From positions 2,240,001 to 2,304,000 of the forward strand of contig CBDANF010000003.1 in the NCBI GenBank assembly GCA_965197475.1: 64,000 nt of DNA, in the 5' to 3' direction. The number at the start of each line of letters is the position of its first letter. Position 1 is the stretch's first letter. A program made the position numbers and the translations under genes. Positions 1-64,000 of this stretch are shown piece after piece. The notes beneath the pieces are model-generated. The model saw nothing but the letters and a program-made list of their open reading frames with translations. It was not told where the DNA came from and did no database searches. The DNA is from Candidatus Poribacteria bacterium. Its GTDB lineage: Bacteria; Poribacteria; WGA-4E; WGA-3G.

Positions 1-1
1 T

Positions 2-244
2 GTCGCGCCTATTGTCAACGTTGCTGCGTATATTTGGGATGGGATATACCTCGGCGCGACCGCCTCAAAACCGTTGCGGAATTCTATGATTATCTCAATG
101 CTGCTCTTTTTGGGTGCTGTGTATCTGTTGATGCCTTTTGGGAATCATGGGCTTTGGGGTGCATTGACGCTGCTTTTGGTTGTGCGCGGTGTGGCGTTGA
201 CGGTGTTGGCACCGAAACATCTGTTTAGTGTGGCGAAAGATTGA
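2..244 (+). CDS. dinF: 3' end of a MATE-family efflux transporter (DinF-like), truncated by window start
   Basis: Manual translation from base 2 gives VAPIVNVAAYIWDGIYLGATASKPLRNSM...GNHGLWGAL...RGVAL...AKD* (TGA 242-244). This matches the DinF C-terminal DG-x-x-x-GAT...RNSM...GNHGLW...RG pattern. Not in the ORF track. Confidence 0.85.
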   Translation, partial: VAPIVNVAAYIWDGIYLGATASKPLRNSMIISMLLFLGAVYLLMPFGNHGLWGALTLLLVVRGVALTVLAPKHLFSVAKD

Positions 245-355
245 TAATTTCTACTTACCTCAATCCACAATTCATTATATTTTCTTGACAACTTTACTAT
301 TTTATGAAACAATCATAAGAAGACATATAGAACTTTTTGGAAAAGACGAGGCAGG

Positions 356-844
356 ATGAGTACAGCAACAGTTGCGATAATTGTTAGTGTAATATCAACA
401 GGTATAGCACTTTTCTCGCTCGGATGGAACATCTATCGTGATATTGTTTTAAAGCCAAGACTAAAAATTACGTTTGGAGTAAGAGAACTTGTAACACCAG
501 GTTCCAATGAAAAACCTGAGTTTGTTTATATTTCAGCAACGAACTTTGGTCCGGGTTCCACCACAGCTACGATGGTTCATACTCGAAAGACATCATTCTA
601 GAGACGACTTCTGAAAAAGACAAAAGAGGGTATAGTTATGCACTCTGGCGAACTTCCGAAGAAACTTGAGGTCGGAGAAGATGTTTACCTCCTTTTTCCA
701 TACGATAGAAACTGTTTGCTGAAAACAGAATGGAGTCATGTTGGAATCCATGACTGTTTTAGAAAAACACATTGGGCAAAGTCGCAGGATTTAAAGGATG
801 CCCGCAAAAGGTGGCTAAGCGATTTTGGACCCAAGACAACTTAA
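356..844 (+). pseudogene. Hypothetical N-terminally membrane-anchored protein interrupted by one in-frame TAG (599-601)
   Basis: ORFs 356-601 and 638-844 are in the same frame and read through as ...RKTSF*RRLLKKTKEGIVMHSGELPK; probable TGG>TAG change. GCAGG precedes the ATG. Confidence 0.6.
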
Positions 845-883
845 CTAAGAGATTTGTTACAAGCATAGAAAATAAAGGAATCT

Positions 884-2986
884 ATGACACAACCCGACAT
901 CATCCAAACCATCCTAAAAGATAGCAATTACCACCTTGACCTATTCAACGAATCCGAAATTCAGGATTTACGCCAAAATGTGGAAGGCAATGAAAATAAC
1001 CCGTTCGTTCACTGTGCTGTCCGAGGGAAAGCGGTTCAGCTAAAACCGGAGGAGGTTGTTCGTCAACTTTATGCCGAACGACTTCTGAAACAGTATCAAT
1101 ATCCGCGAGACCGTGTCAGGTTTGAACACCCCGTCAACTTCGGTAGAGAAAAGAAACGCTCCGACATCGTTATCCTTGACAAGGACAGAACAGATACTCC
1201 TTATATTATCGTTGAGGTAAAAAAACCGAAACTTCAAGATGGTAAGGATCAACTCCGATCCTACTGCAACGCCACGGGTGCGCCCATTGCTGTATGGACA
1301 AACGGACAGCAGATTTCACACTACCACCGAAAAGACCCGAATTACTTTGAAGAAATTACCGATATTCCCAACGCGGATCAAACCCTCGCCGATATCCTCA
1401 ACGAACGTTTTACACTCAAAGACCTCATACTCAAAGACAAACTCGCAGCGGAACGGAAATCCCTAAAGAATATCATTCTGGAATTAGAGGATGAGGTGCT
1501 TGCCAACGCAGGCGTAGATGTTTTTGAAGAGGTTTTCAAACTCATCTTTACCAAACTCTATGACGAATTTAAAAGTCAAAGCGACAAAGAATATATCAAC
1601 CGTATTCTAAGACAGCAAGCCAACACCGCTATTCAGGAATCAACTGGCTCATACACTGCCAACGGTTCAGACTATGAAACTCTCAAGAGAATAGTTCGGG
1701 GAATTCCAGATGAACATATAGAACGCCCTATGGAATTCAGAAACACGGGGCAAACCGATGCCGAACTGAAAACCAAAATTCAGCACCTTTTTGACGATGC
1801 CAAAAACCAGTGGAAAGGCGTTTTTCCTGAATACTCGGCTTTTGAACTTTCTGATAGCCATCTTGCAGTTTGTGTGTCCAGTTTGCAGGATATTAAGTTG
1901 TTCAACTCCAATCTTCAGGTTGTTGATGAAGCGTTTGAATATCTTGTGAGCAAATCCGCAAAAGGTGAGAAAGGACAATACTTCACACCGCGGCACGTGA
2001 TTGACATGTGCGTCAAAATGCTCAATCCCAAACGCGGTGAGTATATGATTGATACAGCTTCTGGCAGTTGCGGTTTTCCGGTGCATACCATTTTCAAAAT
2101 TACTGGCACCCTTTTCACGAATGCAGAAATCCCACCCAAAGACAAAGAACACGTCCTCAAAGTGTTTGGGATTGACTTTGACGAAAAGACCGTTCGGGTT
2201 GCACGAACCCTCAACCTCATCGCGGGAGATGGTGAGGCAAACGTCTTGCACCTCAACACACTTGACTATGAGCGGTGGAGCGACAGAACCGAAAAAGATC
2301 GCGTATGGATAATGACCTACGGCAGAGGATTTGACCGACTCAAAGCACTCAGAGCAGAACCAACGGAGAACAAACTTTTTAACTTTGATATTCTGATGGC
2401 AAATCCGCCTTTTGCTGGGGATATCAAGGAGAGCCGCATCATACACAAATACAACCTCTGTTTTAAGGGAAACAATAAGGCACAAACTAAGGTCGGGCGC
2501 GACATTCTGTTTATTGAGCGCAATTTAGACTTCCTCAAACCCGGCGGACGTATGGCGATTGTGCTGCCACAAGGCAGATTCAATAATACATCCGACAAAT
2601 ACGTCCGTGATTTTATCGCAGAACATGCCCGAATCTTGGCTGTAGTCGGACTGGATACCAACACCTTCAAACCGCATACTGGCACCAAAACAAGCGTGCT
2701 GTTTCTGCAGAAATGGAACGATGATCCAGACCAAGGACCGCTTTGTCCTAAAGTTGAAGACTACCCAACCTTTTTTGCTGTCTCCGAAAAAGGTGGTAAG
2801 GATAACTCTGGCGATTATGTGTATCTACAAAACGAAAATGGGCAGTCCAAATTAGACGATAACGGACACCTGATTGTAGAACACGACTTACACAATCACA
2901 ACGAAGAATTGTCCGATGGGATCGCTGAAACTTTTATTGCGTGGGCAAAAAGTGAAAAATTGCCGTTTTGGGAAGATGCCGAATGA
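884..2986 (+). CDS. Fused restriction endonuclease (HsdR_N-like PD-(D/E)XK) / N6-adenine methyltransferase; type IIB/IIG-like RM subunit
   Basis: N-terminal PEEVVRQ...SDIVI...IIVEVKK...QLRSY nuclease motifs; methyltransferase motifs GQYFTPR, DTASGSCGF and ANPPF. Confidence 0.9.
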   Translation: MTQPDIIQTILKDSNYHLDLFNESEIQDLRQNVEGNENNPFVHCAVRGKAVQLKPEEVVRQLYAERLLKQYQYPRDRVRFEHPVNFGREKKRSDIVILDKDRTDTPYIIVEVKKPKLQDGKDQLRSYCNATGAPIAVWTNGQQISHYHRKDPNYFEEITDIPNADQTLADILNERFTLKDLILKDKLAAERKSLKNIILELEDEVLANAGVDVFEEVFKLIFTKLYDEFKSQSDKEYINRILRQQANTAIQESTGSYTANGSDYETLKRIVRGIPDEHIERPMEFRNTGQTDAELKTKIQHLFDDAKNQWKGVFPEYSAFELSDSHLAVCVSSLQDIKLFNSNLQVVDEAFEYLVSKSAKGEKGQYFTPRHVIDMCVKMLNPKRGEYMIDTASGSCGFPVHTIFKITGTLFTNAEIPPKDKEHVLKVFGIDFDEKTVRVARTLNLIAGDGEANVLHLNTLDYERWSDRTEKDRVWIMTYGRGFDRLKALRAEPTENKLFNFDILMANPPFAGDIKESRIIHKYNLCFKGNNKAQTKVGRDILFIERNLDFLKPGGRMAIVLPQGRFNNTSDKYVRDFIAEHARILAVVGLDTNTFKPHTGTKTSVLFLQKWNDDPDQGPLCPKVEDYPTFFAVSEKGGKDNSGDYVYLQNENGQSKLDDNGHLIVEHDLHNHNEELSDGIAETFIAWAKSEKLPFWEDAE

Positions 2987-4429
2987 AAGGAGATAGATGC
3001 TGCCCAGGATGGACACGCCAACGTACAGTATTCAATCGTTAATTACCAATCCGTTACAGACAGTTCGCATTCTATAAGGCTTGATGCAGAGTTTTTCCAT
3101 CCCGACTACCTGAAGATCCAGCACCAACTTAAAGAAATCGGTTCACATAAACTAATTGATTTACAAGTCAAGATAAGGCATCCCAAAGAGATAAAGCGAA
3201 ATTATGTGGATGATGGCATTCTATTTTTAAGAGCACAAAACGTTCGTCCGCTGTCCATTGATCTGACATCAAATCCTGTCTATATTTCAGAAGAAGACGC
3301 AGAACGTTTACAAGAAAACACGATACATAACAAAGACATTTTGATAACAAGGACAGGAGCAAATGCAGGTCAGTGTGCTATTTATCTTGAAAATAGAGAT
3401 GCTATCTCATCATCTCACACGTTCATTGTCAAAAGTGGAAATCTAAACCCTTTTTTTCTCGCTATTTTTTTCAATACTACGTATGGCACAACATTAATAG
3501 AGAGAGGTAGATACGGTAGTACCCAGCCTGAAATTGCTCCACCTTTTTTATATCAAATTCCGATACCTGTTTGGGATGTCCTACTATCCGTAATCGAAAA
3601 AACCTATCTCCAATCTAAAGAACTAACAGAACTATCAAAAGCACGTTATACCGAAGCACAAGACCTCCTCCTCTCCGAGCTCGGTCTCGCCGACTGGCAA
3701 CCGAAGCAGCAGCTAACATTTGTCAAAAACTTTTCCGACACTGAGTCTGCTGGACGATTTGATGCGGACTATTTTCAACCGAAATATGATGATATTGTCA
3801 ACGCCATCAAAAGTTGTACAGGCGGTTGGGATACGTTGGAAAATCTGGTCACACTGAAAAAATGCGTTGAGGTTGGGAGCAAAGCGTATATTGAGGATGG
3901 AATCCCTTTTGTTCGGGTGAGTAATCTCAGTCCTTTTGAAATCACACAAGAGAAATATATTTCTGAAGAATTATACGCGGAGATTGCGGAACATCAACCG
4001 AAACGGAGAGAGATTTTACTCAGTAAGGATGCAACCCCAGGTATTGCGCATTATTTACGCGAAGCACCCGAAAAGATGATCCCTGCTGGAGGCATACTCC
4101 GCTTGAAAAACAAATCTGATAAAATCAATAATGAATACTTGACTCTGGTGCTTAATTCTATCCTGACACAGGAACAGGTTAATCGGGATGTGGGCGGTTC
4201 AGTAATTCTCCATTGGCGACCAGACCAAGTTGCGGGAACAGTCATTCCTATTCTACACCAAGACAAGCAAGCCGAAATTGAGCAGAAAGTAATTGAATCC
4301 TTCAACGGACGCAAACGTGCCAAAGACCTTTTAGAATCTGCCAAACGCGCAGTTGAAATTGCTATTGAGCAGGGTGAACAGGCTGCTATTGATTGGTTGG
4401 AGGCTGTTTCAGAAGTGGTTAATAATTAG
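2987..4429 (+). CDS. RM specificity (HsdS-like) subunit with two TRDs; true start uncertain
   Basis: Two repeats (RLDAEFFHPDY...DILITRTG and RFDADYFQPKY...EILLSKDA). The frame is open from 2987, well upstream of the ORF-track GTG at 3206. Confidence 0.8.
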   Translation, partial: KEIDAAQDGHANVQYSIVNYQSVTDSSHSIRLDAEFFHPDYLKIQHQLKEIGSHKLIDLQVKIRHPKEIKRNYVDDGILFLRAQNVRPLSIDLTSNPVYISEEDAERLQENTIHNKDILITRTGANAGQCAIYLENRDAISSSHTFIVKSGNLNPFFLAIFFNTTYGTTLIERGRYGSTQPEIAPPFLYQIPIPVWDVLLSVIEKTYLQSKELTELSKARYTEAQDLLLSELGLADWQPKQQLTFVKNFSDTESAGRFDADYFQPKYDDIVNAIKSCTGGWDTLENLVTLKKCVEVGSKAYIEDGIPFVRVSNLSPFEITQEKYISEELYAEIAEHQPKRREILLSKDATPGIAHYLREAPEKMIPAGGILRLKNKSDKINNEYLTLVLNSILTQEQVNRDVGGSVILHWRPDQVAGTVIPILHQDKQAEIEQKVIESFNGRKRAKDLLESAKRAVEIAIEQGEQAAIDWLEAVSEVVNN

Positions 4430-4520
4430 AGTTATGAGTTATGATAGACTTGTAATTTTTGCCTCGTTATGATAGACTTTGTTTAATACTTGTGGCAACG
4501 CCAATACTTAGGAGCATGTC

Positions 4521-4847
4521 ATGACAGACATTGAAAGTAGCATACTTAAAAATTTAGAGGATCATCGGATTCAAAAAGAAGAGACTCAAAGAGAATTAAA
4601 TAGGGTTGAGTCTCGTTTTGATAATCGGATTAGTGAGGTTAAAATGGATTTTGGGAAAGACATAACACACGTCAGAGGCGAGGTTGCACAAGTCAAAGCG
4701 GACCTTGAGAAAGATATCAGAGAAGTCCAAATAGATCTTAGAGATGACATCAAAGGCATAAGATCACATATCACAGCATTAACGGTTCTCGGTGTTACAA
4801 GTCTTCTTACACTGATAGGTCTTTTTATTACCGTATTTCTAAAATAA
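4521..4847 (+). CDS. Coiled-coil protein with C-terminal TM helix (DUF1640/CCDC90-like architecture)
   Basis: Repetitive helical coiled-coil followed by ITALTVLGVTSLLTLIGLFITVF; AGGAG RBS. Confidence 0.6.
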   Translation: MTDIESSILKNLEDHRIQKEETQRELNRVESRFDNRISEVKMDFGKDITHVRGEVAQVKADLEKDIREVQIDLRDDIKGIRSHITALTVLGVTSLLTLIGLFITVFLK

Positions 4848-4866
4848 TACTCAACAGAGGAGATGA

Positions 4867-5169
4867 ATGATGTCAGAAAGAGCACCTGGTTTTGAAGAAT
4901 ACACGCCATCTCGGTTAGAATGGTTAGCAACGATGTTAAATTCATTTTTACCATATACGAACGTGCCACTCACCAGAACACTTAATATGGTATTTGTTCC
5001 AGGGGGCGATGGGAAAACGCTTATATTAAGGGTTCGTTATTCTAAAGAAACAGATTCAAAAACAGTGCAACAATACATAGAGAACGGGAAGTTAAGCGTT
5101 AAAGAATTTGCCGCAATATACAAATGGGATTCTTGGATTCAGATTGAAGTGCAACATGATGCAGAGTAA
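4867..5169 (+). CDS. Hypothetical protein
   Basis: 100 aa ORF with GAGGAG RBS, co-oriented with neighbours. Confidence 0.6.
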   Translation: MMSERAPGFEEYTPSRLEWLATMLNSFLPYTNVPLTRTLNMVFVPGGDGKTLILRVRYSKETDSKTVQQYIENGKLSVKEFAAIYKWDSWIQIEVQHDAE

Positions 5170-5213
5170 ATGGTTACCTATGTGGCAGAGGGAAAAAGAT
5201 CAGGAGAAGCCCA

Positions 5214-5432
5214 ATGAGTTTAGAGATGTACTATTTTGACAAGAATCGAGAATTTGTCACGCAAACAGCATCCAGCATGGAAGAGGCAATCAAAGAAGCA
5301 GGCTTCGATTTTGTTAATTGCACAGATGAGTTTTTAAAGGAAATAACAGAGGGGGCGGGAAACTCGTATGCCAGAGTCCTTTTTGAGTATTTGAAAATTA
5401 GGAGAGACATCCAACAAAAAAATAAGCCCTGA
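5214..5432 (+). CDS. Hypothetical protein
   Basis: 72 aa ORF with AGGAG RBS. Confidence 0.55.
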   Translation: MSLEMYYFDKNREFVTQTASSMEEAIKEAGFDFVNCTDEFLKEITEGAGNSYARVLFEYLKIRRDIQQKNKP

Positions 5433-5494
5433 GACCTATTTCCTAAACCGTTAAAAATTTCGCTTTAAAAATAACACGACAGTGAGGTAGTACC

Positions 5495-7135
5495 ATGCAT
5501 AACAAACCCCCAACTATTGGCGAATACCTACTCAAAAAACTCGAAAACTACGACATTGAACACATCTTCGGCATCCCAGGCGATTATGTGTTGCGATTCT
5601 ACAATCTGATTGAAAAGAGTCCCATTCAACACATCGGCATGACACGCGAAGATGCAGCTGGTTATGCAGCAGATGCCTATGCACGTACGAAAGGTATGGG
5701 TGCCGCCTGTATCACATACTGCGTTGGCGGGTTATCAATGGTGAACGCTATCGCCGGTGCTTATGCCGAAAAATCACCTGTTGTTGTGATTAGCGGGGCA
5801 CCGGGTATCAAAGAACGTGGAAAAGATGCCCTCCTCCACCATAAAGTCAGGGATTTCCATACGCAGCAACGCATCTATGACGAAATCACCGTAGCAACTA
5901 CCCTACTTGAAGAACCTTTTACCGCTTTCAACGAGATTGATCGAGTACTTGATGCTGTATATCACTACAAACGTCCGGGGTACATAGAACTTCCGCGTGA
6001 TATGGTAGATGTGCGCGGCACCCTCTATCGTCGTCCTTCAACTGATGGACACCTTAGCGATCCCGAAACGTTGAATGCTGCTGTTGAAGACGCGCTTAAC
6101 TTTATTAATCAAAGTAAAAACCCAGTAATCCTCGCGGGTGTAGAACTTCACAGATTCGGCTATCAAGACAAATTACTCAAACTCGTTGAAGATAAACGTA
6201 TCCCTGTTGTTGCTACGCTTCTCGGCAAATCCGTGATACCGGAATCACATCCGTTATATTTAGGAATTTATGAAGGTGCGATGGGGAGAAAGGAAATTAG
6301 TGAGTTCGTTGAAGATTCCGATTGTGTTATTATTCTCGGTGCGTTTATGACCGATGTGAACCTTGGGATTTACACCGCAAACCTTGACCGTGCGCGCTCA
6401 ATCTACGCTACATCGGAAAAAATAATGGTTCGCTACCATACCTACGAAACAGTAATGTTTGACGATTTTATTGATGGGATCAATTCACCACAACTCCGAA
6501 GACGAAAAAAACCTAATTTAGGATGGGCTTCACCAGATGCAGCACCGTTTGAAGTCAAACCTAATGCCCCTTTAACAGTTGAACGTCTGTTCCAACACCT
6601 CAACGAATTCATTAGTGCGGAACTCACGGTGATCGCTGATGTCGGAGATAGTCTCTTCGGTGCAGCTGAATTGCGGATACATCAACACACAAATTTTATC
6701 AGTCCCGCCTACTATACCTCAATGGGTTTTGCGGTGCCAGCATCTGTTGGTGCGCAACTTGGCACACCGAACACCCGTCCCCTCGTAATCGTGGGGGACG
6801 GTGCCTTCCAAATGACAGGCACAGAACTGTCAACCACCGTTCGTTATGGACTCAACCCGATTGTTCTTCTCTTAAACAACCACGGATATGGAACGGAGCG
6901 GCATCTGCTTGAAGGAAAATTTAACGATATCGGATGTTGGAACTATAGCTGCCTGCCTTCACTCTTTGGGGCTGGACGTGGGTTCCATGTCCGAACCGAA
7001 GCCGAATTTGAGGAGGCGATGAAAACCGCTTTAGCTGAGACGCAACACTTTACGCTTATTGAGGCAGAACTGGAAAAATTAGACAGGTCCCCAGCACTTG
7101 CTCGGTTAGCAGAACGGATGTCTGAAACGGTCTGA
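5495..7135 (+). CDS. ThDP-dependent alpha-keto acid decarboxylase (indolepyruvate/pyruvate decarboxylase family)
   Basis: FGIPGDY, AGYAADAYAR, LLHH and the ThDP-binding GDGAFQMTG...LNNHGYG motifs. Confidence 0.9.
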   Translation: MHNKPPTIGEYLLKKLENYDIEHIFGIPGDYVLRFYNLIEKSPIQHIGMTREDAAGYAADAYARTKGMGAACITYCVGGLSMVNAIAGAYAEKSPVVVISGAPGIKERGKDALLHHKVRDFHTQQRIYDEITVATTLLEEPFTAFNEIDRVLDAVYHYKRPGYIELPRDMVDVRGTLYRRPSTDGHLSDPETLNAAVEDALNFINQSKNPVILAGVELHRFGYQDKLLKLVEDKRIPVVATLLGKSVIPESHPLYLGIYEGAMGRKEISEFVEDSDCVIILGAFMTDVNLGIYTANLDRARSIYATSEKIMVRYHTYETVMFDDFIDGINSPQLRRRKKPNLGWASPDAAPFEVKPNAPLTVERLFQHLNEFISAELTVIADVGDSLFGAAELRIHQHTNFISPAYYTSMGFAVPASVGAQLGTPNTRPLVIVGDGAFQMTGTELSTTVRYGLNPIVLLLNNHGYGTERHLLEGKFNDIGCWNYSCLPSLFGAGRGFHVRTEAEFEEAMKTALAETQHFTLIEAELEKLDRSPALARLAERMSETV

Positions 7136-7240
7136 ATTCTCTCTAAGACAGTATTCTAATCAGAACTACGCAAATATGTGTAAGCGCGCTGTTAGTAGTG
7201 TTAAAGAATTTGAGGTTTGACTATAAACCCAATTCCCCTT

Positions 7241-8056
7241 CTATAAGGCAGCTATTTTCTCGCTCAAAAATTTTACACAGAAAGGCACTTGTTCTTCAGA
7301 AAGTCCGTGCAGTACTACCGCACCATTATAGCCACTATCCTTTAGCAAACCGAGATATTGATCGTAATCCAGTAACCCTGTACCAGCAGCGAGGTGTCCT
7401 GCTTGACCATCACGATCCAGATCTTTCGCGTGTGCAAGGGCGATATCAGCACCAAGAAGTGTGAACGCTTCTTCAAGAATTTCACCCATCTTCGGCAATT
7501 CCCCCTTATGAAAGATGTTCGCTCCGTCCATGACTACCTTAAGATACGGTGATTGCATCTGATCAAGCAGACGACGCGCTTTTTGCGCCGAGTCAATCAC
7601 GTTTGACACTTCGGGTTCTAACGCCAATGTCACCTTGTATTCCTCAGCGATCTCCAACGCCTTTTCCATAGATTCCACGAGGTCTCTCCATGCAGATGTT
7701 GAGTTATTATCAGGGTGAGCGCGCCACATGCTATTCGGATCACGAGAACCTGTGCAGAGCGTGATTACAGATGTACCAAGAGTCTCACACTGTTTCGCAA
7801 CGAAGCGTAACATACATAAACCTGCTTGACGTTTCTGAACATCAGGGTCAATCATGTTGTAGGTGCCCGAAAGTGCTGATATTTTTATCTGTCTGGCATC
7901 CATTTCATTGCGAACTTCCGCAAGGGATGAGGCATCTGCGGGAACATGGTATTGTAAGTTGTAGATACCGTGTTCTGCCACAACATCAAGGGTTTCTCCC
8001 AAAGTTTCCCGCCGAATTGTGCCCTCCATTAGACCAATATGCATTAGCCGCTCCAA
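7241..8056 (-). CDS. Sugar phosphate isomerase/epimerase (xylose-isomerase-like TIM barrel)
   Basis: LALEPE, VVMDGAN, AHAKD and G-x-G-x-LDY motifs. Confidence 0.85.
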   Translation of the reverse strand: MERLMHIGLMEGTIRRETLGETLDVVAEHGIYNLQYHVPADASSLAEVRNEMDARQIKISALSGTYNMIDPDVQKRQAGLCMLRFVAKQCETLGTSVITLCTGSRDPNSMWRAHPDNNSTSAWRDLVESMEKALEIAEEYKVTLALEPEVSNVIDSAQKARRLLDQMQSPYLKVVMDGANIFHKGELPKMGEILEEAFTLLGADIALAHAKDLDRDGQAGHLAAGTGLLDYDQYLGLLKDSGYNGAVVLHGLSEEQVPFCVKFLSEKIAAL

Positions 8057-8170
8057 TTTATGAAGAATAATACAAAAATCATAAGGGAAAATATCGTATA
8101 TTATGAAAATATGTAGACATTTTAGTGAACGACAGGTACAAACTCCCTGCCCCCTGGTAGACGAGGTTTC

Positions 8171-10024
8171 CTAACCTCTAATCCCCATGACTTCAAGTTG
8201 GGCAATCTGCTCCAACCATGATTCTCGGATTTCAGAGGAGTAGTCCCCAGGAAGTAGAGATTTACGGGTGCAATTCAGAAACGCTTGCAAGGTTTGATAC
8301 TTCCGTATTGGACCAATATTGGGTAGAATTCTATCGGATATAACGTCAATGATCTCATCTACAGACAAGGCACCTTTACGGTTCTTTGCAGCTTCAAGGT
8401 CGGCGCGGAGAGACGCAAAACTCGCAGCAGAATACCCTTCAGTTTGCGCAAGAAGGAGCTCAAACACTTCATCCGAAATCTCGCCTTTGAAAACGTTGCT
8501 GAGCGTCCAACGGAGAAATGTTTTGCGGTCCTCGCCAGTGGGATCAAGAACAGGAATTACGATGTCACCAACCCTGCCTTCTCTTCGAAGGTCCGGCGAC
8601 AGATTATAGATACGCGCGGTCATCAGCAGCCATGTGATATTACCGCGTAATTGTGGGTCAGACATCATCGCTTGTATCTTTCCAGTGAGTCTACGTTCAG
8701 TGGCGTGTGCATCCCTACCGACATCGCCGAATTGAGTATCTGCTTCATCGACAAAAATTAGCACATTCACGAGTGCCATCAGCAATCGTCTAAGACGTTC
8801 AAAGACGACATCCGTTTGTCCGAACCACATGCTGCGAATATTCTTGAGTACTAACACGGGGATATCAAGTTCACCTGCAAGCCCTTCAAAAATAAAAGTT
8901 TTTCCGCTTCCTATCGGTCCGCAGACGCTCAGTCCAGAGATAGAATCTTTCCCTGTAGATGTGATGCGGGGAATTATCTGCGTTCTTAAAAACTCAATCA
9001 GTTTCTGATTGCCGACAATATCTTTCAGGGTGTGTGCAGGCTTTTTAAATTCGACAACATCCTCACCTAATTGTGCTTGGATAAACTCAGAAACTTTTTC
9101 TATTACAATGTCTGGGCGCAGTTTTTCACCAGAATAACAGACTGAAATAAGCAGTTGGCGTAAAGCCTGGACAGATAATCCTGCTGTTAATATAGCGAGT
9201 TGCGATTGGCTTCCCCAGAGATTGAGTTCTTTACCTGCTGGTTTTTGGGTTCTGTTGAACCATGAAATAAAATGTCTTCGTGCTTCCACCTGCGGAGATT
9301 GGATTTCTACGTCAACAACTTGCGGCAAACGCATGATACGGGAGTTGACTAAACTCTTAGATTCAGCAATAAAGACAACAGTATCTGTGCCCTTCATGAA
9401 ATCAGAGTCAGAAATCCAATCTTGAACGATGCTGATCCTATGCCTATCAGCTAAACTTAAACTTCGGATTTCCCCTTCAGGGAGCAACATATCTGTTGCT
9501 TCTATAAAAATAAGCAGCTTATCTTTTAAAAACTGTTCTCCGCGTACATTGGCAGATCGCGAAATCAAACAGAATTGTCGTAGCAGTTCAAGTGCTAAGG
9601 TTGGGCTTCCGATAGCATCGTTGAGATATTGGTCAAACAAGCCATCAGAGGTATCAGCGGATTTATCTGCTTTAGGATTCGGGTTTTCCACCCTATTTGG
9701 GAGCGCGAAGAGGTTTGTAGCTTTTTTCTGTAAAGATTCAGTAGCCCCTCGCCATGAGTTAAAAGCTTCTTTTACCTTATCTCGGTCGCGTGTGTATAGA
9801 AATCGGAGTGGTCCGTTGAGCTCATACACTATCAGGATAAAACCTGGAATATCCCAACCCTGTGTAAGGAAGGGAACCAACGGAATATAATCTTCCTCTT
9901 TTGATTCTTCAATAAAAAAGAGGTCATGGATATTTCCGTGAAGGGTAATGCTTCGCGATGTGCCAGAATTAATAAGCATGCCAGCTTCTGTACGGAATTT
10001 GTAAGTAGGGTCTTTAATAGCTAT
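8171..10024 (-). CDS. Classical AAA+ ATPase with a large N-terminal region and one intact C-terminal AAA module
   Basis: Walker A GPIGSGKT, pore loop SMWFGQT, Walker B LIFVDEAD, SRH SPDLRREGR. First ATG is 9979; an in-frame ATA at 10024 follows a GGAGG RBS. Confidence 0.85.
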   Translation of the reverse strand: MAIKDPTYKFRTEAGMLINSGTSRSITLHGNIHDLFFIEESKEEDYIPLVPFLTQGWDIPGFILIVYELNGPLRFLYTRDRDKVKEAFNSWRGATESLQKKATNLFALPNRVENPNPKADKSADTSDGLFDQYLNDAIGSPTLALELLRQFCLISRSANVRGEQFLKDKLLIFIEATDMLLPEGEIRSLSLADRHRISIVQDWISDSDFMKGTDTVVFIAESKSLVNSRIMRLPQVVDVEIQSPQVEARRHFISWFNRTQKPAGKELNLWGSQSQLAILTAGLSVQALRQLLISVCYSGEKLRPDIVIEKVSEFIQAQLGEDVVEFKKPAHTLKDIVGNQKLIEFLRTQIIPRITSTGKDSISGLSVCGPIGSGKTFIFEGLAGELDIPVLVLKNIRSMWFGQTDVVFERLRRLLMALVNVLIFVDEADTQFGDVGRDAHATERRLTGKIQAMMSDPQLRGNITWLLMTARIYNLSPDLRREGRVGDIVIPVLDPTGEDRKTFLRWTLSNVFKGEISDEVFELLLAQTEGYSAASFASLRADLEAAKNRKGALSVDEIIDVISDRILPNIGPIRKYQTLQAFLNCTRKSLLPGDYSSEIRESWLEQIAQLEVMGIRG

Positions 10025-10063
10025 CGTTTTTCCCTCCGTCTTGGGTAGTTGCAGGCTTACTTA

Positions 10064-10539
10064 TACCATTTCTAAGTGATTATTGCATTAATTCGTCCGT
10101 TGGGTAGAGTTTGCGAAACCCATTATGTGTCAACTTAAGGAAATTAACCCTTATTTGTATGTATTTCAGCCCCTGCGGGGCGAAAGGTGTCCAGAAAACT
10201 CGTATAAAAAACTTCTTTAGCCCCTGCGGGGCGAAAGGTATATAAAAAACTCGTGATAACAATTTGATCTTGATGTGTGCACCAAAACAAGATACACCTT
10301 ATGCAGCATGCCATACGCGCATGCTGCCCGCTGGGGCTAAAGATTAGTAATCACACGCTACTATACACCTATCGTCCCGCTGGGACTAAAGACTCATACA
10401 TATATGTCCAATATATATTCTTAAGTTGACACATAAGGATAGAGCGACGCGAAACCCAACAACAGTGTGACAGAGTTGGGTTTCGCAAACTCTACCTAAC
10501 GGACAGGCTACTATGACAATTTGTCAATTAGATATGGTA
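10064..10539. mobile_element. Nested MITE/REP composite
   Basis: Outer TACCATTTCTAA...TTAGATATGGTA flanked by TTA/TTA; 28-bp IR at 10095-10122/10477-10504; 17-bp perfect IR at 10123-10139/10420-10436; internal AGCCCCTGCGGGGCGAAAGGT repeats. Confidence 0.8.
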
Positions 10540-10558
10540 TTACATTGAATTAATTCCA

Positions 10559-12361
10559 TTAACTCGCTTCAACCAACTTTTTCCATCGTGGCAGAAAACC
10601 CTCAGTTAAAAATCGGTCAAGGGACCAGATATTCTGTTGCGGTTCCTCTTCAAAAAAAGTTCCCATCGCCAATACGAGAGCATCTTTAAAACTATATTTT
10701 GTCTCAATTTGTGAGAGCATTTCATAAGTTTGGAGGAATGCAGTATGAATTCGTAGAAAGTTTAGCGCGGCAAAACTGAATGCGTTGAGTTTTAAAAAAC
10801 TATCTCCCGTTTTCTCCCAATACCATTCCGGTTGATAAAAACGGTCAAGCCGTTCCTTACAAAGCTGAACCGCTTTTTCAAGAACATCATCCAGTTCTTG
10901 GTGTTTTACCTCTCTATCTGGAATTTCAAGTTTTTCGCAAATCTCAGTATGTATCCGGTGTTTTGCTTCTTCGGAATCTACCCAAGTTTGGAACGCTTCA
11001 GATGCCCGTTCGAAACAGTTGCGGAGATCCGCAAGTGTCAAGTCAAGTTTGCTCGGAAAAGCCTTGAGCAACGAGGAACTTGGCAAAAGATGTGCTTGCT
11101 CTGGATGTAATTTTAAGAATTTATATTCTACGACATCTGCCAACATCTCTGCAAGGATAGGCGTAAAGGCAATGATAGAACGTTCATAAAGTTCGGCATC
11201 AATGAATTCTGTAAGTTTTTCAGTATCAAGATGAATCTCACCTGTACCTGTTTTGATGAATGCTTCAGCGAATGTCGTCTGTTCTCCCAAGACCGAAGCG
11301 GTTTCAGTTAGAGATAATGGTCGCTTAAAAAGTGATAATTCGGTATAAAGATCCTCAAAATCGAGTAAACTCTCCTGCCATTGATGTCCCCAAGTATCGT
11401 GGATCAGATATTTATCAAGTTCCTCTAACGGGAGAACACCAACCATTCGTGTGAGCGTTGTCGTAACCAATTCTACAGACAGTCCTGCGTCTTTTGCAAT
11501 TTGTTCTCGGAACGATAAGTCTAAATCTTCTGCATCAAAGATGCCAAACACAGGGAAGTGCGCAAACGGTTCTACCTGCCAAATTTTTCTGAGAAATTGG
11601 GCATACCCTACTTTCTTACCAGATTGTTTTTTAGCAACTCTATTTGTTATGTCGGATTTTTGTTCGTTCTGTGTTTCAATGTGAATTTCTTTCACCTCTG
11701 AAGGGAGACAGAAATAGAGTGCAGAGCAGGTTTTTATCAATTTTACTTCACCCACTTCAAAAGGCGCGCCCGGATATAAGTACTGAAATAGGCGGAGGAT
11801 GTCAGCGTCCAGTTTCGGGTTATCGGACACTAAATTAAAACGGGTCTGTAAACATCGCATAATTTGATGACGATGTTGGAGTGGGGCAGTCCGAATAGTG
11901 AGTTTTTTGTCCAGTTTATTTAACGCTTCAGAATTTATATGGAATATATTTTGGAGGTGCGCCTTCAGATACTCACGTTCTGATACCTCTGGTGGAGAAT
12001 CCGGTGTAAAACGTGTGAAAATTTTAGAACCAGCAGTGTCAAGGTTTTCAATATTGTGGTGATTGACAATTTCAGGGTATTGGTCAAGGGATAGCCAAAT
12101 CGCTTCAACAAAAATATTGTCCAAGACACTGGATGAGATATCTATTGTGCCATTTTGTATAGATGAACGGGAGACCTTGTCTGTTTCTACAACTAAAACG
12201 TTATGTAGATCGTAAAACTTTTCAAGCGTTTCAGTTGGAACTGTGCCACTCTTTTTTGTATCATTTATCTGCTTTACGTGTGTTTCAAAATCTTTCAAAC
12301 CTTCCAAAAGCACTTCGTAACTTTTTGGCGTATTATCCTGATGCCACGTGTTGATGTTCAC
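10559..12361 (-). CDS. Uncharacterised 600 aa protein with a zincin-like HDxxGH...ExxAD motif
   Basis: Long ORF with GAGGAGG RBS; contains LIHDTWGHQWQE and LAEMLAD. Confidence 0.7.
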   Translation of the reverse strand: MNINTWHQDNTPKSYEVLLEGLKDFETHVKQINDTKKSGTVPTETLEKFYDLHNVLVVETDKVSRSSIQNGTIDISSSVLDNIFVEAIWLSLDQYPEIVNHHNIENLDTAGSKIFTRFTPDSPPEVSEREYLKAHLQNIFHINSEALNKLDKKLTIRTAPLQHRHQIMRCLQTRFNLVSDNPKLDADILRLFQYLYPGAPFEVGEVKLIKTCSALYFCLPSEVKEIHIETQNEQKSDITNRVAKKQSGKKVGYAQFLRKIWQVEPFAHFPVFGIFDAEDLDLSFREQIAKDAGLSVELVTTTLTRMVGVLPLEELDKYLIHDTWGHQWQESLLDFEDLYTELSLFKRPLSLTETASVLGEQTTFAEAFIKTGTGEIHLDTEKLTEFIDAELYERSIIAFTPILAEMLADVVEYKFLKLHPEQAHLLPSSSLLKAFPSKLDLTLADLRNCFERASEAFQTWVDSEEAKHRIHTEICEKLEIPDREVKHQELDDVLEKAVQLCKERLDRFYQPEWYWEKTGDSFLKLNAFSFAALNFLRIHTAFLQTYEMLSQIETKYSFKDALVLAMGTFFEEEPQQNIWSLDRFLTEGFLPRWKKLVEAS

Positions 12362-12428
12362 ATTTTCCTCCTCTTTTCTCGTTTATCCTTGCGTAGGACG
12401 CGGGCATCTATGTCTCGCTATTATATAA

Positions 12429-12486
12429 TAGATTTTACAATTAACGACACACCTTCGATCAGCGCGCTCACAAAACGCACTTATCT
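12429..12486 (+). repeat. Dispersed ~60 bp repeat, copy 1
   Basis: ATTTTACAATTAACGAcAcACCTTcGATcaGCGCGCTcACAAAaCGCaC matches the reverse complement of 17533-17591. Confidence 0.7.
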
Positions 12487-12576
12487 GAAGGTGTGTACGT
12501 ATTTTAATGTTTCATCAAATAAGATCAATAATTAGCAAAGAGCCTGCGAACCGACATTGAATTGCAGTAAGCGAAT

Positions 12577-13413
12577 TTATAGCGGTAGTTCGGAATCACT
12601 TTTAGTTTCTTCCTCGGAGTCATCGGTTTTCGTCGGGGTATCAGTCTGTTGTGCGCCGAAGATAAGAGAATCAAATTCATCCGTAGCAGCAGTAGAACGT
12701 GCAGCGGCAAGAAATTCTTCCTCTTCAGCGCGTGAATCGGTACCTGCAAGTTCCTGAGCGACCTTTGATCGTCCCTTCGCTTTCTCTCGAATTTCTCGCA
12801 TCCTTGTCAATTCCGCTGAAGTACCATCCGTACTGATCCCAGATAGCATATCCGCGACATCTTCTTGCTCGCGTGCAGTAATAAGATCGGCAACTGCTTC
12901 AGATTGCTCAGTCTTAATCTTATCCAGATCACGATGAAGCCCTATCATCTGAAGTTTATGGGATTCAATGTCACCTTGCGAGCGTTCGATATCTTGTTCA
13001 AGTTCATCAATACGAGCGTTTTTCTCCTCCAAAGTGGAGTGAAAGTCATTGTATGAGGAAACACATCGGACGTATTCTGGATCCTGTTTGATCTCCTCGT
13101 CTGGTGTCCCAGCTTTTTGCAGTTCAGCGGCTGTACGTTGCGCCTTAGCAATTGCCCCTGCTTTCATCTGTTCAAGCTTGTCTATGTCGTTAGTCAATCC
13201 CTTAAGTGAATTCTTCTTCTGTTCAACAAGTGCAATGAGTTGCCCAATCGCATTTTTATAACGTTGGATATTCCCCTGCTTGTCGCGGATAATGTCTTCA
13301 TAATTTCCGCGAATAGCATTAGGGTCTTCCATCAGTTTATCAGCCTGCTCATGTGCACGGCCGGTTAGGTTGTACCAAATTGCTTTGAAAAAACGGGTAA
13401 TGCCGTTTGCCAT
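12577..13413 (-). CDS. PspA/IM30(Vipp1)-like protein, full-length paralogue
   Basis: N-terminal amphipathic helix GITRFFKAIW, DKLMEDP (PspA 'EDP' hinge), long helical hairpin, and C-terminal ELAG...EEEF...DEFDSL helix; AGGAGG RBS. Confidence 0.8.
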   Translation of the reverse strand: MANGITRFFKAIWYNLTGRAHEQADKLMEDPNAIRGNYEDIIRDKQGNIQRYKNAIGQLIALVEQKKNSLKGLTNDIDKLEQMKAGAIAKAQRTAAELQKAGTPDEEIKQDPEYVRCVSSYNDFHSTLEEKNARIDELEQDIERSQGDIESHKLQMIGLHRDLDKIKTEQSEAVADLITAREQEDVADMLSGISTDGTSAELTRMREIREKAKGRSKVAQELAGTDSRAEEEEFLAAARSTAATDEFDSLIFGAQQTDTPTKTDDSEEETKSDSELPL

Positions 13414-13494
13414 TGGAATTCCTCCTATGTGAGAAATTAAGTTTAATTCATATCATCCATCAAAATTTCATGAAAATTACGATATTGTAACAAG

Positions 13495-14253
13495 TTACGG
13501 TTTTCCGACCTTTGATCGTTCCATTGCTTTCTCCCGAATTTCTCGAATCCGCGCCAATTCCGCTGAAGTGTCATCCATACTAATACCTGATAGCATATTG
13601 TCAATATCCTTTTGCTCGCGTGCAGAAATCAGGTCGGCGACTGTTTCAGATTGCTCGGTCTTAATCCTATCCAGATCACGATGAAGCCTTGTTATCTGAA
13701 GTTTGTGAGATTCAATGTCGTTCTGCGCGCGTTCGATATCCTGCTCAAGTTTGGCGACACGGGCGTTTTTCTCCTCAAGGGTAGACTGAAAATCGTTATA
13801 AGAGGTAACACAGCGGACATAGTCTGGATGCTGTTTGATCTCCTCATCTGATATGCCGGCTTTTTGCAGTTCGTTGGCGGTGTCTTTTTTCTTATCAATT
13901 GCGCCTGCTTTCATCTGTTCAAGTTTGTCAATGCCATCTGTGACACCCTTAAGTGAACCCTTTTTCTGTTCAACAAGTGCAATAAGTTCCCCAATCACAT
14001 TTTTATAACGTTGGATATTCCCCTGTTTGTCGCGAATGATGTCTTCATAAGCACCGCGAACCGCTTCAGGATTTTCCATGAGTCTATCGTCCCACTCGTG
14101 GTGTTGGTTATTTCCCTGCTCTTCGCTGGAAATATCTTCATAAGCCTCGCGCACCACTTCAGGGTTTTCCATGAGTCTATCTGCCAGTTCAAGTGCCTGT
14201 CCGACTTGTGTATACCAGATAGCCTTGTATAAACGGGTAATGCCATTTACCAT
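13495..14253 (-). CDS. PspA/IM30-like protein, second paralogue (internal 31 aa duplication, shortened C-terminus)
   Basis: Collinear and highly similar to 12577-13413; ends at RSKVGKP; AGGAGG RBS. Confidence 0.8.
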   Translation of the reverse strand: MVNGITRLYKAIWYTQVGQALELADRLMENPEVVREAYEDISSEEQGNNQHHEWDDRLMENPEAVRGAYEDIIRDKQGNIQRYKNVIGELIALVEQKKGSLKGVTDGIDKLEQMKAGAIDKKKDTANELQKAGISDEEIKQHPDYVRCVTSYNDFQSTLEEKNARVAKLEQDIERAQNDIESHKLQITRLHRDLDRIKTEQSETVADLISAREQKDIDNMLSGISMDDTSAELARIREIREKAMERSKVGKP

Positions 14254-14408
14254 TGGAATTCCTCCTATGGGTGAGATTAAGTGATATTTATTTCATCCAT
14301 TTTGTATCATTCTAAAAATTTGTTTGAATTTTTCAGTTGCAAAAGTTTTAGACATCTTCACACGCTTTATATCGCAGAAATAGTCCAATAATTGCTAAAA
14401 GCAACTAA

Positions 14409-15281
14409 TTATTGGAGTTCCCTTTCTTCCGTGGACGTTGCCTTCGGATCTGCAGTCATAGTATGAACGTCTTCAACTGAGTGACTTGCTTGACGAATCT
14501 CGTGATCAGTGTTCGGGGTAAATTCCCGTATCTGTTCATCAACTTTCTTTGCAAAAGCGAGGCTTTCGTCAAGTTCTGTGCGAAGGCGTGAGAGCTCCGT
14601 CTCATTGCTTTCAGGACTGATTGTAAGCACACGGGCATAGAGATGTGAAAGCTGGATAATTGTTTGCTGAACGTCCGCTATCTGTTGTTCTCTATGTTGC
14701 TGTAGAACTCGTTTGACAGTTGCTAATTGTGAATCTTTTGATTTCTCGTGCATTTTCAACGTGTCTTTCAAACACTGCACTGCTTGTGTAAAGAGTTCAG
14801 AGACTTTACCGGTGATTTCAGCACTTACCGTAATAGGAAGGGTTGCCATCCAACCCGCGTCTCGTGCTTCCTCCTGAAAAGATTGGTGCAATGCCCGAAG
14901 TTCTTCCAGCATCTGTTCTGTTCTTTTGTCGCCATCCTTTTTCAATTGTTGGTGTAGTGCGTTCAGTTCTTCTTCCTGTTTTTGATGTGCTTCGTGAAGT
15001 ATCTCTTCATGAACGCGTTTAGTAATATCGTCTGTGCCGGTTGTCCACTTTGTAATTAGCGCACCAATAGGAAGACCAATGCCGATGACCGCACTTGCGA
15101 ATAGGTAGAGAATCTTCGGTTCTAAATTAAACACCCAGGACGCGAAAACGCCAAGTGCCCCCGCTGCAAATGGGTAAATGACGTAAGGATTGTTAATAAG
15201 ATGGAATAAGAATTTCTCCCGAAACAATTTCTTATCAATCAACGTTTTCACCAAATTGCATGTGCCATCATAAGCAGGCAA
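14409..15281 (-). CDS. Two-TM membrane protein with a cytoplasmic helical/coiled-coil domain; start uncertain
   Basis: Hydrophobic segments YVIYPFAAGALGVFASWVF and ILYLFASAVIGIGLPIGALI, followed by ~200 aa of charged helical sequence. Confidence 0.7.
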   Translation of the reverse strand: MPAYDGTCNLVKTLIDKKLFREKFLFHLINNPYVIYPFAAGALGVFASWVFNLEPKILYLFASAVIGIGLPIGALITKWTTGTDDITKRVHEEILHEAHQKQEEELNALHQQLKKDGDKRTEQMLEELRALHQSFQEEARDAGWMATLPITVSAEITGKVSELFTQAVQCLKDTLKMHEKSKDSQLATVKRVLQQHREQQIADVQQTIIQLSHLYARVLTISPESNETELSRLRTELDESLAFAKKVDEQIREFTPNTDHEIRQASHSVEDVHTMTADPKATSTEERELQ

Positions 15282-15527
15282 ACTGCCGTAGAGATAAGTC
15301 TGCTTGATGTTGAAGCAGTTTCACATCACTTTTCTAACAACTACTATCTATAGAATCCCTCACCTAATTTTAACATATCAATCAGCAGTTTGTAAAGAGA
15401 ATTAACAACAAATCTAATCCGCTTGTTTGATGTTATGCAAAGTATAGCAGAAGCACGTGAAAAAAGCAACTGAATACCTAAGTCCATTAAGGACATTTAG
15501 GTTTCAATCGTTAGACCAAAAATTCAG

Positions 15528-15556
15528 TTGATTTTGGCAAAGGGATGTGGTATCTT
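15528..15556 (+). promoter_or_regulatory. Putative sigma70 promoter for the DUF4268-patatin pair
   Basis: TTGATT-17 bp-TATCTT with extended -10 TG, about 50 bp before ATG 15606. Confidence 0.45.
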
Positions 15557-15605
15557 GATTAGAACATAAATACAGATATAAACTATCAAAAGGAGATAAT
15601 ACATA

Positions 15606-16577
15606 ATGTCTGAAGAACTTTCCCGCCTTGAAAAAGTTGAACTACGCGAAGTTTGGGATACTGAAGCACAGCATTTCACTCCGTGGTTGGCAAAGGAGAA
15701 AAACCTTACCCTCCTTAGTGAAACACTGGGAATGGAACTTGAACTCGAGGCACAAGAGAAAGACGTGGGTACCTTTCGTGCCGATATCTTATGTAAGGAT
15801 ACGGTTGATGATACTTGGGTATTAATTGAAAACCAATTGGGGCGGACAGATCATCGCCACCTCGGTCAAATTCTGACTTATGCTGCCGGTCTGGATGTCC
15901 ACACGATTATCTGGATAGCGCGAGAGTTTCGTAATGAGCATCGTGCTGCTTTGGACAAGTTAAATGAAATAACAGACGAACGTTTTCGGTACTTTGGGCT
16001 TGAAATTCAGGTTTGGCAAATTGAAAATTCTGCACGAGCACCACAATTCCGTATTGTCTCTAGCCCTAATAATTGGAGTAGAAATATGCAAAGTGCTGTA
16101 ACCAAAAATCCTTCTGAAAGACAACAGTACAAATATTGGACAAAATTCCAAGACTATATGATCCAAAATGGCAGTCAAATCAAACTACCTGAACCAAAGG
16201 CTAGTCGAAACTTTGAGATTAGGATTGAAACCGCTGGTACTCCAATAAGGGTATGGGTCAATAGGAATGAGTGTATTGGGGTTACGCTTAACATAGGACA
16301 CAAAAACGCAAAAACCTTTTTCCACTTATTGAAGGAACAACGTGATGAAATTGAGGATCAATTAGGTGAACCACTCGAATGGGAAGAAAAACCTAACCAG
16401 AATGATTCCAGGATAACCCTTAGAAAAGTTGACACAGATCCTGCAAACGAAACAGACTGGCATAATCAGCACGAATGGTTGGCATCAAAAGTGGAATTGT
16501 TTTATCAGATCTTCAAACCTCGTATTGATGAACTCAAAAATGCTGACTACCAACCTGAAGACGAGGAAGACGAATAA
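15606..16577 (+). CDS. DUF4268-domain protein with N-terminal PD-(D/E)XK (NucS-like) nuclease fold
   Basis: LREVW..EA..FTPWL, ADILC...VLIENQL..TDH.HLGQILTYAAG; C-terminal YWTKF...LEWEE...SRI. Confidence 0.8.
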   Translation: MSEELSRLEKVELREVWDTEAQHFTPWLAKEKNLTLLSETLGMELELEAQEKDVGTFRADILCKDTVDDTWVLIENQLGRTDHRHLGQILTYAAGLDVHTIIWIAREFRNEHRAALDKLNEITDERFRYFGLEIQVWQIENSARAPQFRIVSSPNNWSRNMQSAVTKNPSERQQYKYWTKFQDYMIQNGSQIKLPEPKASRNFEIRIETAGTPIRVWVNRNECIGVTLNIGHKNAKTFFHLLKEQRDEIEDQLGEPLEWEEKPNQNDSRITLRKVDTDPANETDWHNQHEWLASKVELFYQIFKPRIDELKNADYQPEDEEDE

Positions 16578-16582
16578 ACTCA

Positions 16583-17500
16583 ATGGACAATTCTGACTAT
16601 TTTCATATCCTCGCTTTAGATGGCGGTGGCACACGCGGCATCTATACTGCCCAACTCCTTACTCAAGTTGAACATGTTTTTGATGTGCGTATCAAAAACT
16701 GTTTTGATCTTATTGTTGGGACAAGCACTGGTGCTATTATTGCTGGTGCTGCTGTCTGCGATATTCCGATGGATGAAATCGTGGAACTCTTTGAAACGGA
16801 GGCACCGGATATATTTCGGAAAAGGTGGTATCGCAATCCGTTGTTTTTCAGCAAGTATTCAAACGAAAAACTCGCGCAGATTATCGCTAAACATATACCT
16901 GCCAAGTCCTTATCAGAAATATCAACCCCTTTGATGATAACAAGTTCTGAGATTACAAAGAGTGAGATGCACATTTTTAGATCCAATTACATAAAAAAAC
17001 TTGAGGAATCTGATTATTCAGACGGGGACGTTTGTTTGCGTGATGCGATCGTTGCCTCTTGTGCTGTACCTACTTTTTTCGCACCTAAACAGGTAAAAAG
17101 TCATCTGTTAGCAGATGGCGGTTTATGGGCAAACAATCCTTCCATTGCTGCCTATGCGGAAGCACTCACAAATTTCGGAAAAGAACCAACACAGGTTAAG
17201 ATTATATCAATCGGTACAGGACATTCCGCATCCATGTATCGTAATAAGCGAGGTTGGGGGTTTCTATCAGGATGGGGTGGCGTAAAGATAGTCTCTTACG
17301 TGATGACGTTGCAATCTCACACATCTGCAAACCTGGCGAGACTTCTACTAAAAGAAAACTATTTACGAATTGATCCGGCAATAGATTTTTGGGATTTGGA
17401 TACTATTAGACAGTTAGCAAATCTGCAGTCAATGGCATCGCGAGATTTTGCTGAACATGCTTCAGAAATTGAGGCGTTTATTCGTCCACAAATAAATTAA
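16583..17500 (+). CDS. Patatin-like phospholipase
   Basis: ILALDGGGTRG, nucleophile GTSTG, ASCAVPTFF, DGGLWANNP, ISIGTG. Confidence 0.9.
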   Translation: MDNSDYFHILALDGGGTRGIYTAQLLTQVEHVFDVRIKNCFDLIVGTSTGAIIAGAAVCDIPMDEIVELFETEAPDIFRKRWYRNPLFFSKYSNEKLAQIIAKHIPAKSLSEISTPLMITSSEITKSEMHIFRSNYIKKLEESDYSDGDVCLRDAIVASCAVPTFFAPKQVKSHLLADGGLWANNPSIAAYAEALTNFGKEPTQVKIISIGTGHSASMYRNKRGWGFLSGWGGVKIVSYVMTLQSHTSANLARLLLKENYLRIDPAIDFWDLDTIRQLANLQSMASRDFAEHASEIEAFIRPQIN

Positions 17501-17532
17501 ACTATGGTGAAATAGAAAATACATAGCATCTA

Positions 17533-17591
17533 CTGGTAGGCGCGCTTTGTAAGCGCGCCAATCAAAGGTATATCGTTAATTGTAAAATTTA
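17533..17591 (-). repeat. Dispersed ~60 bp repeat, copy 2, with GGCGCGCTT-TGT-AAGCGCGCC hairpin between convergent genes (possible terminator)
   Basis: Inverted homology to 12429-12486; perfect 9-bp stem. Confidence 0.7.
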
Positions 17592-17614
17592 CCAAAAAAG
17601 CAAATTCAGGGATA

Positions 17615-18706
17615 TTACAACTCAAGAAACTTTCTAACTGCTGCGGCAAACTGATCGGGACAATCGTCGAAGATAAAGTGCCCCGAAACCGAAGTTGTAT
17701 CGGCACAACCGATAGACACAAACCTTGCATTTGGAATAAACTCCTCGTATTCCCGACTACCATTCAAAGAAATATTGTCGTCATCCCCGTGTAAAATTAG
17801 GGTTAGTGCTGTGATGTTTGCAACAGCATCACGATAGTCCGGTGATTTGCCAGTACTGAAGTAAACAGCGAATGAACTCCATCCGCCAGGAGTAGGCGCA
17901 GTGGGAATAAGAGAGGCGTCGTATCCCATCCCAAATAAGAGATACGCACCTATTTGCGTCTGTAAATCCACAAGGTCGTCATCCGATTTTGAAAAAATAC
18001 CACCGAAATTGAAGTACTCCTTGACTAATGGGTCATATAAGTGGAGTTCATCTTCAGGAATTCTATCGCGGACTGCATCAAAGATATTGTTTTCCTTCTG
18101 TGGTGGCGTGAGCATCCCCGCGGGTGCAACGAGTATCAGTTTTTCAACCTGCTCTGGAAATTCTGCTGCATAAAGTGCAGCAATAAAACCGCCAAAGGAA
18201 TGTCCGATTAGAAGTAATTTATCTTCTTTGAGGATGCGGCGGATTCGCTCAATATCTGCAATCTGCGCGCCTATACCAAGCGTTTGCTCAAGTTCCGCTA
18301 CGTTTTTAGGATAGTTTTTTGACTCAAAACGTTCAATAGGTCTGGTTGAGTTACCCGCACCTCGTTGATGATAATAATAGAATGCGTACCTATCTTCCAA
18401 CGATTTTAATCCTTTCCATGCGTTTGCATAGGGAATCCCTGGACCGCCGTGAACAATTATGACAGGTCGCCCTTTTCCGTAAACCTCAAAATGTAGGGAT
18501 ATATCGGACTCAACCCGCCACACAGACGAATCGGTCTGCTCAGGTGGTTCCAACGGACCTCGTAAGTTTTCTGCCTTACTGACAGAACCGAACGTATAGA
18601 GAGGTTGACCCATCTGCCAAAACATATATACCGCAGCAATAGCCACTAATACAACGACGGTCCCAATTCCTATAAGCACAATTTTAAAAACTCTTTTCAT
18701 ATTCAT
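17615..18706 (-). CDS. Alpha/beta hydrolase (proline iminopeptidase-like) with N-terminal membrane anchor
   Basis: HGGPG, QRGAG.S, GHSFGG, HGDDD, SGHF. Confidence 0.85.
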   Translation of the reverse strand: MNMKRVFKIVLIGIGTVVVLVAIAAVYMFWQMGQPLYTFGSVSKAENLRGPLEPPEQTDSSVWRVESDISLHFEVYGKGRPVIIVHGGPGIPYANAWKGLKSLEDRYAFYYYHQRGAGNSTRPIERFESKNYPKNVAELEQTLGIGAQIADIERIRRILKEDKLLLIGHSFGGFIAALYAAEFPEQVEKLILVAPAGMLTPPQKENNIFDAVRDRIPEDELHLYDPLVKEYFNFGGIFSKSDDDLVDLQTQIGAYLLFGMGYDASLIPTAPTPGGWSSFAVYFSTGKSPDYRDAVANITALTLILHGDDDNISLNGSREYEEFIPNARFVSIGCADTTSVSGHFIFDDCPDQFAAAVRKFLEL

Positions 18707-18807
18707 TTCTCTTTATTCAAACTATAGGTATTTTAGAAAAATATACCCCTTATCCAAACCCACTTCAAAGAATTCAGATATAGGGTTATTATTGCAATAT
18801 AAGTTTC

Positions 18808-19176
18808 TCAGTAGCTAAATTCTATAAACTTACTCACCCATGCCCCTCCGAACCAACCGGTTAATGCAGCAATAATAGCAAGTCCAACATATAATAATAC
18901 GTTGAAATAGGGGTAGGTTCGTGGTAGTCCATTGGTAGTTTTGCGTCTTTCGCTGAAAGACACCAAAAATAGTATAGGTATCATATTAGCAACTAACACC
19001 ACGAAAAGGATGGACAATGGAATCCACGATTCCAGTAGACCCCAATCAAGGACCATAGACCAAATAAATGTTGAGAAACCGATAGCAAACAGTGAAAACC
19101 ACTTTATGGAAGACTGTGAAAAATATCTTCGAGTCTTGTTTGTACCGGTATAAAACAATTTGCTTTTACTTAGCAT
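18808..19176 (-). CDS. Hypothetical membrane protein (about 3 TM)
   Basis: Three hydrophobic segments; starts 7 bp after the dapA stop. Confidence 0.55.
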   Translation of the reverse strand: MLSKSKLFYTGTNKTRRYFSQSSIKWFSLFAIGFSTFIWSMVLDWGLLESWIPLSILFVVLVANMIPILFLVSFSERRKTTNGLPRTYPYFNVLLYVGLAIIAALTGWFGGAWVSKFIEFSY

Positions 19177-19183
19177 AGCGCAA

Positions 19184-20059
19184 TTAAGTCAATCCTGTTT
19201 CCGCAAGTGTGTTTCGGAGGGATTCAAGATTCGCTGGTGTCATCGGTGCAAGCGGAAGTCGGACTTTTCCGTTGAGTTTACCCATCAACATCAACGCTGT
19301 TTTTGCCGGAATAGGATTCGTTTCAATAAACAAGTTAACCGCTAACGGCAAGGTTTTATAGTGGAGTTTTCGAGCAAGTTCAAGATTTCCAGCATGGAAT
19401 GCATTACACATTTCTGCTACATCGGAGGGGGCAATGTTCGCGACAACCGAGATAACCCCTTTTCCACCCACTGCCATTATCGGCAGTGTGTTGACATCAT
19501 CACCAGAAAGGACAACAAAATCATCGTGACATAGGTTGACAACTTCACTTGCGCGCTTGAGTTCTCCTGTTGCTTCCTTGAGTGCGACAATGTTCGGATG
19601 TTCTGCAAGACGCGCAATCGTCGGTGAAAGGATGTCTGTCCCACACCGTCCGGGAACGTTGTAGACAATAATCGGGATGTCAACCGAGTCCGCTATCTTC
19701 ATATAGTGCGCGTATAGACCATCTTGTGTCGGTTTGTTGTAGTAGGGGGTGACAATAAGTGCGGCATCCGCACCGGCGGCTTTAGCGTGCTGTGTTGCGC
19801 GCAGCGTACGTGTTGTTGAGTTAGAGCCAGTACCAGCAATGACAGGGACCCGTCCATTTACTGTATCAACGGTGATTTCTATCACTCTGTCGTGTTCAAC
19901 CTCAGAAAGCGCAGGGGATTCGCCTGTTGTGCCACACGGGACGATGCCGTGTGTGCCGCCTTCAACCTGAAGCTGAATCAGTTCTTTCAGTTTTGCTTCA
20001 TCTAACGATTCATCGTCCTTAAAAGGTGTAACGAGTGCAACATAAGACCCCTCAAACAT
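19184..20059 (-). CDS. dapA: 4-hydroxy-tetrahydrodipicolinate synthase
   Basis: CGTTGES, PYYNKP, YNVPGR, LKEA, SGDD, ETNPIP. Confidence 0.97.
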   Translation of the reverse strand: MFEGSYVALVTPFKDDESLDEAKLKELIQLQVEGGTHGIVPCGTTGESPALSEVEHDRVIEITVDTVNGRVPVIAGTGSNSTTRTLRATQHAKAAGADAALIVTPYYNKPTQDGLYAHYMKIADSVDIPIIVYNVPGRCGTDILSPTIARLAEHPNIVALKEATGELKRASEVVNLCHDDFVVLSGDDVNTLPIMAVGGKGVISVVANIAPSDVAEMCNAFHAGNLELARKLHYKTLPLAVNLFIETNPIPAKTALMLMGKLNGKVRLPLAPMTPANLESLRNTLAETGLT

Positions 20060-20107
20060 TTAAATCCTCCTTGATGACTACGGCACAACAGCTGTGCCCT
20101 GCTACTA

Positions 20108-20941
20108 TCAATAATCCCATGCTTCTGATGTGAGTTCGCCTGCAAAAATAACGCGAGCATCGCCTTCAAGATAGACATTTTTTGCCGCATCGTTTTCCAA
20201 ATCAAAATGAATCTTCAAAACAACACCACTTGCTGTTTTGACAGAAACAGGTGATTTAACTTTGCCTAAAGTTGCAGAAACAATAGCTGAAGCAATAGAC
20301 CCTGTGCCGCAAGCCAGCGTCTCATTTTCAACGCCCCGTTCATACGTACGAATTTCAATTAGTTCTTGTGAATGGATACGGATAAAATTCGCATTGGTGC
20401 CAGCAGGCTTAAAATCGTTATGATAACGTGTCTGCTGTCCGAGGTCAAAAACATCAGTTGCTTCCAAGTCGTCTACAAAGAAAACGACATGCGGCACACC
20501 GCTATTTGCAAAACCCACGTTATGGGCACCATCCTCAAGACGAAGTGGCACATTAATCCGAATGTCCGTTGGGTTGCTCATACCTACTTTAACGTTATCA
20601 CCTACGACTTCGGCTTCATAAATACCGGCATTTGTCAAAAATCGCATCTGTTCTGACACAATACCGTTCAGATACGCGTATTTGGAGATACACCTTGCGC
20701 CGTTTCCGCAGGTTTCAACCTCGCCACCATCGGCATTGAAGTATCGCATCCGAAAATCAACATCTTCTGTCGGTTCAACGAGCAATACACCATCAGCACC
20801 GACTGACATACGGCGTTGGCATACCTTTGTGACGAAATTCATGAATTTAGAATCTGTGCTATCAACGATTTGGTTCAGATTGTTGATGATAACGAAGTCG
20901 TTGCCCGCGCCACTGAGTTTCATAAAAGGTATTTTATTCAT
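20108..20941 (-). CDS. dapF: Diaminopimelate epimerase
   Basis: GAGNDF, GADG, NADG..ETCGNG, GVPH, YERGVE.ETLACGTG. Confidence 0.97.
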   Translation of the reverse strand: MNKIPFMKLSGAGNDFVIINNLNQIVDSTDSKFMNFVTKVCQRRMSVGADGVLLVEPTEDVDFRMRYFNADGGEVETCGNGARCISKYAYLNGIVSEQMRFLTNAGIYEAEVVGDNVKVGMSNPTDIRINVPLRLEDGAHNVGFANSGVPHVVFFVDDLEATDVFDLGQQTRYHNDFKPAGTNANFIRIHSQELIEIRTYERGVENETLACGTGSIASAIVSATLGKVKSPVSVKTASGVVLKIHFDLENDAAKNVYLEGDARVIFAGELTSEAWDY

Positions 20942-21000
20942 ACCAGGTCCTTAATTTGTGTCAATTTATGTCTTTCTTATATGATAAAATTATTCTGCTA

Positions 21001-22041
21001 TTACGTCAAGGCATTTTCATAGTGAAAGTGGCTTATCATAAATTGGTTTGTGTGTTCTTGAGATCGGTACGCATGCCTACGAAGTTCTTCAATGATTCCT
21101 AAAACACCATCGTAACTATTGCATGTAACCAAACGGGTCCGGAAAGGTTTGACGTGAGGGATGCCTTTAAAATAATTTCCATAGTGCCGCCGCATCTCTA
21201 TTAATCCGAGTTTTAAGCCTTTCCATTTAATGGAGAAATCCAGATGTTTTCTAAAAACAGCGATTCGTTCATCAATTGACGGCAGAGGAAGCAATTCACT
21301 GGTAGCGAAATAGTGTTTAATTTCATTGAAAATCCATGGGTATCCGATCGCAGCACGACCAATCATAATGCCATCCACGCCGTATTGTTGCCGCATCTGG
21401 GCTGCTTTTTGTGGACTATCCACATCGCCGTTGCCAAAAACAGGGATGGTCATGCGCGGGTTATCTTTGATCTTGCCGATGAGCGTCCAGTCAGCGTCAC
21501 CTTTGTACATCTGACGGCGTGTTCTGCCGTGAATGGCAATAGCACAGATACCAACATCTTGTAGCCGTTCAGCAACCTCAACAATATACTTCGTGTTATC
21601 GTCCCATCCTAATCGCGTTTTGACGGTTACAGGCAACGTAGTAGTTTTTACCATTTCAGCAGTCATCTTAACCATTTTCGGAATGTCCTGCAAAATGCCT
21701 GCGCCTGCCCCTTTACAAGTGACCTTTTTGACTGGACATCCGTAATTAATGTCAATGATGTCAGGTTGGACACGTTCAGTGATTTCAACCGATTCCCGCA
21801 TCACCTCTATATCATGTCCAAAAATTTGGATACCAATTGGTTTTTCGGCTTCAAAGATGTCTAATTTGGCAACACTCTGCGCAGCATCACGGATAAGTGC
21901 CTCGGAAGATATAAATTCAGTATACATGATATCCGCACCGTTCTCTTTGCACACTGCACGAAAAGGCGGATCGCTGACATCTTCCATCGGGGCAAGCAGG
22001 AGGGGGAAATGTGGGATATTGAGGTTGCCAATTGTGAGCAT
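21001..22041 (-). CDS. dusB: tRNA-dihydrouridine synthase B
   Basis: LAPMEDVSD, DINYGCP, TVKTRLGWD, IHGRT, GNGD, MIGR. Likely start is MLTIGNL at 22041; the ORF track fuses it to the upstream toxin. Confidence 0.93.
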   Translation of the reverse strand: MLTIGNLNIPHFPLLLAPMEDVSDPPFRAVCKENGADIMYTEFISSEALIRDAAQSVAKLDIFEAEKPIGIQIFGHDIEVMRESVEITERVQPDIIDINYGCPVKKVTCKGAGAGILQDIPKMVKMTAEMVKTTTLPVTVKTRLGWDDNTKYIVEVAERLQDVGICAIAIHGRTRRQMYKGDADWTLIGKIKDNPRMTIPVFGNGDVDSPQKAAQMRQQYGVDGIMIGRAAIGYPWIFNEIKHYFATSELLPLPSIDERIAVFRKHLDFSIKWKGLKLGLIEMRRHYGNYFKGIPHVKPFRTRLVTCNSYDGVLGIIEELRRHAYRSQEHTNQFMISHFHYENALT

Positions 22042-22063
22042 AGAATAATTTTCTTGGGTAAAT

Positions 22064-22330
22064 TTAGATATATTGCTGTCGGATTCGCCGCATGTATTCA
22101 TCATGCTTTCCAATCCAATACCAGACAAAAATTCCATCTTTTTCCGCGCTAATGCGCGATAATCCCTACTGATTCTTGCAGACCAAAGATCTTTTCCAAC
22201 CTTTTTGAAATCCAAGGAAGGATGTTTTGGGTCTTGCTTCAACAGTGCAAAACTCTTGTCTGCACGTTGTTGAATCTGTCGTGAAAGATTTTGATAACAT
22301 GCCCAAAAAGCTTGATTAGTTTTATAGATC
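22064..22330 (-). pseudogene. RelE/ParE/HigB-superfamily toxin, frameshifted at the A5 run (22139-22143)
   Basis: KTNQAFWACY...HPSLDFKKVG..WSARISRDYRALA, then with one added A: DGIFVWYWIGKHDEY..*. No canonical start codon at the expected position. Confidence 0.75.
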
Positions 22331-22624
22331 GGTACACTTTCCTGCACGTAAATCCTCAAGAGCCTTTTCGCCCAATTTATCAAGTTTTCCAGCTTTGATG
22401 TCTTCTTCTAACTGTTTATCCCATGCTTCCCAATCAGCTTCTAAAGTTTCATAAAGCGTTTGTTCAAGGGTTTTCAGGAGTGCTTCTTTCGTGGTATCCT
22501 CGCACTTCACTTTGGGATGTTCCTGTATCCATCCCATCCATCCATCTCCGTTCCTTTGGACGTGAGCGGTATAGGTTGTTTCATATTCCGAATCATAGAT
22601 TTTGACGGTCTGAATTTCTTCCAT
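22322..22624 (-). CDS. Antitoxin (HicB-like N-terminus plus WDxQxExD...GKLD tail)
   Basis: GWMGWIQEHP.V.CE..TKEALL; WDKQLEEDIKAGKLDKL...LRAGKCTDL; overlaps the toxin-like ORF. Confidence 0.7.
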   Translation of the reverse strand: MEEIQTVKIYDSEYETTYTAHVQRNGDGWMGWIQEHPKVKCEDTTKEALLKTLEQTLYETLEADWEAWDKQLEEDIKAGKLDKLGEKALEDLRAGKCTDL

Positions 22625-22722
22625 GGGTGTTTCCTAATGTTAGAATTTAGGTTAAGGTTTATTATACCTTACAATAGTGCTGTTGTCAAGAAAATCCCAA
22701 ACTAAATAACTCTGTTTTATGC

Positions 22723-23120
22723 TTGAAGAAGCTTCCAAAATCTGATAATATTACATATAAGCGGGAAAGAGGATCCATTTCTAAATATTCTTTTATATGC
22801 GCGTCTGCGTTTGCGAAGTTGACCGTCGAAGATTTAGAGAAGATTTGCCAGATTGTGAATGATGCCGAGTTATGGATAGAGAAGCGCATCACGGATCAAG
22901 AGAAAACATTTCTGATCTAATTCAAGCGCAAGGGAAACGTCTCGACTTTCATGGCGCGTTGATTATCGCACTAATTGTAGCGATAATTGGTTTTGTTAGC
23001 GTGTCTTTAAGGCTCATCACTTATCAGCATAGCAAACTCCGCGTACAACAATATGAAGAAATCAAGGCGTTACGTGAGAAAATTGAGGCACTTGAAGAAA
23101 ATCGAATACTCAGAGTTTAG
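22723..23120 (+). pseudogene. Degraded coiled-coil/TM hypothetical protein split over two frames
   Basis: Overlapping ORFs 22723-22920 and 22872-23120 join into LTVEDLEKI...RLDFHGALIIALIVAIIG...IKALREKIEALE. Confidence 0.45.
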
Positions 23121-23160
23121 TCACGATCCACCACAGAAAAACAAATAGGAGGCCAACTAT

Positions 23161-24977
23161 ATGAACAAACCGGAGGGGGAACTCCGATCTATACTTGCTA
23201 CAGATTGCGGCAGCACAACCACAAAAGCAATTCTTATTGAAAAACGGGGTGACGAGTATCAACTTGTAGTGCGCGGGGAGGCACCAACTACCGTTGAAGC
23301 TCCCGTTGAAGACGTTACTGCAGGCGTTATCAATGCTATTACGGAAGTTGAGGAACTTGCCGGACGCAAACTCCTTGACAACGGCGTTATCATCAAACCA
23401 CAAAACGGAGATGAGGGAGTTGACATCTATATTTCAACAAGTAGTGCTGGTGGTGGGTTACAGATGATGGTGGCGGGTGTAGTCCGCAGTATGACTGGCG
23501 AAAGTGCCGAACGTGCGGCACTTGGTGCTGGGGCTATTGTCATGGATGTCATCGCCTCAAACGACAAACGCTTACCACACGAAAAAATAGAACGAATTCG
23601 GCATCTTCGGCCCGATATGCTCCTTCTCTCTGGGGCATTGATGGCGGCACAACCTCACACGTAGTTGAATTGGCTGAGATAATCGCAGCATCGCGTCCGC
23701 AACCACGGCTTGGTATTGCTTATGAACTTCCGCTTATCTATGCAGGGAACAAAGATGCTCGCGAACTGATCCGCGAACGTTTAGATGATGTGATGTCTCT
23801 GGATATAGTAGACAACCTTCGTCCAGTATTAGAACGTGAAAACTTAATGCCCACCCGATACAAAATTCAGGAACAATTTCTTGAACACGTGATGGCACAT
23901 GCACCCGGTTACAAAAAACTTATTGAGTGGACAGATGCTCCAATTATGCCAACCCCAGGAGCAGTCGGTGAGATTATCCAGTCAGTTTCATCGCAGCAGG
24001 ATATTCAGGTTGTCGGCGTTGATATCGGTGGCGCGACGACAGATGTATTTTCCGTGTTCAAAAACCGTGATACGGAAGCGATCTTCAACCGAACTGTGAG
24101 TGCTAACCTCGGTATGAGTTATAGCGTTTCCAATGTGCTTGCTGAAGCAGGTATAGAAAACGTCTTACGATGGGTGCCTTTTGATATTGAGGTTGGCGAT
24201 CTTCGAAATCGAGTGAAAAACAAGATGATTCGTCCAACCACAATTCCGCAAACTTTGCAAGAATTAGTTTTGGAGCAAGCAATTGCTCGCGAAGCACTCC
24301 GCCTGGCTTTTGAACAACACAAGCAGTTGGCAGTGGAATTGCGGGGTGTGCAACAGCAGCGCACCATATCCGAAGCCTTTGATCAGGCAGAAAGTGGACA
24401 GACGCTTGTTAATATGTTTGCTTTAGATATGTTAGTCGGCAGTGGAGGTGTTCTATCACATGCACCGCGCCGTCAGCAATCAATGCTCATGATGATTGAC
24501 GCATTTCAACCTCAAGGACTAACCCATCTTGCAGTAGATAGTATTTTTATGATGCCTCAACTCGGTGTCCTTACACAAGTTAATGCTGAAGCTGCAACAC
24601 AAGTCTTTGAACGTGATTGCCTAATCCATCTCGGCACCTGTGTGGCACCTGTTGGTGTTGGAAAAGAAGGTGACACGTGTCTTTCCATAGAACTAAGTAG
24701 CTCAGACAAATTAGTTGTCACTGAAGATATTCCGTATGGAGAACTACGCCTCTATCCTCTGGCACTTGGAGAAAAAGGCTCGCTGAAACTCCAACCATCT
24801 CGACGATTTGACCTCGGTGCTGGACATGGAACACCTATTGAAACAGATGCTTTAGGCGGCGTAGTTGGATTGGTAATTGATACACGAGGCAGACCGCTTG
24901 AAATTCCAACAGATTCTGCCCAGCGCGTTGCGCAGCTCACAAAGTGGCAGAAAGCATTGGACATATACCCGTCTTAA
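23161..24977 (+). CDS. glmL: Glutamate mutase L (GlmL/MutL) family actin-like ATPase; single frameshift at G4 23632-23635
   Basis: TDCGSTTTKA, TSSAGGGL, ALGAGA, VDIGGATTDVFS, RTVSANLGMSYS. One added G restores LSGGIDGG. Confidence 0.85.
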
Positions 24978-25211
24978 AAGTAGTAGGCACGCGCGTCAAA
25001 TGCCATAAGTGCATTTGGCGTTGATTTAGATTATCTTTTGCAAGAGGGATTTGTAACCCGATTTAAGTGGATAGAAGTAGCCCGGTCCAAATATAGCATC
25101 AAAATCTAAAACGAAATGCCTAATTTCTTTACAAAAATTATGAAAAATAGTATCATATTGAAGTTATTGACAGATTGTTATAACTAATTTTATTTTTAAA
25201 GGAGATAAAAA

Positions 25212-26033
25212 ATGAAACGATTTTACTTTTTTATATTAGCAATCACGCTAAGTTTAGGATTAGTTTTCAGTGCGACAAATCTCGCGTTTGCAGTGAAGTT
25301 AATCTCAAGGGAGGTCCCTTGAAAGAAGGCGAATTCTTCGCCAATCCCCCTGGAAAGAATGAGGAAGATCACTCCGGAGTTAACACCTGGATCAGCAAAT
25401 GGTACGGACCTGATGGTAACTACACAAATAACGGTGGTGCTGGAATCATACAAACAGATCTTATTGACGAAGGCATCAATGGAAAACTGACGCAGGAAAC
25501 CTTTTCCACGCTTGCTGGTTTGCAGAAGACAAAAACTATCAACGAAATTGATTGGGATGGACACGGTGGAACCCGGGAATGGAATGTCTTTGAACTGCCT
25601 ATAGCAGACGATAATAACATGAACAGAGGCGGGCCCCCCAGATAATATTGACATCCATGGTATTCTTGTGATTGATTCACCAAAAGCGATGACATCCGTA
25701 ATGTCGCCTGCACATGATAACAATGCGCAGATATGGATTAATGGAGAGAAATGGTACTATCACCCTGACTGGACAGGTGCTGCCAGAAAAGTACACTTCA
25801 ACGTTGAGATATCATTGGAAAAAGGGGCAAACGTACTCCTTTTTCGTGTGACTGAAGTTGGAGGAGGTGCTTACATGAACCTTCACTTTGACGATGCTAC
25901 ACACGATGCTGTTAAAATTTATCCCGATAAAGCTACTAACCAAGCAGAATTCTTCCAAGAAGTTGCGGGTATTCTACCTGTTGAACCCGCAGGAAAGTTA
26001 ACGACTATCTGGGCAGATATAAAGCGGAAATAG
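25212..26033 (+). CDS. Secreted protein (signal peptide, jelly-roll-like domain, C-terminal VEPAGKLTTIWADIK tail); two frameshifts (~25293, ~25634-25639)
   Basis: AGGAG RBS and MKRFYFFILAITLSLGLVFSATNLAFA signal; consecutive ORFs 25319-25645 and 25668-26033 join by single-base shifts. Confidence 0.7.
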
Positions 26034-26072
26034 ATCGCAATTAATCCTACAACTTTATAGTAGTGTTGCTTT

Positions 26073-26984
26073 TATAGTAAATCCCGTAATTACTTATACA
26101 CTTTTATAATATCATCAATAGAAGTCTGAGCATTGTATTGACGTATCCGCTTGATGTTGGCGAAATCCTTCTCAATCGGATTCAACTCCGGTGAATACGG
26201 TGGTAAAAACAACAAACTCGCACCGCAATCCCGGATCAATGCCGCCGTCTGTGAACCTTTGTGGAAAGACGCATTATCCATAATCACAACATGGCTATCG
26301 TCAAGCAATGGACACAACATTTCCGAAAGCCAACTGTTGAAGGCGACCGCATCGCAACTGCCCTTGAAAAGCACAGGTGCTGTGAAACATCCATCAAGCC
26401 GTGCCGCAATCAGCGTCGTGGTGGTATACCGATGGCTTGGCACTTTATCTTCAACACGGACACCTTTCGGGGCATAAGCATACCGACGGAAAGTGGTTTC
26501 AGTGAAACCACTTTCGTCAAGATAAACCGGTTTTTTGCCATGCTCCTGTGTCTCTTGTTGAAGTGCCGAAAGATACTCTTGGCGTTTTATCGGACACTGT
26601 TCTTTGTAGGTCGTTGTCTTTTTTTTCGCGTAATATTGAGTTTTGAGAAGGCATAAAAGATGCCGTTTGTTGAAACACCGAAGTGTTTGGCACGTTCGGC
26701 GAGTGTGGAATCTGGGAAATCGGCAACATGTTGCTGAAGTGCGTCATAATCAATATCTCGGGGACCTTTGGGTCCCGGTTTTTCACAGGCGAAGGGGTCT
26801 TCTGCTTCCAACCAGTTATAGATCGTTCTTCTTGAGACACAAAAAGTGCGTTCTGCGGCGGCTTTACTGCCACCATTATTGATGAAATCAAGCACGCGTT
26901 TGCGTCCATCTGTTGAATATGCCATAATCATAAAGGCTAACATAAATCACAGAAAATGTAAACTTATTTTCAGGATCTACTATA
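26073..26984 (-). mobile_element. IS630-family insertion sequence; transposase 26090-26925 via -1 frameshift
   Basis: MAYSTD.RKRV HTH; A8G slippery site at 26618-26626; YLDESGF, MDNASFH, LPPYSPELNPIE. Imperfect IRs TATAGTAAATCCCGTAAT / TATAGTAGATCCTGAAAAT with TA ends. Confidence 0.93.
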
Positions 26985-27258
26985 ACAAATTAATAATGTT
27001 AATCATCTAATGTTCTAATATGATCTCTGATAGGTTTACGTAAATCGTTTTCCGCTGCAGAATCTTCTATTTCTTATACTGAACTTACATGATTTAAGTC
27101 TCAAAACATGTAATAGAGGTGAATATTTACACGAGACATTAAAATCCTTCCACAAAACCTGAACCTTATTATTGTTACGTGAAATCGCTGAGCATCCAAG
27201 AACACTCTGTTCTATTCATTACACGCAACCTGAATTCAAACCCGGATTTTGGTAAAGG

Positions 27259-27447
27259 TATTGTAACCCCTAACCCACTTTTAACGTTTTAATTAAACGC
27301 AGTAACGTATCTCTTTAATTTCTAATATTTAGACGTAGGTTGTGCTCTGTAGGCAATGACGCAGTTCCACAGCAGTTGGCGTAAACGATATTGTGACAAG
27401 CGGTGCGTTAATTAGCAGGGCATCCTACTTCGTCTTGGGTTACAATA
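27259..27447. repeat. Degenerate MITE-like element
   Basis: 11-bp terminal IR TATTGTAACCC/GGGTTACAATA enclosing a decayed GTAGG...CCTAC palindrome. Confidence 0.5.
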
Positions 27448-27528
27448 ATATTTTTCAATTTACACGAACAATATAAGGAGAAAGCAAATTCGGAGCAGTT
27501 TTAGATTCCCCAAATTTGCTTTAGAAAT

Positions 27529-28374
27529 ATGGTCCTTGGTGCACATGTTTCCACTTCGGGTGGTATACATAACTCTATCAAGAATGGTGACAATCTCCAA
27601 TGCGACGCGATCCAAATTTTTCTCGCTAACCCAAACCGATGGGAATCAAAACCACCTACTGCTGAAGTACTTGAAAAATTTTGTGAAGCTTGGACAGATT
27701 CTCCTATTCAAGACGTTATTGTTCATGATATACATCTTAGCAATTTGGCATCACCCAAACAGGATGTGTTAGAAAAATCACAGAGACAGTTTAAACAAAT
27801 GATGGAACTTTCAGACAAAGCTGGGATTCAACACATCGTTACACACCTGGGGGCGCACCTTGGTGAGGGAGAAGAATTCGGCTTGAAGCAGTTAAGTGAC
27901 AGTTTTGATTTACTCTTTGAAACAGCTGAGGCACCAGATGTTACACTTCTGCTTGAAACCACTGCAGGGCAAGGCACAAACCTCGGTTACTGTTTTGAAC
28001 ACTTACGGGATATTATCAGTATGTCAAAATATCCAGATCGATTCGGTGTCTGCTTAGATACCTGTCACGTTTTCGCCGCTGGTTATGACATACGAACCGA
28101 AGAAAATTGTGATACTACATTTAATAAATTTGACGAAATCATCGGGTTAGAACGACTAAAGGCATTTCATATTAACGATGCTAAATCGGAGTATCAGAGT
28201 CGTGTAGATAGACATGAGCATATCGGCGAAGGAAATATCGGCGCAACGGCATTCGCGTATATCCTTAACGACGCACGTTTTGCTGAAACGCCGCTCATTA
28301 TTGAAACGCCGAATATGAACACAATGCACGGGAAAAACCTTACAACGCTTCGCGGTTTAGTGAAAAATAATTGA
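27529..28374 (+). CDS. nfo: Endonuclease IV
   Basis: LGAHVS, HLGAH, LETTAGQG, CLDTCHVFAAGYD, HINDAK, DRHEHIGEG.IG, IETP. Confidence 0.96.
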   Translation: MVLGAHVSTSGGIHNSIKNGDNLQCDAIQIFLANPNRWESKPPTAEVLEKFCEAWTDSPIQDVIVHDIHLSNLASPKQDVLEKSQRQFKQMMELSDKAGIQHIVTHLGAHLGEGEEFGLKQLSDSFDLLFETAEAPDVTLLLETTAGQGTNLGYCFEHLRDIISMSKYPDRFGVCLDTCHVFAAGYDIRTEENCDTTFNKFDEIIGLERLKAFHINDAKSEYQSRVDRHEHIGEGNIGATAFAYILNDARFAETPLIIETPNMNTMHGKNLTTLRGLVKNN

Positions 28375-28407
28375 TCATTTGTTCTATAGCCCCGTTTAAG
28401 GTAAAAA

Positions 28408-28602
28408 ATGCAGATCGGTGTGTGGGAGGTAGTATTTCTCATCCTCCTATTTTTGGGAATAATTTTAGTATCTCGGATAGTCACACATTTACAGACGAAA
28501 CGCGTCTGTCCTGATTGTGGTTTAGCAATGCACACATACTTATCAAATTGCCCTTCATGTGGCTGTGCCTTGCGGTTAAAGCGTAAAGGAAAGTCAGGAT
28601 AA
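28408..28602 (+). CDS. Small membrane protein with zinc ribbon
   Basis: N-terminal TM; CPDC...CPSC. Confidence 0.6.
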   Translation: MQIGVWEVVFLILLFLGIILVSRIVTHLQTKRVCPDCGLAMHTYLSNCPSCGCALRLKRKGKSG

Positions 28603-28786
28603 TCAAATTTACACTCTTTTATTGAAGGAATTGGAATTTTTGGAACGTTTTCCTGTTATTATTTTGGACACACTCAGTGGTAAATCTTACAATATAGGAA
28701 AATACATCTATTCCAAATATGATCTACCTATATGCGCGTTTGTCCTCTGAACAGACGCAAATTTCAGACGAAAAGGAGAAGCCATC

Positions 28787-29596
28787 ATGGCGAAAATCAA
28801 ATTAAGAATCCAAGGAACGTCCTGCTTGCACGGTGTCAAAACATCCGCGGATACGCTGATAGGGCTTAAAAGTGTTAAACAGTTGAAATTTCTCACCGCA
28901 TCTCTAATCTTACTTTTTAGCATAATCGGATGTTCCGATGTTCCTTATACCGGTCCAATACTTTCAGTTGACAGTGTAGACCGATACCTCAATTCAATAG
29001 GTGAAGATAAGATATGCCTACAAGACGGGTTTGATACGATTTGCCTAAAATTTACGCAAGTAGAAAGTGATGGTGAGAGTGATGGTGCAGCATTCATTCA
29101 CATTCATCCAACAAGCGTAGCCTACATATTCTATTTTGAAGGTTTTCCTATTTTGCAGGCAGAAAAGGCAATGGATACCACACAACTTGTACAAGGATTG
29201 GTAGATTCTGGAAGAGTTCAACTCCCTCCAAATAGTGATGCATCCAGCACTGGCAATATTGACACAGGCTGGACCATCCAAATATACTATCCAACGTCAT
29301 TCCCAGAAGCTAATCGTGGTGTAACACCTCAAACCAGTGGACTGGACATCAGGATTGCCGAAGGAATGAAGATAAGAATTTACACACGAGATGAACTTGA
29401 AATAAAGAACTTCGCACAAATCAACGGAGCTGATGGCATCCGTGGCGTTCAATTCTCTATTGATACAGAAGATCCTGAGATAACAATCCATGTAGATGGA
29501 TTAGTCCCTGGCTATACAGCAAAGTTTTACGTCAATGCGAATGACGTGGTCTCTGATGAAGACAGTAGTGCTTTCGAATTGGGGCTTTTACAGTAG
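28787..29596 (+). CDS. Putative lipoprotein, paralogue 1
   Basis: Hydrophobic stretch plus IIGCSDVPYTG; shares IHIHP..YxFY.EG and WxIQIYYP blocks with the next two genes. Confidence 0.7.
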   Translation: MAKIKLRIQGTSCLHGVKTSADTLIGLKSVKQLKFLTASLILLFSIIGCSDVPYTGPILSVDSVDRYLNSIGEDKICLQDGFDTICLKFTQVESDGESDGAAFIHIHPTSVAYIFYFEGFPILQAEKAMDTTQLVQGLVDSGRVQLPPNSDASSTGNIDTGWTIQIYYPTSFPEANRGVTPQTSGLDIRIAEGMKIRIYTRDELEIKNFAQINGADGIRGVQFSIDTEDPEITIHVDGLVPGYTAKFYVNANDVVSDEDSSAFELGLLQ

Positions 29597-29616
29597 ATTC
29601 TACGAGGAGTAACATC

Positions 29617-30708
29617 ATGGGAAAAATAAAATTGGGTATCAGTGATATGTTTTGTCAATGTTATGGCAAAACAGTGAAGGATCCTCTGACAGGCCTGAAA
29701 GACGTTCAGGGCGCAAAAGAGAATCTGCGTCCCAACGATCAGGATGTTCATTTTGAGTCGTTGCCCATTTCCTACCTCACAGCAACAGTAATCAAGAAAG
29801 GTTTGGAAGCAGTCAAGAAAACTCGGTCTTTACCGTTAAAATTAATGTATACTATTCTAATTATACTTTTCTGCATAACCGGTTGTTCCGACATGCCTTA
29901 TACAGGTCCACTGCCAACTCTGACACATTCAATGCTAACACCTGACGATATAGATAAGTATATTGTCTCACCTGATGCTGAAACACTCTGCCTTCAGAAC
30001 AGATCCGATTCAGTTTGCCTAACGCTTATACCAGAAGGAAAAGATCTCACCTCGCCTATAATCCACATTTATCCATCAAGTATCAGTTACGTTTTCTACT
30101 ATGAAGGTAAACCTATCTTGCAAGCGGAAAGACGAACAGATAACACTGATATAATAGAAGATTTGTCAGAGAACGGTAATGACGATCCTACCGGTGGTAA
30201 CAATCCTGGAGACGATAATAATCCCGGTAATGACGATCCTACCGGTGGTAACAATCCTGGAGACGATAATAATCCCGGTGATGACGATCCTACCGATGGT
30301 AACAATCCTGGAGACGATAATAATCCCGGTGATGACGATCCTACCGGTGGCAACAATCCTGGCGGCAATAATAATCCCGGTGATATAATTTCACACTACG
30401 TTTTTAGCAATCCCCCGAATAACTTGAATGGAGACGAATGGATAGTGTGGATATACTACCCTGATGACTACAGCGGTCCGCGTGGACTCCCAGATTCCTC
30501 CGAGGGCTACGGGTTCACGATCGCCGTAGATGGAGGTGAAACAACACAGTTTGCACAAGTTAGCGGAGGTGAACAAGGCCCCGGGGTTCGGCTTATCATT
30601 CAAACGGACCGACCGGAAATATTAGTTACTGTAACGTGGAATCCGCCCTATACTGATCGTTCTGCAACATTTACCCTTAAAAGTAATGTTAACATAGCAG
30701 ATTATTAG
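29617..30708 (+). CDS. Putative lipoprotein, paralogue 2, with G/N/D/P repeat linker
   Basis: CITGCSDMPYTG; four 17-aa repeats. Confidence 0.7.
   Translation: MGKIKLGISDMFCQCYGKTVKDPLTGLKDVQGAKENLRPNDQDVHFESLPISYLTATVIKKGLEAVKKTRSLPLKLMYTILIILFCITGCSDMPYTGPLPTLTHSMLTPDDIDKYIVSPDAETLCLQNRSDSVCLTLIPEGKDLTSPIIHIYPSSISYVFYYEGKPILQAERRTDNTDIIEDLSENGNDDPTGGNNPGDDNNPGNDDPTGGNNPGDDNNPGDDDPTDGNNPGDDNNPGDDDPTGGNNPGGNNNPGDIISHYVFSNPPNNLNGDEWIVWIYYPDDYSGPRGLPDSSEGYGFTIAVDGGETTQFAQVSGGEQGPGVRLIIQTDRPEILVTVTWNPPYTDRSATFTLKSNVNIADY
30178..30381 (+). repeat. Coding tandem repeat, 4 x 51 bp (NDDPTGGNNPGDDNNPG)
   Basis: Seen directly in the sequence. Confidence 0.9.
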
Positions 30709-30789
30709 GGTGTATCTCATAAATCTGGTTGTAATATCATTTCTATGTGATTATATTACGCGTTGTGCTAGTTAACATTTGATATGTTT

Positions 30790-30999
30790 AGGACTTACGC
30801 AGCGGGTTCATAAGTCCCTTGATAAAAGGGACTTATACCAAATTAACCCGATTTGTAGCGCGAGGTCTCCGTGCCTCACAATACTGACTTTATCAGAAAA
30901 ATACTAATCCCGTTAATTTGGTATTAGGGGGTTAAAATACCGAAATAACGACTTTTTAAGTCCAATATTTCCTTTTTCTGCTCAATTTGCGTAAGTCCT
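30790..30999. mobile_element. MITE with AGGACTTACGCA ends carrying a nested TACCA...TGGTA MITE (30836-30923)
   Basis: 12-bp perfect outer IR; inner IR TACCAAATTAAC/GTTAATTTGGTA flanked by TTA/TTA. Confidence 0.8.
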
Positions 31000-31131
31000 G
31001 GTGTTTATATTTCACAGGTTCGTCTCGTTTAGTTTTGAATTTCGCAACTTTTTCAATTCACGACAACATCAAAGGAATAGGATCATATTGATACATCGCG
31101 CATTCCCATTTCCTGCCTCACAACGGCAATA

Positions 31132-32342
31132 ATGAAAAAAGGTTTTGAAATGGTCAAGAAAACTGCACCTTTATCGCTAAGACTAATAGGTAGTATCCTA
31201 ATAATGCTTTTTTGCATTACTGGTTGTTCCGATACGCCTTATACAGGTTCAATGCTACAACCCGGCGATGTAGATAAATATATTTTCTTACATGGTGACG
31301 GAAGAATTTGTCTTTCCAACGGAGTCGATTCAGCCTGCGTAACACTTGTGCCAAAACGAAAGGATAGTGCTGCACCCATTATCCACATTTATCCAAAGCG
31401 CATCGTTTACGTGTTCTATTATAAAGGGACAGTTGTCATGCGTGCGGAAAAAGAGATGGACACTTCTGAGATAAGAGATCAGTTATCAGGAGGCGGTGGT
31501 GGCAATAACGGTAATAATGGAGGTGGCAACAACGGTGGAAATAACGGCGGCAACAATGGAGGGAACAACGGCGACGATGGAAACGGCGGAAACGGCGGCA
31601 GCGATGGAAACGGAGACAGAAACGGCGGAAACGGCGGCAGCGATGGAAACGGAGACAGAAACGGCGAAACGGCGATGGAAACGGCGGCAGCGATGGAAAC
31701 GGCGATGGAAACGGCGGAAACGGCGGCAGCGATGGAAACGGAGACAGAAACGGCGGAAACGGCGGCAGCGATGGAAACGGAGACAGAAACGGCGGAAACG
31801 GCGGCAGCGATGGAAACGGAGACAGAAACGGCGGAAACGGCGGCAGCGATGGAAACGGAGACAGAAATGGGAACGGAGATGGGAATGGCAACAATCCGGG
31901 CACCATCAATGTTGGCAACACCGAGATATCATCACACTACTACTATCATACTCTCGACCCCATAACGGGAGATGGGTGGTTAGTGCAGATATACTACCCT
32001 GCAGACTATGGCGACGGACCGCGTAAGTTAAGAAAAAACCCTGAAGGGTACGGGTTTAATATCACCTTAAGTGATGGTGATATAACACAATTTGCGCAAA
32101 CTGCTGTTCCCTGTTTTGATTACGACGACGACGGACAGTCCGACAGACCCTGTAACGACGATGGAAACACATACAGCGTTCAAATCTACGTTAAAACAGG
32201 TGAACCGACAATAAGGATTACTATAACGTGGAATCCGCCCCACAACGGTCACAATGCAACATACACTCTTGATAGAAACATTAACATGGCAAAGTATTAT
32301 GAGATAGGTTACAGCGAAGACCATACCAGCCAAGAAAGATAA
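31132..32342 (+). CDS. Putative lipoprotein, paralogue 3, with G/N/D-rich repeat linker; frameshift at ~31666
   Basis: CITGCSDTPYTG. Restoring one G at 31666 keeps the NGGNGGSDGNGDR frame and joins ORF 31983-32342 (WLVQIYYP...TWNPP). Confidence 0.75.
31582..31865 (+). repeat. Coding tandem repeat, six 39-bp units (NGGNGGSDGNGDR) with an irregular middle
   Basis: Units start at 31582, 31621, 31710, 31749, 31788 and 31827. Confidence 0.9.
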
Positions 32343-32400
32343 TCTACTAGCGTAAAACACGGAGAAATCTCGGTGTTATGCATTCTGAAGTGCGGCATAT

Positions 32401-33684
32401 ATGGACACAGCAAGAATCCAGGTCAAGGCAGGCAATGGAGGCAACGGGTGCATCAGTTTTCGCCGAGAAAAATATGTGCCTCGTGGTGGTCCCGATGGTG
32501 GTGATGGGGGTAATGGTGGAAACATCATCTTTGTTGCTACCTTGGGGATGAGCACACTGATTGATCTGCATCATAACCCTCGGCAAGTTGCTGAAAACGG
32601 GGGACACGGTACCGGCAAGCAGCGATATGGTGCCGATGGCATAGATCGCATCATTAAAGTTCCTGTCGGCACTATCGTCCGAGATTTTGACACAAGTGAG
32701 ATGCTTGCAGACCTTACAGAGCCTGACCAAACTGTTGTGGCAGCACGCGGCGGTATCGGCGGCAAAGGCAATTCTCGTTTTAAGAGCAGCACCTTTCAGG
32801 CACCGCGTGTTGCAGAAAAAGGTGAACCGGGACAAGAACGCGAGATTAGCCTTGAGGTCAAACTCATTGCCGATGTAGGTTTGGTGGGCTATCCCAACGC
32901 TGGAAAATCAACACTACTTACGCGAACCTCTGCCGCTACACCTAAAATCGCATCTTATCCCTTTACAACCCTTATACCAAATTTGGGTGTTGTCCGTATT
33001 GATCAAGAGCAGAATTTTGTACTTGCGGACATCCCTGGGCTGATAGAGGGAGCACATAAAGGCGCAGGTTTGGGTCACCAATTTTTGCGACACATTGAGC
33101 GCACCAAGATGTTGATTCATGTCATTGACCTCAGTGCTACAGATGGTCGTAACCCCATACAAGACTATGAGCAGTTAAACCTTGAACTTGGTCACTACAA
33201 TCATAAGTTGATCGATCTACCCCAATTGATTGCACTCAATAAGATTGATATGCCAGAGGCAGAAGCGAATTTAGCACGTGTACAGGCATATTTCGGTAAG
33301 CGAAAAGTATTCCCTATCTCTGCAATTACGGGTGAGGGCGTGAACGCTTTGATGCAACAAGCATACCGTTCCTTACAGTACCTTGAAGCAAAGGTGCGTA
33401 AAGAAGCAGAAACGACGATTACCTTTGAAGATGAATTGCCACCGGAACCGCGTACACGGTTTGAACTCGAAAAAACTGAGTCAGGGTATGTTGTCAGCGG
33501 AGATGAACCGAGACGCGCTGTTGTGATGACCGACATGGAAAATGAGCAAGCGTTGATGCTACTGTTTCGGAAGTTAAAAAAGATGGGTGTGATAAACGCT
33601 CTCATCCGTGCAGGCATCAAAGAAGGTGATACAATTCTGATTGACAAATTTGAGTTTACCTATAGTCCAAGAATAATTAAGTGA
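32401..33684 (+). CDS. obgE: GTPase ObgE/CgtA
   Basis: FRREKYVPRGGPDGGDGG, GYPNAGKST, YPFTT, DIPG, NKID, C-terminal OCT domain. Confidence 0.97.
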   Translation: MDTARIQVKAGNGGNGCISFRREKYVPRGGPDGGDGGNGGNIIFVATLGMSTLIDLHHNPRQVAENGGHGTGKQRYGADGIDRIIKVPVGTIVRDFDTSEMLADLTEPDQTVVAARGGIGGKGNSRFKSSTFQAPRVAEKGEPGQEREISLEVKLIADVGLVGYPNAGKSTLLTRTSAATPKIASYPFTTLIPNLGVVRIDQEQNFVLADIPGLIEGAHKGAGLGHQFLRHIERTKMLIHVIDLSATDGRNPIQDYEQLNLELGHYNHKLIDLPQLIALNKIDMPEAEANLARVQAYFGKRKVFPISAITGEGVNALMQQAYRSLQYLEAKVRKEAETTITFEDELPPEPRTRFELEKTESGYVVSGDEPRRAVVMTDMENEQALMLLFRKLKKMGVINALIRAGIKEGDTILIDKFEFTYSPRIIK

Positions 33685-33695
33685 AGTAACGCAGA

Positions 33696-34892
33696 ATGGG
33701 AAATTCCGACGAAATTTTTACTAAAGCGCAATCGCGTCAACATGTCAACGAGATTGATCAACATAAGCGGATTCAAAATCGTGAATGTTTATCAAATGTC
33801 CAACGCATTGTTGTGAAAGTTGGCAGTAGCACGATTTCAGACGACTTACGGCTCAATGAAGCTGCGCTTGATGGATTAGTCCACGATTTAGCAACTGTCA
33901 AACAGAAGGGTGTTGAGGTTATTCTTGTTACGTCGGGGGCAATTGCTGCAGGTTGGCCTCACCTCGGCCTTGCCACACGACCACAGACGATACCAAGATT
34001 ACAAGCCTCTGCAGCTGTCGGACAAATTCGGTTAATGGCTGCTTACGAAGAACGTTTCCACCACTATGAACAGTGTCCTGCGCTCATGTTGCTCACCCAA
34101 GACGATTTCTCCGACCGGAAACGTTACACCCGCATGAATGACACTTTGCATACGCTGCTCCAACTCGGTGCAATTCCTATCATCAATGAAAACGACAGTG
34201 TCGCGGTAGACGAAATTAAGGTTGGGGATAACGATACGCTTTCTGCTTATGTAACAAACCTCGCGCAGGCGGATCTCCTTGTCATCCTTTCCGATCAGCA
34301 AGGCTTTTTCACAGAAGATCCGAGGCAAAATCCAGACTCGGAATTGATTCACACCGTCAAAGTTATTTCGGAGGATATCTGGCAAGCTGCAGGGCATGCT
34401 GGCACAGCAAGTGGCACAGGCGGAATGATAACAAAGTTACAAGCCGCAGAGATTGTCACCGCTTCCGGCGAAATGATGGTTATCGCTTACGGACGAGAAC
34501 CGCTTGTTATCACTCGTATCCTAAAAGGTGAGCTGCTTGGCACCCTTTTCCTTCCGAATACCCGTATCTCCGGACGCAAACGATGGATCGCCTACTCGCG
34601 CCCACCCAAAGGTTACCTTGTTGTAGATAACGGCGCACGGGACGCACTTGTGCAAGGTGGAAAAAGTTTACTTCCCGCTGGTATTCGGCGCGTCGAAGGA
34701 CATTTTAATTACAGTGATACGGTCTCGTGTTTCACCGAAAATGGAGTGGAATTCGCTCGAGGCTTGATAAACTATAACTCCACAGAGGTTTCAAAACTCG
34801 CTGGCAAGCAAACGCAAGACATAGAAAAAATCCTCGGGTACCACGATTACGATGAAATCATACATCGAGATAACCTCGTATTGCTCGGTTGA
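33696..34892 (+). CDS. proB: Glutamate 5-kinase
   Basis: VVKVGSS, TSGAI, AAVGQ, INEND, GDNDTL, GTGGM.TK, PUA domain. Confidence 0.97.
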   Translation: MGNSDEIFTKAQSRQHVNEIDQHKRIQNRECLSNVQRIVVKVGSSTISDDLRLNEAALDGLVHDLATVKQKGVEVILVTSGAIAAGWPHLGLATRPQTIPRLQASAAVGQIRLMAAYEERFHHYEQCPALMLLTQDDFSDRKRYTRMNDTLHTLLQLGAIPIINENDSVAVDEIKVGDNDTLSAYVTNLAQADLLVILSDQQGFFTEDPRQNPDSELIHTVKVISEDIWQAAGHAGTASGTGGMITKLQAAEIVTASGEMMVIAYGREPLVITRILKGELLGTLFLPNTRISGRKRWIAYSRPPKGYLVVDNGARDALVQGGKSLLPAGIRRVEGHFNYSDTVSCFTENGVEFARGLINYNSTEVSKLAGKQTQDIEKILGYHDYDEIIHRDNLVLLG

Positions 34893-35106
34893 GGAATGAT
34901 AGTAATTATTAGGATATCAACACCTATGGCCGTGTTATTTATTACCCTTTTAATTCCCAATAAATCTAAGAAATAATTAGGGAATCTTTATTCACTGTTT
35001 CTCCAAAACCAACTTTTTTGCTGCATCGGTTATTAGGGTTAACGTATCTCCCTGCGGAGTAGCGGTGGACTGCTAAACATTTTCAGAAAATCATTCCTGA
35101 AATCCG

Positions 35107-35620
35107 CTATAAACTGCTGTTGTGTTCTACATCTGTTATACCAGATGTCATCTCCAAAAAATCTTGAGGTTCAGGGGTTAAGCTCACATCTGTCTCCTCA
35201 TCTGGGATTAAGGATAGGGTCGAATCCTCAACACGATAAGTTCCCGACCAGACCCCAATTACCCCAAACTTACCATCAGGCAGCACTAACCCCGGACCAG
35301 GATACAGATCTCCTCTAAATTCGATCCCATACCAGTTATTTGACCCAATAGAAATTACCGCCAGAAGCTGGCCAGTCAAGAACATACAGATTTTCCGCTT
35401 TTGTTCCATATTTCTTAACTTCATCACGGATATTTGCCCAACGTGCTTGCATTTCATCAGGTTCAAGGTTATTATAGGTTTCTGCATTCTTGTATTCTGG
35501 AACAACCTCCTGCCAGCATGTCATCGCAAGATGCTGTAGACTTTCAATTTTCTTTTGTTGAGGCGTGTGTGTATCTCTAATCACTTCGTCTATTTGGTGG
35601 ATGATTTGTTTCACTGACAT
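35107..35620 (-). pseudogene. Overlapping fragments of hypothetical genes
   Basis: 35336-35620 has an AAGGAG RBS and ends abruptly; a different frame carries an apparently unrelated protein-like tail to 35107. Confidence 0.35.
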
Positions 35621-36153
35621 TCAGTTTCTCCTTGATATTAACATCTTGCTGTGATGAATGTTCGTTGGTGAATGACTCTCCACCGTACTGAGAAACCTGC
35701 TTTGCTTAGGGCATCACTTATTGGAAACTCGCTAAAGCGTTCCTGTCGTAATAACAATTCGTTTTACCTGCAGACTTTGTGTCTGCTTCACAAAAGCAAT
35801 AGGTTCAACAAATGCTCCCGTTGGTACGGCAACAAAAGGAACATTTGACGCTCGTAGGAATCGGACGTGCGATCCGAAAATAGTCTTCAACTCCACTTCA
35901 ATTAACATTTGCAACGGTTGTATCGATCCAGGATTCAGATCAACGGGTCTAAAATCCGGACGCTGGCTTCGGGATGTGACAAAATTATCCAGAGGTCCTC
36001 CAATGTTTACAACGTGGACTCGTAGTTGTTGACTTTCTATGTTACCTCTACAGCCATAGTCCGATTATTCCGTCCTTAACCCCAGATCTGAAGCATCGCC
36101 TAGGGAGGCACCTACTACAATCCGAACAGAAAAAAACGCATTTAGTTCCGACA

Positions 36154-37293
36154 TCACTCAGTTTGATAGACCTGTTCACGTGAGTGAAACCCATCTTTAA
36201 TAACAACCTCATCAAGATTGTTTTTGTCTACTTGGATAGGCGTGAGTAGAATAGATGGCACATCAATTTTGCCGTTATTAACAGTTTGATCCGCTTTTTG
36301 AATAGACTCTCCGTTTGCGAGTGCAACCGCAGCACGCGCAGCTTCCTTCGCAATTAGGTTAATCGATTTGTATACCGTCATTGTTTGTGTGCCTTTCACA
36401 ATCCGTTGGCAGGCAGCAAGGTCAGCATCCTGTCCAGAGACTAAAACGCTCCCAGCGAGATTCTGTCCCTCAAGCGCTTGGATAACACCGCCTGCTGTCC
36501 CGTCATTGGAGGCAACAACAGCATCTATCTGATTGTTCGTCTGCGTCAAGACCTGCTCTGTCTTGTTGAGCGCGTCGAGTGGATCCCAATTAACTGCCCA
36601 ATGTTTCTGGTCTGCTACAAATTGAATATCGCCTTTATCAATTCCTAATTGCAATGCACGAAGTTGTCCCTTCCGTAGGAGCTTTGCATTATTGTCGCCT
36701 GGGTCACCACCAAGTAGGAAGTAGTTCCCTTTCGGTTTGTGTCGAATTAGATATTCCGCTTGCAGATATCCAACCCGCTCGTTATCAAAAGAGATATAAA
36801 GGTCAGGTTCACTTTCGCGAATCAATCGGTCATAAGCGATGACCTTGATCCCCTCTGCATGCGCGGCTTTTACAATTTGGGCGGAGGCGACACTATCTTG
36901 AGGAATCACGACGAGGACATCAACACCTTGCGTAATCATGTTCTCCGCTTGTTCGTTCTGTTTTCGTTCATCCTCATCGGCAGATTGAACAATAACTTCC
37001 GCACCCAGTTTTTCAGCTTCTGCTACGAAAATATCTCTGTCCTTCGGCCAACGTTCTACGCGTAATGAACTTATGGACAATCCTATTTTAATTTTTTTAT
37101 CCGATGGGTTCGCTTGCTCGCACGGTGTTGTTGAATCAGATTTCTTCGGCGTAGAAGGGTCTGCACAACCTAACAACATCATAGAACAACACATCACAGT
37201 TATGAGTATAGGAAACAAGGAGCTAATTAATACATTTCTGTTTTTATACACAGATTGAATGATTTTGAAATTCATTGATAATTCCTCCAACAT
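36154..37293 (-). CDS. xylF: D-xylose-type ABC transporter substrate-binding lipoprotein (start uncertain)
   Basis: LLGC lipobox; ERWPKDRD.F, IAYDRLI, YISFDN..VG..QA, ASNDGTAGG, SGQDADL, QTMTVYK. Confidence 0.85.
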   Translation of the reverse strand: MLEELSMNFKIIQSVYKNRNVLISSLFPILITVMCCSMMLLGCADPSTPKKSDSTTPCEQANPSDKKIKIGLSISSLRVERWPKDRDIFVAEAEKLGAEVIVQSADEDERKQNEQAENMITQGVDVLVVIPQDSVASAQIVKAAHAEGIKVIAYDRLIRESEPDLYISFDNERVGYLQAEYLIRHKPKGNYFLLGGDPGDNNAKLLRKGQLRALQLGIDKGDIQFVADQKHWAVNWDPLDALNKTEQVLTQTNNQIDAVVASNDGTAGGVIQALEGQNLAGSVLVSGQDADLAACQRIVKGTQTMTVYKSINLIAKEAARAAVALANGESIQKADQTVNNGKIDVPSILLTPIQVDKNNLDEVVIKDGFHSREQVYQTE

Positions 37294-38588
37294 TATTCTT
37301 GCTTAGCATCTTCACTTGCGGGTATTGATTTTAGTAAATCCCCTCTTTTCAGGTCATCTTTCTTTTCAACAATCTTAACAACAGAAAGCCTGTCGTTGCG
37401 GATTTCCACAACAGCAACAGTCGCAATTTTCTTTGGCACGTAATCAAGAATGTCACCGGTGTCAACATCGAGAATTGGCTTACCATGTGTATAAACTGCA
37501 AACTTTTGGTCTATAGCTAAACCTCTGGCGGAACCAGCGTTGATATAAATCATATCTGGATTTTCGCTATCAACGTACGTTATTTTAATAGGTCGCTTCA
37601 ACGCTTCTTCGTCTGCTTTCTTCTCCTGCGCTTCACTCGCGACCTGTGTTTCCCAAGGTGTAATAAAGTTAGGACCAAAGTTATCTCGGAGTGCCACAAT
37701 AACCTTAATCAAAGCTTCGTTTGTTACCATACCAAGGAGGGTTCTATCATACTCAGGCGTGGCGAATTTAATTTTATTGAGTTCTGTCGATTTAACAATC
37801 GGACGTATATTTTTACCGTATATCTCTTTCGTCTGCCCAAAACGCAGGTTCGCCCCATCTTCTGTGATAGATGCTTCTAAACCAGCAACCCGTGTTCCAG
37901 CGAGACGGTGGTTACGAGCAGCTGAAATCGGAACAGTTGTAATTTCATTTCCTGACGCGTCATAAAATTTCATATTCAATTTTACTCTAACGCGATATTG
38001 ATAACCCACGGCCGAAAAACCTGTCATATAACTCGCAGTGATCGATGTGGATTGTGATTCTCTGCCGCTATCTGTTAAGGAACGGGAGGCGTCAGCTTTC
38101 ATCCCTGACTGATTGAACTCGCGGATATCCCCTAATACAATAACATCGGCATTGAGGTGTTTGGCAAGTGCTGCCCGTTGGGCTTTGTTAAGTTTTTTCA
38201 AACTATGTCGAGAAAGCGTCATCTTTGCCATTGCATCCAGCAACTCATCGCGTGAAACCGGTTGGTAGACAGTAGTTTCAGCGAGTCTACGTTTGAGCAG
38301 TGTAGCAAAACCTGCTTCCAAATCCCATTTTTTCTTGGTGCCAAATATTTTTCCAATGAAGTTTGGCACGCAACCGCATCCTGTTGACGAATCAAAACGG
38401 CTATGGTCCTCAAAATATAAAACTGCTACGCGTTTTGTGGATGGGTGAGGTTTATTATCTTCCGGTTTTTTATCTTCCGTAGTCGAATTACTTTTATCTT
38501 CCGTAACCGTATTACCCTGAGAAACAGCAACACCCACGAAACTTATGCTAATCCCGATCAAAAATAAAAATAAAATGAAACGTTTCAC
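37293..38588 (-). CDS. Secreted protein with CsgG/TolB-N-like domain and FlgT-C-like beta domain
   Basis: Signal peptide; KRVAVLYFED...ADVIVLGDIREF; IYINAGS..GL...F.VY...I.D.DTG..L. Confidence 0.6.
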   Translation of the reverse strand: MKRFILFLFLIGISISFVGVAVSQGNTVTEDKSNSTTEDKKPEDNKPHPSTKRVAVLYFEDHSRFDSSTGCGCVPNFIGKIFGTKKKWDLEAGFATLLKRRLAETTVYQPVSRDELLDAMAKMTLSRHSLKKLNKAQRAALAKHLNADVIVLGDIREFNQSGMKADASRSLTDSGRESQSTSITASYMTGFSAVGYQYRVRVKLNMKFYDASGNEITTVPISAARNHRLAGTRVAGLEASITEDGANLRFGQTKEIYGKNIRPIVKSTELNKIKFATPEYDRTLLGMVTNEALIKVIVALRDNFGPNFITPWETQVASEAQEKKADEEALKRPIKITYVDSENPDMIYINAGSARGLAIDQKFAVYTHGKPILDVDTGDILDYVPKKIATVAVVEIRNDRLSVVKIVEKKDDLKRGDLLKSIPASEDAKQE

Positions 38589-38709
38589 TGTTTTTATCTC
38601 CTTATTTCCAAAATCACACTGTTTTTATTAGTTTATCAACTTTTGGAACATTTATCAAGAGAATTATAGCAAACTTACGTAAAATATTTGACATGAGATT
38701 ATCTAAAAC

Positions 38710-39953
38710 TGAAGTGCTACCGTTTATTCAGACCAAAATTTAGCAAAGTTAAGACAAGTTTTTTTGCTCAAATTCCACAGGTGTCAAATACCCTAACGCA
38801 GAGTGAGGGCGTTTGTGATTATACACTTGTGTAATAAAATGCCCAATGCGGGTTCTTGCTTCGTGGATGTCCTCATAGTCATTGAGATGAACTTCTTCTT
38901 CCTTGAGCGTGCGGATAAGTCTTTCAGCATATCCGTTCTCCCAAGGACACCCTCTCCGGGCGACTGAAATCTCAATCCCATGATGCCTAAGCAGTGAGAT
39001 GGACGCATTTGAAAGATATTGAACGCCTTGATCAGAATGATGGATCTCTGGGACACTTTGACATAATGCTGTCTCCAAGGGTTTCAACGTCAGAGATTGC
39101 GTCAAGTGTTGACTGATATGCCACCCTCTGATCATGCGAGTGAAGACATCCATGAGCAGACAAACATAGATAAAGTGTCCTTTGAGGCGGACGTAGGTAA
39201 TATCGCCCACCCAGGCCTGATTACATCGGGAGACATCAAGGTTTTCAAGGCGATTGCTCCAGGGACGCACACCCGCAACGGATGTCGTGGTTTGACAGAC
39301 ACGCTTGACAGAAACCGAGAGGTTGGCGGACTTCATCAATCGGGCAACACGTTTATACCCGATGGTGATCCGTTACGCACCAACAACTGTGTGGGACGCC
39401 TATATCCGTATGTTGGATATAGCAAAGATAACGTCTCTATTTCATCCTGGAGGCCCGCTTCACACGGGGCCTGCTTGGAGTGATAATAGAGGTTGCTTCG
39501 GTTGAAACCGAGTGTCTCACATATCTGCCGAACCGAAAAGTCTGTCCGTAATGCCGTAACCATTTCTCGCTGCTCCATCGAGGCTAACTCAAGTAAGTTG
39601 AGGCTTTTTTTTGGATGTCAAGTGCCAAGGTCAACCGCCCAACGAGTTGCTCAAGTTGGGCGATCCGCTCCGCAGAGGCATCAGACTGTTTATCAGCGGG
39701 TTCAAAGAGGGTCGCCGCTTTTTCAAGAAGCTGTCGCTTCCACTTTGAAAGTTGTTCATCGCTGAGGTTATGTCGCCGACACACTTCTGCTTGGGAACTT
39801 TCAACGCTGAGAGCCTCAAGAACAACTTCGGCTTTAAACTCGGGGGTGAAGTTTCTTCGTTTTCGTTTCGCCATCGGATACTCCTTTCAAGGAGATGGAT
39901 ATTATACCATAATCTTGTCTTAGAGAGCGGCCCGAATTTCCGGTGGCAGTACA
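38710..39953 (-). mobile_element. IS3-family insertion sequence (orfA 39584-39874; orfB 38749-39578 with an extra frameshift near 39365)
   Basis: RRNFTPEFKAEVV HTH; A8G slippery site at 39604-39612; WVGDITY, HHSDQG.QY, NGYAER..RTLKEE, YN..RPHSALGY. TG...CA imperfect 25-bp IRs. Confidence 0.92.
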
Positions 39954-40044
39954 GGTGCAAAACAAGAAAAAATATGAAAATATCTAAAAATTGGCAAAAC
40001 CGCATCAAATTGTGGAAATTTGTAAAGGAAAATAAAAGGGTCTC

Positions 40045-41030
40045 CGCTCATGTCAAGAGTAAGTGCTTTTGACGAGTTTTGCTATAAAATCAACACTGAC
40101 AGCTTTTAGATTCATGACGAACTCACAGATTGCGACGTAACCGGCGAGGAACTTTTTATGAACGCCACGAAAGGGACGAAGGAAGTTTCGCAGCGTCGTC
40201 CAGGCACCTTCAATCGTCCTTGTATGGATCTCGTAAAGACCATCACCGTCTGCGTCTCTTGCCCACTCGCCATCCTTATGGAGAACAATCTCACGGGCGC
40301 GCTGAATACGGTTATAGCCACGCCAACCATCCGTATACACCGTTGAAGTCGGCAACGTCCACTGATGAACGTGTGTTGAAAGCGTCGCAGAATCGGTGTG
40401 CCGCACAACACGTAATCTCAGGAGACCGCTTTCGCGACCTTTCGTCCCAACAATAGGCGGACGATCATTGTCATAAGTCCCATGTCCCCTGCGTTTATTG
40501 CCACGCCGACGCGGCGGATCCGAAGCATCAACGTGCTTATCGCCTTTTTCACCGGCGTTTTGAAACATCTCATCTGTTTCGACTTCAGCATCAGGTAAAG
40601 CAGCTTCGGGTTGTATCTGCTCTGCCGAAGTTTGGAGTTTACGTCTTATAGAAAGAACGGTTTGACGACTTAGACCCAGTTCACACCCGAGTTGTGCACT
40701 TGAAACACCTTGACAGACACCGCGCAAAAGCAGAACGACCTGTGAGGGACGAAACTGCGTGCCAGCAAAGACCGTCCCGGTATAGAGGTTGTAGATGCTC
40801 TCACAGTGTTTGCAGCGATACACTTGTAGACCACTTGTTTCAGTCGGACGGAACTTGCGTGCCTCCGCCACGCTCGCTTGGCATTTTGGGCAACACAGCC
40901 CTTGAAGGTGGAAATGATCCAACACCCACGCTTGAGTTTTTTCTTCATCCAGGAGAGATTGTATTGGAAAGTCCATAGGTAACACGCTAACATAACTTTG
41001 AAAAAATAGCACTTACTTTTTACATGAGCC
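40045..41030 (-). mobile_element. IS1595-family insertion sequence (transposase 40053-40976)
   Basis: CPKC/CKHC zinc ribbon, ETDEMF, YTDGW..Y, TIEGAW. IRs CGCTCATGTCAAGAGTAAGTGCT / GGCTCATGTAAAAAGTAAGTGCT; direct repeat AAGGGTCTC at 40036-40044 and 41031-41039. Confidence 0.93.
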
Positions 41031-41571
41031 AAGGGTCTCTTTCATGAAGTATATCTTAAATCAGACAAAAGGACTCCAGAATTTCATCTTTTATATAAGT
41101 TCAAAAGGTTTAGTTAATTCCTTTTCAACAAGACAATCCCATTTTTTACACTTAATCTACAATAATCCAAGATTCAGATAGAAAAATAATGAATTACCTT
41201 TGATAGCCACTTCAATTTAAACTTTTGACAAACTTTTTACACACCCTATATTTACAGAAAGGCATTCAGCTATCGGTTTCAAGGTTACAAACCTCCAGAT
41301 ATAAATACTTCAAATTAACTTGAAATATCATGAAACGTTTGGTATTATCTTTCGCAATGAGTAGTTTTGGACTTGAGAAAAATTTTAAAAAATCGCTATA
41401 AAGCCTTGTGTCCACTGGGTTTATATGGTATAATATAGATAAGAAAATAGGGGGTTGGTAGCCCCCTAAATGAACACAAAAAGCGAGTTGCTTTTTGACG
41501 GTTCTAATCTTATCTGGTATTATATCAGAAATCCGTCAGAAAAAGCAACTCCTATTTCAAGGAGTTATCTG

Positions 41572-42453
41572 ATGGATTTGTTGAAGGTGATGGAGCGTTT
41601 TCCCGATCAAGAGAGTTGTATTTCGCATTTAGAGAAGATTCGGTGGCGAGGTAAACCTGTGTGTCCGCATTGTGAAAGCGATCATATAGGAGAACGGACA
41701 GAAACAGAAATCGGTCGTATCGGTCGTTGGAACTGCCACGAGTGCCAAGTGAGTTTCAAGGTGACGTGCAGGTCGGTGTTTCACGGGACAAAGATAGCGT
41801 TACAGAAGTGGTTTTTGGCTATTTCGTTGATAACGAATGCGAAGAAAAGTTTGTCAAGTCATCAACTTGCGCGCGATTTAGACTTGAATCAAAAGACAGC
41901 ATGGTATATCATGACTCGTATCCGTGCTGAAATGGCAAAGAAAGGTAACGTGCTACTACAAGGCATCATAGAGGCAGATGAAACTTACATCGGGGGTAAA
42001 CCTCGTAAGCCTAATAAGAAGGAAGACCACGTGCCTGCCAAGCGTGGACGTGGAACAGAGAAAGACGCTATTATCGGGGCAGTACAGCGGGGCGGGAAAG
42101 TTGTAGCACAACTCGCTAAAGATTTGACAGGACGGACTATTTTAGACTTTATCCGAAGAGTCGTCAAAGTTGAGGATTCGGAGTTGATGACCGATGAGTA
42201 TAAGGCGTATCTCGCTATCGGCAAGGAGATGAAACACCATATCATAGATCATCAAACGCAATTTGTTGAGGGTGATGTCCACACAAACACAATTGAGGGG
42301 TTTTGGAGTCTACTCAAACGAGCTTGGTATGGAAGTCATCACCACTACTGGACTGAATATACGCCCCTGTATGTAGCAGAGGCGTGCTATAAATACAACT
42401 ATAGGAGCATTGACAGTATCTTTGATAAGTTTGTTAATGAAAGTATGCGGTGA
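41572..42453 (+). CDS. IS1595-family transposase
   Basis: CPHC/CHEC, IEADETYIGG, MTDEY..Y, HTNTIEGFWSLLKR; AAGGAG RBS before ATG 41572. Confidence 0.93.
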   Translation: MDLLKVMERFPDQESCISHLEKIRWRGKPVCPHCESDHIGERTETEIGRIGRWNCHECQVSFKVTCRSVFHGTKIALQKWFLAISLITNAKKSLSSHQLARDLDLNQKTAWYIMTRIRAEMAKKGNVLLQGIIEADETYIGGKPRKPNKKEDHVPAKRGRGTEKDAIIGAVQRGGKVVAQLAKDLTGRTILDFIRRVVKVEDSELMTDEYKAYLAIGKEMKHHIIDHQTQFVEGDVHTNTIEGFWSLLKRAWYGSHHHYWTEYTPLYVAEACYKYNYRSIDSIFDKFVNESMR

Positions 42454-42462
42454 TGGACACAA

Positions 42463-42735
42463 CTAAAGGTATGCCTTATCAATCTTGTTCTTTTTGTCAT
42501 CAGGATTTGAGGGAAAATGCTGTGGAAGTTCAAAAGTTGGCTTTCCATCTTTCAGAGCATCGATCATGTCAAGAGCAAATTCCAACCTCTCATTGTCCGT
42601 GTCAAAAGGTTTCTGAATCACTACGCGAAAATTTGTATCAAGTTTTACAAGGGCGAGTTCTACAAAACTCTCTGTATGTAAGGCTAAAAGTGAAAAATCA
42701 ACAGGATCGGAAGGCGGCTTGAATATTACCCACAT
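42463..42735 (-). CDS. Hypothetical passenger protein
   Basis: 90 aa ORF with AAGGAG RBS, inside the element IRs. Confidence 0.55.
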   Translation of the reverse strand: MWVIFKPPSDPVDFSLLALHTESFVELALVKLDTNFRVVIQKPFDTDNERLEFALDMIDALKDGKPTFELPQHFPSNPDDKKNKIDKAYL

Positions 42736-42758
42736 GGGTTTAGTCTCCTTTGGGGTTA

Positions 42759-42778
42759 GAGGGGACAGAGTCCCCTCG
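42759..42778. terminator. GC hairpin between passenger genes
   Basis: GAGGGGAC-AGA-GTCCCCTC. Confidence 0.45.
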
Positions 42779-42791
42779 TTGGTTGGAATTG

Positions 42792-43173
42792 CTAATACCC
42801 GTATGGAGAATCAGCAGCTGAAATTAAAATTATCCAAAGTCCCACCATAGTGCCAGTTCCAATAACACATCCTATTGTAGCATGTGTTATTTGGTCGTTT
42901 TTCACAAGTTTTTGATAAATGCTTGTGTAATAAGCAACATATTCTGGTGATTTTCCAAGCAATTTTTCTGGTAGTACCGTTGGTGTGACAACATACGCAA
43001 TTAACATACCGGTAACACCAAGTAGACAACCAACAGTTCCCCATATTTGAGTGTTTGCAAGTGTTGCATCACGTCGTGCATCAAATTTGCGCAGCATCAC
43101 TTGTTTGTTGTGCAAGTGTGAGATATGGCGTAGTGAATAACATCACAACCATTATAAACGACAAAGTTTTCAT
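42792..43173 (-). CDS. Hypothetical secreted/membrane passenger protein, frameshifted near 43090
   Basis: Signal peptide MKTLSFIMVVMLFTTPYLTLAQQ from ATG 43173 is out of frame with the 2-TM ORF ending at 42792. Confidence 0.55.
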
Positions 43174-43203
43174 CAATGTTCCTTTTGTGAGGTAAAATGT
43201 GTA

Positions 43204-43230
43204 TGTAGGGGATCAAAAGACCCCCTACAT
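43204..43230. terminator. Hairpin downstream of the 43 aa passenger gene
   Basis: TGTAGGGG...CCCCTACA stem. Confidence 0.45.
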
Positions 43231-43243
43231 GTTTGCAAGCGGA

Positions 43244-43375
43244 TTATTTACACCGCTTGTGAGGTTTGACAGTTTCTTTCACCGTTGTGGCGGGACGGCG
43301 TTTGTCCGTGCCTTTGGGAAGGAACCGTCTGTCTTTGGCATCGCGTACACGCGTGCCAGTGGCTTTTTTAGCCAT
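43244..43375 (-). CDS. 43 aa basic small protein (not in ORF track)
   Basis: MAKKATGTRVRDAKDRRFLPKGTDKRRPATTVKETVKPHKRCK*, GAGGT RBS, followed by a hairpin. Confidence 0.6.
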   Translation of the reverse strand: MAKKATGTRVRDAKDRRFLPKGTDKRRPATTVKETVKPHKRCK

Positions 43376-43402
43376 AGTATACCTCAACTACTCATTGCGA
43401 AA

Positions 43403-43740
43403 ATAAATGGCAGCATATTGCCGTTTCTTTTCAGAGGGCAGAGTGGTGGACGGTATATCTTGATGGTGAGGTGTTAATTGATCATCCGCGACAAAATGGC
43501 AAATTATTTCCTGTTGAATCACCACTACTGCTGGGAACTGAAGAACCGCTTGATTTAAATCGTTATTATAATGGCGATATGGATGAATTCGCGATTTTTA
43601 ACCATGGGCTTTCTGAAAAAGAAATTAAAAAGATTCAGAGAGGTATTGAGGATATCTTGGCAGTTGAGCCTAATGCTAAATTGTCAACAACATGGGCAAA
43701 CCTGAAACAGAAATACAACATTCGTGGTGTGTCAAATTGA
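43403..43740 (+). pseudogene. 3' remnant of a LamG/ConA-like domain protein, truncated at the IS end
   Basis: KWQHIAVSF...TVYLDG...YYNGDMDEFAIFNHGLSEKEI...AVEPNAKLSTTWANLK; the 5' part is missing. Confidence 0.8.
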
Positions 43741-43825
43741 CATTAGCAATCAAAAGTTTTATTGAGGCTAAAACTGCCAATTTGGCACACTTACTGTGAA
43801 AACCACTTAATCTAAAGGATTAATG

Positions 43826-43841
43826 TTGGCATAAATATTGC
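43826..43841 (+). promoter_or_regulatory. Putative sigma54 (-24/-12) promoter
   Basis: TTGGCATAAATATTGC, GG-N10-GC, about 50 bp upstream of ATG 43894. Confidence 0.5.
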
Positions 43842-43893
43842 GTTAATATTTTAGTTTAGCAATATCCTTTCAATCAAATGAGGAAATCTGACC

Positions 43894-45792
43894 ATGAAAA
43901 TCATACGTTTATTTGTAACAATAACTGTTTTCTTAACTATTTTGCTTCTAAGTTTCGCAGAGGAATCGGAACCGGAAAAGTATATAGTCAGAACTGTTTA
44001 CTTTCTCCCCAAAGGCCGTGAACCTCGGAAAGACATAGACGCGAAAATAGATAATATGCTAAAACGGGTGAATACGTTTTATGCGGACCAGATGGAAAAC
44101 TACGGGTACGATAGAAAAACGTTCCGGTATGAAGCCGATCCAGACGGTAAAGCTGTGGTACATCATATCGTAGGAAAAAAAGATGACGCACAATATCGAA
44201 AAAATCCTGCAAGTTCGTTTGGTGAATTTGCTAAAAAGATTCAAACACCGAATACTATATTATTAGTTTTCATAGATGTTAGTGGGGGCACAATAGGCGG
44301 CAATGCGTGTGGGGTGACTTATTCAGGCGGACGTATACTTATCCCCGCCTACGGTGGTTGTTTTAATTGGATAACCACTGCCCATGAACTCGGACACACC
44401 TTTCTGTTACAACATGATTTCCGAAACGGTAGTTATATCATGTCCTACGGTCCAGGTCCCCAAAACAAAATTTCTCAATGTGCTGCAGAGTGGTTAGATG
44501 TTCATCCTTACTTCAATCCTAATCGAATTAAGTCTAACAAACGCGGCCAGATTAAAATGCTTTCATCATCAATCGCGTATCCACCGAATGATGTCCATAC
44601 CTTTTTTGAGATAACAGACCCTGATGGACTCTATCATGTCCGATTTTTGCACGGGTATCTGACTATGCATAGTTGTAAGTCCTTAGAGGGCGAGAGAGAG
44701 ATCGTTAAATTCACTACGCCTGTCCAAACATTAGAGACTGACAGAGTAAATGTTCAGGTTGCTGATGTCAATGGACACATCACATGGGGAGGAGGGTTTT
44801 CGTTTAAGAATTTGGAGCCGACTCTGATATTAGACATTTCTGGTGGGGTCACAGATGTGCCAGATAAAAGCTACACTAGCATTCGCGGTCCTTGGCTTTG
44901 GATGATTGCGCCAACTAAACAAAATCAGGGCGGAAAGGATTCAACTCATATTGATTCTTTAGCAGTTGTCAGTGCCAATACGGTTAATGAAGAAACAGTA
45001 TCTAAACACGGTGCAAATGAAGGAGACACCGTCGGTAATTATGCGTGGACGATCGGTGAAATTCCTCCAAATGGAAATATCAACACGATGCTCGTCAATA
45101 TAGGAACGACAGAAAACACCGATCTTGACGATTTTACGTCTTATGCGTTCACTACACTTGTCTCGGAAACAGACCAACCCAATGTCCTGATGAGAGTTGG
45201 GAGTGACGATTCTATAAAAGTTTGGCTTAACGGTCAAGTCGTTTGGAGTAACGCAACAAACCGATCCTATAGGAAAAACGATGATGTTTTCCCTGTTAAC
45301 CTGAAAAAAGGTGATAATCTCTTGCTCGTGAAGGTTAGTGACCGGTCCGGCTCTTGGGGCATGCATGTTGGAGTGGATGCTCAGGTATTCCCTGTCTATA
45401 GAGTTCCAACAACTAATCCTGTTTACGGTGTTGCTTTAGGATGTGTGTGCAATGTGACACCTGAAATAATAAATGCAAGTGCAGATATTAAGTATATCGT
45501 TACACTCATGAACACTGGCAACACAAAAGACACAATATACTTAACGACATCAAGCAGTATCCCGTATCTACGTAGTAAGAAAGAACCTGATCAAGATAAT
45601 CTATTGACCGGTTCAACATTCAGTTCGGTGTCGGTATCGCTTGCTCCCGGTGCTTCTTCAAAAATGACATACTTGGTCCCAGCGTTTGTGCGTGAGACTG
45701 CTGGTGATTATGTCGTTTACATCACAGCCACTTCGAAGAGTGATAACACGAAAAAAGATCATATCACAGTCAATACTACTATTAAACCCTGA
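43894..45792 (+). CDS. Secreted zinc metallopeptidase (metzincin-like) with jelly-roll and Ig-like modules
   Basis: Signal peptide; AHELGHTFLLQHD plus Met-turn YIMSY; GSDDSIKVWLNG...LKKGDNLLLVKV module; NTGNTKDT...SLAPGAS module. Confidence 0.8.
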   Translation: MKIIRLFVTITVFLTILLLSFAEESEPEKYIVRTVYFLPKGREPRKDIDAKIDNMLKRVNTFYADQMENYGYDRKTFRYEADPDGKAVVHHIVGKKDDAQYRKNPASSFGEFAKKIQTPNTILLVFIDVSGGTIGGNACGVTYSGGRILIPAYGGCFNWITTAHELGHTFLLQHDFRNGSYIMSYGPGPQNKISQCAAEWLDVHPYFNPNRIKSNKRGQIKMLSSSIAYPPNDVHTFFEITDPDGLYHVRFLHGYLTMHSCKSLEGEREIVKFTTPVQTLETDRVNVQVADVNGHITWGGGFSFKNLEPTLILDISGGVTDVPDKSYTSIRGPWLWMIAPTKQNQGGKDSTHIDSLAVVSANTVNEETVSKHGANEGDTVGNYAWTIGEIPPNGNINTMLVNIGTTENTDLDDFTSYAFTTLVSETDQPNVLMRVGSDDSIKVWLNGQVVWSNATNRSYRKNDDVFPVNLKKGDNLLLVKVSDRSGSWGMHVGVDAQVFPVYRVPTTNPVYGVALGCVCNVTPEIINASADIKYIVTLMNTGNTKDTIYLTTSSSIPYLRSKKEPDQDNLLTGSTFSSVSVSLAPGASSKMTYLVPAFVRETAGDYVVYITATSKSDNTKKDHITVNTTIKP

Positions 45793-45861
45793 CCTCTACA
45801 GAAGACAGGGTTATTTAGTTTTAAAAATTATCAGTTGATGAGTGTTACTGATAGTTTATTT

Positions 45862-45893
45862 CGTCCGTCGGGTAGAGCGGTATTGAAACCCAC
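45862..45893 (+). repeat. REP-like unit related to 10095-10122
   Basis: CGTCCGTCGGGTAGAGC...GAAACCCA. Confidence 0.55.
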
Positions 45894-45935
45894 AAGAACT
45901 AAACGTGTCTAAATCAACGTTTAAAGGAGAACATA

Positions 45936-48900
45936 ATGAAATACATACAATTTTTGGCGATCTTCTCTATACTGATAACTTGTTTACAACATAGTTTCGC
46001 GCAAGAAAATAAACCGAAAGCAAACTACGTAAAGGCACTATACTTTAGACCTAATGATCGTTCAGCAAAAAAGAACATAGACGATGATATTGACAAACTA
46101 ATGAAACACGCTCAAAAGTTCTATGCCGATAATATGGAAAAACACGGCTTCGGCAAAAAAACATTTGAACTTGAAACTGATAAAAACGGTAAAACAATCG
46201 TGCATCACATAATAGGCGACAATAACTACGAATTCTACAAAAAAGACGAACCTAAAATATCAAGATTTTTTGATAAAATAAAGCACACAGACCATATCCA
46301 AGTAGCATTCATAGATGTACCAGGAATTGGATTATGTGGAATAGCATTCGGACTACGCGCATTTGTCAACGCCAACGGTTACTGTTTTAACTGGAACGCA
46401 GTAGCACACGAACTTGGACACACCTTCGGATTACCTCACGATTGGCGCAGCGGTAGGTATATCATGTCTTACGGCCCAGGTCCCCAAGACAAAATATCTG
46501 AAGCGGCAGCTCTATGGTTGGATGTTCATCCATATTTCAATAAGCACAGAGTTGATGCTGAAGACCGCACCTCTACGTCACCTCCACAGATTAAGGATCT
46601 ACCGGTTATTGCGTATCCACCGGATGTTTACCACGCCTATTTTGAGGTGACTGATGATGGACTCCATCACGCTCAGCTGCAGTCTCTACCGTCCTGGAGA
46701 AAAAATGAGTTGTCAATGCATGGATCTCAAACCTTGCAAGGAGAGAGAGATTTCGTTGAATACATTTCTGCGGGGAAAGGTGCTAGACTTACTGTTATGG
46801 ATGTTTATGGGAACAGTAATTCAAAGTGGATTTCGTTCAAAGATGTAAAGCCGAGTCTGATATTAGACATTTCTGGTCAGGTCACAGATGTACCTGATCG
46901 ACTCTATAGTAACATTCGTGGTCCATGGCTCTGGATGATTGCGCCGACTAAACAAGATCAAGGTGGAAAGGATTCAACTCATATTGATTCTTTAGCAGTT
47001 GTCAGTGCCAATACGGTTAATGAAGAAACAGTATCTAAATACGGTGCAAATGTAGGAGACACCGTCGGAGAATATACGTGGGCACTCGGTGAAATTCCTG
47101 CAAATGGAAATGTCAACACGATGCTCGTGAATATAGATATGACAGAAAACACCGATCTTGACGATGTTACGTCTTATGCGCTCACTACACTTGTGTCAGA
47201 AACGGATAAACCCAATGTAATGATGAGAGTTGGGAGTGACGATTCTATAAAAGCTTGGCTTAACGGTGAAGTCGTTTGGAGTAACGCAACAAACCGATCC
47301 TATAGAAAAAACGATGATGTTTTCCAAGTTAACCTGAAAAAAGGCGATAATCTCTTGCTTGTGAAGGTTAGCGAGCGGCGCGGCACATGGGGCATGCATG
47401 TTGGAGTAGATGCTGAGGTATTCCCTGTCTATAGAGTTCCAACGACTACTCCTGTTTATGGTGTTGCTATAGGAGGTGTGTGCAATTTGACACCTGAAAT
47501 ATGCAATGCAAGTGCAGATATTGAGTATATCCTTACAGTGATGAACACTGGCAATACAAAAGACACAATAAAATTGGCAACATCAGGCAATACCACTTAT
47601 CTACGTAGTAAGAAGGAATTTGGTGACAACGATGTATTGACTGATACGACATTGAGTCCAGTATCTGTATCGCTTGCTCCCGGTGCTTCTTCAAAAGTGG
47701 CATTGGTGGTTCCGGGGTTTGTGCGTGCTACTGCTGGCGATTATGAGGTCAAAGTCACAGCTGCTTCAAAAAGCGATAGCACAAAAACCGCTCAAATTAA
47801 AACTACTGCTACCATTAAGCCTTTTCACGGTGTCGTTTTAGCAGGTGTGGACGACTTGACTACTAAGACGATTGATGTGAATATAGATGTTAAGTACGCC
47901 CTTACAGTGACAAACACTGGCAATATTAACGATACAATAAAATTGGCAACATCAGGCAAGGTAACCTCAACACTAAGTCAGAAATCTGTATCGCTTGCTC
48001 CTGGTGCTTCTTCAAAAATAACATTGACGATTTCGGGTACAGCACTTGCTACTACTGGTGATTATACGACTAATGTTATAGCCACTTCAGAAGGTGATGA
48101 CACGAAGACAGATCAAATCAAAACCATCACCAATGTTCATTCAGATACTGTCCCTGATGCAGAAAATATTGTGGATCCTCCAGTGATGCCGATTTATAAA
48201 GTCTATAATAGCATTCGTGGTCCGTGGCTCTGGATGATTGCGCCAACTAAACAAAATCAAGGTGGAAAGGATTCAACGCATATTGATTCTTTGGCAGTTG
48301 TCAGTGCCAATACGGTTAATGAAGAAACAACATCTAAATACGGTGCAAATGAAGGAGACACCGTCGGAGATTATGCGTGGACGCTCGGTGAAATTCCTCC
48401 AAATGGAAATATAAACACGATGCTCGTCAATATAGGGACGACAGAAAACACCGATCTTGACAATTTTACGTCTTATGCGCTCATTACACTTGTGTCGGAA
48501 ACGGATCAACCCAATGTAATGATGAGAGTTGCAAGTGACGATTCTATAAAAGTTTGGCTTAACGGTGAAGTCGTTTGGAGTAACGCAACAAACCGTGGCC
48601 ATAACGACACCGTAGATATTTTTCCGGTTAACTTAAAAAAAGGTGATAATCTCTTGCTTGTAAAGGTTAGCGAACGGCAAGGAATATGGGGCATGCATGT
48701 TGGAGTGGATACTGAGATATTCCCTGTCTATAGAGTTCCACCGACTACTCCTGTTTATGGTGTTGCTATAGGAGGTGTGAGCAATTTAACAACTGAAGCA
48801 ACGGATGCAAGGACAGGTATCAAGTATATTTTTAAAGTCACAAATACCGGCAATACAAAAGATACGATAAAATTAGCAACGGCAGGTAATGTCACTGCAA

Positions 48901-49076
48901 TGTTAAGTCAACCCTCAGTATGGCTTGCGCCTGGTGTTTCTTCAAAAGTGACGTTGACGATTCCGGCTACTGCACTTGCCGCTGTCGGTGATTATGAGGT
49001 CAAAGTCGCAGCCACTTCGGAAAGTGATAGCGCGAAAACAGACCAAATTACAACCAAAACCACTATTAAACCCTGA
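45936..49076 (+). CDS. Secreted zinc metallopeptidase paralogue with two jelly-roll and three Ig-like modules
   Basis: Signal peptide; AHELGHTFGLPHD, YIMSY; repeated modules start at 46914 and 48213. Confidence 0.8.
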   Translation: MKYIQFLAIFSILITCLQHSFAQENKPKANYVKALYFRPNDRSAKKNIDDDIDKLMKHAQKFYADNMEKHGFGKKTFELETDKNGKTIVHHIIGDNNYEFYKKDEPKISRFFDKIKHTDHIQVAFIDVPGIGLCGIAFGLRAFVNANGYCFNWNAVAHELGHTFGLPHDWRSGRYIMSYGPGPQDKISEAAALWLDVHPYFNKHRVDAEDRTSTSPPQIKDLPVIAYPPDVYHAYFEVTDDGLHHAQLQSLPSWRKNELSMHGSQTLQGERDFVEYISAGKGARLTVMDVYGNSNSKWISFKDVKPSLILDISGQVTDVPDRLYSNIRGPWLWMIAPTKQDQGGKDSTHIDSLAVVSANTVNEETVSKYGANVGDTVGEYTWALGEIPANGNVNTMLVNIDMTENTDLDDVTSYALTTLVSETDKPNVMMRVGSDDSIKAWLNGEVVWSNATNRSYRKNDDVFQVNLKKGDNLLLVKVSERRGTWGMHVGVDAEVFPVYRVPTTTPVYGVAIGGVCNLTPEICNASADIEYILTVMNTGNTKDTIKLATSGNTTYLRSKKEFGDNDVLTDTTLSPVSVSLAPGASSKVALVVPGFVRATAGDYEVKVTAASKSDSTKTAQIKTTATIKPFHGVVLAGVDDLTTKTIDVNIDVKYALTVTNTGNINDTIKLATSGKVTSTLSQKSVSLAPGASSKITLTISGTALATTGDYTTNVIATSEGDDTKTDQIKTITNVHSDTVPDAENIVDPPVMPIYKVYNSIRGPWLWMIAPTKQNQGGKDSTHIDSLAVVSANTVNEETTSKYGANEGDTVGDYAWTLGEIPPNGNINTMLVNIGTTENTDLDNFTSYALITLVSETDQPNVMMRVASDDSIKVWLNGEVVWSNATNRGHNDTVDIFPVNLKKGDNLLLVKVSERQGIWGMHVGVDTEIFPVYRVPPTTPVYGVAIGGVSNLTTEATDARTGIKYIFKVTNTGNTKDTIKLATAGNVTAMLSQPSVWLAPGVSSKVTLTIPATALAAVGDYEVKVAATSESDSAKTDQITTKTTIKP

Positions 49077-49437
49077 CCGCAGCAAGGCGATAGCACGAAA
49101 ACCGTGCAAATTACAACTACAATACCAGAAAACTTCTACTATGGCACCTCAATGCTGATTGACATTGGAGATTTTAAATTGGCTGGTTGCCTCACATTCT
49201 GGCGAACACAGGCGGATGGTGGGCAACTGGTCAGTAATAAAGAGGTCTGTCTGTGATAAAACAAGCTAAACTTATTGATAAATGTATTCTGTACCTAATT
49301 GTGTTTACTTATGAAGTGAATTATCATCTTTTAATCTACGCAAACAGGAAAGGACAAACGAATTTTCTGTTCGGACACACTAAATATTTACGTTAAACTT
49401 ACGTTAGAATTAAACGATTTATAAATTGGAGATAAAA

Positions 49438-51363
49438 ATGAGCAAAGTAATTGGAATTGATTTAGGAACAACAAATTCTTGTGTAGCTGTTTTAGAGAGC
49501 GGCGATGCGAAGGTGATCGAAAACGCGGAGGGGAATCGGACGACTCCCTCGATTGTCGGTTTCACCAAAGAGGGAGAACGTCCCGTCGGGCAGGTAGCCA
49601 AAAGGCAAGCCATCACAAACCCTGAAAATACAATTTTTTCCATTAAACGGTTCATGGGACGAAAATATAACGAACTCGGAGACGATGCTTCCCGCGTGCC
49701 TTATGAATTAAAAAGCGATAAAGATGGTGACGTTGCTGTAAACATTGATGGCAAAGAATACTCGCCCCCCGAAATCTCAGCAATGGTTTTGCGGAAAATG
49801 AAGGGAACCGCCGAAGCGTATCTCGGGGAAGATGTCACACAAGCCGTTGTCACCGTGCCTGCCTATTTCAATGATTCTCAACGCCAAGCCACAGCAGATG
49901 CTGGCAAAATCGCGGGTTTAGAGGTTTTACGGATTATCAATGAACCGACTGCCGCATCGCTCGCTTACGGATTGCAAAATGAAGGCGACAAGAAGATCGC
50001 TGTTTACGACCTTGGTGGTGGTACGTTTGACATCTCTATTCTGGAAATCGGTGATGGTGTCTTTGAAGTAAAAAGCACAAACGGTGACACGCACCTCGGT
50101 GGTGATGATTTTGACCAAGCAGTTATCGATTGGATGGCACAGGAATTTCTTAGTAGTCAAGGCATTGACCTGCGAAATGATCAGATGGCACTGCAACGCC
50201 TGAAGGAGGCAGCAGAAACGGCAAAATGTGAGCTTTCCAGCACGTTACAGACTGATATTAACCTGCCATTTATCACTGTTGATCAAAGCGGTCCAAAACA
50301 CCTTAATCTAACACTCACCCGCGCAAAATTAGAACAAATAACAGATGATTTGGTAGAACGTTCCCTTGAACCGTGCCGACAAGCACTCAATGACGCTGAG
50401 ATGCAACCTGCCGATATTGATGAAGTTATACTCGTTGGTGGACAGACGCGGATGCCAAAAGTGCAGGAAGCCGTGCAGCAACTCTTTGAAAAGGAACCGC
50501 ACAAAGGTGTTAATCCTGACGAAGTAGTCGCAGTTGGTGCAGCGATTCAGGGTGGTGTGCTTGCTGGTGATGAGGAAGTCAAAGACATTCTGCTTTTAGA
50601 TGTGACACCGCTCTCACTCGGTATTGAGACGCTCGGTGGAATGTTCACGCGGTTAATCGAAAAAAACACCACGATTCCAACAAAAAAATCCGAGAAATTT
50701 ACAACAGCCGAAGACAGTCAAACCGCAGTTGATGTACATGTCCTGCAAGGTGAACGGGAGCAGGCAGTTTACAACAAAACGATCGGTCGGTTCCGACTTG
50801 GCGATATTCCGCCAGCACCCAGAGGCATCCCACAGATTGAGGTTACGTTTGATATTGATGCAAACGGTATTCTCAACGTGTCTGCCAAGGATACGGCAAC
50901 GGGCAAAGAGCAGAAGATTACAATCACTGCCTCCTCCGGTCTCAGCGATGCGGAAATTGAACAGATGGTGAAAGATGCGGAAGCACACGCTGAAGAGGAT
51001 AAACAGAAGCGGGAAGAAGTTGAGACACGCAATCGTGCGGATTCTCTGGTTTATGAGACAGAGAAAAACCTGAAGGAATTCGGTGACAAGGTGGACGATG
51101 CGACTAAGGAAAAGGTTAACGCTGGTGTTGAACGTGTCAAGCAGGCACTGGAAGCGAACAATAATGCCGAGATTAAATCTGCAACCGATGACCTGATGCA
51201 GATATGGCATGAGGTTTCAGCGAAACTTTACCAACAGGCTGCAGATGCTGACCCGGGTGCTGCACCTGAAGACACTCCTTCTGAAGATGCTGCGGATGGC
51301 GATGATGTCGTTGACGCTGAATACGAAGTTGTTGATGAGGATGAGGATAAGGATAAAAAGTAG
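49438..51363 (+). CDS. dnaK: Chaperone DnaK
   Basis: [34 protein letters not shown]; GGAG RBS before ATG 49438. Confidence 0.98.
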
Positions 51364-51404
51364 CAGTCCCAACTAACCCCTATTCTATCCAAGAGGTGTT
51401 ATTG

Positions 51405-52010
51405 ATGCCTTATAGCGAGTTTACCTTAGAATTGGTAATTCCGACGTTTCAACTGGAAAAGATTGACACCGTAGGTCTGTTTTCTGACGTAGAGACGGTG
51501 CCCCCCAGTGCATATCTCACAACAGGGTTGGAGAGAAAGGCATCATTAGCTACCGCTATCGGCACAGAGAAAGCACGGTCGGAACTGATTGTCGCTGATG
51601 TACTGGTTGAACTCCGCGAGCATTGTGAAAAACGCATCAGTTTCTTCTCTGGAATTGACTTCAATGTGGATGTAGAATCGGGATTAACAGGTGTGTGTGA
51701 TTTTTTAGTAAGTCTATCACCAAACCAATTTTACTTGGAAGCACCTGTCGTCATCCTTGTTGAAGCAAAAAATCTTGACTTGAAACTGGGACTTGGACAG
51801 TGTATCGCGGAGATGATCGCCGCCCAACGCTTTAATGCCGAGCAAGGAAATGACATCCCTATTGTTTATGGTGCTAGTACAACAGGGGTTGAGTGGTTAT
51901 TCCTCAAGTTGCAAGGAAAGTGTCTACATATTGATATGGGAACATATACAATTGAACGGTGTGACAGAATCCTCGGCATCCTCTCCAGCATGGTATCACA
52001 AAAGGCGTGA
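51405..52010 (+). CDS. Hypothetical PD-(D/E)XK-fold protein
   Basis: EKARSE, G.CDF...LVEAK...GLGQC.AEM.AAQ.FN...YG..TTG..W.F. Confidence 0.7.
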   Translation: MPYSEFTLELVIPTFQLEKIDTVGLFSDVETVPPSAYLTTGLERKASLATAIGTEKARSELIVADVLVELREHCEKRISFFSGIDFNVDVESGLTGVCDFLVSLSPNQFYLEAPVVILVEAKNLDLKLGLGQCIAEMIAAQRFNAEQGNDIPIVYGASTTGVEWLFLKLQGKCLHIDMGTYTIERCDRILGILSSMVSQKA

Positions 52011-52099
52011 TATAACGTTTGACAGTGTCTTCAATATCATAGAAATAATGTTTTGTTCACAAACCCACAACGCACAAATAATTACAAAGGAGAATAATA

Positions 52100-52392
52100 A
52101 TGGCTACTAAACATGACAAAACCGCCCAAAGTATTGCTGACCAGAAAGGTGCCGATTATAACAAGGGACCAGGTCCAGATATAAAGACACCTCGTCAAAC
52201 CATTGAAGTAGAAACGGGTAACACTATTGGTGACGCTGGTCGTCAACTTCAGGGCACAGAGGCCCTGTCTATGTCGCAGTAACAGATGACAAGGACATTC
52301 CTAAAGCTGTGGAGCGATACGATGGCACATCCATTGGTGTTATGGATTCTGCAGGCGAGGTTATAAAACCGTCATCACGTAAAAGGTCATAG
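52100..52392 (+). CDS. Small PD-(D/E)XK-like protein (~97 aa), frameshifted at G3 52252-52254
   Basis: AAGGAG RBS; GPDI...IEVET; one added G gives QLQGHRGPVYVAVT...SSRKRS*. Confidence 0.6.
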
Positions 52393-52435
52393 TAATTTTG
52401 ACAACAAGGGGTTGCATGCAAGTGTAGTTTTGATT

Positions 52436-54760
52436 ATGAACGAAGCCGAAACGCGTATCAGAAATATAGACCCAATGTTAAAGGAGTCTGGTTGGAGCGA
52501 TTCAAAGAACCCGGACGTACCGTCGTTTAAACGTGAACATTATTTCACCGATGGTAAAATAAAAGGCGAAGGGATACGCGGGAAAGCAAAACGTGCCGAT
52601 TATCTTCTTTACTACAGGCAACCCCATTTTCCTATTGCTGTTGTTGAGGCAAAAGCAGACTACAAACTTCCATCTGATGGTCTCCAACAGGCAAAAACCT
52701 ATGCTCAAATGTTAGGGCTTAAATTTGCGTATTCTACAAATGGTGAACTTTTTGTAGAGCATGATTTCATTTTAGGTGAAGAAACTAAATTTCACAAAAT
52801 ACCCTCACCGTCAGAACTTTGGAAACGTCTGAAAGAGCATGAGGGTTTTACTTCACAACAAGAAGAAGACCTTATTCTGTCACCGTTTGACCTCACTGGC
52901 GGCAAGACACCCCGATACTACCAACAAATTGCGATTAATAATGTTATTTCTGCCATTGTGAAAGATCAAAGACGAATTCTTCTTACAATGGCAACTGGAA
53001 CAGGAAAAACCACCACCGCCTTCCAAATCTGTTGGAAACTTTGGCAGCAGCGTTGGAATCTCAAAAGGAACCCGCGTCACCCGAAAATTCTCTACTTATC
53101 CGACAGAAAAATCCTTGTTGATGACCCAATGAATAAAGAATTTGCTGCTTTTGGTGAGGCACGGCATCGGTTAGAACATGGTGAAGTTGTCAAAAGCCGA
53201 GGTATCTATTTCGCGCTTTATCAGTCTATCGGTCCCAGAGAGAATAATCCTGGCATCTATCGCGAATACGAAAAAGATTTCTTTGACCTCATTATTGTTG
53301 ACGAATGCCACCGCGGCTCTGCTAAAGATGATAGTTTGTGGCGGGCAGTTCTGGAATACTTTGAGCCTGCGGTGCAACTTGGCATGACTGCTACTCCCTA
53401 TAATGAAGAAACCCGAAACACCTATCAATATTTTGGCAATCCTGTCTATATCTATACGCTTAAACAGGGGATTGAAGACGGATTTCTTGCACCTTATCGT
53501 GTTCGGCACGTTAAAACTACGGCAGATGCGGAGGGTTGGCAACCTGATCCAGGGCAAACTGATCGACATGGTGAAAGAATACCTGAGAGGGAGTACAACA
53601 CTGAAGACTTTGAAAATACGCTCGCTTTAAGACCGCGTACAGAAGCGATTGCTAAACATTTGACAGGTTTATTGGAATCTGATCCGTACGCCAAAACTAT
53701 TGTTTTCTGTGTTGACCAAGAGCATGCAGACACCATGCGGGAAATCCTCTCTAATCTAAACGCTGAGCATGTCCAAAGATACCCCGACTATGTGAGTCGC
53801 ATCACCGCAGACGAAGGTGATTTTGGACGTGAACGTCTTAGTCGATTCCAAGATATTGAGGATGATTCTGTTATCATTGTAACTACCTCTAAACTCCTCA
53901 CTACTGGTGTTGATGCACCGACAGTGAAAAATATCGCCATTGCACGCGGCGTTGGTTCAATGGTTGAATTTAAGCAGATGATTGGTAGAGGTACTCGTGT
54001 CTGTGAGGAATACAAAAAATTTACTTTTAATATTATTGATTACACAGGAGCTTCGTTTAAACATTTTGCAGACCCTGATTTTGATGGCGAACCAATAGAC
54101 GAAGATGAAGAGATTATAGAAACAGAACCCGATGGTAAGCAAAGCAAAGGTGGGAGAACTGGTACTACTGTTGAACCATCAGGAACACGAAAGTTCTATG
54201 TTGATGAAGGCACTGTGACAATTGCTGAAGATGGGGTTTATATTCTGAATCCTGATGGAAGTCAGCAACATAAAACTTATGTAGAATATGTTGGAGGAAA
54301 AATCATTTCTCTGTACAATTCTGAATCAGAACTTCGCAAAAAGTGGGTAGACCAGCAGTCTCGGAGTGAAATTATTGACGAATTGGAACAATTCAGTATT
54401 GAAAGAGAACAGTTAGTGAAAGAATTGCAACTTCCAGATGGTGACACCTTTGATTCAATTGATCTGTTTTGCCATGTTGCTTTCGGAGCTGACCTCCAAA
54501 CAAGAGAGCAACGCGCGCAACGAGTACGAACAGACACTGATTTTTTAAGTCAGTATACCGTTAATGGCCAGTTTGTGCTTCAGACATTACTTGATAAATA
54601 TAGTCAACACGGACCCGATGAACTGAAAATTCCCGATGCTTTACATGTTCCACCTATTTCTGAGTTTGGCAATATCCGTGAAATCTTAAAAGTATTCAAA
54701 GGAGCAAACCAACTCCGAAATGCTGTTGAAAAACTTCAGAAGTTGATTTATGAGGCATAA
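52436..54760 (+). CDS. hsdR: Type I restriction enzyme R subunit (EcoAI/EcoEI-like)
   Basis: RADYLL...VVEAK...QAKTYA, PRYYQ, MATGTGKT, DECHRG, GMTATP, LTTGVD, QMIGRGTR. Confidence 0.93.
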   Translation: MNEAETRIRNIDPMLKESGWSDSKNPDVPSFKREHYFTDGKIKGEGIRGKAKRADYLLYYRQPHFPIAVVEAKADYKLPSDGLQQAKTYAQMLGLKFAYSTNGELFVEHDFILGEETKFHKIPSPSELWKRLKEHEGFTSQQEEDLILSPFDLTGGKTPRYYQQIAINNVISAIVKDQRRILLTMATGTGKTTTAFQICWKLWQQRWNLKRNPRHPKILYLSDRKILVDDPMNKEFAAFGEARHRLEHGEVVKSRGIYFALYQSIGPRENNPGIYREYEKDFFDLIIVDECHRGSAKDDSLWRAVLEYFEPAVQLGMTATPYNEETRNTYQYFGNPVYIYTLKQGIEDGFLAPYRVRHVKTTADAEGWQPDPGQTDRHGERIPEREYNTEDFENTLALRPRTEAIAKHLTGLLESDPYAKTIVFCVDQEHADTMREILSNLNAEHVQRYPDYVSRITADEGDFGRERLSRFQDIEDDSVIIVTTSKLLTTGVDAPTVKNIAIARGVGSMVEFKQMIGRGTRVCEEYKKFTFNIIDYTGASFKHFADPDFDGEPIDEDEEIIETEPDGKQSKGGRTGTTVEPSGTRKFYVDEGTVTIAEDGVYILNPDGSQQHKTYVEYVGGKIISLYNSESELRKKWVDQQSRSEIIDELEQFSIEREQLVKELQLPDGDTFDSIDLFCHVAFGADLQTREQRAQRVRTDTDFLSQYTVNGQFVLQTLLDKYSQHGPDELKIPDALHVPPISEFGNIREILKVFKGANQLRNAVEKLQKLIYEA

Positions 54761-54783
54761 TATTTGCATCGAAAGGAAATAAT

Positions 54784-56997
54784 ATGACACAAAACCCAAA
54801 ACAGTTGCAACTTTTAGAGAAATTAGAAAACTCACAAACAACGGCTCAGGAGTTAAGTACCCTTATCAAGTCTGCCCGTGACATCATGCGTAAGGACAAA
54901 GGCTTGAGCGGTGAGTTGGACCGCATTCCAATGCTAACTTGGATTATGTTTCTCAAATTCCTTGATGACATGGAACATATTCGAGAATCAGAAGCTGAAC
55001 TTGCAGGCAAAGATTTTTACCCACTTATTGAAGAACCGTACCGTTGGCGAGATTGGGCAGCAGATGAAGGCGGCATCACTGGGGAGGATCTAATAAACTT
55101 TATCAATCTTGAAGAGGCAAATCTTCCAGATGGTACTAAAGGACAGGGACTTTTCCACTATTTACGTAGCCTCCGTTCTGCAGATGGGGAGGGCCGCGAA
55201 GATGTCATTGCAACTGTTTTCAGAGGAATCATTAATAGGATACAATCCGGTTACTTACTCAGAGATGTTGTTAACAAAGTCAACAGTATCCATTTTGATG
55301 CTTCTGAGGAAATGCATACACTAAGTCGATTTTATGAAACGATGCTTCGGGAAATGCGTGATGCAGCTAAGGGCTCTGGGGAATTTTATACGCCTCGTCC
55401 GGTTGTCAAATTTATCGTAGCTGTAAGCAATCTTCAACTCGGTGAAACTGTGCTTGATCCTGCTTGCGGTACTGGCGGCTTTCTCGTTGAGGCATTTACG
55501 CATCTTGAAAAACAGTGTAAAACCATTGCTGCTCGGCAAACTCTCCAGGAATCGACTATTTATGGGATAGAAGCTAAACCAATGTCTTATCTTCTCGGTC
55601 AGATGAATCTACTTTTGCATGGGTTGGAAAATCCACAGATTGACTTTGGAAATTCTCTCACTGTCAAGAGGTACAACGAAATTGGTGACAGTGACCGATA
55701 CGATGTTATCCTTACCAATCCGCCCTTTGGTGGTGAAGAAGAGGTTAGCGTTAAAAACTTTTTCCCAACCAACATGCAAACCGCAGAAACCGCGTTACTA
55801 TTTCTCCAGATCATCATGCGAAGACTCAAACGTCCCGAACGCAATAAAGGGAAGTCGGGACGTGCCGCTGTTGTCGTGCCAAATGGGACGCTTTTTGAAG
55901 ATGGAGTCTGTGCCCGTATTAAAGAAGAGCTTCTTACTAATTTCAATCTTCATACAATTGTCAGACTGCCAAAAGGAGTTTTCGCGCCATATACTGGCAT
56001 ACCAACTAATTTGCTCTTTTTCGATCGTGCCCATCCGACCAAGGAAATATGGTTTTATGAGATTCCACTTCCTGAAGGTCGAAAGAACTATACCAAGACA
56101 AAACCAATGAAATTTGAGGAATTCTCAGACTGTATCAATTGGTTCCATCCAATCACAGAACGGGAAGAAAATGAGTACGCGTGGAAGGTTAACGTTGAAG
56201 CTGTCTTGAAATACAATGAAGAAGGTCAGATTGCCTCCGCGGACTTAGATATCAAGAATCCAAACAGCACGGAAACTTTAGAGCATCTACCTCCTACGGA
56301 AATAGCTAACAGTATTATCCATAAAGAGCGCAACATTTTGGAATTAATAGAGGAAGTCAGCTCGGAATGTCAATCAGTTTACAGCGACGCTTTAATGCCA
56401 AACGAAGATTGGACTGTTAAATACATTAGCGAATTGTGTGAGAAACCACAGTACGGGTACACGGCTTCTGCCACGACTGAACAAATTGGACCTCATTTAC
56501 TCCGCATTACAGATATTCAAAACGGTTCGGTCAACTGGGAAACAGTACCTTACTGTGATTGTCCAAAGCCTGAAAAATATCTTCTCCAGAAGGACGACAT
56601 CTTATTTGCTCGTACTGGACCAACAGGTAAGAGTTTCCTTGTAGAAGAGTGTCCAACAGCCGTGTTTGCTTCATACTTAATTCGCCTTCGCGTTCGCGAG
56701 TGTGTCACACCACAATATCTCTATGCGTTTTTCCAGTCTCCAGATTATTGGGCACAGGTTTCAGCAAGCACCAGTGTGAGTGCACAACCTAACTGTAACG
56801 CAACGAAACTTGCAAACCTTAAAGTGCCAATTCCACCACTTGAACAACAGGAGAGCATTGTAACATATCTGGATGGTTTTCAGGAGCAAATGCAGGAGAA
56901 AGTAAATCGCATCAAAACTCTCCAAGCTCAGACAACCCACGAACTTGATAGGATTCTGCCTTCCGTTTTTGATAAAATTTTTCGGCAGGCTGGGTAA
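54784..56997 (+). CDS. hsdM: Type I methyltransferase M subunit fused to a single-TRD specificity domain
   Basis: ARDIMRKDKG, GEFYTPR, DPACGTGGF, TNPPFGG, then LLRITDI...DILFARTG...FASYLIR...AQPN...PIPPLEQQ. Confidence 0.9.
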   Translation: MTQNPKQLQLLEKLENSQTTAQELSTLIKSARDIMRKDKGLSGELDRIPMLTWIMFLKFLDDMEHIRESEAELAGKDFYPLIEEPYRWRDWAADEGGITGEDLINFINLEEANLPDGTKGQGLFHYLRSLRSADGEGREDVIATVFRGIINRIQSGYLLRDVVNKVNSIHFDASEEMHTLSRFYETMLREMRDAAKGSGEFYTPRPVVKFIVAVSNLQLGETVLDPACGTGGFLVEAFTHLEKQCKTIAARQTLQESTIYGIEAKPMSYLLGQMNLLLHGLENPQIDFGNSLTVKRYNEIGDSDRYDVILTNPPFGGEEEVSVKNFFPTNMQTAETALLFLQIIMRRLKRPERNKGKSGRAAVVVPNGTLFEDGVCARIKEELLTNFNLHTIVRLPKGVFAPYTGIPTNLLFFDRAHPTKEIWFYEIPLPEGRKNYTKTKPMKFEEFSDCINWFHPITEREENEYAWKVNVEAVLKYNEEGQIASADLDIKNPNSTETLEHLPPTEIANSIIHKERNILELIEEVSSECQSVYSDALMPNEDWTVKYISELCEKPQYGYTASATTEQIGPHLLRITDIQNGSVNWETVPYCDCPKPEKYLLQKDDILFARTGPTGKSFLVEECPTAVFASYLIRLRVRECVTPQYLYAFFQSPDYWAQVSASTSVSAQPNCNATKLANLKVPIPPLEQQESIVTYLDGFQEQMQEKVNRIKTLQAQTTHELDRILPSVFDKIFRQAG

Positions 56998-57028
56998 CTC
57001 CCAATCTTTATAAGTTTTATAGAAGGTC

Positions 57029-57910
57029 CTATTGATTTTTCTCCGCTTGTTTTCTTTCTTGAATTTCTTTTTCTATCTGGGTGTTTTCTTCAAAATTATT
57101 ACGGATTTGTTCTTTACTCCGATAATCCCCAGGGTACCACGTGTGTACAGGATAAACCGGCAGTTTCAAATGAAGTGATGTCCAATCATTATAAGGATAT
57201 TTCGCGAAAAATGAAATGTCAGTAAGTTCACTATCAAGAGGTTCTAAGCCAAAACTCAACACATAACCTAATGGGGGAAATGCAATCTCACTGGAGTAAA
57301 GACTTTTCGCGTAATTGTGCTGGTACTGACTGAGTAGGTTGTCCATTGTATCAAGACTTACTTCATCTGGATCGATCTCAATTGCTGATATTGATGTTCC
57401 ACCTGCATAACGCGCATGTGGACCAAGATTAAAATAAACTAAAATTCGTATGTCAGGATGCAGATAGCGTTCATTTTTGTCAAGAACAAACTTAACCAAG
57501 TCAGGATGGCTGAATCTAAATTGATCCTTGTTAACGCTAAAGAACATAGTGATAATCTGTTTAATCACTCGCAAAGGATAGATGTGAAATGGATAGTAGA
57601 GCGATGGACACCCCTTTGCATGTTTAAGGATATAAAGACTTTGGTGTGCAAAGTTGGCAAATGCATCTCCGTACCATGCACCAGTATCGGGATTGCATTT
57701 CTCGCAAAGCGTATAAGCACCAGCACCCCGTTGAGATATATGCCCCTTTCCATCAAAATAGTAGTCAGGATCCTTGTTGATAAGTTCAAAGATGTGTTTT
57801 CCTACTACGCGATGGTTGTTAAACGCTGCTTCAGGTGGCACATGCTCAAAAGATAATTTCGCATATATTCCACAGATACGGCAGATGCCAAATATTTTTT
57901 TGCGCGCCAT
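57029..57910 (-). CDS. HNH-like zinc-finger endonuclease-family protein
   Basis: CRICG...LSFEHVPP...TLCEKCN pattern; GGGGAG RBS. Confidence 0.65.
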   Translation of the reverse strand: MARKKIFGICRICGIYAKLSFEHVPPEAAFNNHRVVGKHIFELINKDPDYYFDGKGHISQRGAGAYTLCEKCNPDTGAWYGDAFANFAHQSLYILKHAKGCPSLYYPFHIYPLRVIKQIITMFFSVNKDQFRFSHPDLVKFVLDKNERYLHPDIRILVYFNLGPHARYAGGTSISAIEIDPDEVSLDTMDNLLSQYQHNYAKSLYSSEIAFPPLGYVLSFGLEPLDSELTDISFFAKYPYNDWTSLHLKLPVYPVHTWYPGDYRSKEQIRNNFEENTQIEKEIQERKQAEKNQ

Positions 57911-57930
57911 TCAAAATATCTCCCCCATCC

Positions 57931-58031
57931 TTAGTACTCCAACAATGCAATCCCCTCACGATAAGTCTGTGCGGATGCCTGCAAAGCACCTAACTCGTCA
58001 TCTGTCAATTCAATCTCAATAATCTCTTCAA
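57931..58031 (-). repeat. 101-bp duplicate of the mdh 3' end (58324-58424)
   Basis: Manual alignment gives 5 mismatches in 101 bp; includes the stop codon. Confidence 0.92.
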
Positions 58032-58035
58032 CCCT

Positions 58036-58287
58036 TCAATCCAACGCTTCAGTGTCGGCAGATTTCGAGATTTTTGGCTCCGCATTCGGTAGATCTGCGA
58101 ACCTATATTCGCCGGACTTTCGCATCTTTTCCTGTAATTCTTGATAATGCGCGACTAATTGACTGACATCGTGGTTAAATCGTGCTGATATTTTGTGCCG
58201 AATTTCGCGAACTTCCTTAACTATTTCGCATTCGATACTTTCTTCAGTTTCTATAATTTCTCTGTCTTTCATTGAAACCTTACGCAA
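58036..58287 (-). CDS. Small hypothetical protein (antitoxin-like)
   Basis: EIVKEVREIRHKISARFNHD...LVAHYQELQ; likely start MKDREII after AAGGT. Confidence 0.6.
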   Translation of the reverse strand: MRKVSMKDREIIETEESIECEIVKEVREIRHKISARFNHDVSQLVAHYQELQEKMRKSGEYRFADLPNAEPKISKSADTEALD

Positions 58288-58323
58288 AATTTCGCGATTA
58301 GCCCTTGTTATGATGTCAGCTGC

Positions 58324-59250
58324 TTAATACCCCAACAACGCAATCCCCGCACGATAAGTCTGTGCAGATGCCTGCAAAGCACCTAACTCGTCATCTGTCA
58401 ATTCAATCTCAATAATCTCTTCAATTCCATTTGCCCCGAGTTTAATCGGAACGCCGATATAGAGATCATCAATACCGTATTGTCCCGTAAGATGTGCAGA
58501 ACACGGCAGTAGACGTTTCTTATCCAAGATAATCGCTTCTGCCATCTGTGCTAACGATGCACCAGCGGCGTAATAACCACTTGTCTTGAGTAGATTGACT
58601 ACCTCAGCACCACCATCGCGGGTGCGTTGTGCCATCGCTTCAATCCGTTCTGCTGAAATCAACTGCGGAATTGGGATGCCGTTGACGGTTGTATAACGTG
58701 GTAGCGGTACCATCGTATCACCGTGTCCACCAAGAACGAGGGCATGGATGTCTTCAACCGATACGCCAAGTTCAAGCGAAATAAAATAACGGAACCGTGC
58801 TGAATCCAGCACACCCGCTTGCCCTACGACTCGGTGTGAAGGAAATCCTGATACCTTCCAAGCGTGGTAGGTCATGATGTCAAGCGGATTTGTCAGCATC
58901 AAGAGGATAGTGTCTGGTGAATGTTTCACCACATTTTCTGTGACACTCCGAACGATGTTGGCATTTGTTTGCAATAGGTCTTCGCGTGTCATCCCGGGTT
59001 TACGTGGAGAACCTGATGTGATAATCACTAAATCGGATCCTGCGGTAGCGGAATAATCAAGATCACCACTAATCGCAGCGTCAAACAATTCTATCGGTCC
59101 CATCTCTGCCATATCCAACGCCTTGCCTTGCGGGACTCCATCAACGATGTCTATCATGACGACATCACCAAGCTGCTTCTGAGCGATAAGAAATGCTGCT
59201 GTCGCACCGACGTTGCCAGCTCCAATTACACTAATTCTTTTTCTTGCCAC
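58324..59250 (-). CDS. mdh: Malate dehydrogenase (LDH-like)
   Basis: IGAGNVG, QGKALD, PRKPGMTREDL, TNPLD, LDSARF, GGHGD. Confidence 0.96.
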   Translation of the reverse strand: MARKRISVIGAGNVGATAAFLIAQKQLGDVVMIDIVDGVPQGKALDMAEMGPIELFDAAISGDLDYSATAGSDLVIITSGSPRKPGMTREDLLQTNANIVRSVTENVVKHSPDTILLMLTNPLDIMTYHAWKVSGFPSHRVVGQAGVLDSARFRYFISLELGVSVEDIHALVLGGHGDTMVPLPRYTTVNGIPIPQLISAERIEAMAQRTRDGGAEVVNLLKTSGYYAAGASLAQMAEAIILDKKRLLPCSAHLTGQYGIDDLYIGVPIKLGANGIEEIIEIELTDDELGALQASAQTYRAGIALLGY

Positions 59251-59356
59251 TTCTTCCTCCGTTTTGGAAATACATACTAGAAATTAGAAAAAATTACACA
59301 ATACATCCAGTTTCAATGAACATAAGTCCACTCACAATTCCTCATGTCGCTTTATG

Positions 59357-60448
59357 TTATTGCTTGATAACAAAAACTACATCCGCTTCGGTTGAGTAAG
59401 TTTCTCCCTCCCAGTAGAAGTCAAGTTGAAAACCCACATCTGAATCAACTTTTTCCAGATAATTGGTTACGTATTTAGAAATTAAAGACCTAGCTCTTTT
59501 TAACTTCCACGAATCAAAAAAGTTGCTTTTATCTACCAACACTAAAAATAACCGATTTGAAGCATCAAAACGCCGCACGCCTTGATTTTCATAAAACCAT
59601 CGTCCTAGTGGTTTAGGATCCGCGATAGATATGTTTAATAACTCTTCCCTACATGCGTGTAGTTCACTTATCAATTCGCGCGCCTTATCACTGGGATTGT
59701 CATCAAGTTTACGCCGTAAATCAGGAATTAGGACTGATTCCGGAACAGATACGTCAAAACCAATATTCAGTTTTCGCGCTAAGCCTTTCATTAAGGTCAA
59801 CTCAGGACGTAATCCATTATCCTTTCGATAGTCTTTTATGTAGCCTTCAGGTAAGTATGTGACTTTCAAATCAAACGGTTTATTATTTACAAAAAAGTCG
59901 ATTTTCTTAATCTGTCCTACTGCTGGAATTACGTTCACATGTTCCTTAAAAATGTCCTCAATAATGATGGAAGTCCAATGGTTGTACCATGAAGCTAATA
60001 CGTAAGCGCGTAAACTATTGTGAAGATCTCCTTCTATTGCATCATACAATGAATCATAAGAAGTTATCTTCTTCACATATCTGTTTACAATAGTCGTTTC
60101 CAAACTGTTTTGATGTAAACCGCCCCATTCAAAAGACTGAACTTTGTACAACTCATTTATCAATTGCGATTCGTTTTCACGGCGTGCTTTTCGATCTTTT
60201 TCAAACAATTCTTGTATAGTGTCGTTTATATTTTCCGAATGTAGGTCTGAATCATAAATTAACTCTAACTTCTCATTGATTAACTTGCTGTTTCCTAACT
60301 CTATTCCAAATTTATTGATAAGGTAATCAAGATACTCTTTTCGTGAGAGCGAACGCAGTTTTAAAAATCGCATTCCCTCATCTGTTGCGGAGAGTTCGCG
60401 AATTTTATCATTCTTGAACAGACTCACAGCAGTACTAAAATCCAACAT
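59357..60448 (-). CDS. Probable type II restriction endonuclease
   Basis: IDFF...PFDLKVT PD-(D/E)XK motif; starts 2 bp after the methyltransferase stop. Confidence 0.75.
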   Translation of the reverse strand: MLDFSTAVSLFKNDKIRELSATDEGMRFLKLRSLSRKEYLDYLINKFGIELGNSKLINEKLELIYDSDLHSENINDTIQELFEKDRKARRENESQLINELYKVQSFEWGGLHQNSLETTIVNRYVKKITSYDSLYDAIEGDLHNSLRAYVLASWYNHWTSIIIEDIFKEHVNVIPAVGQIKKIDFFVNNKPFDLKVTYLPEGYIKDYRKDNGLRPELTLMKGLARKLNIGFDVSVPESVLIPDLRRKLDDNPSDKARELISELHACREELLNISIADPKPLGRWFYENQGVRRFDASNRLFLVLVDKSNFFDSWKLKRARSLISKYVTNYLEKVDSDVGFQLDFYWEGETYSTEADVVFVIKQ

Positions 60449-60450
60449 CT

Positions 60451-61938
60451 TTAATTACTTTCCTTGGGATAGCAGGTTGTCCAACCTTTTACATCGCTAA
60501 AGGCGGCTAAGGTCTTGAGTCGCTTCTCCTCACTATTCTGCTTTCCGTACAACAAAACGTAATCCGATTTCAATCCACCTTTTCTATTATCTTGAAGAAC
60601 TGATCCAGCGGAATAGGCATTTGGATAACATCCAATATATGCAAGTCCAGTAGTTGCCTCCAATTCGCGCAGGCTTTGCCAATAACACTCAGATCTCGCG
60701 TTAAACAGAATTGCCATAAACCCGTTTTTTTTCAGAACGCGAGCACATTGATAAAAAATAGAAGATAATTTTTCATTATATGATCGGATATCTTTGCCAC
60801 GTTCCTTTGCATTTGAAACAACAAGCTCGTGTTCATAGTTAGAATCAAGTCCTATGATGCTGTTCCACATCTCACTAAGTTCTAAATACGGAATCCTATC
60901 TCCGTGAGGTGGGTCTGTTAAGATGACTTTGATTGATCCTGTTGGAATATCCTTGAGAAGCTGTTCTGAGTCTCCCTGTTGGAGATAAACAGTTTCTTCG
61001 CTATCTAAAAAATCATTCAGAATGGGTGAAATCTTGACAGGCTTCGAAACTCCAACCTCTCCAATTGCCTTTAACAATTTGTTGGCTTTGGTTGCATAAC
61101 AATTCCAGGCATTTATCTCAAAGTGCTGCGCGGGACACCAATATCCAACTACCCAACTCCCTACCTCAATTTTATCAGTTTCGATGCCTTTGGTTTTCCC
61201 TCTCTTTGAAACAGCAAAAACCATATTTGACATTTGACCTACTGATGCCGATAGTATAAGATGCAACGCACTCTTTAAGTTTCCAGAGTACTGCTCTATT
61301 TCACCCTTGATTATGTCAATTGTCCTCAACGCCCGTGGAGTAAAAAGTTTTGTAACGGAAAGAGTTTTTTGTGAGTTTATTCTTGAATTGTCAAACAACC
61401 GGAGTTCCCTTAGTCTTATTGGTCGATATTCTTCTGTACTTTGGAGATTCTCAAGTTCCAATTTTGTCAGGTTAAGCTCTACCCTTTTCCTACCACGTTT
61501 TGTCCATACTCGGGTTATCTGGTTATTGTCCCATAGGAAATGCGTAGCTATATTTCCATCTGATAATAGATATATAGAATTAATAAGCGGCCTTATACGT
61601 CTCTCAATTTCATAAATAGCGTTTCTCAAATCTATGTAGTCTGGATGGAGTAAATAAAGTTTTGTTAACTCAATACTAATTGGGTTGACATCAAAACCAA
61701 TAAACCGGCAATTGTGCCTAATACACTCTTTCGCGATAAGACCCGAACCGAGGAAAGGATCTAAAACAATATCATGGGGTAACGTCAGATTTTCTATCAG
61801 AAACCTCCACACCTCGGTAGGTTTTTTCCCCCAATACTTGTGGAATCCGGCAAATCCTTTGTAACCTTCAGGGGATAATTGGTTGTCCTGTACGTCGTTT
61901 CCACCAAAATTGAATTGTGTTTGTAAGTCATTCAACAT
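60451..61938 (-). CDS. DNA amino-methyltransferase (motif I N-terminal, motif IV C-terminal)
   Basis: HKYWGKKP, VLDPFLGSG, ILTDPPHGD.I.Y.ELS. Confidence 0.85.
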   Translation of the reverse strand: MLNDLQTQFNFGGNDVQDNQLSPEGYKGFAGFHKYWGKKPTEVWRFLIENLTLPHDIVLDPFLGSGLIAKECIRHNCRFIGFDVNPISIELTKLYLLHPDYIDLRNAIYEIERRIRPLINSIYLLSDGNIATHFLWDNNQITRVWTKRGRKRVELNLTKLELENLQSTEEYRPIRLRELRLFDNSRINSQKTLSVTKLFTPRALRTIDIIKGEIEQYSGNLKSALHLILSASVGQMSNMVFAVSKRGKTKGIETDKIEVGSWVVGYWCPAQHFEINAWNCYATKANKLLKAIGEVGVSKPVKISPILNDFLDSEETVYLQQGDSEQLLKDIPTGSIKVILTDPPHGDRIPYLELSEMWNSIIGLDSNYEHELVVSNAKERGKDIRSYNEKLSSIFYQCARVLKKNGFMAILFNARSECYWQSLRELEATTGLAYIGCYPNAYSAGSVLQDNRKGGLKSDYVLLYGKQNSEEKRLKTLAAFSDVKGWTTCYPKESN

Positions 61939-62755
61939 TTTGTGTATCCGGTGTCATTGGCGGTTCGCCACTACCAAGTTCTTGATCAATGTGCTTTGAT
62001 TCCTCAGATTCTGCTTTCTTTCTATTCGCTTCGTCAATAGACTGAACATGACTTGCTACATCATGAAAATGAGAAACATCTTGTGCAATAAGAAGTCCTG
62101 GGAGTGTTTCTCCTGTTACTCTATTGGCATGATATGCTGAGACTGTGCCAACAATTTGAATCCCATCTGCTTCCGTAGCATGGATCACCGGACCGCCACT
62201 AACACCGTTAATAGCCACTCCGTCGATCAAATATGCTTTTCGATATTCTTGCTTTGCACTGATATTGCCAGAGAAAAAACAGAGGTCATAAGGAGCAACG
62301 GAGGGAAAGCCGAGCCAACCAACTTCAAAACCTATACTAATTGTAGAATCGCTTGGAAGAAGATTTTTAGGATCTTCTGGGAGAGAAGGCAAATCGCTTT
62401 TCTTGAAAAGAATTACCGCTGAGTCAGTTTCCCAGTCTGTATAAATTACCCTGTGACTCGCCTCTAAAAAGACCGTTTCACCTGATAAATGATGTCGAAT
62501 CCGAATAGGTTGCTGCCAATCATCGGCGTTCCTAACAACATGTAGTGCTGTTGCTACGCGACAAACACTCTTGTCTTGGTTATAAAGGGATAGGAAACCG
62601 GTTCCATGACCAGATTGAGTTTCAATTTTCACAATATGCGGTGTAATTTTGTCAACTATTTGGTCCCAATTCATAATAGTATACCTACCTCTCACCCTGC
62701 TCACGAATCGCAACCAACTCTTCCAAGATACGTTTATGAAGTCGATATAACTCAA
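61928..62755 (-). CDS. Trypsin-like serine protease (likely start at MNWDQIV)
   Basis: GTGF, TALHVV, D.A, LGFP, GVSGGPV; no signal peptide. Confidence 0.8.
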   Translation of the reverse strand: MSYIDFINVSWKSWLRFVSRVRGRYTIMNWDQIVDKITPHIVKIETQSGHGTGFLSLYNQDKSVCRVATALHVVRNADDWQQPIRIRHHLSGETVFLEASHRVIYTDWETDSAVILFKKSDLPSLPEDPKNLLPSDSTISIGFEVGWLGFPSVAPYDLCFFSGNISAKQEYRKAYLIDGVAINGVSGGPVIHATEADGIQIVGTVSAYHANRVTGETLPGLLIAQDVSHFHDVASHVQSIDEANRKKAESEESKHIDQELGSGEPPMTPDTQNVE

Positions 62756-62855
62756 CCCCTATCCCGAAGCCAATACCGACTAATACACCGACTCCTACAA
62801 TAAATACGGTTTTTCGAGACATGTGCCGATCCTTTATTATGTTTAGTGTGTGTTT

Positions 62856-64000
62856 TTACGAAAAGTTTTCAATAATCGCTTCACCGAATTCAGATGTGCG
62901 AACCTTCGTTGCACCTTCCATCAACCGTTCCAGATCGTACGTTACCTTCTTTTGGAGAATAGTCTTCTCAAGTCCAGCAATAATCATATCTGCAGCCTCC
63001 TGCCAACCGATATGTTCCAACATCATCACCGCAGAAAGGATAAGCGAACTCGGATTGACAACATCCTGATCCGTATATTTCGGGGCAGTGCCGTGTGTCG
63101 CTTCAAAAAGTGCCACTTCATCGTTGAGATTACCACCGGGTGCCATGCCAATTCCACCGACCTGTGCCGCCGCTGCATCAGAAAGATAATCCCCATTCAA
63201 ATTAGGCGTGGCAATAACATCGTATTCATCGGTTCGCGTTAGAATCTGTTGTAACATGCTATCCGCGATCCTGTCCTTGATAATGATTTTACCTTCTGGG
63301 ACGTTACCGTCGTATGTGTCATAGAGTTCCGCCTCCGTAATAGTTGAGTCAGCAAACTCCTCTTTAGCGAGTTCATATCCCCAGGCACAGAAAGCCCCCT
63401 CAGTAAACTTCATGATATTCCCTTTGTGGACAAAGGTAACGCTGCGTCTGCCGTGTTCAATTGCGTATTGAATTGCCATCCGTGCCAAACGTTTCGTGCC
63501 GAAAATGCTAATCGGTTTAATGCCAACGCCAGAGTCCTCTCGAATCTCAACACCCATTTCAGTTCGCAGCAGGTCAATAACCTTTTTCACCTCCGGTGTC
63601 CCCTGTTCCCATTCAATACCAGCGTATACATCCTCGGTATTTTCACGGAAGATGACAACATCCATCTTTTCAGGATGCGTAACAGGGGCAGGCACACCTT
63701 GGAAATAGCGGACAGGTCTCACACAAGCATAGAGTTCAAGTACCTGACGTAATGTCACGTTTAAACTGCGAAAACCGCCACCGACAGGGGTTGTTAGTGG
63801 GCCTTTCAGAGCAACACGGAAATGCTCAATTCCTTTGAAGGTATCTTGTGGCAACCATTCATTATATTTATCCATGGCATTTTCGCCAGCGTATATATCA
63901 AACCAAACGATTTGATTCTTACCACCGAAAGCATTGTGGACAGCTGCATCAACGACACGACGGGTTGTTTTCATGATGTCTCGCCCGATACCGTCGCCCT
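62856..64000 (-). CDS. icd: NADP-dependent isocitrate dehydrogenase; 5' end outside the window
   Basis: [48 protein letters not shown]. Confidence 0.97.

Follow-up and report, generated by a model that had tools for sequence, protein, structure and literature searches.

How bacteria recycle ESCRT-III-like polymers is a question on which the pairing of a PspA-like protein with an AAA+ ATPase could throw light. Such a pairing is encoded in the stretch of DNA analyzed here (the window; 64 000 nucleotides of contig CBDANF010000003.1) from a Candidatus Poribacteria bacterium, a sponge symbiont with a genome that is 92.7% complete. An earlier sequence-only reading described five co-oriented genes, all of which are present in the ORF listing as minus-strand ORFs at the coordinates given below, and took them for a membrane-remodelling module. 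Of that module, a conserved PspA–AAA+ unit and a frequent upstream TM/coiled-coil protein stand, whereas the Vps4-type ATPase, the copolymer partner and the zincin do not. Gene presence, family assignments, conserved linkage and conserved motifs are established. On this basis, we give about an even chance to the reading that the window holds a reduced and rearranged form of a widespread bacterial membrane system, the core of which would be the PspA-like protein PspA2 and a dedicated two-module ATPase, AAA602, that threads or recycles the PspA2 polymer.

AAA602 (positions 8171–9979, minus strand) consists of 602 amino acids. PF00004 covers residues 352–472 (E-value of 6e-14), and the C-terminal module (residues ∼305–602) belongs to the classical AAA clade, with Walker A and B motifs, the arginines of the second region of homology and a W-F-G pore loop; the string RSMWFGQT, which had been read as an aromatic pore loop, was indeed found. 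In an alignment of 39 family sequences, K360 is present in all 39, D411 in 37 and E412, R456 and R469 in 38 each, while an aromatic residue (W, Y or F) occupies the pore-loop position in 33 and the next Gly is kept in 38. With Walker A/B, pore loop, sensor-1 and arginine fingers all conserved, the protein is predicted to be a competent ATPase. The N-terminal module (residues ∼1–300) is a degenerate AAA module from which the P-loop is absent, GxxxxGK[ST] occurring in the N-domain of 0/39 sequences; hhalign matched it to the C-terminal module from Walker B to the lid (139 columns, E-value of 2.5e-5, probability of 75%).

The arrangement recalls ESCRT-III/Vps4/CdvC in that an ESCRT-III-superfamily gene adjoins a classical-clade AAA+ protein with an aromatic pore loop. 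However, AAA602 has no MIT domain and is therefore not a Vps4; its N-domain is a dead AAA module. The closest PDB relatives are VAT, Cdc48, p97 and AFG2, and AAA602 is not specifically close to Vps4/CdvC: the active domain scores 93 and 83 bits against VAT/Cdc48 domains and 94.5 bits against a CdvC-like chain.

PspA2 (12577–13413, minus strand; 278 amino acids) is the system's conserved PspA/ESCRT-III-like member. Judged by sequence, both PspA-like proteins of the window are diverged PspA/Vipp1 relatives, with a likeness that is real but weak. PF04012 scores 28.6 bits on PspA2 (E-value of 1.4e-6, model positions 3–204 of 220) and 26.9 bits on PspA1, both below the cut-off of 33.9, and phmmer against Nostoc Vipp1 gave an E-value of 0.003 for PspA2 (0.003–0.004 for the two proteins). 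The PspA fold that had been suggested is supported in that Vipp1 is the best PDB sequence match of PspA2 and, as entry 6zvr, the top Foldseek match of its AF2 model (E-value of 9.6e-5 over ∼250 columns), followed by 8qbw and 8qbs. The model has a pLDDT of 76, exceeding 90 across residues 40–170, and predicts helices at residues 3–29, 31–100, 112–192, 195–223 and 227–240. As in Vipp1/IM30 and canonical PspA, an amphipathic N-terminal helix, a long α1–α2 hairpin and α3–α5 follow one another in this order; in PspA2 the hairpin tip is extended, and an acidic linker and an SELPL C-terminus come last. Unlike those proteins, with which identity is 18–21%, PspA2 has longer hairpin arms, a different C-terminal tail and a tip insert. 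The insert had been noted from sequence and corresponds to a loop at residues 101–111 of the AF2 model, with a short helix at 105–108; most distant homologues are 11–16 residues shorter at this point than the Poribacteria PspA-like sequences.

Other comparisons were less telling. A family profile of the PspA-like proteins did not improve the PDB match, and hhalign of this family against the genome's three canonical PspAs (encoded outside the window; in two of them a membrane domain is fused to the N-terminus) found nothing. Geometry-only alignment of the PspA2 model placed generic coiled-coil hairpins (Smc, chemoreceptors and PI3K p85; Z of 11–13) at the top and Vipp1 outside the top 50; pure geometry is unspecific for this model.

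The linkage with the ATPase is strong and is conserved within Poribacteria as well as in a remote lineage of Acidobacteriota type. Of 80 Poribacteria loci, 77 have a PspA2-type gene upstream of the ATPase gene in the same orientation, the three misses being contigs that end too soon; in 51 of the 77 it is directly adjacent (gap of at most 434 nt), and 51/77 loci consist of PspA–AAA alone, with transporter genes absent between them. Among 61 Poribacteria genomes, the ATPase occurs in 42 and a PspA2-type gene in 41, and PspA2-type genes are absent from all 19 genomes that lack the ATPase; presence and absence are concordant in 60/61, and the ATPase of the sole discordant genome is on a 4.4 kb contig. 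A distant subfamily, in which the ATPase is ∼30% identical and the named matches are from Acidobacteriota, has a PspA2-family gene in 24 of the 26 loci for which 4.2 kb or more of sequence is available upstream. Furthermore, the major clades and subclades of the PspA and AAA trees correspond.

The C-terminal tail is also shared along these lines: it is present in 76/77 ATPase-proximal PspA copies and in 0/33 extra copies. The last five residues of the 77 proximal copies are SELPL (53), SELPV (15), SELPI (4), SKLPV (4) and TELPL (1), all of which agree with S/T-E/K-L-P-L/I/V, and distant homologues terminate in D/E-x-R/V-P-x-I/L behind a variable linker. A short conserved motif at a flexible C-terminus is reminiscent of the MIM motifs of ESCRT-III, to which it is unrelated as far as is visible. 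Placed behind a flexible linker, the conserved tail looks like a recruitment or degron motif, which would suit a substrate and an adaptor alike.

PspA1 (13495–14253, minus strand; 252 amino acids) is a tandem paralogue with 66% identity to PspA2 that stops short of this tail. Near its N-terminus it has an internal duplication of 31 amino acids (93 nt; repeat at 14010–14088 and 14103–14181). Loci contain one to four PspA copies, and the extra copies are tail-less in 33/33 cases, many having in-frame stops in relatives; a second copy is not conserved, and the earlier idea of a PspA (co)polymer of two paralogues was not upheld. PspA1 could cap or dilute the PspA2 polymer or be merely decaying.

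TM290 (14409–15281, minus strand; 290 amino acids) begins with a hydrophobic hairpin at residues ∼33–80, composed of one clear segment (56–78) and, from the alignment, a weaker one ahead of it (∼33–53), and continues as a long helical cytoplasmic part, in agreement with its description as a TM/coiled-coil protein. Homologues lie immediately 5′ of the PspA-like gene in 22/80 Poribacteria loci; the A3 profile matches an equivalent ORF in three metagenome loci, and most others have a similar TM-plus-helical ORF in this position. TM290 is a candidate for the role of anchoring the PspA-like protein at the membrane or nucleating it. Neither Pfam nor NCBIfam has a family that matches it. The nearest Atlas cluster with a family carries PF25587, Rv2743c (PspM), a weak lead (score of 0.87, with the family on 12% of members), and Pfam gave no Rv2743c match in TM290 at E ≤ 0.1. 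Small two-TM proteins are likewise encoded beside PspA homologues as the anchors PspM of Mycobacterium tuberculosis (Rv2743c) and LiaI of Bacillus subtilis; TM290 differs in its helical cytoplasmic part of ∼200 residues, and PspM is reported from Actinobacteria alone in a comparative survey (Ravi et al., 2024, mSystems; PMC11237479).

The fifth gene encodes unk600 (10559–12361, minus strand), a mostly α-helical, Poribacteria-restricted protein of 600 amino acids with an invariant motif, L-I-H-D-T-W-G-H-Q-W-Q-E, at residues 319–330. All named members among its 191 homologues are hypothetical proteins of Poribacteria, and there is no Pfam, NCBIfam or PADLOC match. Its AF2 model (pLDDT of 81.6, pTM of 0.81) has no Foldseek match at E ≤ 0.001 and a best VIA Z of 6.3. 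The label zincin-like has no support, as searches for HExxH, for a family and for a fold were all empty. Unk600 co-occurs with TM290 in all 19 loci with enough flank, and it sits where long operons have their SBP–permease–ABC genes. A separate TM290–unk600 pair is found at another locus in four of five dyad-type genomes, where it adjoins NMT1–VWA–OmpA genes; in the window type it is interleaved with PspA–AAA, and the system's genes for NMT1-like, VWA and PBP-OmpA envelope proteins lie at a distance of 1.47 Mb. Rearrangement keeps the parts of the system together while the TM290–unk600 pair moves between loci. Unk600 may be an accessory factor substituting for the NitT/TauT-like ABC transporter genes of an ancestral long operon.

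PspA–AAA neighbourhoods, which the sequence-only reading suspected to have been surveyed already, are in print. Ravi et al. (2024) report PspA beside an ATPase that contains two AAA+ domains, the first of them inactive; a permease, an ABC ATPase and a protein of PBPB+OmpA type sometimes join the pair. From these gene neighbourhoods they propose ATP-dependent membrane remodelling. The window shares with this system a PspA-like gene kept with an ATPase that has a degenerate N-terminal AAA module, and its relatives share the ABC ATPase, BPD permease, NMT1-type binding protein and OmpA-domain protein. It differs in having the Poribacteria-only protein instead of transporter genes, a tail-less extra PspA and remote PBP-OmpA/VWA genes. 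As far as seen in that source, the SELPL extreme C-terminal motif of the ATPase-proximal PspA, the tail-less and often decaying tandem paralogues such as PspA1, unk600 in place of the ABC module and the mobile TM290–unk600 pair are apparently new. In haloarchaeal 'Halo_adaptin' loci, as described by Makarova et al. (2024), a PspA-like gene is also 5′ of a Vps4-like ATPase without MIT; however, the N-domain there is of VAT type, and the loci include winged-helix and adaptin-like genes, none of which are in the window.

In the mechanism that we propose, the N-terminal amphipathic helix would dock PspA2 on the cytoplasmic face of the inner membrane, where the protein would polymerise via its long α1–α2 hairpin beside TM290. 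A hexamer of AAA602 would recognise the extreme C-terminal tail, comprising the acidic linker and S-E-L-P-L-COOH, and thread PspA2 subunits through the W-F-G pore, leading to ATP-driven turnover or reshaping of the polymer. The scheme would parallel ESCRT-III/Vps4, but both the recruiting domain and the recognised motif would be unrelated. We infer that PspA2 polymerises and binds the membrane, that the TM protein recruits it and that the ATPase recognises its tail, threads it and recycles it.

In a less probable reading, to which we give perhaps half the weight, the PspA-like protein would be a regulator or adaptor of the ATPase and not its substrate; membrane or solute stress would then free or activate the ATPase for other clients, such as damaged membrane proteins or components of the linked ABC transporter/PBP-OmpA/VWA envelope complex. 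Among distant-subfamily loci, 39/51 have an ABC ATPase gene immediately 5′ of the AAA gene (within 300 nt) and 24/28 have the full SBP–permease–ABC set, so that the ATPase gene is tied to the ABC transporter as tightly as to PspA; two of the 26 distant loci (L113 and L121) keep ABC genes with no PspA gene nearby, and the client could therefore be something else. Among PDB entries, general unfoldases of the Cdc48/VAT type come closest, and Ravi et al. (2024) also suggest chaperone-like assembly of membrane complexes. There is a regulatory precedent: in E. coli, PspA keeps PspF, an AAA+ protein, in an inactive state, and this pair, according to the review the only PspA–AAA+ pair to have been characterised, is not one of substrate and unfoldase. 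As proposed for the window, a PspA-family protein is there functionally paired with an AAA+ protein; however, PspF is an NtrC-type σ54 activator with a DNA-binding domain, whereas AAA602 belongs to the classical AAA clade and has a pore loop of substrate type. The reported lack of pspC and pspF neighbours also holds, as the genome has no PspC match and none of its seven σ54-activator matches is inside the window. Against regulation, PspA–AAA stands alone in 51/77 Poribacteria loci, and L011-type SBP and permease homologues are both absent from the window genome, so the pair functions in the absence of the transporter. The conserved tail, although it fits an adaptor too, resembles a recruitment or degron motif.

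It is unlikely that co-location reflects only a common envelope-stress signal, the proteins never touching and the ATPase having an unrelated housekeeping role. Gene order is plastic, with unk600, DUF481, ABC genes, an LRR gene or a MITE between PspA and AAA in different genomes; however, functional coupling predicts that the pair persists despite such change, and it does so over two very distant clades and several rearrangements, with the concordance given above. Least probable of all, and very improbable, is a role in phage defence or another conflict, with the ATPase controlling a PspA-like membrane effector. The distribution is patchy inside the phylum, tandem paralogues diverge fast and decay, and patatin and DUF4268 genes adjoin on the opposite strand. 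However, PADLOC returned just coiled-coil noise and one weak P-loop match, the long operon codes for a solute-binding ABC transporter, and the core pair is strongly conserved (the ATPase is 72–92% identical across its family) at a stable locus adjoining housekeeping genes.

Repeats that had been noted to separate some of the genes include a MITE-like insertion of ∼410 bp (10095–10504) between the unk600 and ATPase genes. It is bounded by inverted repeats with 28-nt arms that are 96% complementary, contains 50-nt tandem units, has 81 full or partial matches across the genome and is not part of the PspA–AAA system; the remaining direct repeats in the locus are the PspA gene duplication and the 93-nt duplication inside PspA1. 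A promoter-like site 5′ of TM290 (15367–15396, minus strand; TTTACA-18-TAAAAT, 10/12 matches, TG) is a weak candidate because the scan gave 21 sites against 16.2 expected. One sponge study has metatranscriptome contigs that contain zero-mismatch pieces of the AAA602, PspA2 and TM290 genes; they give weak support for expression of the locus, DNA carry-over being possible.

Five co-oriented genes had been described from the sequence, and all five were confirmed as open reading frames on the minus strand: TM290, a TM/helical protein (14409–15281), PspA1 (252 aa; 13495–14253), PspA2 (278 aa; 12577–13413), unk600 (10559–12361) and AAA602 (8171–9979). A MITE-like element of ∼410 bp with 28-nt terminal inverted repeats lies at 10095–10504; its internal 50-nt units hold GCCCCTGCGGGGC hairpins, and 81 full or partial matches to it occur in the genome. 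The flanks of the cluster are unrelated to the system, with a xylose-isomerase-like TIM barrel and a TPP enzyme on one side. On the other, a DUF4268 protein (323 aa) followed at once by a patatin-like phospholipase (305 aa) is encoded divergently on the plus strand (15606–17500), and may form a small conflict or defence pair. The sequence-only reading had also reported that no pspB, pspC, pspF or lia genes are nearby. This was borne out for PspC, with no matches in the window's genome, and for sigma54 activators, with seven matches in the genome and none in the window. The locus therefore differs from a classical Psp or Lia system in lacking both a PspC partner in its genome and a PspF-type activator in the window.

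The two PspA-like proteins score 26.9 and 28.6 bits (E values of 4e-6 and 1.4e-6) against PF04012 (PspA/IM30), below the Pfam gathering cut-off of 33.9, and are therefore called PspA-like superfamily relatives rather than PF04012 members. PspA2, the ATPase-proximal copy, spans positions 3–204 of the 220 in this model at E 1.4e-6. Its best PDB sequence matches (phmmer) are Nostoc Vipp1 chains, nearly gap-free over ∼160 residues at E 0.0027–0.0043, and a 12-sequence family profile was no sharper than the single sequence (E 0.007–0.019). In hhalign comparisons of shallow alignments, the PspA2 family gave nothing against the genome's three canonical PspAs (probability <1%). The AF2 model of PspA2 (pLDDT 76, and >90 over residues 40–170) has helices at 3–29, 31–100, 112–192, 195–223 and 227–240, in the order alpha0, alpha1–alpha2 hairpin and alpha3–alpha5, and its hairpin tip is a loop (101–111) containing a short helix. 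The proposed insert at this tip was upheld, as the Poribacteria sequences have 11–16 extra residues there compared with most distant homologues. In Foldseek searches Vipp1 chains took ranks 1–5, 7 and 8, headed by 6zvr (E 9.6e-5) and followed by 8qbw, 8qbs, 7o3x, 8qbr and 8qhx. Geometry-only alignment was unspecific, with generic antiparallel coiled coils on top (Z 11–13) and Vipp1 absent from the best 50 matches. From the sequence and model comparisons, PspA1 and PspA2 are read as probable diverged relatives within the PspA/ESCRT-III superfamily, outside PF04012 by Pfam's own rule. The canonical PspA genes of the same genome were located at C3:4009762–4013367 (L001) and C3:4059686–4063321 (L003). 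Two of them stand in tandem (405 and 322 aa), with an N-terminal membrane domain fused to PspA, and the third (222 aa) lies directly upstream of an ABC ATPase gene.

The claim of an AAA+ ATPase with an aromatic pore loop was confirmed. PF00004 matches AAA602 at residues 352–472 (E 6e-14), and an alignment of 39 diverse family members retains K360 of Walker A in all 39, D411 and E412 of Walker B in 37 and 38, the pore-loop aromatic W/Y/F385 in 33 and the following G387 in 38, and sensor-1 T454 and the arginines R456 and R469 in 38 each. By its Walker A and B motifs, aromatic-hydrophobic-Gly pore loop and second region of homology, AAA602 is a classical-clade AAA protein. Its nearest solved relatives are VAT, Cdc48/p97 and AFG2, and its NCBIfam scores are 38 bits for CDC48, 27 for Pan2 and 26 for CdvC. 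Against individual chains, the active domain scores the CdvC-like 4d81 (94.5 bits) the same as the single VAT domains (D1, 93.3; D2, 82.6), a result that gives no support for a special kinship with Vps4. Furthermore, whereas Vps4 and CdvC carry an N-terminal MIT domain, AAA602 has no MIT match in Pfam or NCBIfam at E ≤ 0.1, and its N-terminal part instead aligns to its own C-terminal AAA module from Walker B to the lid (139 columns, E 2.5e-5, probability 75%; hhalign). The invariant P229 and R234 of this N-module fall at the AAA 'P...R' lid-junction position, its PDB profile matches are weak and lie on the lid region of CdvC/Vps4 chains, and a GxxxxGK[ST] P-loop was found within the N-terminal 300 residues of none of the 39 members. 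As judged from its sequence, AAA602 is the protein with 'two AAA+ domains, N-terminal copy inactive' that appears in the relevant part of the comparative survey of Ravi et al. (2024; PMC11237479).

The family of this ATPase has 232 representatives (E ≤ 1e-30 in a 50%-clustered library). Using a 13-sequence alignment as the query, 80 loci, all from Poribacteria, were kept out of 522 relatives. The proposed co-occurrence of the ATPase with a PspA-like gene held in 77 of these 80, which have a co-oriented PspA2-type gene upstream, and in 24 of 26 distant loci; in the three Poribacteria exceptions the contig stops within unk600 or immediately before it. Among 61 sampled Poribacteria genomes, 42 have the ATPase and 41 the PspA2-type gene, the sole discordant genome having its ATPase on a 4.4-kb contig, and none of the 19 ATPase-less genomes has a PspA2-type gene. 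By genus, five have both genes and eight have neither. A bare PspA–AAA dyad (gap of up to 434 nt) accounts for 51 of the 77 linked loci. The window type consists of TM290, one to four PspA copies, unk600 and the AAA gene, and recurs in L092, a locus whose ATPase is only 59% identical; in the long type a binding protein, DUF481, a permease and an ABC ATPase are encoded between PspA and AAA. In genus g5 the DUF481 gene (outer-membrane beta-barrel-like) is found inside this interval (L011, 7068–7883; L012, 4897–5709), and the DUF481 homologue of the window's genome lies on another contig (C2:1047183–1047935). In one Poribacteria genome a gene for a 1392-aa LRR/Ig-like/dockerin/Por-tail protein (L037, 5009–9187) is placed between unk600 and the ATPase gene, at a PspA–AAA distance of 7.3 kb. 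A long operon from a Poribacteria-order genome (L013; G053:C264:96000–110000) encodes an ATPase only 28–30% identical to AAA602 that groups with the metagenome loci L173–L175 and not with other Poribacteria, which suggests a second lineage or a transfer.

The distant loci come from a metagenome scan with an ATPase subfamily ∼30% identical to AAA602, which yielded 80 loci, 26 of them extending at least 4.2 kb upstream; in the 24 linked cases the PspA2-family gene is usually ∼3 kb upstream. The named homologues of this ATPase belong to Acidobacteriota and include the cultured Sulfidibacter corallicola and Acanthopleuribacter pedis, so that genetics is possible. The operon of L108 begins with NMT1+OmpA (577 aa), VWA (269 aa), OmpA (516 aa), a TM/helical protein (333 aa) and the PspA-like protein (276 aa), and continues with an NMT1-type binding protein (358 aa), a BPD permease (270 aa), an ABC ATPase (315 aa) and the AAA protein (581 aa). 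The midpoint-rooted AAA tree (ultrafast bootstrap/SH-aLRT) agrees with a quickly built PspA tree in the two major clades and in the subclades. As both clades contain the long operon, with the dyads nested inside it, that arrangement is probably the ancestral one. The ABC ATPase, permease and PBPB+OmpA genes, optional in the description by Ravi et al., are absent from the window and present in its relatives L011, L013 and L108; in the window's own genome a PBP-OmpA homologue lies at a distance of 1.47 Mb, and there is no SBP or permease of the L011 type.

The ATPase-proximal PspA copies carry a C-terminal tail of the form ELAGTDS...EEEFLAAAR...EFDxLIFGAQQTD, an acidic linker and a terminal S/T-E/K-L-P-L/I/V, which is conserved in 76 of 77; the last residues are SELPL in 53, SELPV in 15, SELPI and SKLPV in four each and TELPL in one. 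Distant homologues have a variable linker and then a terminal D/E-x-R/V-P-x-I/L. All 33 extra tandem copies are tail-less, including PspA1, which is intact with a 31-residue internal duplication. A recruitment signal would be expected to take such a form, as a terminal motif that follows a flexible linker and occurs only on the ATPase-linked copy. Many of the extra copies in relatives contain in-frame stops, one or two in examples such as G029:C3:14673–15215 and G031:C1:4040331–4041475, and the tandem array appears to expand and decay repeatedly.

Of the remaining two proteins, unk600 had been labelled zincin-like. This label is unsupported, as the invariant motif H-D-T-W-G-H-Q-W-Q-E is found in unk600 and an HExxH is not; nor was there a Pfam, NCBIfam or PADLOC family match. 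All named members among its 191 homologues are Poribacteria hypotheticals. Its model is confident and mostly helical (pLDDT 81.6, pTM 0.81) and gave no Foldseek match in the PDB and no convincing match overall: the best Z in a VIA wide search was 6.3, within helical noise (putative hydrolase 3cmn, Z 5.2), and the best Atlas score was 0.77. The TM290 profile had no match in the PDB, and a comparison with the PspA2 family gave a probability of <1% (hhalign; shallow alignments). Nor did TM290 match the PspM family model (PF25587, Rv2743c) at E ≤ 0.1, the connection being an Atlas feature lead only (0.87). The relevant part of Ravi et al. (2024) names 'Snf7 homologs with a TM segment', a class to which TM290 may belong. 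In most metagenome loci a TM-plus-helical ORF precedes the PspA-like gene, three of these being recognisably homologous to TM290. TM290 and unk600 occur together in all 19 loci with enough flank. A search of five dyad-type genomes showed them side by side at another locus in four, preceded immediately by NMT1-like, VWA and OmpA genes and followed by an FAD oxidoreductase gene. The syntenic site in the window's genome (L178; C3:3717001–3731000) retains NMT1-like (648 aa), VWA (304 aa), OmpA-domain (547 aa) and DUF4159 (299 aa) genes without TM290 or unk600, from which we infer that both genes moved to the PspA–AAA locus, and that the genes at 3.72 Mb are what remains there of the long operon, its envelope half. 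Continued linkage of the parts despite rearrangement is an argument for a single system. A recent insertion of unk600 was considered and dropped, given its presence in L092 and as the separate pair.

The suspicion that PspA–AAA neighbourhoods had been noted before proved right: the pertinent part of Ravi et al. (2024) describes PspA with a two-AAA+-domain protein and infers ATP-dependent remodelling. Both marks of that neighbourhood, the inactive N-terminal AAA+ module and the adjoining PspA homologue, are found here, and the locus is a variant of this published contextual prediction. Elsewhere, the relevant passages of a 2025 review (PMC7619361) describe bacteria as apparently lacking a Vps4-like ATPase and treat the disassembly of PspA/Vipp1 polymers as an open question, and in those of Makarova et al. 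(2024) ESCRT-III-plus-Vps4 systems belong to archaea and eukaryotes only. Among the listings and opening lines of abstracts returned by full-text literature searches, there was no experimental work on a classical AAA+ associated with PspA in bacteria, and nothing on PspA in Poribacteria. Of the proposed ESCRT-III-like module, the conserved PspA–AAA linkage and the pore-loop ATPase stand, but no special kinship with Vps4 emerged and the idea is already in print.

How the pair works can be read in different ways. AAA602 may grip the C-terminal tail of PspA2, thread the subunits and so turn the polymer over, a model to which we give an even chance. A reading in terms of PspA only is opposed by the gene neighbourhoods of the distant loci: 39 of 51 have an ABC ATPase gene no more than 300 nt upstream of that for the AAA protein, 24 of 28 have the full transporter set, and L113 and L121 keep the transporter with no PspA gene nearby. 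The PspA-like protein might instead regulate or adapt an ATPase that has other clients; we consider this rather unlikely. Polymer recycling can also be set within a wider and more tentative joint reading, doubtful as a whole, of a bacterial ESCRT-III-plus-unfoldase machine that evolved independently of Vps4. Here a C-terminal recruitment motif, S-E-L-P-L in Poribacteria and of the D-R-P-K-I type in Acidobacteriota, would be read by the Cdc48-like AAA+, with the dead first module as a docking domain. The pair would be the cytoplasmic motor of an envelope-spanning apparatus of TM anchor, VWA, PBP-OmpA and ABC transporter in which solute sensing is coupled to active remodelling of the membrane, and in Poribacteria the transporter would have been replaced by unk600, a novel 600-aa protein of hitherto unseen fold.

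ATP-dependent remodelling by such a pair is, as an idea, already a published contextual prediction; the value of the locus lies in a more sharply defined, testable list of parts and in the variant seen in Poribacteria. As the PspA-like protein was never found without its own pore-loop AAA+, ATP-driven polymer turnover is open to a direct and simple test with two proteins, a defined tail motif and a Walker-B trap. Four metatranscriptome runs of one sponge study contain, as assembled contigs, stretches of the ATPase, PspA2 and TM290 genes without a mismatch; such contigs show neither strand, level nor true transcription. They do not cover the greater part of unk600 or some stretches of the ATPase gene, which is no sign of silence, and contigs from related strains bridge PspA2–PspA1 and PspA1–TM290.
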